A DNA stretch of 64,000 bases from a virus: the IMG/VR virus record IMGVR_UViG_3300050158_000039, positions 28,621 to 92,620 of that record; one strand, written 5' to 3'. The notes beneath the pieces are model-generated. The model was not told where the DNA came from. It saw only the letters and a list, made by a program, of their open reading frames with translations, and made no database searches. This document shows positions 1-64,000 of the stretch, one piece after another. Position 1 is the first letter of the stretch; each line of letters starts with the position of its first letter. The position numbers and the translations under genes were made by a program.

Positions 1-15643: not shown

Positions 15644-15745
15644 TGGATGAAAGCGTGTGCTATTACCCTACATCCCGAATCGAACGGGCAGGCATTACAG
15701 TTACGGACCATCCGACTAAGCACACAGCGCTGTAACTACTTTCAT
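15644..15745 (-). ncRNA. CCA-ended tRNA-like RNA with non-canonical core
   Basis: ATGAAAG/CTTTCAT-CCA; CCCG-TTCGATT-CGGG; crossing helices AGTTAC/GTAACT and GTGTGCT/AGCACAC. Confidence 0.55.
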
Positions 15746-15748
15746 TTG

Positions 15749-15878
15749 TGGAGTTTCCGGGAATCGAACCGCGGTCTAGTCGTTTCACATACGAAGTAAC
15801 TCTACGTTTACGCAGCACTTTCGTGAGTCAAAATCAACTTGAGTATTGTTTCTGTGCTATCCATTACACTAAAACTCC
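15749..15878 (-). ncRNA. YrlA-like stalk RNA copy G (tRNA order, stalk after the D arm, anticodon-like loop GTG)
   Basis: GGAGTTT/AAACTCC acceptor; D arm GTGT-AATGGATA-GCAC; motif GCTGCGTAAACGTAGAGTTACTTC at 15793-15816; TCGT-ATGTGAA-ACGA arm. Confidence 0.65.
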
Positions 15879-15883
15879 ATTGT

Positions 15884-15972
15884 TGGCGGGGGCGGTAGGA
15901 CTCGAACCTACATATACCTTCTCGGTCTCCAGGTTCAAAGCCTGGGATGTTAACCAATTACACTACGCCCCT
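15884..15972 (-). tRNA. tRNA-Gln(TTG) with long variable arm
   Basis: CCAGG-CTTTGAA-CCTGG, extra arm AGACCGAGAAGGT, G73 followed by CCA. Confidence 0.8.
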
Positions 15973-15990
15973 CTATATCTTTGCATTGTT

Positions 15991-16067
15991 TGGTACCTCT
16001 GGCAGGATTCGAACCTGCGACTCCTTCGTTCGTAGCGAAGTACTCTAGTCCACTGAGTTACAGAGGT
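15991..16067 (-). tRNA. tRNA-Arg(ACG), second copy
   Basis: CTTCG-CTACGAA-CGAAG, CCA. Confidence 0.92.
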
Positions 16068-16078
16068 ATTGATTGTTT

Positions 16079-16154
16079 TGGTGCCCCCGACCGGACTTGA
16101 ACCAGCAACGCCAGGATCTTCAATCCTGCGCTCTACCAATTGAGCTACAAGGGC
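16079..16154 (-). tRNA. tRNA-Phe(GAA), second copy
   Basis: CAGGA-TTGAAGA-TCCTG, CCA. Confidence 0.92.
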
Positions 16155-16169
16155 ATAATATGTGTACTG

Positions 16170-16256
16170 TCTGGATGGCAGGATTCGAACCTGCGAGATC
16201 CCTTCGGGCTTCCAGCTTCCAAAACTGGCACTCTGACCTGGCTGAGTTACACCCAG
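16170..16256 (-). tRNA. tRNA-Pro(TGG) with long variable arm
   Basis: CCAGT-TTTGGAA-GCTGG, extra region AAGCCCGAAGGGATCTC. Confidence 0.8.
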
Positions 16257-16273
16257 ACACTACACACATTGTT

Positions 16274-16365
16274 TGGCGGAGCGCCTGGGAATCGAACCCA
16301 GCGGCCGGCTCATCACCGGCCTACACCTTAGCAGGGTGCTGCCTTTGCCACACAGCCCGCGCTCC
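16274..16365 (-). tRNA. tRNA-Ser(GCT)
   Basis: GCACC-CTGCTAA-GGTGT, long variable arm, G73 followed by CCA. Confidence 0.85.
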
Positions 16366-16374
16366 ATTGAAATT

Positions 16375-16448
16375 TGGGGTGGATGGGGGAATCGAACCCT
16401 CGCCTACACGTTCACAGCGTGTTTTGCTGCCACTACACTACAACCACC
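16375..16448 (-). tRNA. tRNA-His(GTG)
   Basis: ACACG-CTGTGAA-CGTGT; G-1 and C73 encoded. Confidence 0.85.
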
Positions 16449-16457
16449 ATTGAAATT

Positions 16458-16534
16458 TGGGGTGTACGACGAGATTCGAACTCGCAACGGCAGGAATCAC
16501 AATCCTGGGCTCTACCAATTGAGCTACGTACACC
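16458..16534 (-). tRNA. tRNA-His(GTG), second copy
   Basis: CAGGA-TTGTGAT-TCCTG; G-1 and C73 encoded. Confidence 0.92.
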
Positions 16535-16708
16535 ATTGTTTTTACAGAACACATTTTGTATGCTCTGTAGAAACAATGCTTGTTTTCACAAGCACCGTTT
16601 CCCAATGCTTCCCTTTATCGCACTCGGCAGCCTGAAGAGTACTCGGCTGAGTCAACGCGGTCAGTTTATTTTGCTATACCGATGGCCTTCCACCGGTTTT
16701 TGTACAGG

Positions 16709-16746
16709 ACAAAAGAAAAGGGCCTTGGTTTTACCCGAGGCCCTTT
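16709..16746 (-). terminator. Intrinsic terminator in the tRNA operon leader
   Basis: GGGCCTCGGG-TAAAA-CCAAGGCCC followed by TTTTCTTTT on the minus strand. Confidence 0.65.
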
Positions 16747-16778
16747 GCGTTTATTCTGAACTTGTATTTTGCTTTCGC

Positions 16779-16910
16779 TTATACAGTTCCTCCACAAAGG
16801 GCGATCGTAGGTTCGAGGCTATAATCACCACACAATTCTGGACGGACGGAGTCCATGCTAAACCATTGCTGGCTCAGTTGGCTTCCAAAATGTCGCAGAG
16901 AGTGTTGCAT
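16779..16910 (-). CDS. 43-aa putative leader peptide
   Basis: AAGGA RBS; MQHSLRHFGSQLSQQWFSMDSVRPELCGDYSLEPTIALCGGTV, ending about 33 nt before the terminator. Confidence 0.45.
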   Translation of the reverse strand: MQHSLRHFGSQLSQQWFSMDSVRPELCGDYSLEPTIALCGGTV

Positions 16911-17083
16911 TTGATTAAATCCTTGAATGTTGTTGAACGATTACGTCAACTGTCTTTCTATTTATGCTAGAAGTCAACGGGGTCAACTTTTCGCAGTTGG
17001 GGTTCGTTTTGCGATTGATTTCCTAAGCGGTTATCAATCAATGATGAGAGTATATATGCTTCGTTGTCAAAAAGTCAACACCG

Positions 17084-17788
17084 TCATACAAAAGGGTCAG
17101 TAATTACGAGCTGCGGACCGTATTTCGTCCGGCGAACCATCACATTCCCGTAGTGGATGTCACTTCCGAGCTCATGCTCTGGGTCGTCATTCTTGATCTG
17201 CCTAATGACGTTTAACGCTTCGATGAAAGATGGGTCAGCGATGTTGTCTACATCTACCCAATATCCGTCCATGTCGTATCCTGCCACTGCTGCTCTAATC
17301 ACCTGCATGATGTAGTCAAGAGCAGAGTCACGATCACTACGATCGATGGTTGTCCGTCGTGTGTGGTCTCCGAAAATTCGTTTCCACAACATCTGAACTT
17401 CCTGGTCTGTCAGGGTCTGTAACGGCGCGAGTGTCTCAATGCGAGTTTTATACATATCTCGACCCGTATCACGATTGCGCAGCACTTTGAACTCGCCAAT
17501 TTGAGGGAAGTACGGATTGTGTAGATTGAGAATACGCTCAATGTACGATGCATACCCGTCAGGTTCCTCGTTTGAGGTTCCGGACGATCGAGATATTTTC
17601 AGCACATGGTCAACGTCAGCATTTGGTTGATCGAATACTGACCCATACGCACCACGCCCAATCCGTTCAGGCGAAGTTTCAGTCCGCCCCTGCCTGTTAA
17701 GCATGGCAGCCGTCACTCGCCCCATTGTGGTCTTGGTTGGATGGGCCGGCGTGTTGATCGCTTCAAGCAGAATATCACTTAGCTTCAT
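17084..17788 (-). CDS. Ser/Thr protein kinase-like protein with leader MKLSDILLE
   Basis: GRGAYGSV glycine loop, VLK lysine, DIHYGNVM catalytic loop, ITDP (DFG equivalent). Confidence 0.8.
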   Translation of the reverse strand: MKLSDILLEAINTPAHPTKTTMGRVTAAMLNRQGRTETSPERIGRGAYGSVFDQPNADVDHVLKISRSSGTSNEEPDGYASYIERILNLHNPYFPQIGEFKVLRNRDTGRDMYKTRIETLAPLQTLTDQEVQMLWKRIFGDHTRRTTIDRSDRDSALDYIMQVIRAAVAGYDMDGYWVDVDNIADPSFIEALNVIRQIKNDDPEHELGSDIHYGNVMVRRTKYGPQLVITDPFV

Positions 17789-17939
17789 TGGTGCGAATCC
17801 GTGCTTCTAGAGCTGCAATGCGAGCATCTTGCTCTTTGTCCAATTTGTATTGTCGGTACATTGGGCCAATCGTTGCGATAAGCACAATGAGAGCTGCCAG
17901 ACCTGCTGGAACGCCGTGCTTCTTTAGGAAGTCTAGCAT
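17775..17939 (-). CDS. 54-aa single-TM plus coiled-coil protein
   Basis: Below the track cutoff: MLDFLKKHGVPAGLAALIVLIATIGPMYRQYKLDKEQDARIAALEARIRTNEAK; TAATG coupling. Confidence 0.6.
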   Translation of the reverse strand: MLDFLKKHGVPAGLAALIVLIATIGPMYRQYKLDKEQDARIAALEARIRTNEAK

Positions 17940-18181
17940 TATCGTTCTCCAATGACCTCTAGGACCTCACGACCCATCGATCCTGGCTTATACACAACAC
18001 CTTTGTCATTTTCCCAATCGCCCGCTACTTCATTGGCCCGAGACATCCAATCTACCGCTTGCGCTTGATACTTGGATCCGGTAAATGTCGCATTGGGCCA
18101 CGCTGCCCGAACAGCCTGAACCCAACGCCGATACATTTCCGCTTGCCAGTTGTGGGCTTCGGTGATATCGGCGAGCTTCAT
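17939..18181 (-). CDS. Hypothetical protein with leader MKLADITE
   Basis: 80 aa, translationally coupled. Confidence 0.7.
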   Translation of the reverse strand: MKLADITEAHNWQAEMYRRWVQAVRAAWPNATFTGSKYQAQAVDWMSRANEVAGDWENDKGVVYKPGSMGREVLEVIGER

Positions 18182-18636
18182 TATACTGCTCCGGTGGTCA
18201 GGTGGCTGTCAAGTCGTTCCAACAGTTCAACTGCGTGCTCAAGGTCACCAATGTAGCCCCAGTTGCGATCGTCTTTGCGGTATGATTCTTGATGTTGTGA
18301 CAACTTTTGTTGGATTGATTGTGTCAGCTTTGTGATCTTAGCTGTCAGAATGTCGTATGCGCGGTTTGGTCGTGCGTGACGGCTGTAATCTTCTTCCATA
18401 TCCGGTGACTGCGAACCAACGTCAACAGCTTGGTCTTCAACAGCTTCAGAAATTTGATCAAGCTGGCGCTCTAGCTTCTTGATCAGGGCACGTTGATCAT
18501 CAATTGAGTCTGCGTGAGTTTGGCTGGTCAAGGTGCCGTTACCCATGGCACGAAGGTCTTTGCGAGCTTGCGCTAGCTTCTTTTCCAAACTAGCTTTCGT
18601 ATCAGCTTGTTCAAACAAATAGTCAATTAGACGCAT
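18181..18636 (-). CDS. Coiled-coil hypothetical protein with leader MRLIDYLFE
   Basis: 151 aa, translationally coupled. Confidence 0.7.
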   Translation of the reverse strand: MRLIDYLFEQADTKASLEKKLAQARKDLRAMGNGTLTSQTHADSIDDQRALIKKLERQLDQISEAVEDQAVDVGSQSPDMEEDYSRHARPNRAYDILTAKITKLTQSIQQKLSQHQESYRKDDRNWGYIGDLEHAVELLERLDSHLTTGAV

Positions 18637-18637
18637 A

Positions 18638-19678
18638 TTAACCTCGCTTAGCTTCCCACTTTACTGAAAACATATCCTTCAGAGATGGTTTACGACCACC
18701 TGTGTGGATGTACTTCTTAACGTCATCTGGGATATGTTGTGTGATTGGGCTCATCATCGTGCCCAGTTGAATTTGAGCTTGCTTAACGCCGTCCACAGTG
18801 CCGGTAGACAGGTGCATTTTCAGAGTGTCCATTGCAGCAGCAACAGTCATGCAGAATGAAGAGCGTGCATCATCGCGCTCTTTGTACTTGTTAGCTTCAG
18901 CTGTCATCTCGGAAGAGACCTTCTGCAGTGCTGATAGTACGGATGCAGGGACATTTACCTTCTCGGAATCATCGCCAACATTTGGCTCAGACTTACCGGG
19001 GGCAGCATCTGCATTGCGCAGATCATCCTTGAACTTAACCTTCTCAGGCTTTTTGGCTGAATCGACAGTATTCTTATTGTCAGCGCGACCGTTCAGAGCT
19101 GGCTTTGCAGGCATTGTAGCTGATTCGCGGAATTGGACCTGATCGCTCAGTTCGTCGTCCAACGCCTTGCGCTTGGCGATATCACGGCCTTCAAACTCAC
19201 CGCGATTCAACAGTTCATCAACTTCCGCATCAATGTCAGTCTCATCACTGACATCATCGCCCAAGTCGTCATCATGTTGCTCGCATGTGCATGGCTCATG
19301 CTGACAACCTGGACAAACGTCGCCAGAGTTATCAGCAACCATTCCTTGGTCGTCCATTGGATCGTCGCCTGGCATCTGATCTTCAGGGGACAGGTCGCCT
19401 TCAGGAGGAAGGGCATCGGTTGGTGGTAGGTCGCCAGCAGGGTCAGCTGGCGCGTCGTCGGGTAGCTCAAGAGAGATTACCTCTTGGATAGGCACCAAGC
19501 GAGCCTCGAACGCTCCGTAGCCAAGCAGTTTCTTGAGTGCAGCCTGAGCCATGTCAACCGACATGTATTTGGTTGCTTCATCTAGAGCAACCCAGCGAGG
19601 ACGGTCATACGCACTAGCTGTTGTGAAGAATGCACCAATTTGGCGGTTGCGTGCAATCAAGTATCCTTGTTTCGACAT
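18638..19678 (-). CDS. Acidic low-complexity protein, possible head core/scaffold-type protein
   Basis: 346 aa with a D/E/P-rich middle; TAAATA late promoter at 19706-19711 and AAGGA RBS. Confidence 0.6.
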   Translation of the reverse strand: MSKQGYLIARNRQIGAFFTTASAYDRPRWVALDEATKYMSVDMAQAALKKLLGYGAFEARLVPIQEVISLELPDDAPADPAGDLPPTDALPPEGDLSPEDQMPGDDPMDDQGMVADNSGDVCPGCQHEPCTCEQHDDDLGDDVSDETDIDAEVDELLNRGEFEGRDIAKRKALDDELSDQVQFRESATMPAKPALNGRADNKNTVDSAKKPEKVKFKDDLRNADAAPGKSEPNVGDDSEKVNVPASVLSALQKVSSEMTAEANKYKERDDARSSFCMTVAAAMDTLKMHLSTGTVDGVKQAQIQLGTMMSPITQHIPDDVKKYIHTGGRKPSLKDMFSVKWEAKRG

Positions 19679-19735
19679 ATGTGTTCCTTGAGGAAATGTG
19701 TCGGATATTTATGCACGCAACGTTGAACTTAGCCA

Positions 19736-20017
19736 TTACTCTCCAGAATCAGTATGCTCCGTCTGTTTGAATTCACCACACTCACAGTACTTACATCCAA
19801 TCGGCCACATCTCTTCATACGAATCAAAGTGGCGATGATACTCATGTCCACACTTACATTCAGCATTCTGATTGTAATTGGGATTCCAGGTGCGGCGCAG
19901 TAGGGTCGTCTGGACGCTATGATGCAGGTACGGACCGTCAGAGCCTCCGAGAGGCGATACGGCGCGGTGGATCAGTTGGTCAAGTGGGTTGGATTTGGAT
20001 GTTGGCATTGCGCTCAC
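19736..20017 (-). CDS. Hypothetical Cys/His metal-binding protein
   Basis: CKCGH..HRH...CKYCEC motif. Confidence 0.55.
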   Translation of the reverse strand: MSAMPTSKSNPLDQLIHRAVSPLGGSDGPYLHHSVQTTLLRRTWNPNYNQNAECKCGHEYHRHFDSYEEMWPIGCKYCECGEFKQTEHTDSGE

Positions 20018-20207
20018 CTTCCATCACACCGAGCGTGTATGCGATGTTTAGGGTATTGACGATGTGATCGGCATCAGATTTGGTGCCGTGCATCACACGA
20101 ACAACGCTGCCTTCAAACACGATCGACCATTCATCATCACTGAACCAATTTTTCGCAGACCGGTGGTACGTGTACGGTCGATGGGTAGGCCACGAAGCGG
20201 TTGTCAT
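19980..20207 (-). CDS. Hypothetical protein
   Basis: Start set at MTTASW after an AAGGA RBS. Confidence 0.5.
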   Translation of the reverse strand: MTTASWPTHRPYTYHRSAKNWFSDDEWSIVFEGSVVRVMHGTKSDADHIVNTLNIAYTLGVMEGERNANIQIQPT

Positions 20208-20354
20208 TTTGTATCCTTTGGTTGGACTAGGTTGATCTTGCCCATCCACAACGGACGGGTAGCACTAGACATTGTGGTAGGGCCAACTGGAACCAACTGT
20301 GGAATGCTGCAATGAGTAGGGAGTGGGAGCCACACTCCCACTCCCTTAGCTGGA

Positions 20355-21491
20355 TCATTCAGCACTGGTCTTCTCCGTTGCGGTGTCCTTGAAGCCAAGT
20401 TCCTTGTACTTGCTTTTCAAGAAGTCCTTGTAATCAGCATCTTTGCCGAGATATTTGTTCATCAGAAGACCTAGCAACTTGATGCCGTTCATGTTCATCG
20501 ATTGAGCGCCAATCGCATAGTCCTTGCGGTCCAAATGCTTGTTGGCTTCGTGATACTGCTCAACAACAGCCACCAGATGGTTGTACATCTTGGTAACCTT
20601 GGTTTGCATCTCGTCGATCTGGCTGATTGCCAGTGCATCATGAGCGAACATTGAGCGCAGGTCATCAACGCCTTCGTCCACCACAGCCTCAAACAGGCGA
20701 CGGGGGTTCGTGATGCTGTCCTTTGCATGATGCAGCGACATGTACTTCTCAGTTTTCACCTTGAACCACAGTTCACCAATCCGGCACACATACCCCTCAA
20801 TATCGGCTTGCATCGAAGGGATGGTTTGGACAAAGTTTGCAACATCCATACCCCACGTGTCAACACGATCGATTACATGCGGACCAAACCGCATTTCCAA
20901 ACTGCCACGAGACATGAACGTACCAGAATCGCGATGGTGAGCGTTCAGTACCTTCAGGTGGGCGTGATCGTAACCGATCACAATGCGGTTGTGGGGAGCA
21001 CACCACTCCATGTTCACTGTGTAGCCGTCTTGTTCCGCCGCCAGCAGTTGCATGTAAAAGTGAGACGGGCTTGGTGCGTTTACACCCAACCACTTCATTG
21101 CGTCGAGCGCTTGTTCAGAAAACAGTGAGCCTTTGGACTTCAGACGCAACTCACCGTTATGGGAATACGTTGACATCAGCGAACCATCAGCCTTCAGCTC
21201 AACAGTATCCACAAGCGACAGATCGAGACCCATGGTAATGGGATTCTCGTTGAGGTTGAAGAATTTGGGCATGGGCCGAGAAGCCAGACGCACAGCGTTG
21301 CCAGCAGCATCAACCTCAAACATGATGCCACGGCATTCAATTGCCGAGGGCATCAGGAAATCCGAATACGACGCCAAGCGGTAGTTGAAGATGCGGTACT
21401 TCACACCGTCCAGGTCAAAGTCCTGGAAGTAAAACGCTTCGTTGGCGGTCAGGGCCATCAGCTCTTGGTACAATTGGTTGAAGTTCATCAC
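20355..21491 (-). CDS. rnlA: T4 Rnl1-type RNA ligase
   Basis: ECRGIMFE, RPMPKFFNLNE, motif I KADGS, EGYV and FKVKTEKY motifs. Confidence 0.92.
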   Translation of the reverse strand: MMNFNQLYQELMALTANEAFYFQDFDLDGVKYRIFNYRLASYSDFLMPSAIECRGIMFEVDAAGNAVRLASRPMPKFFNLNENPITMGLDLSLVDTVELKADGSLMSTYSHNGELRLKSKGSLFSEQALDAMKWLGVNAPSPSHFYMQLLAAEQDGYTVNMEWCAPHNRIVIGYDHAHLKVLNAHHRDSGTFMSRGSLEMRFGPHVIDRVDTWGMDVANFVQTIPSMQADIEGYVCRIGELWFKVKTEKYMSLHHAKDSITNPRRLFEAVVDEGVDDLRSMFAHDALAISQIDEMQTKVTKMYNHLVAVVEQYHEANKHLDRKDYAIGAQSMNMNGIKLLGLLMNKYLGKDADYKDFLKSKYKELGFKDTATEKTSAE

Positions 21492-21548
21492 ATCTCCTTG
21501 AAATCAATAGACGCTACTCTATCAGAGATCGCGTCTAGGGTCAACGGG

Positions 21549-22301
21549 TCACTCAATCAACGAGCATACGCCGCTGATGTATGCACATACCCGATCCATT
21601 TCAATCGGATCAGTGGCCTTGAGTGATGTCCGTAGTTGGCCTTGTGCGTCGCATGAAATGTTCGGATACGCCTTCAAGATGGGCGCTAAATTCATGTACG
21701 TGTCAGGGCCAAGGCCGCCTGCAACAGCAATCTGATCTTCACCAAAGTGCTTCAAGGCAGTTTCAACCATCTCAACCATGTGTTGAGGATTGAACGGAGT
21801 GCCACGGCCCATCCCACAGTCAAGGAGCACGTAATCAGCAAGACCTTCGTACATTGCGAGATCACGCTCCCAATCAGGCGATTCACTAATCGCCGTGTGT
21901 CCAATTTGCTGAATGATTTCAACGTGGGGGTACACAGCTTTCAATCCAGACAGCAATTTGGGGTCTGGCCACTTCATATCCAACTGAATTGCATCTACGG
22001 CATTGTGCCCACACCGGTCAACAGCCCGCATCAAGTCAACCAGGTTACTGCGATCGTCGTAATCTGCGTAGTGGATTACGTTGTACACCTCATGCCTGCG
22101 GAGAAACATGCTGTGAATCTCTTCAGGAGTAGGCCAGATGTTTTCCCATCCTGTAGCTGTCGGAACATCGTTGATCGTCTTCCAGCTACACATCAATCCA
22201 ACGTGCAGACGACGATTTGCTTCGGGAGGAATACACGTAAGAGCTTGATTGATTTGGTCCAGGCTCTTGAAGTCAGTTACGCCAATATATGGTTTCTTCA
22301 T
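21549..22301 (-). CDS. TrpF/phosphoribosylanthranilate-isomerase-like TIM barrel
   Basis: AIQLD, YVLLDCGMGRG, VAGGLGPD and SCDAQG pattern. Confidence 0.6.
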   Translation of the reverse strand: MKKPYIGVTDFKSLDQINQALTCIPPEANRRLHVGLMCSWKTINDVPTATGWENIWPTPEEIHSMFLRRHEVYNVIHYADYDDRSNLVDLMRAVDRCGHNAVDAIQLDMKWPDPKLLSGLKAVYPHVEIIQQIGHTAISESPDWERDLAMYEGLADYVLLDCGMGRGTPFNPQHMVEMVETALKHFGEDQIAVAGGLGPDTYMNLAPILKAYPNISCDAQGQLRTSLKATDPIEMDRVCAYISGVCSLIE

Positions 22302-22548
22302 TTTGATCCGTTTCTGGAAGTATCTCAACTCGTGAAATTGTCGTTATCTTATCATTGGTAATGACTACTGCATTCACTCATCGTCTTCTGAATCGTGGTA
22401 TCCCCTACACCAGGATTCATACAATTCGGGTTCTTTGGTGGGGTCATACTCGTTGTCAGTCATAGGGAGATCACTCTGTTGAGCTGACACTCCATACCAA
22501 TATGCGTTCTCAATCGCTCGCTGTGATAGTTCGGTCATCTTAGTATCC

Positions 22549-22770
22549 TCAAAAGCGGTCGGGGTATTGTTGCCTCATCCAAGCATCAGCCGCTTGCCAC
22601 CACCCATCATCCCACATGGCCCAAGGTGAGCCATCATATTTGTCACCTTTTGGGTATGGGTTATCAGTGTCTAGCAAGGACGCATCGAACGCCTTTGCAC
22701 CTTCTTGCTCAATCACTTCAGAATCATCAAATTCCAATGGTTCATCAAGACAGTCAAGTTCTAGCATCAT
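22549..22770 (-). CDS. Acidic Trp-rich hypothetical protein
   Basis: NPYP...WxxWDDGW motif; GGAG RBS. Confidence 0.5.
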   Translation of the reverse strand: MMLELDCLDEPLEFDDSEVIEQEGAKAFDASLLDTDNPYPKGDKYDGSPWAMWDDGWWQAADAWMRQQYPDRF

Positions 22771-23254
22771 GCTGGATCTCCTGTAGTAACGGGGTTGGGT
22801 CGAGCAGAAAGTCTGGTTGTGATTGATCCACCTGCCAGAGCATTGTGTGTGGTGCACTGTACTTCTTCCACCGCTCCAGATGCAGCATGTCCATTGGACG
22901 ACCCTTGTCTGTTTTCAGGACGCGCTTGAGTTGGGCAATGTACTGCCCCTCTACCACCACATCACCGACTGCTCGCGTGACGGGGCGTTGGATTTCACCG
23001 TACACCCAAATCCCCGTATCGTCCTGCACAGCCATTGCCCAAGTATCTTCCCACCACGGCATCCCAACAGCTTCGCCAGTGAATTGATACAGTGCAACGA
23101 TTACGCCAGATGAGATCGCTTGAACCAGTGCGTTCTTTCCTGCATATAAATCAATTCCTTCGTGCCTATGATGCTTCCGAATCGTTCCGAAAGCACCCGG
23201 ATGCTCACTGGTTGGCAACTGCGAAATGTCGTAAGAGTTGATTGGGAAGATCAT
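22754..23254 (-). CDS. M23 family peptidase
   Basis: HEGIDL (HxxxD) and MLHLE motifs. Confidence 0.75.
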   Translation of the reverse strand: MIFPINSYDISQLPTSEHPGAFGTIRKHHRHEGIDLYAGKNALVQAISSGVIVALYQFTGEAVGMPWWEDTWAMAVQDDTGIWVYGEIQRPVTRAVGDVVVEGQYIAQLKRVLKTDKGRPMDMLHLERWKKYSAPHTMLWQVDQSQPDFLLDPTPLLQEIQHDART

Positions 23255-23255
23255 T

Positions 23256-23831
23256 TTAGTCCACGTATAGGGCCATGTTGTCAGCACTCAGAGTCATCTC
23301 ATTGATCTGACACACGAGGTCAACCACGTCTTGTTCATACATCACAAAATCACGGGCGCGGTATTTGTAAATTCGGTTGATTGTCGCAACCGGAAAGGTG
23401 ACAGCATTGATCGACAGCCGCTTGCGTTTGACATGACGAATGAACCTGGGGTCAAATTCAAACACTTCGCCGTCATACGCAGCCATACACACTGTGAAGT
23501 CAAATGAGTGAATCAACTCACTCATTGTACGGTAGTACCGCTTTGTGATGCACTGAATCTTGGTGTCGTCTTCATCCTTCAGTGTGGTTAGCTCGCCTTT
23601 CGGGCACTGCCAGACAACTGTCCAACCCATGATTTCCAGCTGCTTGACAACTCCCTCCGCCAACCTTGCGTTGGCAAAGAACAGATCATAGTCAGCCACA
23701 TCGTGGGTTGGGTCGATTACAGTGCGAAGCGAGCCACCAGCCAGCCACACGCCTCCGGGGGTGAGAATCTCCAGCACATCGGAGTGTAGCTTTTTCAGCC
23801 GCTTGGATTCGATGTCTAGATTACACCGCAT
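23256..23831 (-). CDS. Class II nucleotidyltransferase (CCA/poly(A) polymerase head domain)
   Basis: WLAGGSLR, DYDLF and SFDFTVC motifs. Confidence 0.75.
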   Translation of the reverse strand: MRCNLDIESKRLKKLHSDVLEILTPGGVWLAGGSLRTVIDPTHDVADYDLFFANARLAEGVVKQLEIMGWTVVWQCPKGELTTLKDEDDTKIQCITKRYYRTMSELIHSFDFTVCMAAYDGEVFEFDPRFIRHVKRKRLSINAVTFPVATINRIYKYRARDFVMYEQDVVDLVCQINEMTLSADNMALYVD

Positions 23832-24075
23832 TTTGAGCTCCCGTCAGGCTCTGTGATAGGTCGCGAACAAACCAAACAGGAAGCGATACTGTGATCGCGT
23901 TACCGCTGTTTGGGTTACCTTTGGTAAACACAAACTCAGGGTCGAATCCTGACAACGTCAGGTTGAGAGCAGTTTCAACCGGCTTCGCCATACCTTGCCA
24001 TGCGCTGATGTACTCATCAATGTCAGCGGTGACTTTGGCGTAGTCCGGCAGCGCGTAAAATTTCTTGCCTGCCAT
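23821..24075 (-). CDS. Hypothetical protein
   Basis: 84 aa with GGAG RBS. Confidence 0.6.
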   Translation of the reverse strand: MAGKKFYALPDYAKVTADIDEYISAWQGMAKPVETALNLTLSGFDPEFVFTKGNPNSGNAITVSLPVWFVRDLSQSLTGAQNAV

Positions 24076-24142
24076 TATAGTTCTCCGAATAAAGAAAGGG
24101 TGATGTAGTTTCCTACATCACCCTTTGTGTCGTCAACGACGA

Positions 24143-25435
24143 TTACTTGTACAGGCGCTTCTTCTTGCCGCGGCCGTCCTTGTAACCGTCGGCCCAACCC
24201 TTGCGGAAGTCTGCAGTACCGACGGTGGTCGTGCGGTTAGCACTCTTAGCCTTGCCGCTTTCAAAGCCAGCAATGTAGCCATCAACGTAGTGTTGCGACA
24301 CACCAACCGTCGTGCCAGCGTAATTGGCCTTCGGCGTCGCTGCCGGCTTCGGCAGATTGCTCTTTGCAACAGCCACTTTAGGAGTCTTGGCGACCACAGG
24401 GGTTGCGACGGGGATCGGTTGGTTGTACCCAGGCCAGTACAGCAGTTGAGTGCCGGCGGGCAGGGCGCGGTTCACCGATGTCGACTGCAGGAAGATTTCG
24501 TAATCACCGTGATCGCCAGGGTGGACGCGGATGGTGCCGACTGCGGGCAGACCGAGCATTTGGCGAGCACCGGCACCACCGTAGATAGCGCCGGTCGGCT
24601 TGTGGCGAACCACCACTTGCTTGTAGTCCTGCACAGCGTCTTCCGTCTTTGTCAACTGGTAGAATGCAGCACCCTTGACGAATGCCTTACCACTCTTGCG
24701 TTCGCAGAACGGACGGATCGAATCCTTCTGATCCACATACCACAGGTTGACATACGGGCTGATGTCAGTCAGCGTCTTCTTGACGTCCTTCAGCGACACA
24801 TCAGCCATGTTCGCGTAGAACTTGGTGGTCGACTTCATGGCGCCAGACGATACGCCCTTGTAGTAGTCAGAGAATGCGGAGCGAGTGGCTTCCGTCGAAG
24901 CAGCAAAGCCGCGGTCAGTTTGGTCCCATTCCAGGATGTTGCCAATCGGCACACCTTGTCGGGCCAGGCTGGCAGCATAGCCACGAGGGACGCGAAACAC
25001 AAACGTCCAGCGGTCCGATCGCTGTAGTTGTTGGATCTTGTCCATCAGGCGATAGGCAGGCCAGTTGCGGCTGGAATTTTCTTCACCATCAGTGATCGCC
25101 ATCACGAGGAACGTGACGTCAGGATCGTTGGCATCGGGAGTGGCTTCGAGTTGGGTGATCAGGTCACCGATACTGTCAAACAGTGCAGTACTGCCAGCGT
25201 AGGCAAGATACTCACCCTCATTCAGGGGCTTGAGAGCGTTGACAGAGCTGTTAACGACGACGCGCTTCGTGGTTTGGCCACATTCCACCACGCTGACAAT
25301 CGTGTCTTGACTGACAGCTGCCGCTTCTGCGGCAATGGAGCTGATCGTTTCGTTGTAGTCCTTAGCGGCTGCTTTGGTCAGCGATCGCATCGAGACGGAG
25401 TGGTCACGGCTAATGCCAATGTAGGTCTTCTTCAT
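24143..25435 (-). CDS. VWA-domain protein
   Basis: MIDAS-like DHSVS, STALFD and ITDGEENSS; TAAATA at 25507-25512. Confidence 0.8.
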   Translation of the reverse strand: MKKTYIGISRDHSVSMRSLTKAAAKDYNETISSIAAEAAAVSQDTIVSVVECGQTTKRVVVNSSVNALKPLNEGEYLAYAGSTALFDSIGDLITQLEATPDANDPDVTFLVMAITDGEENSSRNWPAYRLMDKIQQLQRSDRWTFVFRVPRGYAASLARQGVPIGNILEWDQTDRGFAASTEATRSAFSDYYKGVSSGAMKSTTKFYANMADVSLKDVKKTLTDISPYVNLWYVDQKDSIRPFCERKSGKAFVKGAAFYQLTKTEDAVQDYKQVVVRHKPTGAIYGGAGARQMLGLPAVGTIRVHPGDHGDYEIFLQSTSVNRALPAGTQLLYWPGYNQPIPVATPVVAKTPKVAVAKSNLPKPAATPKANYAGTTVGVSQHYVDGYIAGFESGKAKSANRTTTVGTADFRKGWADGYKDGRGKKKRLYK

Positions 25436-25543
25436 GTCAATTTCCCTTCTAAAAGTCTAGTTCAGATCTGAACAAATTCGTCAGCCAGCATAGCCGACGA
25501 CAGGGGTATTTATGCGAATACCCTTGACGCCTACCACAAAGCC

Positions 25544-25619
25544 TGGTGCGCTCGGCGGGATTCGAACCCGCGACAAACGGTTTTAGAGACCGCCGCTCTA
25601 ACCACTGAGCTACGAGCGC
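25544..25619 (-). tRNA. Amber suppressor tRNA (anticodon CTA)
   Basis: Fully canonical 76-nt cloverleaf, GCGGT-CTCTAAA-ACCGT, A73 followed by CCA. Confidence 0.9.
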
Positions 25620-25628
25620 ATGGCGGCT

Positions 25629-25657
25629 ATTATACGGCGGTTATTCAACAATGTCAA
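25629..25657 (-). promoter_or_regulatory. Perfect sigma70 promoter of the suppressor tRNA
   Basis: TTGACA-17 nt-TATAAT. Confidence 0.9.
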
Positions 25658-25733
25658 CACTGGGGCGACGGGCCCGATGTGGGGTCATAACTGGGGGATG
25701 TGGGGTATTTTACCCCACATATTAGTCGTCTGC

Positions 25734-26606
25734 TTAGACGATTGTTAGTGATGTTCCACAATCCGTGCAGAATTTAGACGTGGCTTTGTTTTGCTTACCA
25801 CACGTCACACACTTTGGCTTGACGTTTACGGTGACGGCTTGAACAACCGGGCCGCTTGCGGTTTCTCCCAGGAGCTTAACTACAAGCACGTGCTTCGTGG
25901 CTTCTACAGGGAACCAGGATGCTTGGCTAAACTTTTGATCATTTAGGCTACCTGGGACGGTAACGCCAACATCATTTAATGAAGCATTCTGTGCTACCAC
26001 ATTGATTGATTGGGTGGTGTTAGCAATTGAGGCACTCGCAGTGACAGAGTGAGACCGTAGAGTGCGGCTGGTTGGAGCAGTGTAGCTCTTAAGCGCCATG
26101 CTTGCGAGACCATCACCCAGACTACCGCTCACACCACCACTGCCGGAATATGAAGTGTTGGTTGATCCCAACAGACGCCGGTCTGTTTCGTAGTCCCAGT
26201 ATCCGTCTTTGACCCAACGCTCGCGCCATACTGGTGTTGGCCGATAAGCCACAGCATCTTCAAATTGATATTCGACACGGATCAGTCCGTCTTCAATACC
26301 AATGCCGCGGTGTTGTTCTACGCCAGCGGTACGTTCGATGAACTTGAAGCTATTACCTTGTGTCATGTTGCCATTCTTGACGAATCGCTTCAGCTCAACC
26401 TCCCGGTTAGCGTCAACCACAAGGCCGCCTTCGACAGCGTCTGTGCCGTCAATCGTAATGTTTACGAGAGCACGGACATTGTTCAGATTTTTGATTAGGA
26501 TTGTGTATTCAGCCCCGAACGGAACGTACACTGTGTCGCGATTGAGTTCGCGAAGAATTTTGCCATTATGCTTCACAGCAAAGGCTAGCTTATTGCCATA
26601 CATCAT
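25734..26606 (-). CDS. Hypothetical protein with C-terminal zinc ribbon
   Basis: CVTCG...FCTDCG at the C-terminus; GAGG RBS before MMYGNK. Confidence 0.75.
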   Translation of the reverse strand: MMYGNKLAFAVKHNGKILRELNRDTVYVPFGAEYTILIKNLNNVRALVNITIDGTDAVEGGLVVDANREVELKRFVKNGNMTQGNSFKFIERTAGVEQHRGIGIEDGLIRVEYQFEDAVAYRPTPVWRERWVKDGYWDYETDRRLLGSTNTSYSGSGGVSGSLGDGLASMALKSYTAPTSRTLRSHSVTASASIANTTQSINVVAQNASLNDVGVTVPGSLNDQKFSQASWFPVEATKHVLVVKLLGETASGPVVQAVTVNVKPKCVTCGKQNKATSKFCTDCGTSLTIV

Positions 26607-26716
26607 GATTTCCTCTTTCCAACGGCTCACTGACTAAGAACCCATTTTATTAAAGTCAGTTAGTGTAGAGTTCGGCTATCCCAACTCTACGAAGTCAATA
26701 TGTACTATTTGTTGTT

Positions 26717-26790
26717 TGGTTGCGTGGTCTCGGAATCGAACCGGCCCTCAAGCTTATGAGACTCGCGTGCTACCATCACACTCACCCGCA
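26717..26790 (-). tRNA. tRNA(CAT), atypical
   Basis: CGAGT-CTCATAA-GCTTG; imperfect T and acceptor stems; ACCA end. Confidence 0.6.
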
Positions 26791-26806
26791 ATTGTTTTTC
26801 TTCTTT

Positions 26807-26884
26807 TGGAGCGGGTGGGGAGATTCGAACTCCTCACCTAAAGTTTGGAAGACTTTCGTGCTAACCGTTAAACACTACACCCGC
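26807..26884 (-). tRNA. tRNA-Gly(TCC)
   Basis: AAAGT-CTTCCAA-ACTTT, U73 followed by CCA. Confidence 0.92.
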
Positions 26885-27298
26885 ATTATCAGGAACTGAC
26901 AGATTGTATTTATGTATTTTGCGATGGCAGTTTGCGCACACACAAACACACTTAGACAATTCTGCTTTCAACTTTTCAAAAGAGCTATTGGTTACCAACT
27001 TAGAGATCAAGAATTCTTTCTGAGTTGGGTCCTTGTGGTGAAAGTCTAAACATGCTTCATCTGTTTCACCACACATGCAACATGACAGAGATTGTTTCCA
27101 AGATTGGAAGGTTTGCTTCTTCCTTAGATTTCGGTCAACATTCTCAGCAATCACCTGCTCACGATGGTTTACATAAAACCGCCGTTTCATTTCACGATCA
27201 CATGGTTTGCAATTGTTCTTTCTGAGGCCTTGGCTTTTATTTCGCCAATTAAAATCTTCATCGGGTTTTATTTGTTTGCAAACTACACACGTTATCAT
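26861..27298 (-). CDS. HNH endonuclease (homing type)
   Basis: CxxC motifs, LDFHH...CANCHRKIH; sits between two Gly tRNAs. Confidence 0.85.
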   Translation of the reverse strand: MITCVVCKQIKPDEDFNWRNKSQGLRKNNCKPCDREMKRRFYVNHREQVIAENVDRNLRKKQTFQSWKQSLSCCMCGETDEACLDFHHKDPTQKEFLISKLVTNSSFEKLKAELSKCVCVCANCHRKIHKYNLSVPDNAGVVFNG

Positions 27299-27299
27299 T

Positions 27300-27375
27300 T
27301 GGAGCGGACAGCGGGTCTCGAACCCGCAACCTTCACCTTGGCAAGGTGATGTACTACCAATTGTACTATGTCCGC
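27300..27375 (-). tRNA. tRNA-Gly(GCC), second copy
   Basis: TCACC-TTGCCAA-GGTGA, CCA. Confidence 0.92.
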
Positions 27376-27393
27376 ATTGTACTTCTATTTATG

Positions 27394-27468
27394 TCTCGGT
27401 AGTAGGATTCGAACCTACGACCCTCTGCTCCCAAAGCAGATGCGCTAACCAGACTGCGCTACACCGAG
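27394..27468 (-). tRNA. tRNA-Pro(TGG), canonical
   Basis: TCTGC-TTTGGGA-GCAGA. Confidence 0.92.
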
Positions 27469-27474
27469 ATGAGT

Positions 27475-28350
27475 ATGGTTGAGATTACACCATTAATGTT
27501 AGCACTTTTGAGTCATTATCCAACTAGTTGCTACACCAGCGGTTCTACTCTTATCCACATCCTCAAGGATGTACACTAACATGACTGCCTTATTTAGAGC
27601 GTGGCGGTTCGCTCGTCGTACAACGCTATTCGAAGTTTCCTCTACCGCCAACCTTGCGGGCTGTTCAAGAGCGCTAACTCTCTACGTGCGATTCTTCTTC
27701 AACAATCTCTGCCTTGCGAGCTTTGATTGCCTGCATTACTTTTCAGCTGCAGGATTAAGCCACTTTCACGTTGCACCGGACGCAACTTTGCGTTTTTGAT
27801 AAAGATTTCATACCTATTGAAATGTGCGGAATCACCCGCTGCATAACCTACCGAGATGTGTGCGTCCAGTTGCTTCATAACCTTTTGGGCTACGAAATAC
27901 AACACACCTCATATCTTTCACCTGCCGGCTACTCAATCAACTTTCAAGAACACTGACAACATATCTCAGTCACCGATGCCCTATCAGTTTGCATTACAGC
28001 CTTTGAGTGCGAATCTCAGACCATAACACTACCTTTAACCATACGTATTGGTCAGTTGGTTTTGTTGTGAAGTCGCCACCACGCGTTACTTTCCGTCTAC
28101 TTGCGTTACCCTTGCGGGCGCTTGAGCAAACGTTCTTTCCACAACACTGACTTCCTACCTATAACCGCGGTCAGCGATTACTTCCTTTCGGAAGAGGTTT
28201 AGGCTTGCATGGATTGACCACCACCTTTCGGTTTTGGCGCAGATGTGTAGGACATTCTGCTTTTACGTGTCGCCACGCTTATCGGGGCCATGCCCCAAAA
28301 CTACTTTCACGGAAAACCGTCTTTCACAGTCGTCTGTGAAAGTAGTTTCG
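27475..28350 (-). ncRNA. Large ornate ncRNA, GOLLD/ROOL-like (about 0.9 kb)
   Basis: No credible ORF; many GNRA-capped hairpins (CCGAAAGG, CCCGCAAGGG, TTCCGAAAGGAA); directly upstream of tRNAs. Confidence 0.6.
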
Positions 28351-28364
28351 ATTTACTACTAATT

Positions 28365-28376
28365 TCTTAAAGAGCG
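28365..28376 (-). promoter_or_regulatory. boxA-like antitermination element
   Basis: CGCTCTTTAAGA, compared with the rrn boxA TGCTCTTTAACA, just 5' of the large RNA. Confidence 0.55.
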
Positions 28377-28594
28377 TTGCAAGCTGTTGTTGCTTGCGAT
28401 GTCGTCATCTGTATTACGTTTTCGTCTTTAAGTCAACGGGCATCTATTTAGTATCGGGTAAAAGAGAGTTGCTGTTGTGGGGATCAATCCCGCCCTTCTC
28501 AACAACGTGTCGTTTAACCGATGCAGTGAACTATAGCAAAGGGTAAAGATTAAGTCAACGGACCTGCTAAATACCCTATCTGGAGATCGTTAAC

Positions 28595-29299
28595 ATGAAG
28601 CTGCAACAAGTACTGGAAGGCATTGAAGATCAGCACACATTGATACGTGCAGCTAACTCATTGTATGCAAAGTTGAAGCCAATGGCAACATCAGAGTTTC
28701 AGCCAAGCGAAGCGCAAATGTTGGGGCCTATTGGCAAGTTTGTTAACACAGGCAATAAGCAGATTGATGCTATTGATGTTGTCCTGTATGGCGCTGAAGA
28801 GATGCAAGCATTCGCTCGACAGGAATACAGCGAAGAAAATGCAGAGCGGTATATGGGATTTTGGGATCCTGAATATAAGATGCTTGTGCTCAATCGCGAT
28901 CGGTTGGGTGAATCTCGCATGCGGACGATTATTACCCACGAATTGCGTCATGCGCTGGATGATATCTTGTCGGGATACCGCGCAACGAGTAGTGATCGGT
29001 ACACTCAGGCACCAGATGCGTCTAACTCCGATCGAGATTATCAGTACCTAGCTAGTCCAATGGAGCTCAATGCGCGATTCTCTGAGGTTCTCCATTTGAT
29101 GACAGGAGTAATGCGCAAGGCGTTACGTGAGAATCCAGCGAATGCTCGCGATGTGGCTATTAAGCGCTTTGGGGAGGCAATGCGTGCTCGTCAGATTGAG
29201 CAGTTGTTCCCTGAAAAGACAAAGTCCCGCACCTACCGTCAATTGGTCAAGCGCGGGATGTTGTTCATTGACAGCTTTCTCGAGAAGCAAGGTCTTTGA
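28595..29299 (+). CDS. HExxH zinc metallopeptidase-like protein with leader MKLQQVLE
   Basis: IITHELRHALD and YLASPMELNAR; TAAATA at 28568-28573. Confidence 0.7.
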   Translation: MKLQQVLEGIEDQHTLIRAANSLYAKLKPMATSEFQPSEAQMLGPIGKFVNTGNKQIDAIDVVLYGAEEMQAFARQEYSEENAERYMGFWDPEYKMLVLNRDRLGESRMRTIITHELRHALDDILSGYRATSSDRYTQAPDASNSDRDYQYLASPMELNARFSEVLHLMTGVMRKALRENPANARDVAIKRFGEAMRARQIEQLFPEKTKSRTYRQLVKRGMLFIDSFLEKQGL

Positions 29300-29855
29300 T
29301 CGTGTGCAGAATTGCGGCAGCAGCGTCATCACCCGATTCTGTCGTGTAGAAGTCGATCTCCTCAGTGAGCAAATATTCTAACACTCGTTGATCAATCTCT
29401 TTTGCCTCTTCCTCAGTCTGATTGCGACCTTCTTGCACGTACTCAAACGCATCACTACGCAACAGGTAGATATTGATGTTTGAGTAGCTGTTGTACACAT
29501 CTTGTATGAATTGCTTGAATGACGGCGGAAAGTCGTCAGGCATGTAGAACAACCCAAGGATCAATGAGCTATCAACAATCACATAGTCAATATCGTGACC
29601 AACCAGTCGGCGTTGTAAACGGTGTTGATGAGCAAAGATGTAATCTTGTTCACGGAAGATGTGATCCCATCGCTCCCACACGAAGTCTTTTGCAATCTCG
29701 TGAATCAGTTCAACCTTGTACCCCCGCTTTTTCATCAGGGAGTACAGATCAGCAGCGCACGTTGACTTTCCTGTGCCAGGGCCACCAAAGAAGTTGATTA
29801 CCTTCAACTTCTTGTTGTCAGCCCACGGCCGTGTATGTTTATTTGTTGGGTTCAT
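29265..29855 (-). CDS. P-loop NTPase/kinase (NadR/AAA_28-like)
   Basis: GGPGTGKST, VIVDS and EGRNQ motifs. Confidence 0.75.
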   Translation of the reverse strand: MNPTNKHTRPWADNKKLKVINFFGGPGTGKSTCAADLYSLMKKRGYKVELIHEIAKDFVWERWDHIFREQDYIFAHQHRLQRRLVGHDIDYVIVDSSLILGLFYMPDDFPPSFKQFIQDVYNSYSNINIYLLRSDAFEYVQEGRNQTEEEAKEIDQRVLEYLLTEEIDFYTTESGDDAAAAILHTIKDLASRESCQ

Positions 29856-30180
29856 TCAGCTTCCTTTTGGCGGCATTGATCCGCTCATTGAATTCTTGGA
29901 TTTTGCGGATCGACAACTTTCGTGCAACCTCCCACTCCTCACGCGTTTTCCATACTCGGTTGGCGGACTTTAGGTCAAGATAGTCCCCCACATGAGTGTC
30001 AACATGCAACACATAATGCACACCGAGGCCTTGCGAAGTCTCATTGTCAACTACACTGACCACCTTGGCTGTATAGGGGGTTGTCTTGGCGTAATCGTGA
30101 CCGTACATGGTATACACAATATCCCCCACAGCATGGTCAACAACCGTAACAGTGTTGATGAGGTGGTCTAGGTCAATCAT
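29839..30180 (-). CDS. Hypothetical protein
   Basis: 113 aa with GGAG RBS. Confidence 0.6.
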   Translation of the reverse strand: MIDLDHLINTVTVVDHAVGDIVYTMYGHDYAKTTPYTAKVVSVVDNETSQGLGVHYVLHVDTHVGDYLDLKSANRVWKTREEWEVARKLSIRKIQEFNERINAAKRKLNEPNK

Positions 30181-30243
30181 GTGTGTCTCCGAAAACAGGA
30201 AAACCCCACCATACTCAATGACGGTGGGGTTTTCAACAGCTGA

Positions 30244-31278
30244 TTACAGCTTGCCGAGCAGGGCCTTGATCACGTGGTAGTGATCCTCAAACATTTGCGA
30301 CTCAGACAGCTCACTGATCGGGAGCCAGAAGGCGCTGCGTGCATCGTCGCTCCCTTTCACTGTGGGGAGCTCACCAGGCGGCAACTCAATCAGGTACGCG
30401 TGGGTGATCGTGCGGCCACGCAAGGAGCGGTCAGGGCGGTCAAACACGCCCCGGTACTTGATGCTTCCCTTTAGGACTGGAGTAGGCACCCGCAGCTTGG
30501 TCTCCTCACGGAGTTCACGCAACACACCGTCCTCGATCCATTCGTCCTGGTTGAGGAATCCACCAGGCATTGCAAACAGACCCTCACCAGGAGCGGCATC
30601 GCGTTCAACCAACAGAATGTGGCCAGATTGAACAACCACAGCATCAACCGTAACGAAGATGGGGGCGTATGGAGCAGCTTCCCATGCCTTCTTGTACGAC
30701 TTGATCATGTTGTATTCGCGTTGGAGCAGCTTGAAGTCTTCCGTGTAAGTGAACCGCTCCAGCTCAACCAAGACTGATTGAGGGAGAACGCCAGACAGGA
30801 ACTTCAGGCTCTTGCCTTCAAACATGATTTCACGCAGGTCGGTAGCATTGATGTTCTCGTTCATCTCGTGATCGATCAGCTTCCACTGCGGGAACATCTT
30901 CAGGTAGTACGACGATTCATCCTTGTTGTGGCCGATCAGGGCGATCTTGAGGGAGCGAGTGCTGCTAATCTGCGCAGCGGCTTCGTCCACGAGACGTTGG
31001 ACTTCTGATGCCCAAGCTTGATCGTTGTACTTCTGGTCGTGCAGCGGCTTCACCTCAGTGCGGCAACGATCAGCTTCATCCAGGCCCCCGTAGATCATGG
31101 CTTCACGTTCATGAAACAGCCACGGATTCTTGCTGGTACGGGGTTGGTTGCTGCTGCCAACAAGGACAACAACATCTTCTGCCATGGAAAGTGCGGTTTG
31201 GATTACGTTGATGTGTCCGGTATGGACGGGTTGAAAACGACCGATAAAGACAATCAGGTCATAGGGCTTTTGGGACAT
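30244..31278 (-). CDS. nadM: Bifunctional NMN adenylyltransferase / Nudix (ADP-ribose) hydrolase
   Basis: GRFQPVHTGH, INATDLRE and Nudix box GGF...LRELREET. Confidence 0.92.
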   Translation of the reverse strand: MSQKPYDLIVFIGRFQPVHTGHINVIQTALSMAEDVVVLVGSSNQPRTSKNPWLFHEREAMIYGGLDEADRCRTEVKPLHDQKYNDQAWASEVQRLVDEAAAQISSTRSLKIALIGHNKDESSYYLKMFPQWKLIDHEMNENINATDLREIMFEGKSLKFLSGVLPQSVLVELERFTYTEDFKLLQREYNMIKSYKKAWEAAPYAPIFVTVDAVVVQSGHILLVERDAAPGEGLFAMPGGFLNQDEWIEDGVLRELREETKLRVPTPVLKGSIKYRGVFDRPDRSLRGRTITHAYLIELPPGELPTVKGSDDARSAFWLPISELSESQMFEDHYHVIKALLGKL

Positions 31279-31769
31279 TTGAAACTCCTTCAAATTGATT
31301 TGATATGTGACGGTCTATCCATCACATGCGTATATAGTAGTTTAACCGTTAACGGAAATCAACACGCAGATCCATGCCGGCATCATAGAGAGACCGCCTT
31401 TACAGGCGGCGAACTATCAGCACGTTACTCACTACGTTCATAACGTTGCCATAGTTCGGAAGCTGTCATACTCGGTTAATACAAGCCGGGCTCTTTAATC
31501 ATCCCCTGCCCCCGCATTAACGCAGCTGATTTGGAAGATACCTCGCGGCCTGAGAACACAGGCTTACTGTTTTGGTAAAAAAGGAGCCATTACTCCCAAG
31601 GTGGTCAACTTTATGGCTTCTATAGCCAAAGGCTCGTTAGACTGGCTCCACAGTCTCTGTTCCCACTCCGGAGGCAGAAAAGGCATGCACTCCTGATGTT
31701 TCTAGTTATTACGCTGTGTTGTTTCAGCGGCCTACTTCGTTGGCAGGCTTTAGTATCTATCGTTGCTCG

Positions 31770-32045
31770 TCAATCAATCAGCAACCGCAAATCTCGATCC
31801 GGGTATGCGTACACCATTGGTAGAAATTCGCCAAGATCAGCATACACGTAGAATGTTGTAATAGCCGGCCAGTTACCAATCTCTTCAAGTAACCGCTCAG
31901 CTCTTGCCCAAACAGAGGGTAGTCCGAGTGGTCGGTAAGGTACATCCATGCACGCTCGAGTGGCCAGAAGCACTTTCGCTCCGTCGGTCCATGAATTGAA
32001 CGTATGCGGCTCAAGCTTTTCAACTTTGATGGTTTGGAATGTCAC
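31770..32045 (-). CDS. Hypothetical protein
   Basis: 91 aa following coaD. Confidence 0.55.
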   Translation of the reverse strand: MTFQTIKVEKLEPHTFNSWTDGAKVLLATRACMDVPYRPLGLPSVWARAERLLEEIGNWPAITTFYVYADLGEFLPMVYAYPDRDLRLLID

Positions 32046-32060
32046 CTTAAATTCTCCGTT

Positions 32061-32558
32061 TTATTTGGGGATTGATTCCAAATACGTCATCACGTAAGGA
32101 TCAACATATTCGGACACAATCTGCCGCCAGTTACCACAACCAACCAATCCCTTCACCGCTGAGGAACTTACATCCGACAGCTCTCTAGGAGGCATCAGAA
32201 AGATCGTCTCAATCTCAGGAGAAATCCTACGGTTGATCAACCGTAGTTGAGCTTCATAGTTGTAGTCTTCATTATTGCGGATGCCGCGGATAAGGATATC
32301 GCACTGATGCTCCTTCGCCATGTCGATCAGCAACTGGTCATGCGGCAAGTACAGAGCGGTATACCCAACTCCACAAACCCGGTCACACACATTATTGACC
32401 ATGTCCATTCGGTCGTTAGCATTGAACATGTACTTTTTGGCGGGATTGTTACCGACAACAACATACAGCTTGTCGACAAGCTGTGCAGCTTGCTCAATCA
32501 TCCATGTATGTCCGTGTGTAATTGGATCAAATGACCCAGCAATCATACCACGCCGCAT
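32061..32558 (-). CDS. coaD: Phosphopantetheine adenylyltransferase
   Basis: GSFDPITHGH, IRGIR..EDYNYE, NRRI...IETIFL and VSSSAVK. Confidence 0.9.
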   Translation of the reverse strand: MRRGMIAGSFDPITHGHTWMIEQAAQLVDKLYVVVGNNPAKKYMFNANDRMDMVNNVCDRVCGVGYTALYLPHDQLLIDMAKEHQCDILIRGIRNNEDYNYEAQLRLINRRISPEIETIFLMPPRELSDVSSSAVKGLVGCGNWRQIVSEYVDPYVMTYLESIPK

Positions 32559-33127
32559 TACAAAATCTCCTGTGTAACGAAATGCCGAACAGCATTTCTC
32601 ATTTCATCTACTGTACTGAAATTATTGATAAACTCAACATCACTCAGTTTCGCTTTGTGTACCGGATCCATCTGCTTCGACAAAATCGCGTCGATCATGC
32701 TGTCAGAATGTCCGTTCCGAACCTTGATGCGAGCCCGTTGGATTTCGGGTGATGCTGTGACACAGATCACCTTGTCTATGTGGGTGTATTGCTTAATGGA
32801 ACGAGCATAGTATTCAAAGTACAGGGGAATATCCAAAATCCTGTTCTCATGCTCCGCGGCGGATAGGGTACGGAGCAACAGCTTTTGGTTGGTAATGTTG
32901 GCAAGCTGTCGCATTTTATGCGGATCAGCAAATACCTGCTCTCTAACTTCTTGACGAATGTGCGTACCGAACGCCTCATCCAACTTCAGCTGGATGTCCT
33001 CATCCTCATACAGTGAATGAACTGCAGCATCAAAATCAAACACAGTATAGTGTGGCAAACACTCACTCATCAGTTTGACGAATGTGCTCTTGCCACACCC
33101 CATGTTGCCTGTGACAACAATCCTCAT
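32558..33127 (-). CDS. coaE: Dephospho-CoA kinase
   Basis: VTGNMGCGKST, VFADP, LDIPLYFE and RIKVRNG...SKQM. Confidence 0.88.
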   Translation of the reverse strand: MRIVVTGNMGCGKSTFVKLMSECLPHYTVFDFDAAVHSLYEDEDIQLKLDEAFGTHIRQEVREQVFADPHKMRQLANITNQKLLLRTLSAAEHENRILDIPLYFEYYARSIKQYTHIDKVICVTASPEIQRARIKVRNGHSDSMIDAILSKQMDPVHKAKLSDVEFINNFSTVDEMRNAVRHFVTQEIL

Positions 33128-33921
33128 ACTTCGATCACCAAAGTTTCGTTAAACCCTGACGTGTCCTCGTGTCCGTGATATCCGCGAGGATTCGCAACCA
33201 CACGAGTGTCGTATAGGGCATAATCAAACTGGTGGTGGGTATGACCATGGATCCACAAATTAGGCTTCGCCTCTCGAATGTAATTTGACAAATCGGATGC
33301 ATAGAACATATTCATGGGTGACCCAACGTACAAATGATGGATCGACAGATGTGACGGAGCGTGGTGAGTAACCACAACCGTCTTCTTGCCATCAGCTCGC
33401 TGCTTAGCAAGCTCATCCATTGTATACATCACAGCCTTCGAAAAATCCACCCATGACGCGGTAGCACTAAACGCTCGCTCGTATGGGTCGTTGATGCCTG
33501 TGCGGATAAGACGACTATCATTCATCCCACGAAACAGCATGTTTGCATACGGACTCTGATTGTCACATTCAGTCCACAAAGTGGATCCAATGAACGCAAC
33601 ATCATCCACCACACAGGACGACTTTTCCAGCAAAGCCACATTCTGCAATCCAGCTGCCTCGATGGCAGCTCGCAGCAGGGCGTGAGTCTTCTTGAACGAT
33701 CCGTGGTAATGTTCGTGATTACCAACAATCATCACCACCTTACGAAACTGAGCACTCGCCCGCGCCAGAAACGGAATATACCGCTCCGTCATGTTGCTCT
33801 TTTTGTGCACGAGGCCGATGTCACCAGCAAGCACCAACACCGTCTCCTTGTCTCCTTCGAGAGCTGGAACTTCATAGTCAGCAAATTCAAGGTGTAAATC
33901 TGAACAAATCCTCAACTTCAT
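33124..33921 (-). CDS. Calcineurin-like metallophosphoesterase
   Basis: SDLH, AGDI, GNHE, THHAP and HGHTH motifs. Confidence 0.9.
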   Translation of the reverse strand: MKLRICSDLHLEFADYEVPALEGDKETVLVLAGDIGLVHKKSNMTERYIPFLARASAQFRKVVMIVGNHEHYHGSFKKTHALLRAAIEAAGLQNVALLEKSSCVVDDVAFIGSTLWTECDNQSPYANMLFRGMNDSRLIRTGINDPYERAFSATASWVDFSKAVMYTMDELAKQRADGKKTVVVTHHAPSHLSIHHLYVGSPMNMFYASDLSNYIREAKPNLWIHGHTHHQFDYALYDTRVVANPRGYHGHEDTSGFNETLVIEV

Positions 33922-33956
33922 ATTGATCTTTCATAAATAGATAACGGAGACATTGA

Positions 33957-34622
33957 ATGTTCACTATCTACAAACACACAAATACAGTCAACGGCAAGTC
34001 ATATGTTGGTTACACTAAACACACCATGCAAGAGCGTTTCTCCCAACATATCAGCGCGGCGAATGGTGGGTCAAAAACACCTTTTCACCGAGCCATACGA
34101 AAACATGGAGCACGCAACTGGACATCGGAAGTGTTATTCGTAGCATACACAGAACAAGACGCTTGGTGGGCGGAGGAGAGATTCATATTGGAAAATGGAA
34201 CGCACAAGCGATACATTGGATACAATATGACACTGGGTGGTGATAGAGGACCAATCCTGCATGGAACTTCCAACGGCATGTGGGGTAAGACACATACCTC
34301 AGAAGTACGTCAACGCTTATCCCAGGGTGCAAAAGACCGGTATACCGGAAAATCATACGAAGAGCGACACGGTGAAGCATTGGCAGCTATTCTGCGACAA
34401 ACACGTTCGGAAGATATGAAACGCATTCGCCGATCTCGCTCCGGCGTAGGGACAGCCAACCCTAACTTCAATCCAGAAGTGCTGACCTTCCAACATATAT
34501 TAGGTGAGACTTTTGTGGGAACGAGACAGGACTTTCATACAACGCACAACGTCCCTCGTCCTATGATTACAGCCCTCATTAAAGGCACTCAACGAACGGC
34601 AAAAGGCTGGCGTCTTGCATAA
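33957..34622 (+). mobile_element. GIY-YIG homing endonuclease (NUMOD-type C-terminus)
   Basis: TIYKHTN..NGKSYVGYT, R..QH, GYNMTLGG; opposite strand to its neighbours; TAAATA at 33934. Confidence 0.85.
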
Positions 34623-34651
34623 TTTCATCACTCGTTGTACGGATTTTCATG

Positions 34652-35155
34652 TTATCCTCTGATTTCGTATGTTGAATTGAACAATTTTCGACGAACAATC
34701 CAGATGTCTGATTGGTCGGTTTGGCTTCGACAGACGATATCGCCTCGAAGACCGGTTTGTACGTTCTTTGTACCATCCGGCAACGTCTCACCCCACAAAC
34801 CAACTACGTAGAATTGATCGCCGTCAATGTGATCAGACGTGACCTCAAAACAATCAACAGCGTTGTCGGGTTTGGGGTCGCATACCAACCACCCATCCTG
34901 GTCAATACTAGAAATGCTGTACTTTGCCAGCAACTTCTTTGGAGTAGATTGCCAAGCATCACCATGCTCACCAACACAGATCACATTATGTGCGTCGATA
35001 GGCTCACGCCCTTCCAACGTACCAATCAGCAGCTGTGAAAGCAAACGCTGATCTGTGGTGAGAGCTGTGACGTGCTTAGCCACAATGGGGCGAGTCTTTG
35101 TTGCGGACCGCCAGTCAGTTATAGATGAAACGTCTAGAAACAAAATCGCCTCCAT
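34652..35155 (-). CDS. Hypothetical protein (PGDYG-like C-terminus)
   Basis: QTGLRGDIVC...DIWIV..KLFNSTYE. Confidence 0.55.
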   Translation of the reverse strand: MEAILFLDVSSITDWRSATKTRPIVAKHVTALTTDQRLLSQLLIGTLEGREPIDAHNVICVGEHGDAWQSTPKKLLAKYSISSIDQDGWLVCDPKPDNAVDCFEVTSDHIDGDQFYVVGLWGETLPDGTKNVQTGLRGDIVCRSQTDQSDIWIVRRKLFNSTYEIRG

Positions 35156-35207
35156 TAACCCAAATTGGATTGATGGAGGCGATTATACGTTATCAGAATG
35201 CGTTAAG

Positions 35208-35780
35208 TCAACCTAGGGTTTGTAGGGCTTTTGCATATGCTGCCGCTAGCTTCTTATCGTAGCTGTTTTGTGCGTATCCAGGGCCATTATACAGGCGCGC
35301 AAAATCAGCCCACCGCTTATCTTGAAGCTCGTCAGCCATTCCGGATTCGTGAACAAACTCTGCAAACGCATCAAGTTGAGCACCGTCGCCCTTACACATA
35401 TCATTAACGAACTGCTGCACGGTTTTGTACCCACACTTAGCGAAGTTGTATCCCATGATTTGGAACGAACCCCACGACGCAGACATCAATGCCGCATTCC
35501 TATCTAGAGCAATCGCTCGATTAAGACGATCCTTCTCCTCACGCCAGGTCTTTCCGTAGAACTGCTTGGTCCACTTCGGATAGCACAGATCGGGATGAGA
35601 TTGAGCATACTTACCGTTTGTTAGCTTGTAGAACCAATGTCCTTCGAATAGGGTCTTTGGAAATCCCTCGGGATCAAAACCACTGCCAGCAGATTCCACG
35701 GCAGCAACTGCGGCAACCGCTGCTGGTTCGCACTTTAGTTGTTCTGCAACGCGTTTATAGTCTTCGTTTGTATAAGCCAT
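35208..35780 (-). CDS. N-acetylmuramidase endolysin (DUF3380 type)
   Basis: AVAAVES, LFEGHWF, SASWGSFQIMGYN, FARLYNGPGY and YDKKL. Confidence 0.9.
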   Translation of the reverse strand: MAYTNEDYKRVAEQLKCEPAAVAAVAAVESAGSGFDPEGFPKTLFEGHWFYKLTNGKYAQSHPDLCYPKWTKQFYGKTWREEKDRLNRAIALDRNAALMSASWGSFQIMGYNFAKCGYKTVQQFVNDMCKGDGAQLDAFAEFVHESGMADELQDKRWADFARLYNGPGYAQNSYDKKLAAAYAKALQTLG

Positions 35781-35840
35781 GCACAATCTCCTTGTGTTAG
35801 TTAGCGTTTCTTTTCAATATCTACTGGCGGGGGATGGGAA

Positions 35841-38036
35841 TCAGCCGATCACCCAGTTGGTGCCGTTGCAGAACACAGGCGCGGTGTTGGCGCCGCCGGC
35901 CGCGACCGTGACGCCAACGTTGGCCGACGTGTACGCCGTGGACGCATCCGTCACGGTCGCGCGGAATCCCTTGTACGCAGCCGAAGCGGCCGGCAAGTTG
36001 GCGACCGCGTTGCTGGCGAGCGCCAACACCTTTTCGGCTGCCCACACGTTCGTGAGCGTTGCGTTGTTGACGGTCGGCGCCGCGTCCTGCGTCGGGCTCG
36101 ACTCGGGGTCCAGGTAGTGATTGCCCGAGTACTTGCCGCCCACCCAGGTGGTGCCGGTATCGAACCGGATCGGAGCCTTGTTCCCCGCGGTGGCAGCGCG
36201 GCCGTTGGAGATCATCATGTTGTCAGTAAGCTCCAAGTCGATGAACCCACCGAACAACCGGATGCCCGACAGGTCGCAGTCGGACACCAGGTTGCCGCGC
36301 ACCGTAAGTCCGAGCAGCGGCTTTCCCGCGTTGACGATCAGCGCGATTCCGTACCCGCCAGCGGCGGCGCGGATGGTGTTGTCCAGCACGCGCGAGCGAC
36401 CATAGGCGAGCGCGATACCAGACTGACCGTTGGCAGTCGCGCCAACGGCGCTGTTGACCATGATGCCCGCGCTGTACTGGGCATTCCAGGTGAACAAGTT
36501 GCTGATATCGTTGTGTGCGATCAGCGTGTCGCGCGCTACGCGGCCGTATGTCACCCCGTTGCTGCCCGCCTTGATCCCGTGGACGCACTGGCTGATGACG
36601 TTGTGAACGATGCGCGTACCCTGCGCGCCGCTGTCCACGACGCCGTTGAAGAAGCCGCGGACGATGTTGGCTTCGATGATGAGGCCGGAACCGCCGAATG
36701 CGGGCGGGTTAGGCGTCTCGGCTGACGCCTCGATGTTGATACCGCTGCGGCCGACCGCGCCTGCGGCCAAGTTGCCCATGCCCGCCGCCAGTGTGCCGAT
36801 GATGGTGTTGTGGTGGACGTGCATCGACAGCTCGGTATCGCCGACCGCGATACCGATGCCGGAGCCGCCCGCGCCGCCCGAGTTGCCGCTGGTGCTGGGC
36901 CTTGCCAGCCGTGCGGGGCGGATGATGAGGTTGTGGGCCAGCTCGCAGGCGATGGACTTATCGTAGCCCAGCGCCGTGCTCGGGTTGTCCACGATCCGCA
37001 TGTGCCGCACAAACGACTGGTTCGTGCCATCCATCGAGATCATCTTCATGTCGCTGCCGTAGGGCCCGCTGGATGCGAAGAAGGTGCCGATCAGGCTGAA
37101 ATTCTCCAGGCACACGCAGTCGTAGTACCCGCCGACTGCAAAGGAGCTTTCGCGAGCAATCCAGGGCGCCGTGTTCGAGTCGTCGGCGTTGGCGACGACC
37201 TTGCACACGTAGACACTCGTGCCGTCGCGTCGGCAGCCTCCCATCGACACGCCCGAACTGACCGGCAGGCGGCCAGTGACCATGTAGTCACCACCGGGAA
37301 TGATGACCTTGCCCGGCACGCCGTCGGCTACGTAGTCGGCACGGCACTTGGCCACGGCGGCCACGAACGCGTCGTCGCACGGCCACCCGAAGATCACTTC
37401 GCAGTTGGATGCCGTCTGGGTGGCCGCCACCGACAGGTATGCCTTGCCACCACTGACCGACAGGATGGTGCCGATCAGCACGCCGTCATTGGCGACGACA
37501 GCAAAGTCTGAGGTTGGGGAGCCAACGCCGGGGCCCTTGATCGCCGCGGTCTTGCCGACGTCCGAGTCGGTGAACGTGTAGCCGGTGATGCGCAGCTCGG
37601 TCGAAATGATGTCCATGGCGCCCGCGGCCTTAAAGCGGGTGGCCCTGCGCGCATCACCGTACTGTCTCAGCGGGTACTCACGAAATTCATCCCCTGACAC
37701 CAACGACTGGATTTTAGAAACATCAGCCGAACTCATTCCATCAGCGGCTGATCCAACAGACGACTTGAGGCTTGCGGGAATGGTTTTGCACATACCTTGA
37801 TACGTCTGCCACCAACTCATTCCGTTCGGCATTAGGGTTGAATGTGCGAGCGCCATTGACGGTAGTGGTAGAGAACCTCCGTTGGCTGTAGCCAATGTTG
37901 CAAGATTGGCCCTATCAGCATCACTCATCGAATACCAAAGTGCAACAATGTTTGGCGATGACACAATTTGTACTACATCTTGTTTCCTATCGCTGAAGTT
38001 AACATTCATGGACTTGACATATGACGGATTTGGCAT
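35841..38036 (-). CDS. Tailspike/depolymerase with right-handed beta-helix
   Basis: 731 aa; DDAFVAA..G.V.IPGGDY start of a pectate-lyase-like domain; repeated xxNxI rungs; conserved-looking C-terminal FCNGTNW. Confidence 0.8.
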   Translation of the reverse strand: MPNPSYVKSMNVNFSDRKQDVVQIVSSPNIVALWYSMSDADRANLATLATANGGSLPLPSMALAHSTLMPNGMSWWQTYQGMCKTIPASLKSSVGSAADGMSSADVSKIQSLVSGDEFREYPLRQYGDARRATRFKAAGAMDIISTELRITGYTFTDSDVGKTAAIKGPGVGSPTSDFAVVANDGVLIGTILSVSGGKAYLSVAATQTASNCEVIFGWPCDDAFVAAVAKCRADYVADGVPGKVIIPGGDYMVTGRLPVSSGVSMGGCRRDGTSVYVCKVVANADDSNTAPWIARESSFAVGGYYDCVCLENFSLIGTFFASSGPYGSDMKMISMDGTNQSFVRHMRIVDNPSTALGYDKSIACELAHNLIIRPARLARPSTSGNSGGAGGSGIGIAVGDTELSMHVHHNTIIGTLAAGMGNLAAGAVGRSGINIEASAETPNPPAFGGSGLIIEANIVRGFFNGVVDSGAQGTRIVHNVISQCVHGIKAGSNGVTYGRVARDTLIAHNDISNLFTWNAQYSAGIMVNSAVGATANGQSGIALAYGRSRVLDNTIRAAAGGYGIALIVNAGKPLLGLTVRGNLVSDCDLSGIRLFGGFIDLELTDNMMISNGRAATAGNKAPIRFDTGTTWVGGKYSGNHYLDPESSPTQDAAPTVNNATLTNVWAAEKVLALASNAVANLPAASAAYKGFRATVTDASTAYTSANVGVTVAAGGANTAPVFCNGTNWVIG

Positions 38037-38112
38037 GCATTAGGTCCTTTACCCTAAGTTGATTATTGTGGTGTTATTTAGTATTATTCCTCTTTATTTG
38101 AGGAGATCCCCC

Positions 38113-39069
38113 ATGAACGGTGAGATCAAATTGTTTGCAGGAACAGCAAACCGTAAATTGGCGCAAGCAATTGCACAAAAACTCAACATTGGCCTTGAGC
38201 GTGTAGACGTTGAGCGGTTCAGCGACGGAGAAATCCGCGTAGAGCTGAAAGACAACGTTCGTGGCTGTACAGCATTCATCGTTCAACCAACATGCGCACC
38301 CGCCAACGACACCCTCATGGAGACGATGCTGATTGCGGATGCGCTGCGCCGGTCGTCCGTTCAAAAGATTGTCGCGGTGATTCCGTACTTTGGGTATGCT
38401 CGGCAAGACCGCCGTCCCGGATACTCTCGCGTCCCAATCTCCGCCAGCGTTGTGGCGCACATGCTGGAAGGTGTCGGCATTGATCATGTTGTCACAATCG
38501 ACTTGCACGCAACCCAAATCCAGGGGTTCTTCACAATTCCGGTTGATAACATGGGTGCACAATCACTGTTCGTTAGTGACATCTACCACAGGTGGCGTAC
38601 GGAAAATCCGATTATTGTGTCACCTGACGTTGGTGGTGTGGCGCGAGCTCGTGCTACGGCCAGCCAGCTGAATAACATGGAACTTGCGATCGTTGACAAG
38701 CGACGTGAACGGGCAAATGAATCTGAAGTGATGAACATCATTGGCAATGTTGAAGATCGTACCTGCATTATGATCGACGACATGGTGGATACCGCCGGTA
38801 CGCTTGCCAAAGCAGCGAACGCGCTGATTGATCGTGGTGGTGCACGGCGTGTTGTAGCGTACGCATCTCACGGCGTGCTGTCTGGCAAGGCGTTGACGAA
38901 CTTGGCTGAATCCAAGCTTGAAGAACTGGTTGTCACAGATTCCATCCCTCTCACTGACTCGTTTGTTGGTTTTGAAAAGGTTCGTCAAATCAGCGTAGCG
39001 TCTTTGCTCGCAGAGACGATCAAGCGGGTGCACAACGGAACGTCAGTTAGCGAGATTGCACAATCATGA
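38113..39069 (+). CDS. prs: Ribose-phosphate pyrophosphokinase
   Basis: FSDGEI, PYFGYARQDRR, VSPDVGG and DDMVDTAGT; start set at MNGEIK after AGGAG. Confidence 0.95.
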   Translation: MNGEIKLFAGTANRKLAQAIAQKLNIGLERVDVERFSDGEIRVELKDNVRGCTAFIVQPTCAPANDTLMETMLIADALRRSSVQKIVAVIPYFGYARQDRRPGYSRVPISASVVAHMLEGVGIDHVVTIDLHATQIQGFFTIPVDNMGAQSLFVSDIYHRWRTENPIIVSPDVGGVARARATASQLNNMELAIVDKRRERANESEVMNIIGNVEDRTCIMIDDMVDTAGTLAKAANALIDRGGARRVVAYASHGVLSGKALTNLAESKLEELVVTDSIPLTDSFVGFEKVRQISVASLLAETIKRVHNGTSVSEIAQS

Positions 39070-39341
39070 CCAAGGAGATACCGAATCTAACGCGTGAGGA
39101 AGCTATCAACTTCCTCAAGAAGGCGTTCCCAAGAAAGATGACGCAACTAACTGCTGAGCAATCAGCAGTTGTGTGGGAAATGATCCAAGCGCGACAAATT
39201 GAACCCGTTCGTGACGGTCTTTCTCTTCATTGTGCATCGTTGACGTACGTCATTGATGGCGTTGAGTATGAAGCCCTGTGGGAACTCACCAACACAACGT
39301 CTCCCCCTATGATTACCCAATACGCTGAGTGGGACAGTTGA
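39066..39341 (+). CDS. Hypothetical protein
   Basis: ATGA coupling to prs. Confidence 0.6.
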   Translation: MTKEIPNLTREEAINFLKKAFPRKMTQLTAEQSAVVWEMIQARQIEPVRDGLSLHCASLTYVIDGVEYEALWELTNTTSPPMITQYAEWDS

Positions 39342-39500
39342 CTTTAGAAAAACCGTCATATATACTGACATCCATGCAATAACGCATGTCTAACTGGAGC
39401 AAATCATGGCACTGTAGGTTTTGATTCGTAATGTTGGCCCTCCGAGGGTATGGTTATCTTTGTCTCTTGCAACTTTTAACCATTTTCCTAAGGATACATC

Positions 39501-39839
39501 ATGACGCCGACAAACACACATCTGACCATCGACCAGTTCCATGCCCTGTGCAAGGCACACAAAAAGATCCACGGCTCTGCCAAAGACCACGTAATCTACA
39601 ACTGGATCCGAGGACTCCCCCTCGGCCGCGGTTTCTCCAAGATTACCAACAACACCAAACTAGCAAACGGGCAAAATCCCTCTCGTTCACTTTGTGATGC
39701 CCTGAACGAAGTGACATACGGCTGCCGCCACTGGAAGCGTGCATACCAAACGCCTTCTGTGTTTGGTGTTGAGCTTACCACCGAGCAAGTTCAGGCCATT
39801 GAGACTGACATTTCCATCTACCTCACGAAGGAAATGTAA
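39501..39839 (+). CDS. Hypothetical protein
   Basis: 112 aa with AAGGA RBS. Confidence 0.6.
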   Translation: MTPTNTHLTIDQFHALCKAHKKIHGSAKDHVIYNWIRGLPLGRGFSKITNNTKLANGQNPSRSLCDALNEVTYGCRHWKRAYQTPSVFGVELTTEQVQAIETDISIYLTKEM

Positions 39840-40138
39840 TGACTCAATATACCTATTTGTTCATTCGTGGCGACCTGACGCCTGCACAGCAAATTGTGCA
39901 GGCAGCACACGCAGCCCACGAAGCCGGTGAGCGATTTGGTGAACATTCTCATCTTATCTGCCTGCGCTCCTCATCACAGGCAGAGCTTGAGAAGCAGGCC
40001 TTGTTCCTTGAGAGGTCGAACATTCAGTACCAAATGTTCTTCGAGCCTGATAACAACCTCGGATACACCGCTATCTGTACCCAACCTCTGATTGGTGATC
40101 AGCGCAAACCGCTTGAGCGGTTTAGCTTGCACACCTAA
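39839..40138 (+). CDS. Peptidyl-tRNA hydrolase Pth2-like protein
   Basis: FIRGDL...QIVQAAHAA and EPD...TAIC pattern. Confidence 0.7.
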   Translation: MTQYTYLFIRGDLTPAQQIVQAAHAAHEAGERFGEHSHLICLRSSSQAELEKQALFLERSNIQYQMFFEPDNNLGYTAICTQPLIGDQRKPLERFSLHT

Positions 40139-40243
40139 TCTACCGGCGGAGAGGGGTTGACTTACCTCAACCCCTCTGTTATAGTGATGAAATTCCCACG
40201 ATAAATAAATTGTGGGAATCCCCCACAATTTCTGGAGATTATC

Positions 40244-40831
40244 ATGGCGAGAGAACACCCGCTGATTCTACAACTTGACGTCGCAGGCAATCCATGCCGT
40301 TGGATGACATATGAGGATGCTGCCTACTACAAGGCAAAAGACCTCATCGCATGGGTCTATGGAGAGGATGAGTTCACGATTTATGGTGGTGAAAACGCCC
40401 TAACGGGTGAACAATCATCAATGGATCTGAACACGATCATTGCAGTCAAGGGTGAGATTGGTGATAAGGGTCGCTTTCGCATTCCCACTCTTACCAATCG
40501 AGCCCTGTTCAGACGTGACCAACACATTTGCGCATACTGCGGTAACGAATTCGGTCATGACCACTTGACCCGTGACCACATTGTGGCGCGCTCTCGTGGT
40601 GGCCCGGACGTCTGGACTAACGTTGTCACTGCATGTGGCGGCTGCAACAAACTGAAGGATGACCGCACGCTGGAACAAGCTGGCATGAAGCTTCTGTATC
40701 TGCCGTACGCTCCGAACCGATCAGAATACCTGATCCTGATGAACCGCAACATCCTTGCGGATCAGATGGAATTTCTGAAAAGTCGAGTGACAAAGGACAG
40801 TCGAATCCTGCACCCAATCAAACTCAACTAA
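40244..40831 (+). CDS. HNH endonuclease (McrA-like)
   Basis: RDQHICAYCG, TRDHIV and NVVTACGGCNKLK. Confidence 0.88.
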   Translation: MAREHPLILQLDVAGNPCRWMTYEDAAYYKAKDLIAWVYGEDEFTIYGGENALTGEQSSMDLNTIIAVKGEIGDKGRFRIPTLTNRALFRRDQHICAYCGNEFGHDHLTRDHIVARSRGGPDVWTNVVTACGGCNKLKDDRTLEQAGMKLLYLPYAPNRSEYLILMNRNILADQMEFLKSRVTKDSRILHPIKLN

Positions 40832-40864
40832 CAGAAAGGGCCTCCGGGCCCTTTCTTCATTGCC

Positions 40865-41449
40865 ATGAAACCTACAATCGTATACGTTCACGGAGCCTAC
40901 ATGACTCCGCTCAGTTTTGAACACATCATTAACAGTCTGCCTGACCACAACGAAGACCTGTTTGCATATGATGCAACAGCTCCGTTGCTCGAGACGTGTG
41001 ATCGCTTGCAAACTCTACTGACGACCTATCCCGAAAAGGTTCATTTGGTTGGCCACAGTCTTGGTGGCGTGATCTCTCTATTCGCTGCCCTTCGCAGTGA
41101 CAACGTTGAATCGATTACCACAATCGCTTCTCCTCTTGGTGGGTGTGAGGTGTCTCGTGTTCCGTTTGCATCTCACTTCTCTCCGGTACTAGCCAACGTT
41201 CATCCAAACCATCCTGTATACCAAACAATTCGGTCAGCTGACCGAATTGACTTCGATCGCATCACCAGCATCATCGCCACCAACGGTCGCACGTATCCCG
41301 GCATTGGTCAGACAGACGGTGTTGTCAGTCTTGCCAGTCAACGAGCGGTGTGGTATGCTAATCATGTGGAGATTGGCACTAATCATTTCGAAGTGCTACT
41401 GCACCAAGAAACCATCAACACAATCGTTGAAACCGTATTCGACAGTTGA
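40865..41449 (+). CDS. Alpha/beta hydrolase
   Basis: VHGA, GHSLGG nucleophile elbow, TDGVV and NHFEV. Confidence 0.85.
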   Translation: MKPTIVYVHGAYMTPLSFEHIINSLPDHNEDLFAYDATAPLLETCDRLQTLLTTYPEKVHLVGHSLGGVISLFAALRSDNVESITTIASPLGGCEVSRVPFASHFSPVLANVHPNHPVYQTIRSADRIDFDRITSIIATNGRTYPGIGQTDGVVSLASQRAVWYANHVEIGTNHFEVLLHQETINTIVETVFDS

Positions 41450-41504
41450 CAACCCCCAAATAAACTGGGATTGTATCCACACAACCATAAGAGGATACAA
41501 TCCC

Positions 41505-42149
41505 ATGAACCTACAAGACTACATCTCCAAAGCTATCGAAACAGAGAGCGTCATCGACAACGTTACTACCGACGTTCAACACCTGACCTATGTGCTTGAA
41601 GCAACGATCGCAGCAGGTAACCTGCTGGACGTAATCAAGAAAGACACATTCTACGGTCTGCCAACGGACCCTAAGAAAGCATCCGCGCGTCAGGATCGCC
41701 TCGCCCTCAACGCTCAAGCACTCCGCCGAGCAGCTCCGCTTGCATCAGCTGGTACTTTCCCTGGTGACTCTGCTGGCCCATCCCCCGTCCGTACACTGCA
41801 GAAAATCAACCCACGTGTGGCTCATGCCATCATTGGTCTGGCCACTGAGGCTGTAGAACTGTTGGAAGCCCTGCACACAGCAATCACCGAAGACACAGAG
41901 ATTGATGGCATCAACATTCTGGAAGAGTTGGGTGATTTGAACTGGTACCACGCAATCGCCGTCGACGCCTTGGGTGGTGATTGGGAGCAAATTCAAGAAG
42001 TAAATATCGCCAAGTTGCGTTCGCGCAACAAGGGGAGCAAGTTCAGCGCTGAAGCGACGATTGATCGCGACATTGACGCCGAGCGTAACCTACTAGAGGA
42101 GCGCCTGAATGCTGGTAATGTGCCTGACGCAGACGCTGAGGGATTCTAA
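41505..42149 (+). CDS. MazG-like nucleotide pyrophosphohydrolase
   Basis: HAIIGLATEAVELLE...EELGDLNWY...NIAKL; start set at MNLQDY. Confidence 0.8.
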   Translation: MNLQDYISKAIETESVIDNVTTDVQHLTYVLEATIAAGNLLDVIKKDTFYGLPTDPKKASARQDRLALNAQALRRAAPLASAGTFPGDSAGPSPVRTLQKINPRVAHAIIGLATEAVELLEALHTAITEDTEIDGINILEELGDLNWYHAIAVDALGGDWEQIQEVNIAKLRSRNKGSKFSAEATIDRDIDAERNLLEERLNAGNVPDADAEGF

Positions 42150-42158
42150 GGACATGAT

Positions 42159-42485
42159 ATGAATACAACAGGACAACGCATCAGCGTCGCAAAGGCAAAA
42201 CAGCTCCTAGCTAAGGGGGCTGTCCTGTTGGATGCTCGGACACCCGTCCACTTTCGTGACGGTACTATCCCTGGTGCTGTAAATCTAGCAACACACCAAC
42301 TTGCTCAAATGCTTAAACACCCGAAAGCAACACGAATCATTGCTTTCGGCGTGACTGATACTGACACAACCGTCAACACAGTTTTAGGCTACTTGGAGCA
42401 GTACGGATTCACAAACCTGTATACGATTGGCGCAATCGACAACTGGTTCAAAGATCCCGCGAAACCACCACGTAAACCGCGGTGA
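42159..42485 (+). CDS. Rhodanese-like domain protein
   Basis: LLDART..FRDGTIPGAVN and YGFTNLYTIGAIDNW. Confidence 0.75.
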   Translation: MNTTGQRISVAKAKQLLAKGAVLLDARTPVHFRDGTIPGAVNLATHQLAQMLKHPKATRIIAFGVTDTDTTVNTVLGYLEQYGFTNLYTIGAIDNWFKDPAKPPRKPR

Positions 42486-42670
42486 ACTCACATTTTTTTC
42501 GTTTGGAGACAGTGTGTGATAAATATCTTTACCTACCCTATCACCGGTTAGGAAAATGATGCATATCACACACTGTCTCTTTTTCTTTTCCCGTTCAAGT
42601 TCCTCTGCGGAGTTCTCCGCGCAATCCCCACCAACCTAAACAACACCTATTCACTTAGGAGGCTTGACCT

Positions 42671-43453
42671 ATGTCCCGTAAACGTGCCCTTAAAGCATCA
42701 GTTCGCAATAACGTATATCAACTAGAACAAGCACTGCTCGCTAACGGACGAGCAGTCACAGAAGGTCCGACGAAGCGCAAGCACTGGTCTCGTCACGATC
42801 TCCACGACATCAAGCCACTTACACCAGCACAGCGCGAAATGATCTACGATTTCATGGAGGGACAAAACATCGTAGCATCAGGTTCTGCCGGCACTGGTAA
42901 GACATTCTTGGCAATCTATCTGGCATTGCAGGAAGTGTTGAACCCAGAATCCGAATGCAAGAAGATCATTCTTGTTCGATCCGCCGTACCTACCCGCGAC
43001 CTCGGCTTCATGCCAGGTACACTTGAAGAAAAGGCAGCCCTGTATGAAATGCCTTACAAGGACATCTTCCACGAACTGATGGGTCGCTCGACAACATACC
43101 AAGACATGAAGGAAAGCAACATGGTTGATTTCCAAACCACGTCTTTCATTCGCGGTCTTACTTGGGATGATGCGGTGATTGTGGTGGACGAAGTTCAATC
43201 AATGACGTTCCATGAGATTAACACCATCATGACTCGCCTGGGACGCAATTCTCGCATCATTCTTGCAGGAGACCTGCCCCAAACCGACCTTCGTAAGAAG
43301 GGTGAAGTTAGCGGTATGGAAATGATGATGAAAGTTACGGACCGCATGGGTGCATTTACAAACGTAACATTCACGCAGCACGACATCATTCGTAGTGATT
43401 TTGTGAAATCGTGGATCATCGCGGCTGAAGAAATGAATGCTTTAGCTGGTTGA
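42671..43453 (+). CDS. phoH: PhoH-like ATPase
   Basis: GSAGTGKT, LGFMPG, IRGLT, DEVQ, TRLG and GDLPQTD. Confidence 0.92.
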   Translation: MSRKRALKASVRNNVYQLEQALLANGRAVTEGPTKRKHWSRHDLHDIKPLTPAQREMIYDFMEGQNIVASGSAGTGKTFLAIYLALQEVLNPESECKKIILVRSAVPTRDLGFMPGTLEEKAALYEMPYKDIFHELMGRSTTYQDMKESNMVDFQTTSFIRGLTWDDAVIVVDEVQSMTFHEINTIMTRLGRNSRIILAGDLPQTDLRKKGEVSGMEMMMKVTDRMGAFTNVTFTQHDIIRSDFVKSWIIAAEEMNALAG

Positions 43454-43511
43454 GGTAATTGTTGACCTAGAGTAAAATGGTAGGGTAATTTCAACTAAGG
43501 ATTACCCTACC

Positions 43512-44252
43512 ATGACAACCAAAGACAGTTTGGGCGACCGCATGAAGCGGTACGAATCGGTCACGCAAAGTGATCTGATGAAGCGCACGCCCGTAATCGT
43601 GCGCATTGACGGCAAAGCGTTCCACACCTGGACCAAGTGCCTATCAAAATATGATGTCTCACTCGACAAGACACCTTTCAGCGTGATCATGAATGAAGTG
43701 ATGACATTCACCACACAACACCTTGTTGACACCATGCAAGGATGTGTCCTCGGCTATACACAGAGTGATGAAATCTCACTACTTCTGCGTGACTGGGATA
43801 CATTTGAGACGGAAGCTTGGTTTGACAACAACTTACAGAAGATTGTATCGGTATCAGCCGCTGAAGCCACCGCAGCTTTCAACTTCAAGTTTGGTGAAGT
43901 TCGCACTCCAATGTCTATGAAAGATATGGCTAAATTTGATAGCCGAGCGTATAACCTCCCCAAAGAAGAAGTTGCCAATTACTTCTTGTGGCGCCAAAAC
44001 GACGCGTCCAGGAACAGTGTGCAGATGTATGGTCGTCACTTCTTCTCTTCCAAGCAAATGCACGGCAAGAGCAACAGTGAAGTTCAAGATATGCTGATGG
44101 CCGAACACAGCGCCAACTGGAATGATTTGCCAACGTGGATGCGACGGGGTACATGCGTGACCCGCGACGGGGTTGATAAGAACATCCCGATCTTCTCCCA
44201 AGACCGGGCATATATTGAACAACACGTGTACATCGATAAGGTGGCAGAATGA
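43512..44252 (+). CDS. tRNA(His) guanylyltransferase Thg1-like 3'-5' polymerase
   Basis: RIDGKAFH, YTQSDEISL, FDSRA, YFLWRQNDA.RNS and RRGT. Confidence 0.9.
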   Translation: MTTKDSLGDRMKRYESVTQSDLMKRTPVIVRIDGKAFHTWTKCLSKYDVSLDKTPFSVIMNEVMTFTTQHLVDTMQGCVLGYTQSDEISLLLRDWDTFETEAWFDNNLQKIVSVSAAEATAAFNFKFGEVRTPMSMKDMAKFDSRAYNLPKEEVANYFLWRQNDASRNSVQMYGRHFFSSKQMHGKSNSEVQDMLMAEHSANWNDLPTWMRRGTCVTRDGVDKNIPIFSQDRAYIEQHVYIDKVAE

Positions 44253-44437
44253 GTGAAGTAACATACGTCTACGACAACGTAGAGGTGCGCAAGACGGGGA
44301 GGACCGCCACCAATACCCTCCCCAGTAAGCGTGTTGATATTGTCCACGAGGTTACGCCTGTGGACACGATCGTCGGAACCTGGAAAAAGTGGGTACGGGA
44401 CGACGTACTCTTTGTAGTGAAAAATGACTCTAAATAA
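44249..44437 (+). CDS. Hypothetical protein
   Basis: 62 aa, coupled on both sides. Confidence 0.55.
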   Translation: MSEVTYVYDNVEVRKTGRTATNTLPSKRVDIVHEVTPVDTIVGTWKKWVRDDVLFVVKNDSK

Positions 44438-45437
44438 ACACGATAAGCAATACCACGATTTGGTACAGTACGTCTTAGATAACGGCATTGTTAAACAAAA
44501 CCGGACAGGTAAACCCGCCCGTTCGGTTTTTGGATACCAAATGCGGTTCAATCTGCGAGACGGCACTATCCCAATGCTGACCACAAAGAAGATGTTCACC
44601 CGCGGTATCGTTCGTGAAATCTTGTGGTATATGATGGGCACTGGTGACATCAGCTATCTCAAGGAGCACAATGTCACGATCTGGGATGAGTGGGCTGATA
44701 AGTCCGGTCAGCTCGGTCCAGTGTATGGTGTTATGTGGCGCAGCTGGCCCAATTACGTGATCACAGAGTTTGATAATCCAGCGGATGAACCTCTGTTCTA
44801 TGTCGATGAACAACCAATTGATCAAATTGGTCGACTGGTTCATCTCCTACGCACCAACCCAGAAGATCGTCGGATGATTGTGACTGGCTGGAATCCCTCA
44901 GTTCTACCTGATACATCACTGTCGTTTGATCAGAATGTGGCTATGGGCAACCAAGCTCTACCTCCGTGTCACTACACATTCCAATGTTACGCTCGTCCTC
45001 TAACAGAAGTGGAGCGGATGAAGATTGCTGGTAAGACATACAGCCTCAACGACGTTCTGGATAATGAGTCAGATGTGTCTGCCTGGCTCGATGATGCCAA
45101 CATTCCGCGGTATGAGTTGTCTTTGATGTTGAATCAGCGCTCATGTGACGTGGGTCTCGGTGTGCCGTTCAACATCGTCCAATACAGCATCTTACTGCGA
45201 ATGTTGTGTGAAGTTGCAAACATGGTCCCTGGAGACTTTGTGTGGAATGGCGGCGATGTTCACATCTACGAAAATCATGTGGACAAACTGCGTGGCCAAC
45301 TCCTGTTGGATTCGTACGATCCTCCAAAGTTCAAGTTCACCCGACCTGTCTCTGACATCGATGACTTCAAATATGAAGACTTTGTTATTGAAGGTTATCA
45401 ATCACACCCAACGATCACTATGGACGTCGCAGTGTAA
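44424..45437 (+). CDS. thyA: Thymidylate synthase
   Basis: LGPVYG..WR, ALPPCH, NQRSCDVGLGVPFN and GDVHIYENH. Confidence 0.95.
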   Translation: MTLNKHDKQYHDLVQYVLDNGIVKQNRTGKPARSVFGYQMRFNLRDGTIPMLTTKKMFTRGIVREILWYMMGTGDISYLKEHNVTIWDEWADKSGQLGPVYGVMWRSWPNYVITEFDNPADEPLFYVDEQPIDQIGRLVHLLRTNPEDRRMIVTGWNPSVLPDTSLSFDQNVAMGNQALPPCHYTFQCYARPLTEVERMKIAGKTYSLNDVLDNESDVSAWLDDANIPRYELSLMLNQRSCDVGLGVPFNIVQYSILLRMLCEVANMVPGDFVWNGGDVHIYENHVDKLRGQLLLDSYDPPKFKFTRPVSDIDDFKYEDFVIEGYQSHPTITMDVAV

Positions 45438-45502
45438 GCGTTGACATATCCACGAAGAGGACGGATAATTCAGCATCCGTCCTCTTTTCGTTTGGAGAAC
45501 CC

Positions 45503-46696
45503 ATGTCTACTGATCATAAGCGCCTTGTTGAAGAAATGTTCGTTTTCGGCTCATACGAAGACGTTGAAATTGCCACGGTTATTGAGTTGCTCAAAGCAGC
45601 GGATGACGCGTTCTTCAATGATCAAGAGCCTTTGATGGAAGATAACCAGTACGACGCTCTGAAGCAGTACGCTCAGAAGACCAGTCCTGCTGATGCCTAC
45701 TTCACTGGCATTGGTAGTGCAGTTCGTGGTGGAAAAATCAAGCTGCCATACAAGATGGGCTCACTGAATCAAGTGTACCAAGGCGATTACGTCAGGTGGA
45801 TTGCCAAACATGGTCTGACAACCGATCTGATTGTGATCAGCGATAAGTTGGACGGTGCAAGCGCAATGCTTGTGTACGACACTGACGGCAAGCTGCAAAT
45901 CGCATATTCACGCGGCGACGGCGAAGAGGGTGCAGATATCACACGGCACGTTTCTAAAATTCACAATGTCCCCAAGCAAATCACAAACTTGACTGGCGAC
46001 ACGGTGACGATTCGTGCGGAAAACATCATCTCCCCTGCATCATTTAGTCGAATCAATACCGGCAAGTTTGCGCGTGGTGGCCGAATCTACAAAAATCCCC
46101 GCAACATGGTCTCCGGCTTGATGAATTCGTCGGAGAACCATCCCGAAGTGTACACTGCGATTGATACGGTCGCGTACGAAATTGTTGGCAGCAAGATGGC
46201 CAAGGTTGACCAACTTGAACAATTGGCAAAGTGGGGCTTCAAGGTTGCTGAATACTCAATTGGTCAAGCCGACTATTGGAACGACGATCGCCTGACCAAG
46301 CTGCTGAACGACCGTCGGGCTGTTACGGAATACGAAATTGACGGTATTGTGATTGACATCGACGCAGCAGCAACCCGCGCTCGCCTGGCAACCGATGAGC
46401 TGAATCCAGAATACGCGGTCAAGTTCAAGGTTGCTGACTCATCAAACCTTGCTGTTGCTACCGTGCGACAAGTTGAGTGGAACGTGTCGAAGGATGGCTA
46501 CTACAAGCCGCGCGTTCAGATTCATCCGGTTGATCTGGTTGGCGTCACCATTTCCAACCTGACTGGCTTTAATGCTAAGTTCATCAAGGACAACGGCATC
46601 GGTCCTGGAGCCAAGATTGAAATTACCCGCGCGGGCGATGTCATTCCGCAAATTTTGCGGTGCATTGAACCCATGCCCTTGGAGAATATGAAATGA
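45503..46696 (+). CDS. ligA: NAD-dependent DNA ligase, N-terminal fragment (Ia, adenylation and OB domains)
   Basis: DNQYD, DKLDG, SRGDG, NPRN, IDGIV, AVKF and RAGDVIP, then a stop; TTGACA-17-GATAAT promoter upstream. Confidence 0.9.
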   Translation: MSTDHKRLVEEMFVFGSYEDVEIATVIELLKAADDAFFNDQEPLMEDNQYDALKQYAQKTSPADAYFTGIGSAVRGGKIKLPYKMGSLNQVYQGDYVRWIAKHGLTTDLIVISDKLDGASAMLVYDTDGKLQIAYSRGDGEEGADITRHVSKIHNVPKQITNLTGDTVTIRAENIISPASFSRINTGKFARGGRIYKNPRNMVSGLMNSSENHPEVYTAIDTVAYEIVGSKMAKVDQLEQLAKWGFKVAEYSIGQADYWNDDRLTKLLNDRRAVTEYEIDGIVIDIDAAATRARLATDELNPEYAVKFKVADSSNLAVATVRQVEWNVSKDGYYKPRVQIHPVDLVGVTISNLTGFNAKFIKDNGIGPGAKIEITRAGDVIPQILRCIEPMPLENMK

Positions 46697-47011
46697 AAAA
46701 GACACTATACGCTCTGGTATTGGCAATGTCCCCCTCTCACCAGCCCTGCTTGTCAAATTAAAGTGTGGTTTCGGGAAGCAAAACCACACTTGGGTGACGC
46801 AAAGGTTACTGTTAGGATGGATGGTTGTCGACCGACACCAGAAATGCAAATGGAGTTGTATGAGAAGGATGAATGGATCGGTACAGGTAGTGTGTATGGC
46901 AACATACCAATTGCCCTCATTAACATCAAGCACATACATGCCGAAAGGTCGAACACTTCAAACGAAATCACGCCCACTATAACCGCACCCGCGCTGCAAG
47001 GTGAGAATTGA
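46693..47011 (+). pseudogene. Small signal-peptide protein, apparently frameshifted in a C5 run
   Basis: MKKTLYALVLAMS.. ends after 22 codons; one fewer C at 46730-46734 would join it to the WFREAKPH... frame. Confidence 0.4.
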
Positions 47012-47720
47012 TGTCCTGGTCATATCGTATGCGGAGAAGCTGATACCCATGCTTCTCCGCATACGCTGTTTTCTTACCGTCGTTTTCAACTGTACGTTGA
47101 TGTTTGACGACAGCCTGCTCGGTTGATAGCTTACCCTTTGTACGAACCGGGGTAAAGTGCTGTTCGCCATCAAACTCTACCAGCATGTTGTAAGCTGGTA
47201 AGAAGAAGTCATACCGCAGCCGTGAATTTGGGGTACTACCACACAAATCATCGAACCGCTTCTCTCGTTCGTATTGAATACCGTGCTGGTCTAACCACCT
47301 TTCAATCTCAGCCTCTCCATGCGACGATTGTTGTGAACATTTGGGACAGCGAGTTTGGCCTGAAGTGTGCTTATCAGGAGTTTGCCAAAATGATCCGTGG
47401 TTGGGACAAATTATTTCAACAGGCGTAATAGCGTTCACATATATTACTTGCGAATAATCGTATACGTCTCCGTGCACATTAATAGCACGCTTAATAAACG
47501 ATGCAACATTTCCACGCTTTAGTGAAGCAAGGTGTTCAAACTTACACACTGGACAACCATCGCTACGCATGTGATCCAGTGGTCGTTGCCAAAATGATCC
47601 GTGGTTGGGGCAAATTATTTCTGTCTTAACAGAATTCTTATGATAGGTCGTGTACTGATATTTGTCCCCATGTATGAGCCTACTCTTTTGGACAAATTGG
47701 TCAAATGTTAGTCGTTTCAT
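46977..47720 (-). mobile_element. Free-standing homing endonuclease (repeated YxYxxxxY..CPNHG units plus PD-(D/E)xK-type C-terminus)
   Basis: HGDKYQY..ICPNHGSF repeats, SHGE, RYDF.LP..NMLVEFDGEQH; inverted inside ligA. Confidence 0.8.
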
Positions 47721-47722
47721 TG

Positions 47723-47751
47723 TTGATCTTTTCGAAATTCAACCGTATACT
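47723..47751 (+). promoter_or_regulatory. sigma70-type promoter for the C-terminal ligase fragment
   Basis: TTGATC-17 nt-TATACT. Confidence 0.7.
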
Positions 47752-47793
47752 ACACGGTAAGTGATGTCATTCCGTTTATTTATGGAGAACCCC

Positions 47794-48594
47794 ATGACCC
47801 CCGAATACAAACAAGCATACGAAACATGGTTTAACGCTCAACTGGATAACCTAGGTGATTGGCATTGGAATGAGACAGGGGTCGATGCAGTAGCCGTTGA
47901 TGCTGCAAACAACGAAACTGCTCGGTTTGAACGTCTGGTTGACTTCTTCTCATCCGTTGACATCCCTCACCTCGGTGAAGGCAATCTGCGCCAAATGTTC
48001 GACATGGGGTTCGATACTCCTGAAAAGATCATTCCTCTGACGCTGGAAGACATCGGCAGCTTGGTCGGTAGTATGGCAATTGGTAAGAAGATTTTCACCA
48101 ACATGCGCGAGCGTTTCACCAACATCCCGATGCACGTGCTGATGGGATCGTGCGCCGCGTTCGGACGCGGCGTTGGGGTGCGAAAGATGAAGAAACTGGA
48201 AGAAGCATTTGCTGGTGATATGGCAAAGTGTGCCGATCTGAATGCAATCGTTGCTGTGGAAGGCTTCGACGTCAAGACGGCCAAGAAGATTGTTGCTGGC
48301 TACCCCACTTTCTTGAAGTTCCTTAGCGCGATTGATAAGTATGTGTCGATCGCCGCATTCGTTGCGAAGAAACAAGGCCATCTGTCTGGTAAGTCGTTCG
48401 TGTTCACTGGGTTCCGCTCCAAAGAACTAGAAGCGCAAATCGTTGATGTGGGTGGTGTGATGAGCACCGGAGTTAGCAGCAAGACCACGTATCTGGTCAC
48501 AGCAGAGCCCAACAGCACATCTGGGAAAGCAGTGAAGGCGCGCGATTTGGGCGTTACTGTAATTTCTCAAGACGAACTGAAGGCTATGCTATGA
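47794..48594 (+). CDS. ligA: NAD-dependent DNA ligase, C-terminal fragment (HhH and BRCT)
   Basis: IPHLGE, GRGVG and VEGF..KTA HhH repeats; BRCT FVFTGF...GVSSKTTYLV...GK..KA..LGV; GGAG RBS before ATG 47794. Confidence 0.88.
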   Translation: MTPEYKQAYETWFNAQLDNLGDWHWNETGVDAVAVDAANNETARFERLVDFFSSVDIPHLGEGNLRQMFDMGFDTPEKIIPLTLEDIGSLVGSMAIGKKIFTNMRERFTNIPMHVLMGSCAAFGRGVGVRKMKKLEEAFAGDMAKCADLNAIVAVEGFDVKTAKKIVAGYPTFLKFLSAIDKYVSIAAFVAKKQGHLSGKSFVFTGFRSKELEAQIVDVGGVMSTGVSSKTTYLVTAEPNSTSGKAVKARDLGVTVISQDELKAML

Positions 48595-49001
48595 CACATT
48601 ACGTGAAAAAGAATCATGAACAAACAACTCAATATGTTGATCTATTGATGGGTGAGGTGGATCTTGGCGATCCATCTAACCAATACGTATACATTGGACC
48701 AACCGCAAGAGCAGCAGAATTAGCTGCCGCTCAGTTTGCATCAAAGCTAATGGCTGAAAAACAACCGGTGGTTAGGAATGTTCGCCATATCGTACAGGTT
48801 GGACGGCAACAATTTCGTTTCTTATCTGTAGCGCACCTGCTGGGGTGCGGTCTGTGCGGCCTGTCCGTTGATCGTTACTTCCTTGACTTAACGCCGCAGA
48901 TGCGGGAGAATATCCTTCATCACGATCCGCGGTACGAAGAGGCGCGGATCAGCATGATGGCCTGTCTCAGGAACCCAATAATGGAGCAAGATTTCGTATG
49001 A
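48591..49001 (+). CDS. Hypothetical protein
   Basis: ATGA coupling. Confidence 0.6.
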   Translation: MTHYVKKNHEQTTQYVDLLMGEVDLGDPSNQYVYIGPTARAAELAAAQFASKLMAEKQPVVRNVRHIVQVGRQQFRFLSVAHLLGCGLCGLSVDRYFLDLTPQMRENILHHDPRYEEARISMMACLRNPIMEQDFV

Positions 49002-49255
49002 TTCACGGTGATGGTGTTAGCAGTAAGTACAGTATCATTCTAGAAGGACGACGCCAAGAAATTTGGGCTCTCCCTGAACTGACACCTGATCAAAAATCTG
49101 ATCAGCTGATGGACTTCAAGGACTTCATCCGCAACACCGATCACACTGAATTTGACGAATATTACGAACTGTACAAAGACACAGTTCGCATGCCGCCGGC
49201 TCGCCGCCGTAGAACTATCGTAGAGGATCTGCAAACCCATGACGATGATGAGTGA
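48998..49255 (+). CDS. Hypothetical protein
   Basis: ATGA coupling. Confidence 0.6.
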   Translation: MIHGDGVSSKYSIILEGRRQEIWALPELTPDQKSDQLMDFKDFIRNTDHTEFDEYYELYKDTVRMPPARRRRTIVEDLQTHDDDE

Positions 49256-49949
49256 CCATCAAAAACGCGCATTTGAAGAGTTTACTACCGGGATGCCTCC
49301 CGAGCAGAAGGAACAAGTGCGTGTGGAACTTGAAGCGCGTCTCAAGCACCGAGCCGAACAACGCGTTCATGAAATTGAAGCGATGAAAGCAGCACACTTT
49401 GCTCAACTGACGCAGCACGAGATCAATACTGCTCCGCGGCGCCAATACGCTGCAATTGTCGCGGTTGACGAGAAAGGTGGGTTCTCCAAAGATGGGGAAA
49501 TTCCGTGGAATTATCCGGAAGATTTCAAGTGGTTTCAACAGACCACGTCGAACCAAATCTGTGTGATGGGTCGTGCCACGTACGATGATATCAACAAACG
49601 TCTTGGCGACAAGGCACAAAGTAGTGTGCTACCTAACCGTAGATGTTTTGTGGTTACCTCCAGTCCTCTGCCTCGGGATAATGCAACGGCAGTCACTTCG
49701 ATTGGGGAGGTTGATAAGTACATCATCGATGAGGACATCAGTAAGATGGTGTTCTTCATCGGCGGCGAGCGCATATATCGTGAGGGAATCGCGAAAGCGG
49801 ATACGGCGTACATCACTGTGGTAAACAAGGATGTTGAAGCTGATCTGTTCTTCCCCGTGAACTATGTGCTCAAACACTTCAACATGGACAAAATGTTTAA
49901 GGCTGAAAGCGCTCCTGACTTGCGCTTTACGGTCTGGAGACGCAAATGA
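49239..49949 (+). CDS. folA: Dihydrofolate reductase with an N-terminal helical extension of about 65 aa
   Basis: AIVAVDEKGG...IPW..PEDFKWF, VMGRATY, LPNR, IGGERIY and ADLFFP. Confidence 0.9.
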   Translation: MTMMSDHQKRAFEEFTTGMPPEQKEQVRVELEARLKHRAEQRVHEIEAMKAAHFAQLTQHEINTAPRRQYAAIVAVDEKGGFSKDGEIPWNYPEDFKWFQQTTSNQICVMGRATYDDINKRLGDKAQSSVLPNRRCFVVTSSPLPRDNATAVTSIGEVDKYIIDEDISKMVFFIGGERIYREGIAKADTAYITVVNKDVEADLFFPVNYVLKHFNMDKMFKAESAPDLRFTVWRRK

Positions 49950-50191
49950 CTTACGAAATCCTCACTAAACCTGTTCTCAACGCAGTAGAAAAGATCCACC
50001 CCAACGGCACGCGTGAGATTACTGGCCACTCTTGGACGACCGTCAACATCAAAGGTAATGCGACTGTTGGCAGCACAATTGACAAAATCGAAACAGACGA
50101 CATTGATCTGTATGGCGTGCGTGTGACCAAGAAGCTGTCAGAAGACACGTTTGAATGCACTATTGTTGGCGCAGATATCAAGCGGTTGTAA
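49946..50191 (+). CDS. Hypothetical protein
   Basis: ATGA coupling. Confidence 0.55.
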   Translation: MTYEILTKPVLNAVEKIHPNGTREITGHSWTTVNIKGNATVGSTIDKIETDDIDLYGVRVTKKLSEDTFECTIVGADIKRL

Positions 50192-50265
50192 TTACTAGTA
50201 ATCTTTGGTAGTTGCTTGACCTTGGGTGATACCGTATCATCCTTAACAAAATCCAGAAAACTACC

Positions 50266-50391
50266 ATGATACTACTATCCAGAGACGTCTTCCGCGAAAG
50301 CGTATTCAACCGCGATCACCACAAATGCGTTGTTTGTGGCGCTGCGGCTGTTGATGCTCACCACATTATTGAACGTCGGCTGTTCAAATAA
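50266..50391 (+). pseudogene. 41-aa orphaned 5' stub of the HNH-RNA ligase gene
   Basis: MILLSRDVFRESVFNRDHHKCVVCGAAAVDAHHIIERRLFK*, paralogous to the N-terminus of 51154-52260. Confidence 0.8.
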
Positions 50392-50471
50392 GAGAATTTA
50401 AGTGACGCAAATGATTGGTAGTTCAGAAGGGAGTTGCATAAATACCTTCAACGTCTTGAACGGAACACCAC

Positions 50472-51215
50472 ATGCAACCACTACGTCAGTTCACAGAACA
50501 AGAACAGCAGCTAATCAACGAGCTGTACAACACTCTCGTTCCGGTCACACAAATATGCAAACAACTTAAGGTCGGAGAAGCACCAATCAAACGATACTTA
50601 CGTGAACAAGGATTACCGCTCAGACGAAAGTATCCCCCGCGGACACTTCCAGACCAATCCTTGGTTGGTCAACAGTTCAATTCCATTACTGTTGAGGCCT
50701 TCATTTACAATGACAAGTATCATGAATGGAATATCATTGGTCGTTGTGAATGTGGGAATCCTGTCCAAGATGTCACAAGAAAGATTATCAACGGCGGTAG
50801 AAAAACTTGTGGAGTCCCAGGATGTGCTGCCTTCCATCAAGTTCGACAAAACAATGGCCGCCAAGCCTCGTTTACAGGGTATGAAGAAATATACGGATCA
50901 CGATGGGGTGGGTGGAAATGTGGTGCGGCGAAGCGAAATATTCCGTTTGAACTAACCCCCCAGGAAGGTTGGGATATTTTTGTAGCCCAACAAAAACGAT
51001 GTGCGTTAAGCGGGGTGGATATTGAATTTGGAACAGCTTGGAATAAGAAATGCACTGCCTCACTAGATAGAATAGATTCAACAAAAGGGTATACTGTTGA
51101 CAATGTTCAGTGGGTGCATAAAATGATCAACGTAATGAAACGAGATATGACAGATGAGCAATTTATCAGCTGGTGCAAGCTCGTGCTGCACCACCAATCA
51201 ACGACTGACACGTGA
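50472..51215 (+). mobile_element. Free-standing HNH/His-Me homing endonuclease
   Basis: CECG, CALSG and SLDRIDSTKGY..DNVQWVHKMIN.MK; TAAATA at 50439. Confidence 0.85.
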
Positions 51216-52260
51216 TCAGTTTCGTGAGCATACATTCCAACGTGACGCTTACCGCTGCGTTGTGTGTGGGGCACCAGCGGTTGATGCCCATCATATAATT
51301 GAGCGAAGGTTGTTTGGTGATTGTCAGGGATATCACTTGAACAACGGTGCATCCGTATGTTCCGAGCATCACCTTGCGTGTGAACGAACTCAGATCACTG
51401 TTGAGCAAATTCGGGAATATGCCGGCATCACCAAACCAATCCTCCCTCCCCATATGTACACCGACACCGTATACGATAAGTGGGGTAATGTAATCCTTGA
51501 CGATAATCGCAGGCTGCGGGGCGAACTGTTTAACGACGAGAGCGTCCAAAAGGTTCTGACTGAAGGTGGCGTGATTGGGGATTTTGTCAAGTACGTCAAA
51601 TACCCCCGAACCTTCCATTTGCCGTGGTCTCCGGGCATGCACGATGACGATCGTATGATGCCAGACGTTTCCATCTTCGAAGGCCGAAAGGTTGTCGTGA
51701 TGGAGAAATTGGACGGTGAAAACACGTCAATCTACAACGATTACATGCATGCTCGCTCCGTCACTTCTGGTGGACACCCGTCTCGTGATTGGATCCGTGC
51801 GTTCGCCTCTCAGTTCCAACACGACATTCCAGAAGGTTGGAGGCTCAGCGTCGAAAATATGTACGCAAAGCACTCGATTACATATGTTGACCTCGAAACA
51901 TATGCGTATGGTTTTGCCATGTGGGATGACACAAATCACATCCTGACCTGGCAAGACACGCTGCAGTGGTATGAACTGCTTGGCGTCACTCCATGCCCGG
52001 TGATTTACTGGGGCGAGTATGATCGAGCCAAGATTGAGCAATCATATAGCACCCTGAAGCAGCAACGCGAAGCCGCCAGAGGCGAGGTTGAAGGCTATGT
52101 CATTCGTGTTGACGAGCCTTTCCACTTCAGTCAGTTCAAACAAATGGTCGGTAAATACGTTCGCAAAGGCCACGTCAATACAACCAGACACTGGATGTAT
52201 GGACAACCCGTGATCCCTAACACATTGAAAGAGGGCCGCACTGGATTTGAACCGGTGTGA
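51154..52260 (+). CDS. HNH-domain/RNA ligase fusion (Rnl2-like ligase family)
   Basis: N-terminal CVVCG..DAHHI...NGASVC..HH; KYPRTFHL, motif I EKLDGEN, EGYVIR and GKYVR. Confidence 0.85.
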   Translation: MSNLSAGASSCCTTNQRLTRDQFREHTFQRDAYRCVVCGAPAVDAHHIIERRLFGDCQGYHLNNGASVCSEHHLACERTQITVEQIREYAGITKPILPPHMYTDTVYDKWGNVILDDNRRLRGELFNDESVQKVLTEGGVIGDFVKYVKYPRTFHLPWSPGMHDDDRMMPDVSIFEGRKVVVMEKLDGENTSIYNDYMHARSVTSGGHPSRDWIRAFASQFQHDIPEGWRLSVENMYAKHSITYVDLETYAYGFAMWDDTNHILTWQDTLQWYELLGVTPCPVIYWGEYDRAKIEQSYSTLKQQREAARGEVEGYVIRVDEPFHFSQFKQMVGKYVRKGHVNTTRHWMYGQPVIPNTLKEGRTGFEPV

Positions 52261-52274
52261 ACGAAAAGTGAATA

Positions 52275-52802
52275 ATGAAACTATTTGAACTCCTCGAAAA
52301 AGAAGACAGCCCAGAACCCGGTACATATGCAGCGGTGAAGTTTGACGAGAGTACCGTCAACAACATTCGCAAGTATATTGAGAACAACGAGATCCCAAAC
52401 GGTGTGCCAGCAGAAAAACTGCACTGCACAGTTCTGTACAGTCGCAAACACTGTCCAGATTATGAGCCACAGGGTGACATTGATCCAGCTTGGATCGGTA
52501 CTCCTGTTGGGTTGGAGGTGTGGGAGTCAAAAGGAAAGCTTCGTGACGAAGAACCAAAGCGCTGCTTGGTAATGAAGTTCAAATGTGAGGAGCTAAACGA
52601 TCGCCATAAGGAATTGATGGACGAGCATGATGCCACCTACGACTTCCCCGAATACAAAACGCACGTCACACTCTCGTATGACATTGGCGACTTGGACGAA
52701 AAAACCCTACCAGATATTGCGGACGCTATCAGCAAACTCAAGATCAATCATGAGTATGGCGAAGACCTGGATTTGGACTGGGCTGCGAAGACTAAGTCGT
52801 AA
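52275..52802 (+). CDS. acb1: Anti-CBASS nuclease Acb1 (T4 57B-like 2H phosphoesterase) with leader MKLFELLE
   Basis: GTYAAVKF, VPAEKLHCTVLYSR, LEVW, ATYDFPEYKTHVTLSY and EYGEDLDLDWA; colinear with T4 Acb1 motifs as recalled. Confidence 0.88.
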   Translation: MKLFELLEKEDSPEPGTYAAVKFDESTVNNIRKYIENNEIPNGVPAEKLHCTVLYSRKHCPDYEPQGDIDPAWIGTPVGLEVWESKGKLRDEEPKRCLVMKFKCEELNDRHKELMDEHDATYDFPEYKTHVTLSYDIGDLDEKTLPDIADAISKLKINHEYGEDLDLDWAAKTKS

Positions 52803-52824
52803 GATCACCAAACCTTACAACCAC

Positions 52825-53340
52825 ATGCCAGGGTATCTGCATCGCTGGCATGTGGGCTCCATTGGTCGGCTTCGCGTTCGCATACACGAAATCAAGACAG
52901 CTGATCGCACCCCGTTCCTCCACACCCACCCGTTCCACTACGTGTCCGTTGTTGTGAGAGGTGGCTATACAGAAGCTACAATGAGCCGCAACGGCTCGCT
53001 CAAATACACCCGTCACAACGTAGGTTCTGTCATTTTCCATACCAACAAAACCGCTCATCGCATTGAGGTTGTTGACCCAAATACAGTGACTGTTTTCTTT
53101 ACGTGGAACACTGCTGATACTGATCAAGGATGGACACTTACCAAGCATCACAGCATTCCTAGCCCGCCTCAATACTACAACGCTGCAGACGGTGTATACC
53201 AACACGGTACCGGGTTTCGTAAGCGTGAGAACGGAATATGGTATGCTCTCCGCGCAACTCGTGAGGAGGCATTGGCTTGCAGCCGGTTGTCCATTCATCA
53301 AGACATAAACCGTGCTGACGTACGTATCCTTACTACATAA
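52825..53340 (+). CDS. Cupin-like hypothetical protein
   Basis: RIHEI....D..LHTHPF.YVSVVVRGGYTE...HRI pattern; start set at MPGYLH. Confidence 0.65.
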   Translation: MPGYLHRWHVGSIGRLRVRIHEIKTADRTPFLHTHPFHYVSVVVRGGYTEATMSRNGSLKYTRHNVGSVIFHTNKTAHRIEVVDPNTVTVFFTWNTADTDQGWTLTKHHSIPSPPQYYNAADGVYQHGTGFRKRENGIWYALRATREEALACSRLSIHQDINRADVRILTT

Positions 53341-53353
53341 CTGAATACCAATC

Positions 53354-53749
53354 ATGAAACCAGATCTAGCCATTATTCGTGTCCCCTCTGAGCCCGGAGA
53401 ATCCTCAGTAGTACTCGTCGCTGTCAATATTGACGAGGATGGCTACATTGAGGGTGAAGGTGAGTTCTTCACTGTGCCTGAAGGGGACAGCTACAACGAA
53501 ATTGATTTTGACAATATCGTCATTGCCCAACGGCACGATATGGGCTCAATCAATCCCATTCGGTATCATTTAGGTGCCGAAGATACACAAGTCATGAAGG
53601 TTTGTGAGTTGACTGGCGGCGAACTTCGTGACATTGTGCGTTACCTTGTGGAACAATACGAGGCCAATTATGAAGCAACAAGACAAAAGAACTCAGCACT
53701 TGAAGGAGACGTACGATTTGTTGGGTCAGGTGGAAACACAATCCAATAA
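53354..53749 (+). CDS. Acidic hypothetical protein
   Basis: 131 aa. Confidence 0.6.
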   Translation: MKPDLAIIRVPSEPGESSVVLVAVNIDEDGYIEGEGEFFTVPEGDSYNEIDFDNIVIAQRHDMGSINPIRYHLGAEDTQVMKVCELTGGELRDIVRYLVEQYEANYEATRQKNSALEGDVRFVGSGGNTIQ

Positions 53750-53910
53750 GAAAGAAGTCCGTGAGGCTCGCAAAAAGATCAAGCATGCGATCCATAAGCG
53801 CGAGCGCAACATAGGTAAGCAACAACTAAGACACATTATTGATCACGACGACGAAGAATCGCTAGATTGTGACAGTTGACGTTTCCCTCAAAATATGAGT
53901 AAATAGACGT

Positions 53911-54200
53911 ATTGCTGTGAACATCCTACAAAAGTAGGAACAGAAGTGGATAGAAAGAGTTCAGGACGCGGGTTCGACTCCCGCCATCTCCACCACAAAT
54001 CACACCAATTGGTGTGATTTGTAATGGGGATGTCATGGTTTCGACTGGGCGATGAGTATTGAAGTGGACAGCACGGTAGGCGATGACCGTAAATCAAGCA
54101 AATCAACTAAATGCTAACGATGCATTTTACGGAGAAATGCGCCTAGCGGCGTAAACTCCACGGGGTCTGATCAACCTTGTAACCCAACATGATTAAAGAG
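53911..54200 (+). ncRNA. ssrA: Two-piece (circularly permuted) tmRNA
   Basis: The acceptor piece ends GGACGCGGGTTCGACTCCCGCCATCTCCACCA (53995). An intervening hairpin follows. The coding piece starts GGGGATGTCATGGTTTCGAC (54026), with tag ANDAFYGEMRLAA* at 54113-54154. Outer ends approximate. Confidence 0.93.
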
Positions 54201-54223
54201 GTGGACTAACATCCACCTCTTTC
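54195..54223 (+). terminator. Intrinsic terminator after tmRNA
   Basis: AAAGAGGTGGA-CTAACA-TCCACCTCTTTT. Confidence 0.8.
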
Positions 54224-54413
54224 CATTTGCTGTGTGTAATCCGCTCCTTGATAAAAAGGTGCCCTTGCAGCTTAATAACATACCGGCATGAGGTGTGATT
54301 AACCTTATTACCAAACTAATAACGAGAGCACCTTCGGGTGCTCTCGTTATTTGGGTTTCTCCGCCCCAACATTTCGCTCGTATATACCTGCACCTTATGG
54401 AGGGAATACGAGA

Positions 54414-55163
54414 ATGCAATACAAGTACGCAGCGGCACGCCGTAATACACCTGGAGACGACGAGGAACAGCAGGAACTCAAGTTTCCGCTGGCTGAACTC
54501 GAGAAAAAGCCCTACCGCCATTTTGAGCAGACGTATACGGCTCAGCATGCGCATTTCTACATCAGCAAAACGATCGGCGAAGCTGAACACTACGTGGACA
54601 TGATTTATCGAATCAGTGCCGCTGGCCCTTCAGACGTGATCTTCATTCATTTGAACACACCAGGCGGACATTTGGACACTGGTGTCCAAATCATCAACGC
54701 TATCCAAAACAGCCAAGCTAAGGTAGTTACTGTGCTAGAGGGTGTAGCATACTCCCTCGGAACACTGATCTTCCTTGCTGGTGACGAGATGGTTGTGAAT
54801 GATCACTGCATGATGATGTTCCACAACTTCAACAGTGGCCTGATCGGTAAGGGTAATGAGCTTGTTGCAGAACTGGAGGCGACGGTTAGCTGGTTCAATT
54901 CCCTCGCAAAAGACATCTACATTCCCTTCCTTACTGAAGAGGAGTACGAACGGATCGCTCGCGGTGAGGACAAGTGGATGCAGTCTCCTGAGATTCGTAC
55001 CCGTCTGGAAAAGATGGTGGAAAAGATGAATGAAGAAGCTGCTGAGCTGCAAAAGGCCGAGCAAGCGATTGCTGACGCAATTGAAGCTGCTATTGCTCAA
55101 AGTCAAAAACCGACACCCGCAAAGAAAGCCCCTGCGAAGAAAGCCCCTGCGAAGAAGGCTTGA
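54414..55163 (+). CDS. ClpP/S14-family protease
   Basis: IHLNTPGG, AYSLGTLIFLAGD and MMFHN; C-terminal PAKKA repeats. Confidence 0.85.
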   Translation: MQYKYAAARRNTPGDDEEQQELKFPLAELEKKPYRHFEQTYTAQHAHFYISKTIGEAEHYVDMIYRISAAGPSDVIFIHLNTPGGHLDTGVQIINAIQNSQAKVVTVLEGVAYSLGTLIFLAGDEMVVNDHCMMMFHNFNSGLIGKGNELVAELEATVSWFNSLAKDIYIPFLTEEEYERIARGEDKWMQSPEIRTRLEKMVEKMNEEAAELQKAEQAIADAIEAAIAQSQKPTPAKKAPAKKAPAKKA

Positions 55164-55194
55164 CCTTTAGTTGGGGTGGAGCGATAATACGAAA

Positions 55195-56262
55195 ATGATT
55201 CAAGCTCCAACCCTACAAGAAGTGATTCGCAATCACATTTCACTCCCCGCTCGTGCAAACGGCCGGGGATTTTTTACTGTGCTATGCAAAGTTTGCAACG
55301 ACCACGGTAAGAAGGGTAAGCGTGCTGGATTCAAGTTTGAAGGCGACGCTGTTGGCTACAACTGCTTCAATTGTGGTCACGGTGCGGGATATGACCCTGC
55401 AAAACACCAATCCATGCCGAAAGACATGATGGCTGTATTAGACGCGTTTGACATTCCCAAAGTGGACTGGGAGCCAGTACTGTTCAACTCCCTCGTTCAG
55501 CGGGTAGACGGCACTACGCCAACCGAGCAGCGTGTTGAACTGACAGCAATGGAGCCAGCAGTTCTGCAATTGCTGCCGTTCTTCTATCCGCTAACAGACG
55601 ATCCAACGGACGAGTGGGCTCAATACGCTATCGAATATCTGCAATCACGGCACGTGAATTGGAAATCTCAACCGTTCTATCTTGTTCGGAAGGTAGAGCA
55701 CCCTGACAACGACAGGTGGTACGGTCGGTTGATCATTCCGTTCTACAAGGACGGGAACGTGATCTTCTGGCAAGGTCGAGACCTCACCGACTTGCATGTG
55801 AAGAAGTACCTAAATCCTAACGTGGCGCGCGATAACATTCTGTCAGACTATCGCGAAATCAACCAACATGTAGATGAGCCGCTGTACATCACAGAAGGGT
55901 GGTTTGATGCCTACCACATGAACGGTGTTGCTGTTTTTAGCAACAAGATGACCGCCAATCAAATTAGGTGGATCAATAGATCGCACCGCACCAAGGTAGT
56001 AATTCCAGACAAATTCGGTGACGGTCATTTGCTAGCAAAACAGGCGCTTGAACTCGGCTGGTCTGTTGCACTCCCCGACATTGGCGATTGCAAAGACGTT
56101 GATGCGGCTGTCGGACGATACGGACTGCTGTATACACAGAAATCGATCATGTCCAATACATATAGTGGCTTCATAGCGGAAGCCCTTGTGGAACTGTATT
56201 GCAATGGAACAACACGTAGCGCGCCAGCGAATAAAAGATCATCTTCGGCGAAGAGGTTTTGA
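55195..56262 (+). CDS. T4-like DNA primase
   Basis: Zn-binding CKVC..H...CFNC, WQGR, KKYLNP, TOPRIM ITEGWFDA and IPDK. Confidence 0.85.
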   Translation: MIQAPTLQEVIRNHISLPARANGRGFFTVLCKVCNDHGKKGKRAGFKFEGDAVGYNCFNCGHGAGYDPAKHQSMPKDMMAVLDAFDIPKVDWEPVLFNSLVQRVDGTTPTEQRVELTAMEPAVLQLLPFFYPLTDDPTDEWAQYAIEYLQSRHVNWKSQPFYLVRKVEHPDNDRWYGRLIIPFYKDGNVIFWQGRDLTDLHVKKYLNPNVARDNILSDYREINQHVDEPLYITEGWFDAYHMNGVAVFSNKMTANQIRWINRSHRTKVVIPDKFGDGHLLAKQALELGWSVALPDIGDCKDVDAAVGRYGLLYTQKSIMSNTYSGFIAEALVELYCNGTTRSAPANKRSSSAKRF

Positions 56263-56689
56263 GCCAATAACACTCACGACATCTGTGGTCACCCATTGGT
56301 GGAGAGTTCTAAATACTGCCGTGTTCGACGGCAAACTACCAACTCCAGTGAGGGTAGATTTGGTCCAACACAGAAAGGCGTATGCGTGGTGCTATCCGTT
56401 GGCTAATAAGAGGGTTCGTCTCTCAATTTGTCCACGGTTGAATTCGCGCAGACTGTTCTTGACAATTTTGGTGCACGAGATGGTTCACGCGTGGGAACAT
56501 CTCAACGAGTTAACGATGGGACACGGTCCTTCATTCTTTCAACACCAAAATCGGATTAGACGAACCACAACACTGAAGCTTGAGCAGAACCTAGACGAAA
56601 CCAAACACAATGACTACGATCTCATATACCCCAGGAACCGATCCAAAAACCGAGTTACGGTCCGATCTTTGGCACACAATGTCTCTTGA
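56204..56689 (+). CDS. SprT-like metalloprotease
   Basis: LNTAVFDGKL, ILVHEMVH and HGPSF. Confidence 0.85.
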   Translation: MEQHVARQRIKDHLRRRGFEPITLTTSVVTHWWRVLNTAVFDGKLPTPVRVDLVQHRKAYAWCYPLANKRVRLSICPRLNSRRLFLTILVHEMVHAWEHLNELTMGHGPSFFQHQNRIRRTTTLKLEQNLDETKHNDYDLIYPRNRSKNRVTVRSLAHNVS

Positions 56690-56864
56690 ACAGCTGAATC
56701 AGCAGCAAGAGCTAGCTATCCAGAAACTGTCGACACTTTCCACTATTATCGGCCCGTCGTCGCCTCCATCCTATCTAATGCTGTATAATGCGCTCCAGCA
56801 AGCATTAGACATGATCAACGAAATCGTTGATCATCGTGTACAAGAAAAGCAACCAAAGTACTAA
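56610..56864 (+). CDS. Hypothetical protein
   Basis: 84 aa. Confidence 0.55.
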   Translation: MTTISYTPGTDPKTELRSDLWHTMSLEQLNQQQELAIQKLSTLSTIIGPSSPPSYLMLYNALQQALDMINEIVDHRVQEKQPKY

Positions 56865-56865
56865 G

Positions 56866-58758
56866 ATGGCAAAAGACAAGAAATACACTGGTGCGGACAT
56901 CCTATCCCTGTCCGACCGAGAACACGTACGTCTGCGCACCCAAATCTATCTGGGTAGCATGTCCCCGACAACATACAATATCCCCATCCTAACTGGTGAC
57001 GCGCTCACCGTTAAAGAGGTGGAGTTTGTGCCATCCGTGTACAAAGCAATTGGTGAAGTTGTCGACAACGCGTTGGATGAATTCTCACAACTATCGTCGA
57101 AGAACAAGACGTTAACATTCAATGCCAAGCCGGAAACCGGTTGGTATTCGGTTGGCGATAATGGTCGTGGCATTCCGATTGATATGCACGCAACCGGCAA
57201 GCGCACGCCTGAAGTTGCCCTCGGTAGCTTGAAGGCAGGCCGAAATTTCTCCGACGACAAGATGGTTGGTGTGATTGGCCAGAACGGTGTTGGTGCGGCA
57301 TGTACTAACTACTGCTCTTCAGATTTTGAGGTCACGATCTACCGCGACGGCAAGAAGTACCATCAAAAATTCATCGACGGCGCGGACAAAGTTTCACCGC
57401 CGAAGATCACAAACACTACAGTAACGACAACAGGAACGGAAGTGACGTTCCAGCTCGATCCTCTGGTGTTCAAAAATGTGGCCTTGCCTGACGACCTCAT
57501 GCGCAATCGCGCTGTTGAGATCGCTATGGCAAACCCCGACGTAACGGTGGTGTACAACGGCGAAAAGTATCGCTTCCGTAAAGGACTACAGGAGATCATC
57601 AGCAAAATTGCTGACGGTAAACAATCGTATTGCTTCCAAGTGGACACTGCAAACGTGACGGGTGAAATTTATGTGATCCTAGATGCACACCAAAGTCAGG
57701 ATGAGCAGATGTACACGTGGGTCAACAGCTCACTGTTGTTTGATGGTGGTAAATGTAACACTCAGTTCTTCAATGCATTTTTTGATCGTGTGATTGCGCA
57801 CCTAGAAAAGGACGCAAAGAAGACAAAGTCAGAAGTGACCCGAAACGATATCCGGCAAGGACTGTTGGTGTTGGCGAGCCTAAAGGTACGCAATCCTGAA
57901 TACGACAGCCAAGCGAAAACGCGGCTGACGGGTCCTGACATGCGTAAGGAAATGTTCACCTTGATTGATGCTGAGTGGCGAGCTTTCACTCGAAAGCACG
58001 TGGACTGGTTTGCTTCCGTACTAGAACGTGCGAATGAGCGACACCACAAGAGCGCCAACAAGAAAGCTCAGGAGGAACACGAAAAGCGTAAGTCCCAACG
58101 AATTCCTGGACTGCTGGATGCGACAAGTCGCAACCGTCTAGAATGTCGCCTACTGATCACTGAAGGTGAGTCAGCAAAGGGACAAATTTGTGAAGTTCGT
58201 GATCCGGCCACTACAGCCGCATTTGCCCTAACAGGTAAGATCAACAACACTTGGGGTTGCACACCCGCCCAAATTCTGGCAATGGGTAAGCTGAAGGAAC
58301 TATTCGCAGCAATTGGCGTTACCCCTGGCAAGTCGGTTCGACGGAGTGAGCTGAACTACGGACAGGTGGTAATTGCAACTGACGCTGACTTTGACGGTGA
58401 CGACATTTTTACTCTATTGGTTTGCGCTCTGTACCAATCTTGGCCTGAGATGTTTGATGCATCGTATGAACCAATTGTGTTTCGACTTTGTGCACCCAAT
58501 GTCTGTCTGACGAAAGGGAAGCAGCGGATTCACTTCGCATCACGAGCAGACTATGAAGCTGTTGCACACAAGTACAAAGGATATCACGTTGACTATTACA
58601 AGGGCCTAGGCTCGATGGCTCCTGAAGATTGGGAAATGATCCTATCTGGTCAGACTGAGTCGTTGATTCCTATCGTAGATGATGGGAATATGCGTCAGAC
58701 GCTCGAACTACTGTTCGGCAATGATGCTGACGTGAGAAAGAATTGGATTACCAAATGA
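56866..58758 (+). CDS. Type II DNA topoisomerase, large (GyrB-like ATPase plus TOPRIM) subunit
   Basis: EVVDNALDE, DNGRGIP, AGRNF, GQNGVGA, TEGESA, TDADFDG and YYKGLGS. Confidence 0.93.
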   Translation: MAKDKKYTGADILSLSDREHVRLRTQIYLGSMSPTTYNIPILTGDALTVKEVEFVPSVYKAIGEVVDNALDEFSQLSSKNKTLTFNAKPETGWYSVGDNGRGIPIDMHATGKRTPEVALGSLKAGRNFSDDKMVGVIGQNGVGAACTNYCSSDFEVTIYRDGKKYHQKFIDGADKVSPPKITNTTVTTTGTEVTFQLDPLVFKNVALPDDLMRNRAVEIAMANPDVTVVYNGEKYRFRKGLQEIISKIADGKQSYCFQVDTANVTGEIYVILDAHQSQDEQMYTWVNSSLLFDGGKCNTQFFNAFFDRVIAHLEKDAKKTKSEVTRNDIRQGLLVLASLKVRNPEYDSQAKTRLTGPDMRKEMFTLIDAEWRAFTRKHVDWFASVLERANERHHKSANKKAQEEHEKRKSQRIPGLLDATSRNRLECRLLITEGESAKGQICEVRDPATTAAFALTGKINNTWGCTPAQILAMGKLKELFAAIGVTPGKSVRRSELNYGQVVIATDADFDGDDIFTLLVCALYQSWPEMFDASYEPIVFRLCAPNVCLTKGKQRIHFASRADYEAVAHKYKGYHVDYYKGLGSMAPEDWEMILSGQTESLIPIVDDGNMRQTLELLFGNDADVRKNWITK

Positions 58759-59450
58759 AGATTACCCAAGAAGTCCTAACCAAGTGGTATCTGGACGACC
58801 TCACACTCCCCGACGTGCATCACGGGCGTGATACGCCTAAAGTGCGGAACATTGCTGCGTGGAAGGCAATCACTCCATACGTAAAGCAAGAGAGTTCCGC
58901 ACCGTCAATTGACCCGTTTCGCGGGGATGTTTGGGTGTGGAGCGATACTCATTTTGGTCACAATAACATCATCAAGTACACAGCACCGTTGCGTCCTTTT
59001 GCTTCCAAGGAAGAGATGAATGCGGTGATGATTGCAAATTACCTGGCGGTTGTTGGGCCGGAAGACATTGTAATCTTTGGTGGAGACGTTTGTTTTGGTA
59101 GCGTAAATGCTATGAATGACATTCTGCATAGTTTGCCTGGGTACAAAATCCAAATTGTCGGCAACCATGACATGCATCGCGACGGCACGCTGTACGAACT
59201 CGATTTCGACGAACGACACCTGTGCCTTCCTGTATCGATTGTTGAACCCGATGGTGTTGAATACCAACTACACTTCACCCACTATCCGATGGATAGTGTT
59301 CCGGCCAACAGCGTGAACGTGCACGGTCATATTCACCAATGGCTTGCAAATCCGTGGAACATCAACATCTGCGTTGAACATACTGGCAGCGCACCTCGCA
59401 ATCTGCGTGACGTGTGTGCTCAAGCTCGCAACTATCTAGAACAAAAATGA
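58755..59450 (+). CDS. Calcineurin-like metallophosphoesterase
   Basis: SDTHFGH, GGD, GNHD, THYP and HGHIH. Confidence 0.88.
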   Translation: MKITQEVLTKWYLDDLTLPDVHHGRDTPKVRNIAAWKAITPYVKQESSAPSIDPFRGDVWVWSDTHFGHNNIIKYTAPLRPFASKEEMNAVMIANYLAVVGPEDIVIFGGDVCFGSVNAMNDILHSLPGYKIQIVGNHDMHRDGTLYELDFDERHLCLPVSIVEPDGVEYQLHFTHYPMDSVPANSVNVHGHIHQWLANPWNINICVEHTGSAPRNLRDVCAQARNYLEQK

Positions 59451-60793
59451 GTAAGACGACCAAGAAGCAAGGCTCACAATACGTCAATGATTGCCGACGG
59501 AGTTACGCTCTATACGTGATGCAACAGCGTGCCATTCCGTCAGCAGCTGACGGTCTGAAATCAGGGGCGCGACGCGTTTTGTGGATTGCTCGTGATGGCC
59601 ACAAATACAAAAGCGCCACTCTTGCAGGTGCCGCAATGCCGCTGCACCCGCACGATGCACCAGAAGGAGCCATCGATACGCTGGCTGCTCCGTACGGCAA
59701 CAACATTCCTCTGTTCAGGAAGCATGGATCGTTCGGTACTCTGCTAGCTCCCAAGGCATACGGTGCAAGTCGATACACCTCCGTCGAAGTATCCAAATTC
59801 ACCAAGGATGTGGTCTTCCGCGACATTGAAGTTGTTCCTATGCAGAAGAACTATGATGGCACGGTGGATGAACCGACCCATTTCTTGCCATTGGTTCCTG
59901 TATCCATGATCAACCCAGCCGAAGGCATTGCGTTGGGGTATGCGACATCGATCTTGCCTCGTGCCTTAGATGACATCATTCTAGCCCAAATCGCCCACCT
60001 GAAGGGTGCTAAACGTATCTCTTCACCGCTCCCCAAGTTCATGCCTCTGCAGCAGGCGGGAATCCCGGTGAAGGATAACGTGTACGTATTCTCTGGTTCG
60101 GTTGTAATCAAGAACACAACCGAAGCAAAGGTAACATCCCTTCCGTACGGACTATCTCACGCGAAATTCCTCGAAAGTCTTGACGCCCTTCTCGAAGGTG
60201 ACACGCTCGTTGACTACGTCGATAATTCACGCAATACAATCAACATTGATGTCAAATTCCGACGTGGATTTCTGAAGGATTACACCGAAGAAACACTCAT
60301 TCAGATGTTGAAGCTGACGTGCCGCCACACAGAGAACTTGAATCTGGTTGACTTCTCTGGGGATAGCATTATGAGCACCAATCCCGTAGATTTGATTCGT
60401 CAATTTACGGATTGGCGTCTTGGGTGGTACGTGCAGCGTTATGAGCGGTTGCGTGACTTGATCAAGCTAGACCTGCAGCGGTACTACGACATCCGCACCG
60501 CAATCAAGCACAAGATCAGTGCAACTGCTGGCAAGACTCAGTCACGGTCTGAACTAAAGGAATTGCTGGCCGGTATTGGCATCGTCCACATTGATTACAT
60601 TGCTGATCTGCCCATTTACCGTTTCACGGAAGAGGAGCGCCTCAAAAATGAGCAGCGAATCAAGGATGCGGAAGCTGAGCTGCAAACATATCTCGATCTG
60701 TTGTCTTCCGAAGACAAACGGAAGAAGGTTTATATCTCTGAATTGCAAGAGATTTTGGGTAACTATACCAAAAACATCTACGCAACTCTGTGA
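59447..60793 (+). CDS. Type II DNA topoisomerase, medium (GyrA-like) subunit
   Basis: RAIP..DGLKSGARR, HPH and ASRYT catalytic tyrosine motif. Confidence 0.93.
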   Translation: MSKTTKKQGSQYVNDCRRSYALYVMQQRAIPSAADGLKSGARRVLWIARDGHKYKSATLAGAAMPLHPHDAPEGAIDTLAAPYGNNIPLFRKHGSFGTLLAPKAYGASRYTSVEVSKFTKDVVFRDIEVVPMQKNYDGTVDEPTHFLPLVPVSMINPAEGIALGYATSILPRALDDIILAQIAHLKGAKRISSPLPKFMPLQQAGIPVKDNVYVFSGSVVIKNTTEAKVTSLPYGLSHAKFLESLDALLEGDTLVDYVDNSRNTINIDVKFRRGFLKDYTEETLIQMLKLTCRHTENLNLVDFSGDSIMSTNPVDLIRQFTDWRLGWYVQRYERLRDLIKLDLQRYYDIRTAIKHKISATAGKTQSRSELKELLAGIGIVHIDYIADLPIYRFTEEERLKNEQRIKDAEAELQTYLDLLSSEDKRKKVYISELQEILGNYTKNIYATL

Positions 60794-60844
60794 TTTGAAA
60801 TAAATATCCACTCGTAGTACTAACAATCCCCTCTAGGAGTTTCC

Positions 60845-61099
60845 ATGTCAAAGCACCACATGCAGAGTACTGTTCTGCATGACGCACACGTTATGTCCGT
60901 TGAACAACTGATGGAAGAATACGGGATCGAAATCGATCCCGACGACGGTTCTGTCTGGGATCCGTTTGAATACAAGTCGTTCGACACGGTGCACGAGTGG
61001 GCTGCTTACACTCAGCAGATGGACGAAGAGGAGGCTGACGAATATCAAGCCTCCTCTTCTAAGCACACCAAAACTAGTCGCTATTCTGACGACTACTAA
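60845..61099 (+). CDS. Acidic hypothetical protein
   Basis: AGGAG RBS and TAAATA at 60801. Confidence 0.6.
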   Translation: MSKHHMQSTVLHDAHVMSVEQLMEEYGIEIDPDDGSVWDPFEYKSFDTVHEWAAYTQQMDEEEADEYQASSSKHTKTSRYSDDY

Positions 61100-61476
61100 T
61101 CAATGTAATGGAACTGAGCCGCCACGATAACTGGCTTATCGATCGGCTCAAACCCGTTCGCAATGACCGCGTTGGAATCAACGGGCTTACGTCCCTTTGA
61201 ACGATCCAACGACCACGTGATGTGGTAGGGTTTACCGTCCGGACGATTCTGTCCGACGGCGGTACGCTTACGAACAACCAATGCTTCCAGGCTGTCATCA
61301 GCAGCATAACCTACGACCTCAAATGACGTAGGTGTAGGAGCCGGCATCTCTGCCGGCTTATGCACACCAAATCGGTGTGTGATGTGATGCGCGATCACAT
61401 CAGGGAACTTTGGCGGAAACTGCTCGAGCAAACTCGCCCGAGATGCTTCCGTCAATACAAAAGCCTCATATCCCAT
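61096..61476 (-). CDS. 2H phosphoesterase-like protein (two HIT motifs)
   Basis: AHHITHRF and PYHITWS, about 60 aa apart. Confidence 0.65.
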   Translation of the reverse strand: MGYEAFVLTEASRASLLEQFPPKFPDVIAHHITHRFGVHKPAEMPAPTPTSFEVVGYAADDSLEALVVRKRTAVGQNRPDGKPYHITWSLDRSKGRKPVDSNAVIANGFEPIDKPVIVAAQFHYID

Positions 61477-61478
61477 AA

Positions 61479-61985
61479 TTATACTCCTAGCAACTTCAGT
61501 TGCTCAATGGTTTCTACAGCACTAGTATGTAGTATTCCAATCCCACCAGCCGCGACCCAAGGATCAATTGCCTTCCTGCGATCGTCAATCAGGACCTTGG
61601 TGTGATGCGCATATTGCGACTTCATTACTGCATCGCGCACGAAGCGTGCCGCGTTCGCAGCATCGTGACCGAGATGCTTTCGCACCCAGTACCGCTTCTC
61701 TTCACTAGCACCACGAATGTGTCCTGTTGCTGAGTTGATCACCAGAGGTTTGCCAGAGGCCAACAAATACCCCCACAACACAAACGCGTCCTCCATGGGA
61801 TCCATCGCACCAAAGAAAGGCTTGCCGGATCGAACATGCATCTCAATGTGCTTCCAAAAGTCGCGACGCAGTTGCTTGTTGTTGGGGTCGTGTTCGGGGA
61901 CAATTCCGGCGACTTCCAGCGCCTTTTTCCGAAAGTCTACCATGACTCCGTCCAGGTCTATGTTGATTTCTGTAATTTCAATCAT
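61479..61985 (-). CDS. HAD-family 5'(3')-deoxyribonucleotidase-like protein
   Basis: DLDGVMVDF, EKRYWV, LIDDR and GGIGILH. Confidence 0.85.
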   Translation of the reverse strand: MIEITEINIDLDGVMVDFRKKALEVAGIVPEHDPNNKQLRRDFWKHIEMHVRSGKPFFGAMDPMEDAFVLWGYLLASGKPLVINSATGHIRGASEEKRYWVRKHLGHDAANAARFVRDAVMKSQYAHHTKVLIDDRRKAIDPWVAAGGIGILHTSAVETIEQLKLLGV

Positions 61986-62069
61986 ATCAAATACTCCTTC
62001 TGATCCAGTATACCCCAAAACAAAAAGGGGCGACAACGCCCCTTTTTTTGATCTAAGTGTCCGCTCAGC

Positions 62070-63074
62070 TTACTTAAGCACACCCCACACATCATCCCAA
62101 GTCCCTTGCAGCGCACCCTTGGAATAGCTAGACTCAGTTTGTTCGAAGAAGTTGGTGTGTGATGGCAGCGCAAGCATTTCGTCAACCCACGGAAGCGGAT
62201 TCTTCTTGTGCTTAAAGATGCCCTTCAGCCCCATCCCGATCAACCGACGGTCAGCAATGTAGCGAATGTATGCATGCATGTCAGCCTTCAACAGTTGCTG
62301 CTTGAACTCTGACGGATCCAGCTTGCTGTATGCAAGGTCGATGAACGCATCCTCGAGTTCAACCATTTTTTCAGCGATCGTATACAACTCACGCTTCAGA
62401 TCGTCATTCCAGATGTCCTTGTTCTCTTTCACAAACTCACGGAACAGGTACGTCATACCTTCACAGTGCATCGTTTCGTCAATGATTGACCATGTGACAA
62501 TCTTGGTCATGCCTGGCATCATGTTGTTGCGTCCAAAGTTCAGCAACATGACAAACGAACTAAACAACTGCATGCCTTCAGTAAACGCGCTAATGGCACA
62601 CATCTGCTGGATCACCTTAGCGTTATCGCCAGACTGCGTAATTTGTGCAATAAAGTCATGCTTATCGGCCATCGCCTTGTATTCCATGAATTCATTGTAC
62701 GTAGTGTCCGGGAAGCCGAGGGTTTCCAGTAGATGGCTGTACGCAGCAATGTGAACAGCCTCACGAGCTGCAAACCCAAGCAACATCATCCGTACTTCCG
62801 GCTGTGGGAATACCGGCAAGTAGTTGTTCACGTAGCCAGCCGCGACGTCCACATCGCCTTGTGTAAACAGACGCAGGATCTGCGTAAGGAAGTCCTTCTG
62901 GCCTTCAGACAGACGCTTCTTGAAGTCGTACACGTCCTGCTGCATTGGGATCACAGTATGCAGCCAATGAACCTGTTCGTGCTTGAGCCACAGTTCATAG
63001 CACTTGGGGTACGCAAACGGCTTGAACGTTGCGCGGGTGTCTGTTAGTTTTGTTTTCTTGTTAGTCTTAACCAT
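62070..63074 (-). CDS. nrdB: Class Ia ribonucleotide reductase beta subunit
   Basis: FTQGDVDV, EAVHIAAY, EGMQLFSSF, DETMH and NFFE. Confidence 0.95.
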   Translation of the reverse strand: MVKTNKKTKLTDTRATFKPFAYPKCYELWLKHEQVHWLHTVIPMQQDVYDFKKRLSEGQKDFLTQILRLFTQGDVDVAAGYVNNYLPVFPQPEVRMMLLGFAAREAVHIAAYSHLLETLGFPDTTYNEFMEYKAMADKHDFIAQITQSGDNAKVIQQMCAISAFTEGMQLFSSFVMLLNFGRNNMMPGMTKIVTWSIIDETMHCEGMTYLFREFVKENKDIWNDDLKRELYTIAEKMVELEDAFIDLAYSKLDPSEFKQQLLKADMHAYIRYIADRRLIGMGLKGIFKHKKNPLPWVDEMLALPSHTNFFEQTESSYSKGALQGTWDDVWGVLK

Positions 63075-63236
63075 TATAGGTCCAGTTCTCTATCTTGTTT
63101 TGATTTCCGGGTCTTTCGGGTGGTCCACTTCTTGCATCACTCACACTTGAAGATGACCAAATCGTCCCAGGGAACTCACGGAGCCCTTTTCGATGGTTCG
63201 AAACATACGCCTTGAGTTCCCCTGGGACCTTTCATG

Positions 63237-64000
63237 TTAGCCTTCGCACGCGATGCAATCAACGCCTTCAGCAATTTGTCGCAACTGGTCGATTTCCTCT
63301 TCAATGCGGACTCGCTCAACCCTCTTGCCGACTGTGTCTGTGTTAGCCAGCTTTTCTGTGCGCACGTAGTACATGGCCTTGCCACCCTTCTTCCAGTAGG
63401 AGAAGTGAATGGCGTGCAGTTTAGCGATGCTGATATCTGGACGAATGTAGATGTTGAACGACTGGCCCTGGTCAATGCGGGGTTGACGATCAGTCGTCAA
63501 CTCAACTGCCCACAGCTGATCAATTTCTGAAGCCGTTTTGAAGACATCCTTCTCAATATCCGACAAACACTCCAGTCCCTGAACAGAACCTTCGGCTTGA
63601 ACAATCTTCAGCCAAGCTTCTTGGTAATCACACGCCCCATCAGCATCCAACTTCTTTAGTAGTTCGTCCAAATGCTTATTCTTCTGAATGAACGTACCAG
63701 ACAATGTGTCTTGGCGGAATGCATTAGCGCGCCATGCTTCGGTTGAAGGCGACACATTACCGCAGATCAGAGCATTGCTGGCCGTTGGGGCGATCGCGCT
63801 CATGTGCGCAAACCGCAGACCTGTGCCTTCAAGCCACTTAGGCGAACCGCGTTCAGCGCCGAGATCAGCATTGGCGCGATCCAGTTGAGCTTGGAACCGG
63901 GTGAAGATGCGGTTATTTGCAGCCTTTGCCATCACGCCGTCATACGCGATTATGTTCTTCTGCAGATATGAATGGAAACCCATCACACCAATACCAATGC
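63237..64000 (-). CDS. nrdA: Class Ia ribonucleotide reductase alpha subunit, C-terminal part (5'-truncated by the window edge)
   Basis: IGIGVMG, AIAPTAS, DQGQS, KAMYY and C-terminal CIACEG. Confidence 0.95.
   Translation of the reverse strand, partial: IGIGVMGFHSYLQKNIIAYDGVMAKAANNRIFTRFQAQLDRANADLGAERGSPKWLEGTGLRFAHMSAIAPTASNALICGNVSPSTEAWRANAFRQDTLSGTFIQKNKHLDELLKKLDADGACDYQEAWLKIVQAEGSVQGLECLSDIEKDVFKTASEIDQLWAVELTTDRQPRIDQGQSFNIYIRPDISIAKLHAIHFSYWKKGGKAMYYVRTEKLANTDTVGKRVERVRIEEEIDQLRQIAEGVDCIACEG

What the first reader, a model, noticed from the sequence alone, without database searches (positions are those of the whole stretch)
27475..28430. Large ornate RNA (about 0.9 kb) transcribed with tRNAs behind a boxA-like element
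Seen: about 880 nt without a credible ORF, rich in GNRA-capped hairpins and purine-rich linkers, opening with the AAACTACTTTCAC/GTGAAAGTAGTTT stem. It is preceded by CGCTCTTTAAGA and TTGACT boxes and followed by tRNA-Pro and tRNA-Gly. Known: GOLLD and ROOL RNAs are large phage-associated RNAs next to tRNA genes with unknown function; boxA mediates rRNA-type antitermination. Inference: a GOLLD/ROOL-class or new large RNA, transcribed like an rRNA operon.
Basis: partly seen in the sequence, partly recalled or inferred. Interest (0 to 1): 0.68.

Follow-up and report, generated by a model that had tools for sequence, protein, structure and literature searches.

The report
Phage GOLLD RNA with rRNA-style leader
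This gene-free stretch of a giant bacterial virus encodes a known large cage-forming RNA (GOLLD) and begins with the same 'keep transcribing' signal that bacteria put in front of their ribosomal RNA, so the phage probably borrows the host's rRNA machinery to make it, though no experiment shows this yet.

Summary
It is a GOLLD RNA, not ROOL and not a new class. Rfam RF02032 matches 27910-27476 (-) over the whole model: 219 bits against a cut-off of 150. The 5' half, which Rfam does not model, is shared with at least 41 other GOLLD loci, and the window keeps 74 of 77 base pairs derived without it. The conserved core runs from about 28296 to 27476 (about 820 nt). The boxA holds up: it fits the published consensus, a Roseateles rRNA leader has the same word bar one base, and boxA lies just upstream of 21 of 62 non-redundant GOLLD loci (0 antisense, 0.23 in shuffles), usually after a -35 hexamer and a hairpin. 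It is optional: the nearest relative lacks it. Co-transcription is likely for tRNA-Pro (7 nt away) and uncertain for tRNA-Gly. I found no paper linking boxA to GOLLD. The scan has seen this same RNA in two other records, and boxA-GOLLD leaders in Bacteroidota phages. Verdict: new member of a known family with an apparently unpublished, testable rRNA-like biogenesis.

The parts
28530..28558 (-). Promoter P1, sigma-70 type, TTGACT-17-TATAGT with extended-10 TG
   Evidence: 10 of 12 matches; consensus match only
28445..28451 (-). T4-type late-promoter word CTAAATA between P1 and P2
   Evidence: TAAATA precedes 43 of 222 ORFs of the contig against 2.9 expected; a sigma-like ORF sits directly before two genes that look like T4 gp47/gp46 (gp55 identity inferred from order)
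28408..28436 (-). Candidate promoter P2: -35 TTGACT (28436-28431), weak -10 TACAGA (28413-28408); shares a 12-mer around the -35 with P1, found nowhere else in the contig
   Evidence: the -35 is 61 nt before boxA, and 15 of 21 boxA loci have a -35 at 50-69 nt
28379..28397 (-). boxB-like hairpin, 6 bp with a 7-nt loop, ending just before boxA
   Evidence: a hairpin of 5 bp or more precedes boxA in 14 of 21 loci vs 29% of random positions
28365..28376 (-). boxA, CGCTCTTTAAGA
   Evidence: matches GYTCTTTAANA (10.1101/091223); Roseateles rrn leader has GTTCTTTAAGA; enrichment across GOLLD loci
28298..28348 (-).
   Evidence: a helix of 9 bp or more joins the post-boxA and pre-core segments in 9 of 16 loci vs 1.7% of cross-locus pairs; processing role inferred
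27911..28296 (-). GOLLD 5' (cap) domain, not covered by the Rfam model; about 20 covarying helices
   Evidence: nhmmer hits in 41 other loci; hold-out 74/77 pairs, 20 compensatory; pair counts
27476..27910 (-). GOLLD 3' (ring) domain, with a linker of about 70 nt that holds no tRNA
   Evidence: Rfam RF02032, 218.8 bits, E 1.4e-60, model 1-416 of 416; linker tRNA in 38 of 65 loci but not here
27393..27468 (-). tRNA-Pro(TGG), 7 nt after the GOLLD 3' end, no terminator-like site between
27386..27392 (-). Late-promoter word ATAAATA directly after tRNA-Pro
27300..27375 (-). tRNA-Gly(GCC)
26861..27298 (-). HNH endonuclease gene (145 aa) between two tRNA-Gly genes
   Evidence: phrog_2255, E 1.7e-28
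26807..26884 (-). tRNA-Gly(TCC), preceded by another ATAAATA at 26913

Best explanation
Shown: the locus is a full-length GOLLD gene (core about 820 nt) of a T4-like jumbo phage, preceded by an rrn-type leader in the order promoter(s), hairpin, boxA, helix. Inferred, biogenesis (about 0.65): host RNA polymerase starts at P1/P2, or late in infection at the TAAATA word; boxA recruits host NusB-NusE(S10) and the rest of the rRNA antitermination complex, which carries polymerase through about 1 kb of untranslated RNA past Rho and helps it fold. The leader helix is cut off (RNase III-like) to give a 5' end near 28297, and RNase P cleavage of the abutting tRNA-Pro gives the 3' end. Inferred by homology (about 0.8): the product self-assembles into a hollow RNA-only cage of roughly 10-14 copies, perhaps with an altered seam between the half-shells because hairpin P24 is short and lacks the usual GNRA loop. 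Ultimate role (about 0.25, weakest step): an abundant, stable RNA particle belonging to the phage's translation-protection kit (52 tRNA calls, tmRNA, RNA ligase), acting as a decoy or binding partner for host RNA-targeting defences or ribosomes. It cannot depend on an embedded tRNA, since this member has none. The confidence given covers identity plus Nus-dependent, rRNA-like transcription.
For: Identity. boxA: 21 of 62 loci sense, 0 antisense, shuffle mean 0.23, maximum 2; no sense hit from the start of the 3' domain to 5 kb downstream. Context: -35 at 50-69 nt in 15 of 21 (control 24%), hairpin in 14 of 21 (control 29%). boxA loci are scattered over the GOLLD tree (11 changes, at least 7 forced), so near-copies do not explain the count. 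Host match: a permuted, betaproteobacterial-type tmRNA in the same phage, and Roseateles/Pelomonas rrn leaders with hairpin plus GTTCTTTAA[G/A]A. In the contig this is the only relaxed boxA match (1 of 33) that has a promoter-like -35 at the fitting distance. boxA is necessary and sufficient for the rrn antitermination complex (PMC10250234). No phage NusG or NusB in the contig (52% complete). Cage contact loops L3, L14, L20 with J13/15, L21a and L21b are present.
Against: 41 of 62 loci, including the nearest relative L096 and the four cultured phages examined, have no proximal boxA, so GOLLD can be made without it. The -10 of P2 is degenerate; from P1 boxA would lie about 150 nt into the transcript. 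The RNA is G-rich and C-poor (241 G, 168 C) and highly structured, so it is not an obvious Rho substrate. The locus sample was gathered with patterns taken from this RNA and is biased, and the 350-800 nt interval was fixed after the first look. No transcript, processing or binding data. The host is inferred only. A Lactobacillus GOLLD was dispensable for phage production (PMC7567579).
Confidence: 0.65

Rival explanations
1. The RNA is GOLLD, but this boxA is a leftover or of little effect: the RNA is made mainly from the phage late promoter or P1 by unmodified polymerase and needs no Nus complex.
For: Nearest relative and two thirds of loci lack boxA; P2 -10 is decayed; late-promoter word at 28451; G-rich structured RNA may escape Rho.
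Against: Hairpin, boxA and leader helix are all intact together in the geometry seen in other loci; the word matches a likely host group's rrn boxA; transcripts from P1 or the late promoter would still contain boxA.
Confidence: 0.24
2. boxA is functional but acts mainly as a sink: abundant leader RNA titrates host NusB-S10 and lowers host rRNA synthesis, or it only assists folding without any antitermination.
For: boxA loss has only 2- to 3-fold effects on rRNA in E. coli (PMC10250234), and boxA has non-antitermination roles such as suhB repression.
Against: Only one such site is in the contig; its placement 25-35 nt after a promoter in most loci fits loading onto elongating polymerase.
Confidence: 0.09
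3. It is ROOL or a new class of large RNA, or the 5' half is a separate unknown RNA fused to GOLLD.
For: The 5' half has no Rfam hit and no BLAST match in cultured phages before query position 417.
Against: Full-model GOLLD hit and no ROOL hit; the same 5' domain directly adjoins the GOLLD 3' domain in 41 other loci; its first 75 nt map by eye onto the start of the solved env-38 GOLLD; the family is defined with a variable 5' region.
Confidence: 0.02

Closest known systems
GOLLD RNA (Rfam RF02032); env-38, 833 nt, 14-mer cage, PDB 9MEE (PMC12286853); Streptococcus agalactiae GOLLD, 700 nt, 12-mer, PDB 9L0R (PMC12990946)
   Same: Whole 3' domain, size, phage tRNA-island context, two-domain plan, start of the 5' domain (hairpin, ATAA, GNRA hairpin, AAA, P4), and the loops of bridges B1 and B6-B9.
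   Different: The rest of the 5' domain was not aligned to env-38 and looks divergent by eye; P24 is short with a TTGA loop (GCAA or GAAA in 27 of 53 rows); no tRNA in the linker; has an rrn-type leader that the held papers do not mention.
[quoted passage not shown]
   Same: Two promoter-like sites, hairpin then boxA about 30 nt after the second, a long untranslated structured RNA flanked by a helix and followed by tRNAs.
   Different: Cargo is a phage RNA; no boxC at the rrn spacing; the helix closes within the leader rather than pairing leader with a trailer around the RNA; a phage late-promoter word is added.
boxA outside rRNA operons: suhB and other genes (10.1101/091223), CRISPR arrays (cited in PMC13753749), lambdoid nut sites
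   Same: Host Nus factors recruited by boxA for a non-rRNA transcript.
   Different: Order is hairpin-then-boxA (rrn-like), not boxA-then-boxB (lambda-like); no N-type protein was searched for; no start codon follows closely, so suhB-type repression does not apply.
ROOL RNA
   Same: Large, ornate, phage-borne, near tRNAs, cage-forming.
   Different: No Rfam ROOL hit; unrelated structure.

Membership tests
GOLLD RNA | Conserved 3' domain scoring above the Rfam gathering threshold | tested here: met
   218.8 bits vs 150, model 1-416, untruncated
GOLLD RNA | Variable but structured 5' domain; total length about 700-850 nt | tested here: met
   core about 820 nt; 95.7% of cells paired, 69 of 79 pairs with two-sided changes in 30 sequences (structure derived from that alignment); hold-out 74/77 vs 25-39/77 for shifted partners
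GOLLD RNA | Phage or prophage location near tRNA genes | tested here: met
   183-kb virus record with 52 tRNA calls; tRNA-Pro 7 nt downstream
GOLLD RNA | Loops that make the 3'-domain intermolecular bridges B6-B9 | tested here: met
   L14 CAAAA, L20 GC with J13/15 GC, L21a with GC, L21b GCAA; L20 and L21b were part of my search pattern, so their conservation in the sample is by construction
GOLLD RNA | L24 adenosines of bridge B10 and 5'-domain bridges B2-B5 | tested here: inconclusive
   L24 is TTGA on a short stem; B2-B5 not mapped because env-38 could not be aligned with the tools
GOLLD RNA | Expression as one stable RNA; cage assembly | not testable with these tools
   needs RNA-seq/Northern and mass photometry or cryo-EM
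ROOL RNA | Rfam ROOL model match | tested here: not met
   no hit at gathering level in the window or at E 10 in 27900-28600
rrn-type antitermination leader | boxA consensus GYTCTTTAANA | tested here: met
   exact match at 28375-28365
rrn-type antitermination leader | Hairpin (boxB) immediately 5' of boxA, just after a promoter | tested here: met
   the -10 of the proximal promoter is weak
rrn-type antitermination leader | boxC at a fixed short distance after boxA, pairing with a trailer | tested here: not met
   a boxC-like 13-mer lies 79 nt after boxA, inside covarying GOLLD helices; no trailer partner was sought beyond the fold
rrn-type antitermination leader | NusB-NusE binding and Rho-resistant elongation | not testable with these tools
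   needs binding assay and reporter

The most novel reading that the evidence does not exclude
Large phages repeatedly equip GOLLD genes with a host-matched rRNA leader (promoter, boxB, boxA) and a leader processing helix, so that the host rRNA antitermination and maturation machinery makes and folds a ribosome-sized phage RNA cage. This would show that machinery working on a non-ribosomal, self-assembling phage RNA and give a genetic handle (boxA, nusB, rnc) on GOLLD levels.
Probability: 0.55. Interest if true: 0.6.

Novelty: new member of a known kind. Interest (0 to 1): 0.42.

Why it matters
GOLLD has solved cage structures but no known function and little known about how it is made. An rrn-type leader in a third of sampled loci makes its biogenesis directly testable with one point mutation and a nusB deletion, and suggests that phages treat it as an rRNA-like, high-copy product. 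This member also narrows function: it has no embedded tRNA, so storage of a linker tRNA is not the family's essential role. The RNA itself is not new.

Tried and rejected
ROOL or new class: rejected. Protein coding: rejected. boxA significance within the window alone: not above chance with 2 mismatches; it took cross-locus tests. One viral pattern scan found nothing and another was mostly chance hits. The genome-contig scan gave one GOLLD in 120 loci (L390, no boxA), so boxA type could not be matched to named hosts across phyla; the host comparison rests on three rrn leaders. A naive covariation list was too noisy and was replaced by a hold-out test. Phage-encoded NusG, NusB and Ro60/TROVE: not found in the 52%-complete contig, which does not show absence. 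The late-promoter word is only weakly shared upstream of GOLLDs (7 of 62 vs 1 antisense). Literature: no relevant paper with GOLLD plus boxA (one search gave only unrelated substring hits) and none with jumbo phage, tRNA, boxA and antitermination; the original GOLLD paper and the Mycobacterium GOLLD paper were not held under the ids I tried, so prior mention there is not excluded. env-38 could not be aligned by tool because its sequence exists only as paper text.

Full report
Setting. The window is part of a 183-kb linear virus record, about half complete, with 52 tRNA calls and a permuted tmRNA. The tmRNA passes the Rfam betaproteobacterial model (117 bits vs 84) and its best phage match is a Ralstonia jumbo phage, so a betaproteobacterial host is likely but not shown. 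The RNA ligase gene is closest (about 42%) to 320-350 kb phages of Vibrio, Stenotrophomonas and Xanthomonas and to T4-like phages. TAAATA precedes 43 of 222 ORFs against 2.9 expected, and a weakly sigma-like ORF sits before two genes resembling gp47/gp46; I infer a T4-type late transcription system.

Observation. The region has no credible ORF, differs from its nearest relative by 13 frame-breaking gaps at 75% identity, folds better than shuffles and is rich in GNRA hairpins.

Identity. Rfam gives GOLLD at 27910-27476 over the whole model, 218.8 bits, E 1.4e-60, and no ROOL. The Rfam model covers only the conserved 3' domain; the family has a variable 5' domain (PMC12286853). I collected about 80 GOLLD loci, nearly all viral, by pattern scans and iterated nhmmer and reduced them to 75 non-redundant ones. 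A structure derived from 29 relatives without the window has 77 pairs with letters in the window; 74 are standard pairs there, 20 by change on both sides, against 25-39 for shifted partners. On the 30-row alignment 95.7% of cells pair and 69 of 79 pairs show two-sided changes (this count leans towards the structure because it was derived from the same rows). Sequence conservation starts at the hairpin at 28296-28284, followed by GATAAG and a GNRA-capped stem. By eye this matches the first 75 nt of the solved env-38 construct.

Cage contacts. Of the bridges listed for env-38, the loops for B1 (L3 GNRA), B6 (L14), B7 (L20 with J13/15, GC with GC here), B8 (L21a) and B9 (L21b) are present. P24, which supplies B10, is short with a TTGA loop where about half of the relatives have GCAA or GAAA. 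B2-B5 were not mapped. Published GOLLDs form 10- to 14-mers depending on such details (PMC12990946), so a cage is likely and its size is open. The linker has no tRNA, unlike 38 of 65 loci.

The leader. From upstream: a good sigma-70 promoter P1 (28558-28530), a late-promoter word (28451), a second -35 with a poor -10 (28436-28408), a 6-bp hairpin, boxA (28376-28365), and the 13-bp helix. The boxA fits GYTCTTTAANA. The G at the variable position is natural: Roseateles rrn leaders read GTTCTTTAAGA after a hairpin. Within the window a loose boxA search is at chance level, so I tested across loci. A boxA word lies 350-800 nt before the 3' domain in 21 of 62 loci, in none on the opposite strand and in 0.23 on average after shuffling; the sense-strand profile peaks there and is empty for 5 kb downstream. 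Fifteen of 21 have a -35 at 50-69 nt and 14 of 21 a hairpin, against 24% and 29% at random. On a tree of GOLLD cores the boxA loci are scattered. The nearest relative, L096, has tandem promoters but no boxA, so the element is optional and is gained or lost often.

The 'opening stem'. In 9 of 16 boxA loci a perfect helix of 9-19 bp joins the segment after boxA to the segment just before the core, with unrelated sequences; cross-locus pairs do so in 1.7%. Four of the seven loci without it carry a tRNA gene in that leader, which would free the GOLLD 5' end by another route. I read the stem as a processing helix; this step is inference. At the 3' end tRNA-Pro starts 7 nt after GOLLD with no terminator-like site between, so RNase P processing would define that end. 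tRNA-Gly(GCC) and tRNA-Gly(TCC) each have their own late-promoter word, so the operon claim is firm only for tRNA-Pro.

Mechanism and odds. Identity as GOLLD 0.97. Nus-dependent, rRNA-like transcription 0.65: boxA is necessary and sufficient for the rrn complex in E. coli, and no phage NusG or NusB was found. Cage formation 0.8, by homology. Final role as a decoy or partner in protecting phage translation 0.25; the support is only context (tRNAs, tmRNA, RNA ligase, a nucleotidyltransferase) and the reported ribosome pull-down.

Known and new. The RNA is a new member of a known family. The leader is a known mechanism on a cargo for which I found no paper, though two key GOLLD papers were not readable. 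The scan reported this same RNA in two other records and boxA-GOLLD leaders in Bacteroidota phages; these are unchecked notes, consulted after my own enrichment test. Limits: the sample is biased by my patterns, the host is inferred, and nothing here is experimental.

Noticed in passing
window 28285-28273 (-): The 13-mer CCGATAAGCGTGG at the start of the GOLLD core is identical to the boxC region of Roseateles and Pelomonas rrn leaders, whose partner lies in the 16S trailer. Rough chance about 0.003, post hoc. In GOLLD these bases sit in covarying helices and vary among relatives, so it is probably coincidence, but pairing with host pre-16S RNA is not excluded.
   Followed up: partly
window 26717-26790 (-): tRNA-like gene with anticodon CAT and a CCA end, missed by ARAGORN and by Rfam at gathering level; the acceptor stem appears to have a bulged A (seen). 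Relative L096 has a Met(CAT) tRNA just after its GOLLD.
   Followed up: no
window 25544-25657 (-): Stand-alone amber-anticodon (CTA) tRNA under a perfect TTGACA-17-TATAAT promoter. TAG ends 23 of 222 ORFs and reading TAG as sense raises coding coverage less than the TGA control does, so the contig does not look recoded. CTA tRNAs also occur beside or inside several related GOLLDs (L063, L169, L183, L271, L289).
   Followed up: partly
window 53903-54245 (+): Permuted two-piece tmRNA of betaproteobacterial type, tag ANDAFYGEMRLAA, in a phage.
   Followed up: partly
L001 2499-2932, L002 2380-2817, L003 2374-2830, L004 2528-3008: GOLLD genes are unannotated in the GenBank records of Stenotrophomonas phage RAS14, Xanthomonas phages XacN1 and X1 and Caulobacter phage phiCbK; none of the four has a proximal boxA.
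   Followed up: partly
L001 about 1730-1840 and L002 about 1740-1870: RAS14 and XacN1 share a second conserved, unannotated tRNA-like structured RNA upstream of the GOLLD promoter.
   Followed up: no
GOLLD loci listed, 800-6000 nt upstream: Further boxA words occur on the sense strand in the upstream tRNA arrays (38 sense vs 5 antisense in all), suggesting boxA also heads phage tRNA clusters.
   Followed up: no
window 29265-31293 (-): NAD-salvage-like genes upstream of GOLLD: a cytidylyltransferase-NUDIX fusion (NadM-like) and an AAA_28 kinase-like gene.
   Followed up: no
window 20355-23831 (-): T4 Rnl1-type RNA ligase and a nucleotidyltransferase-like gene downstream, part of a likely tRNA repair set.
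   Followed up: no
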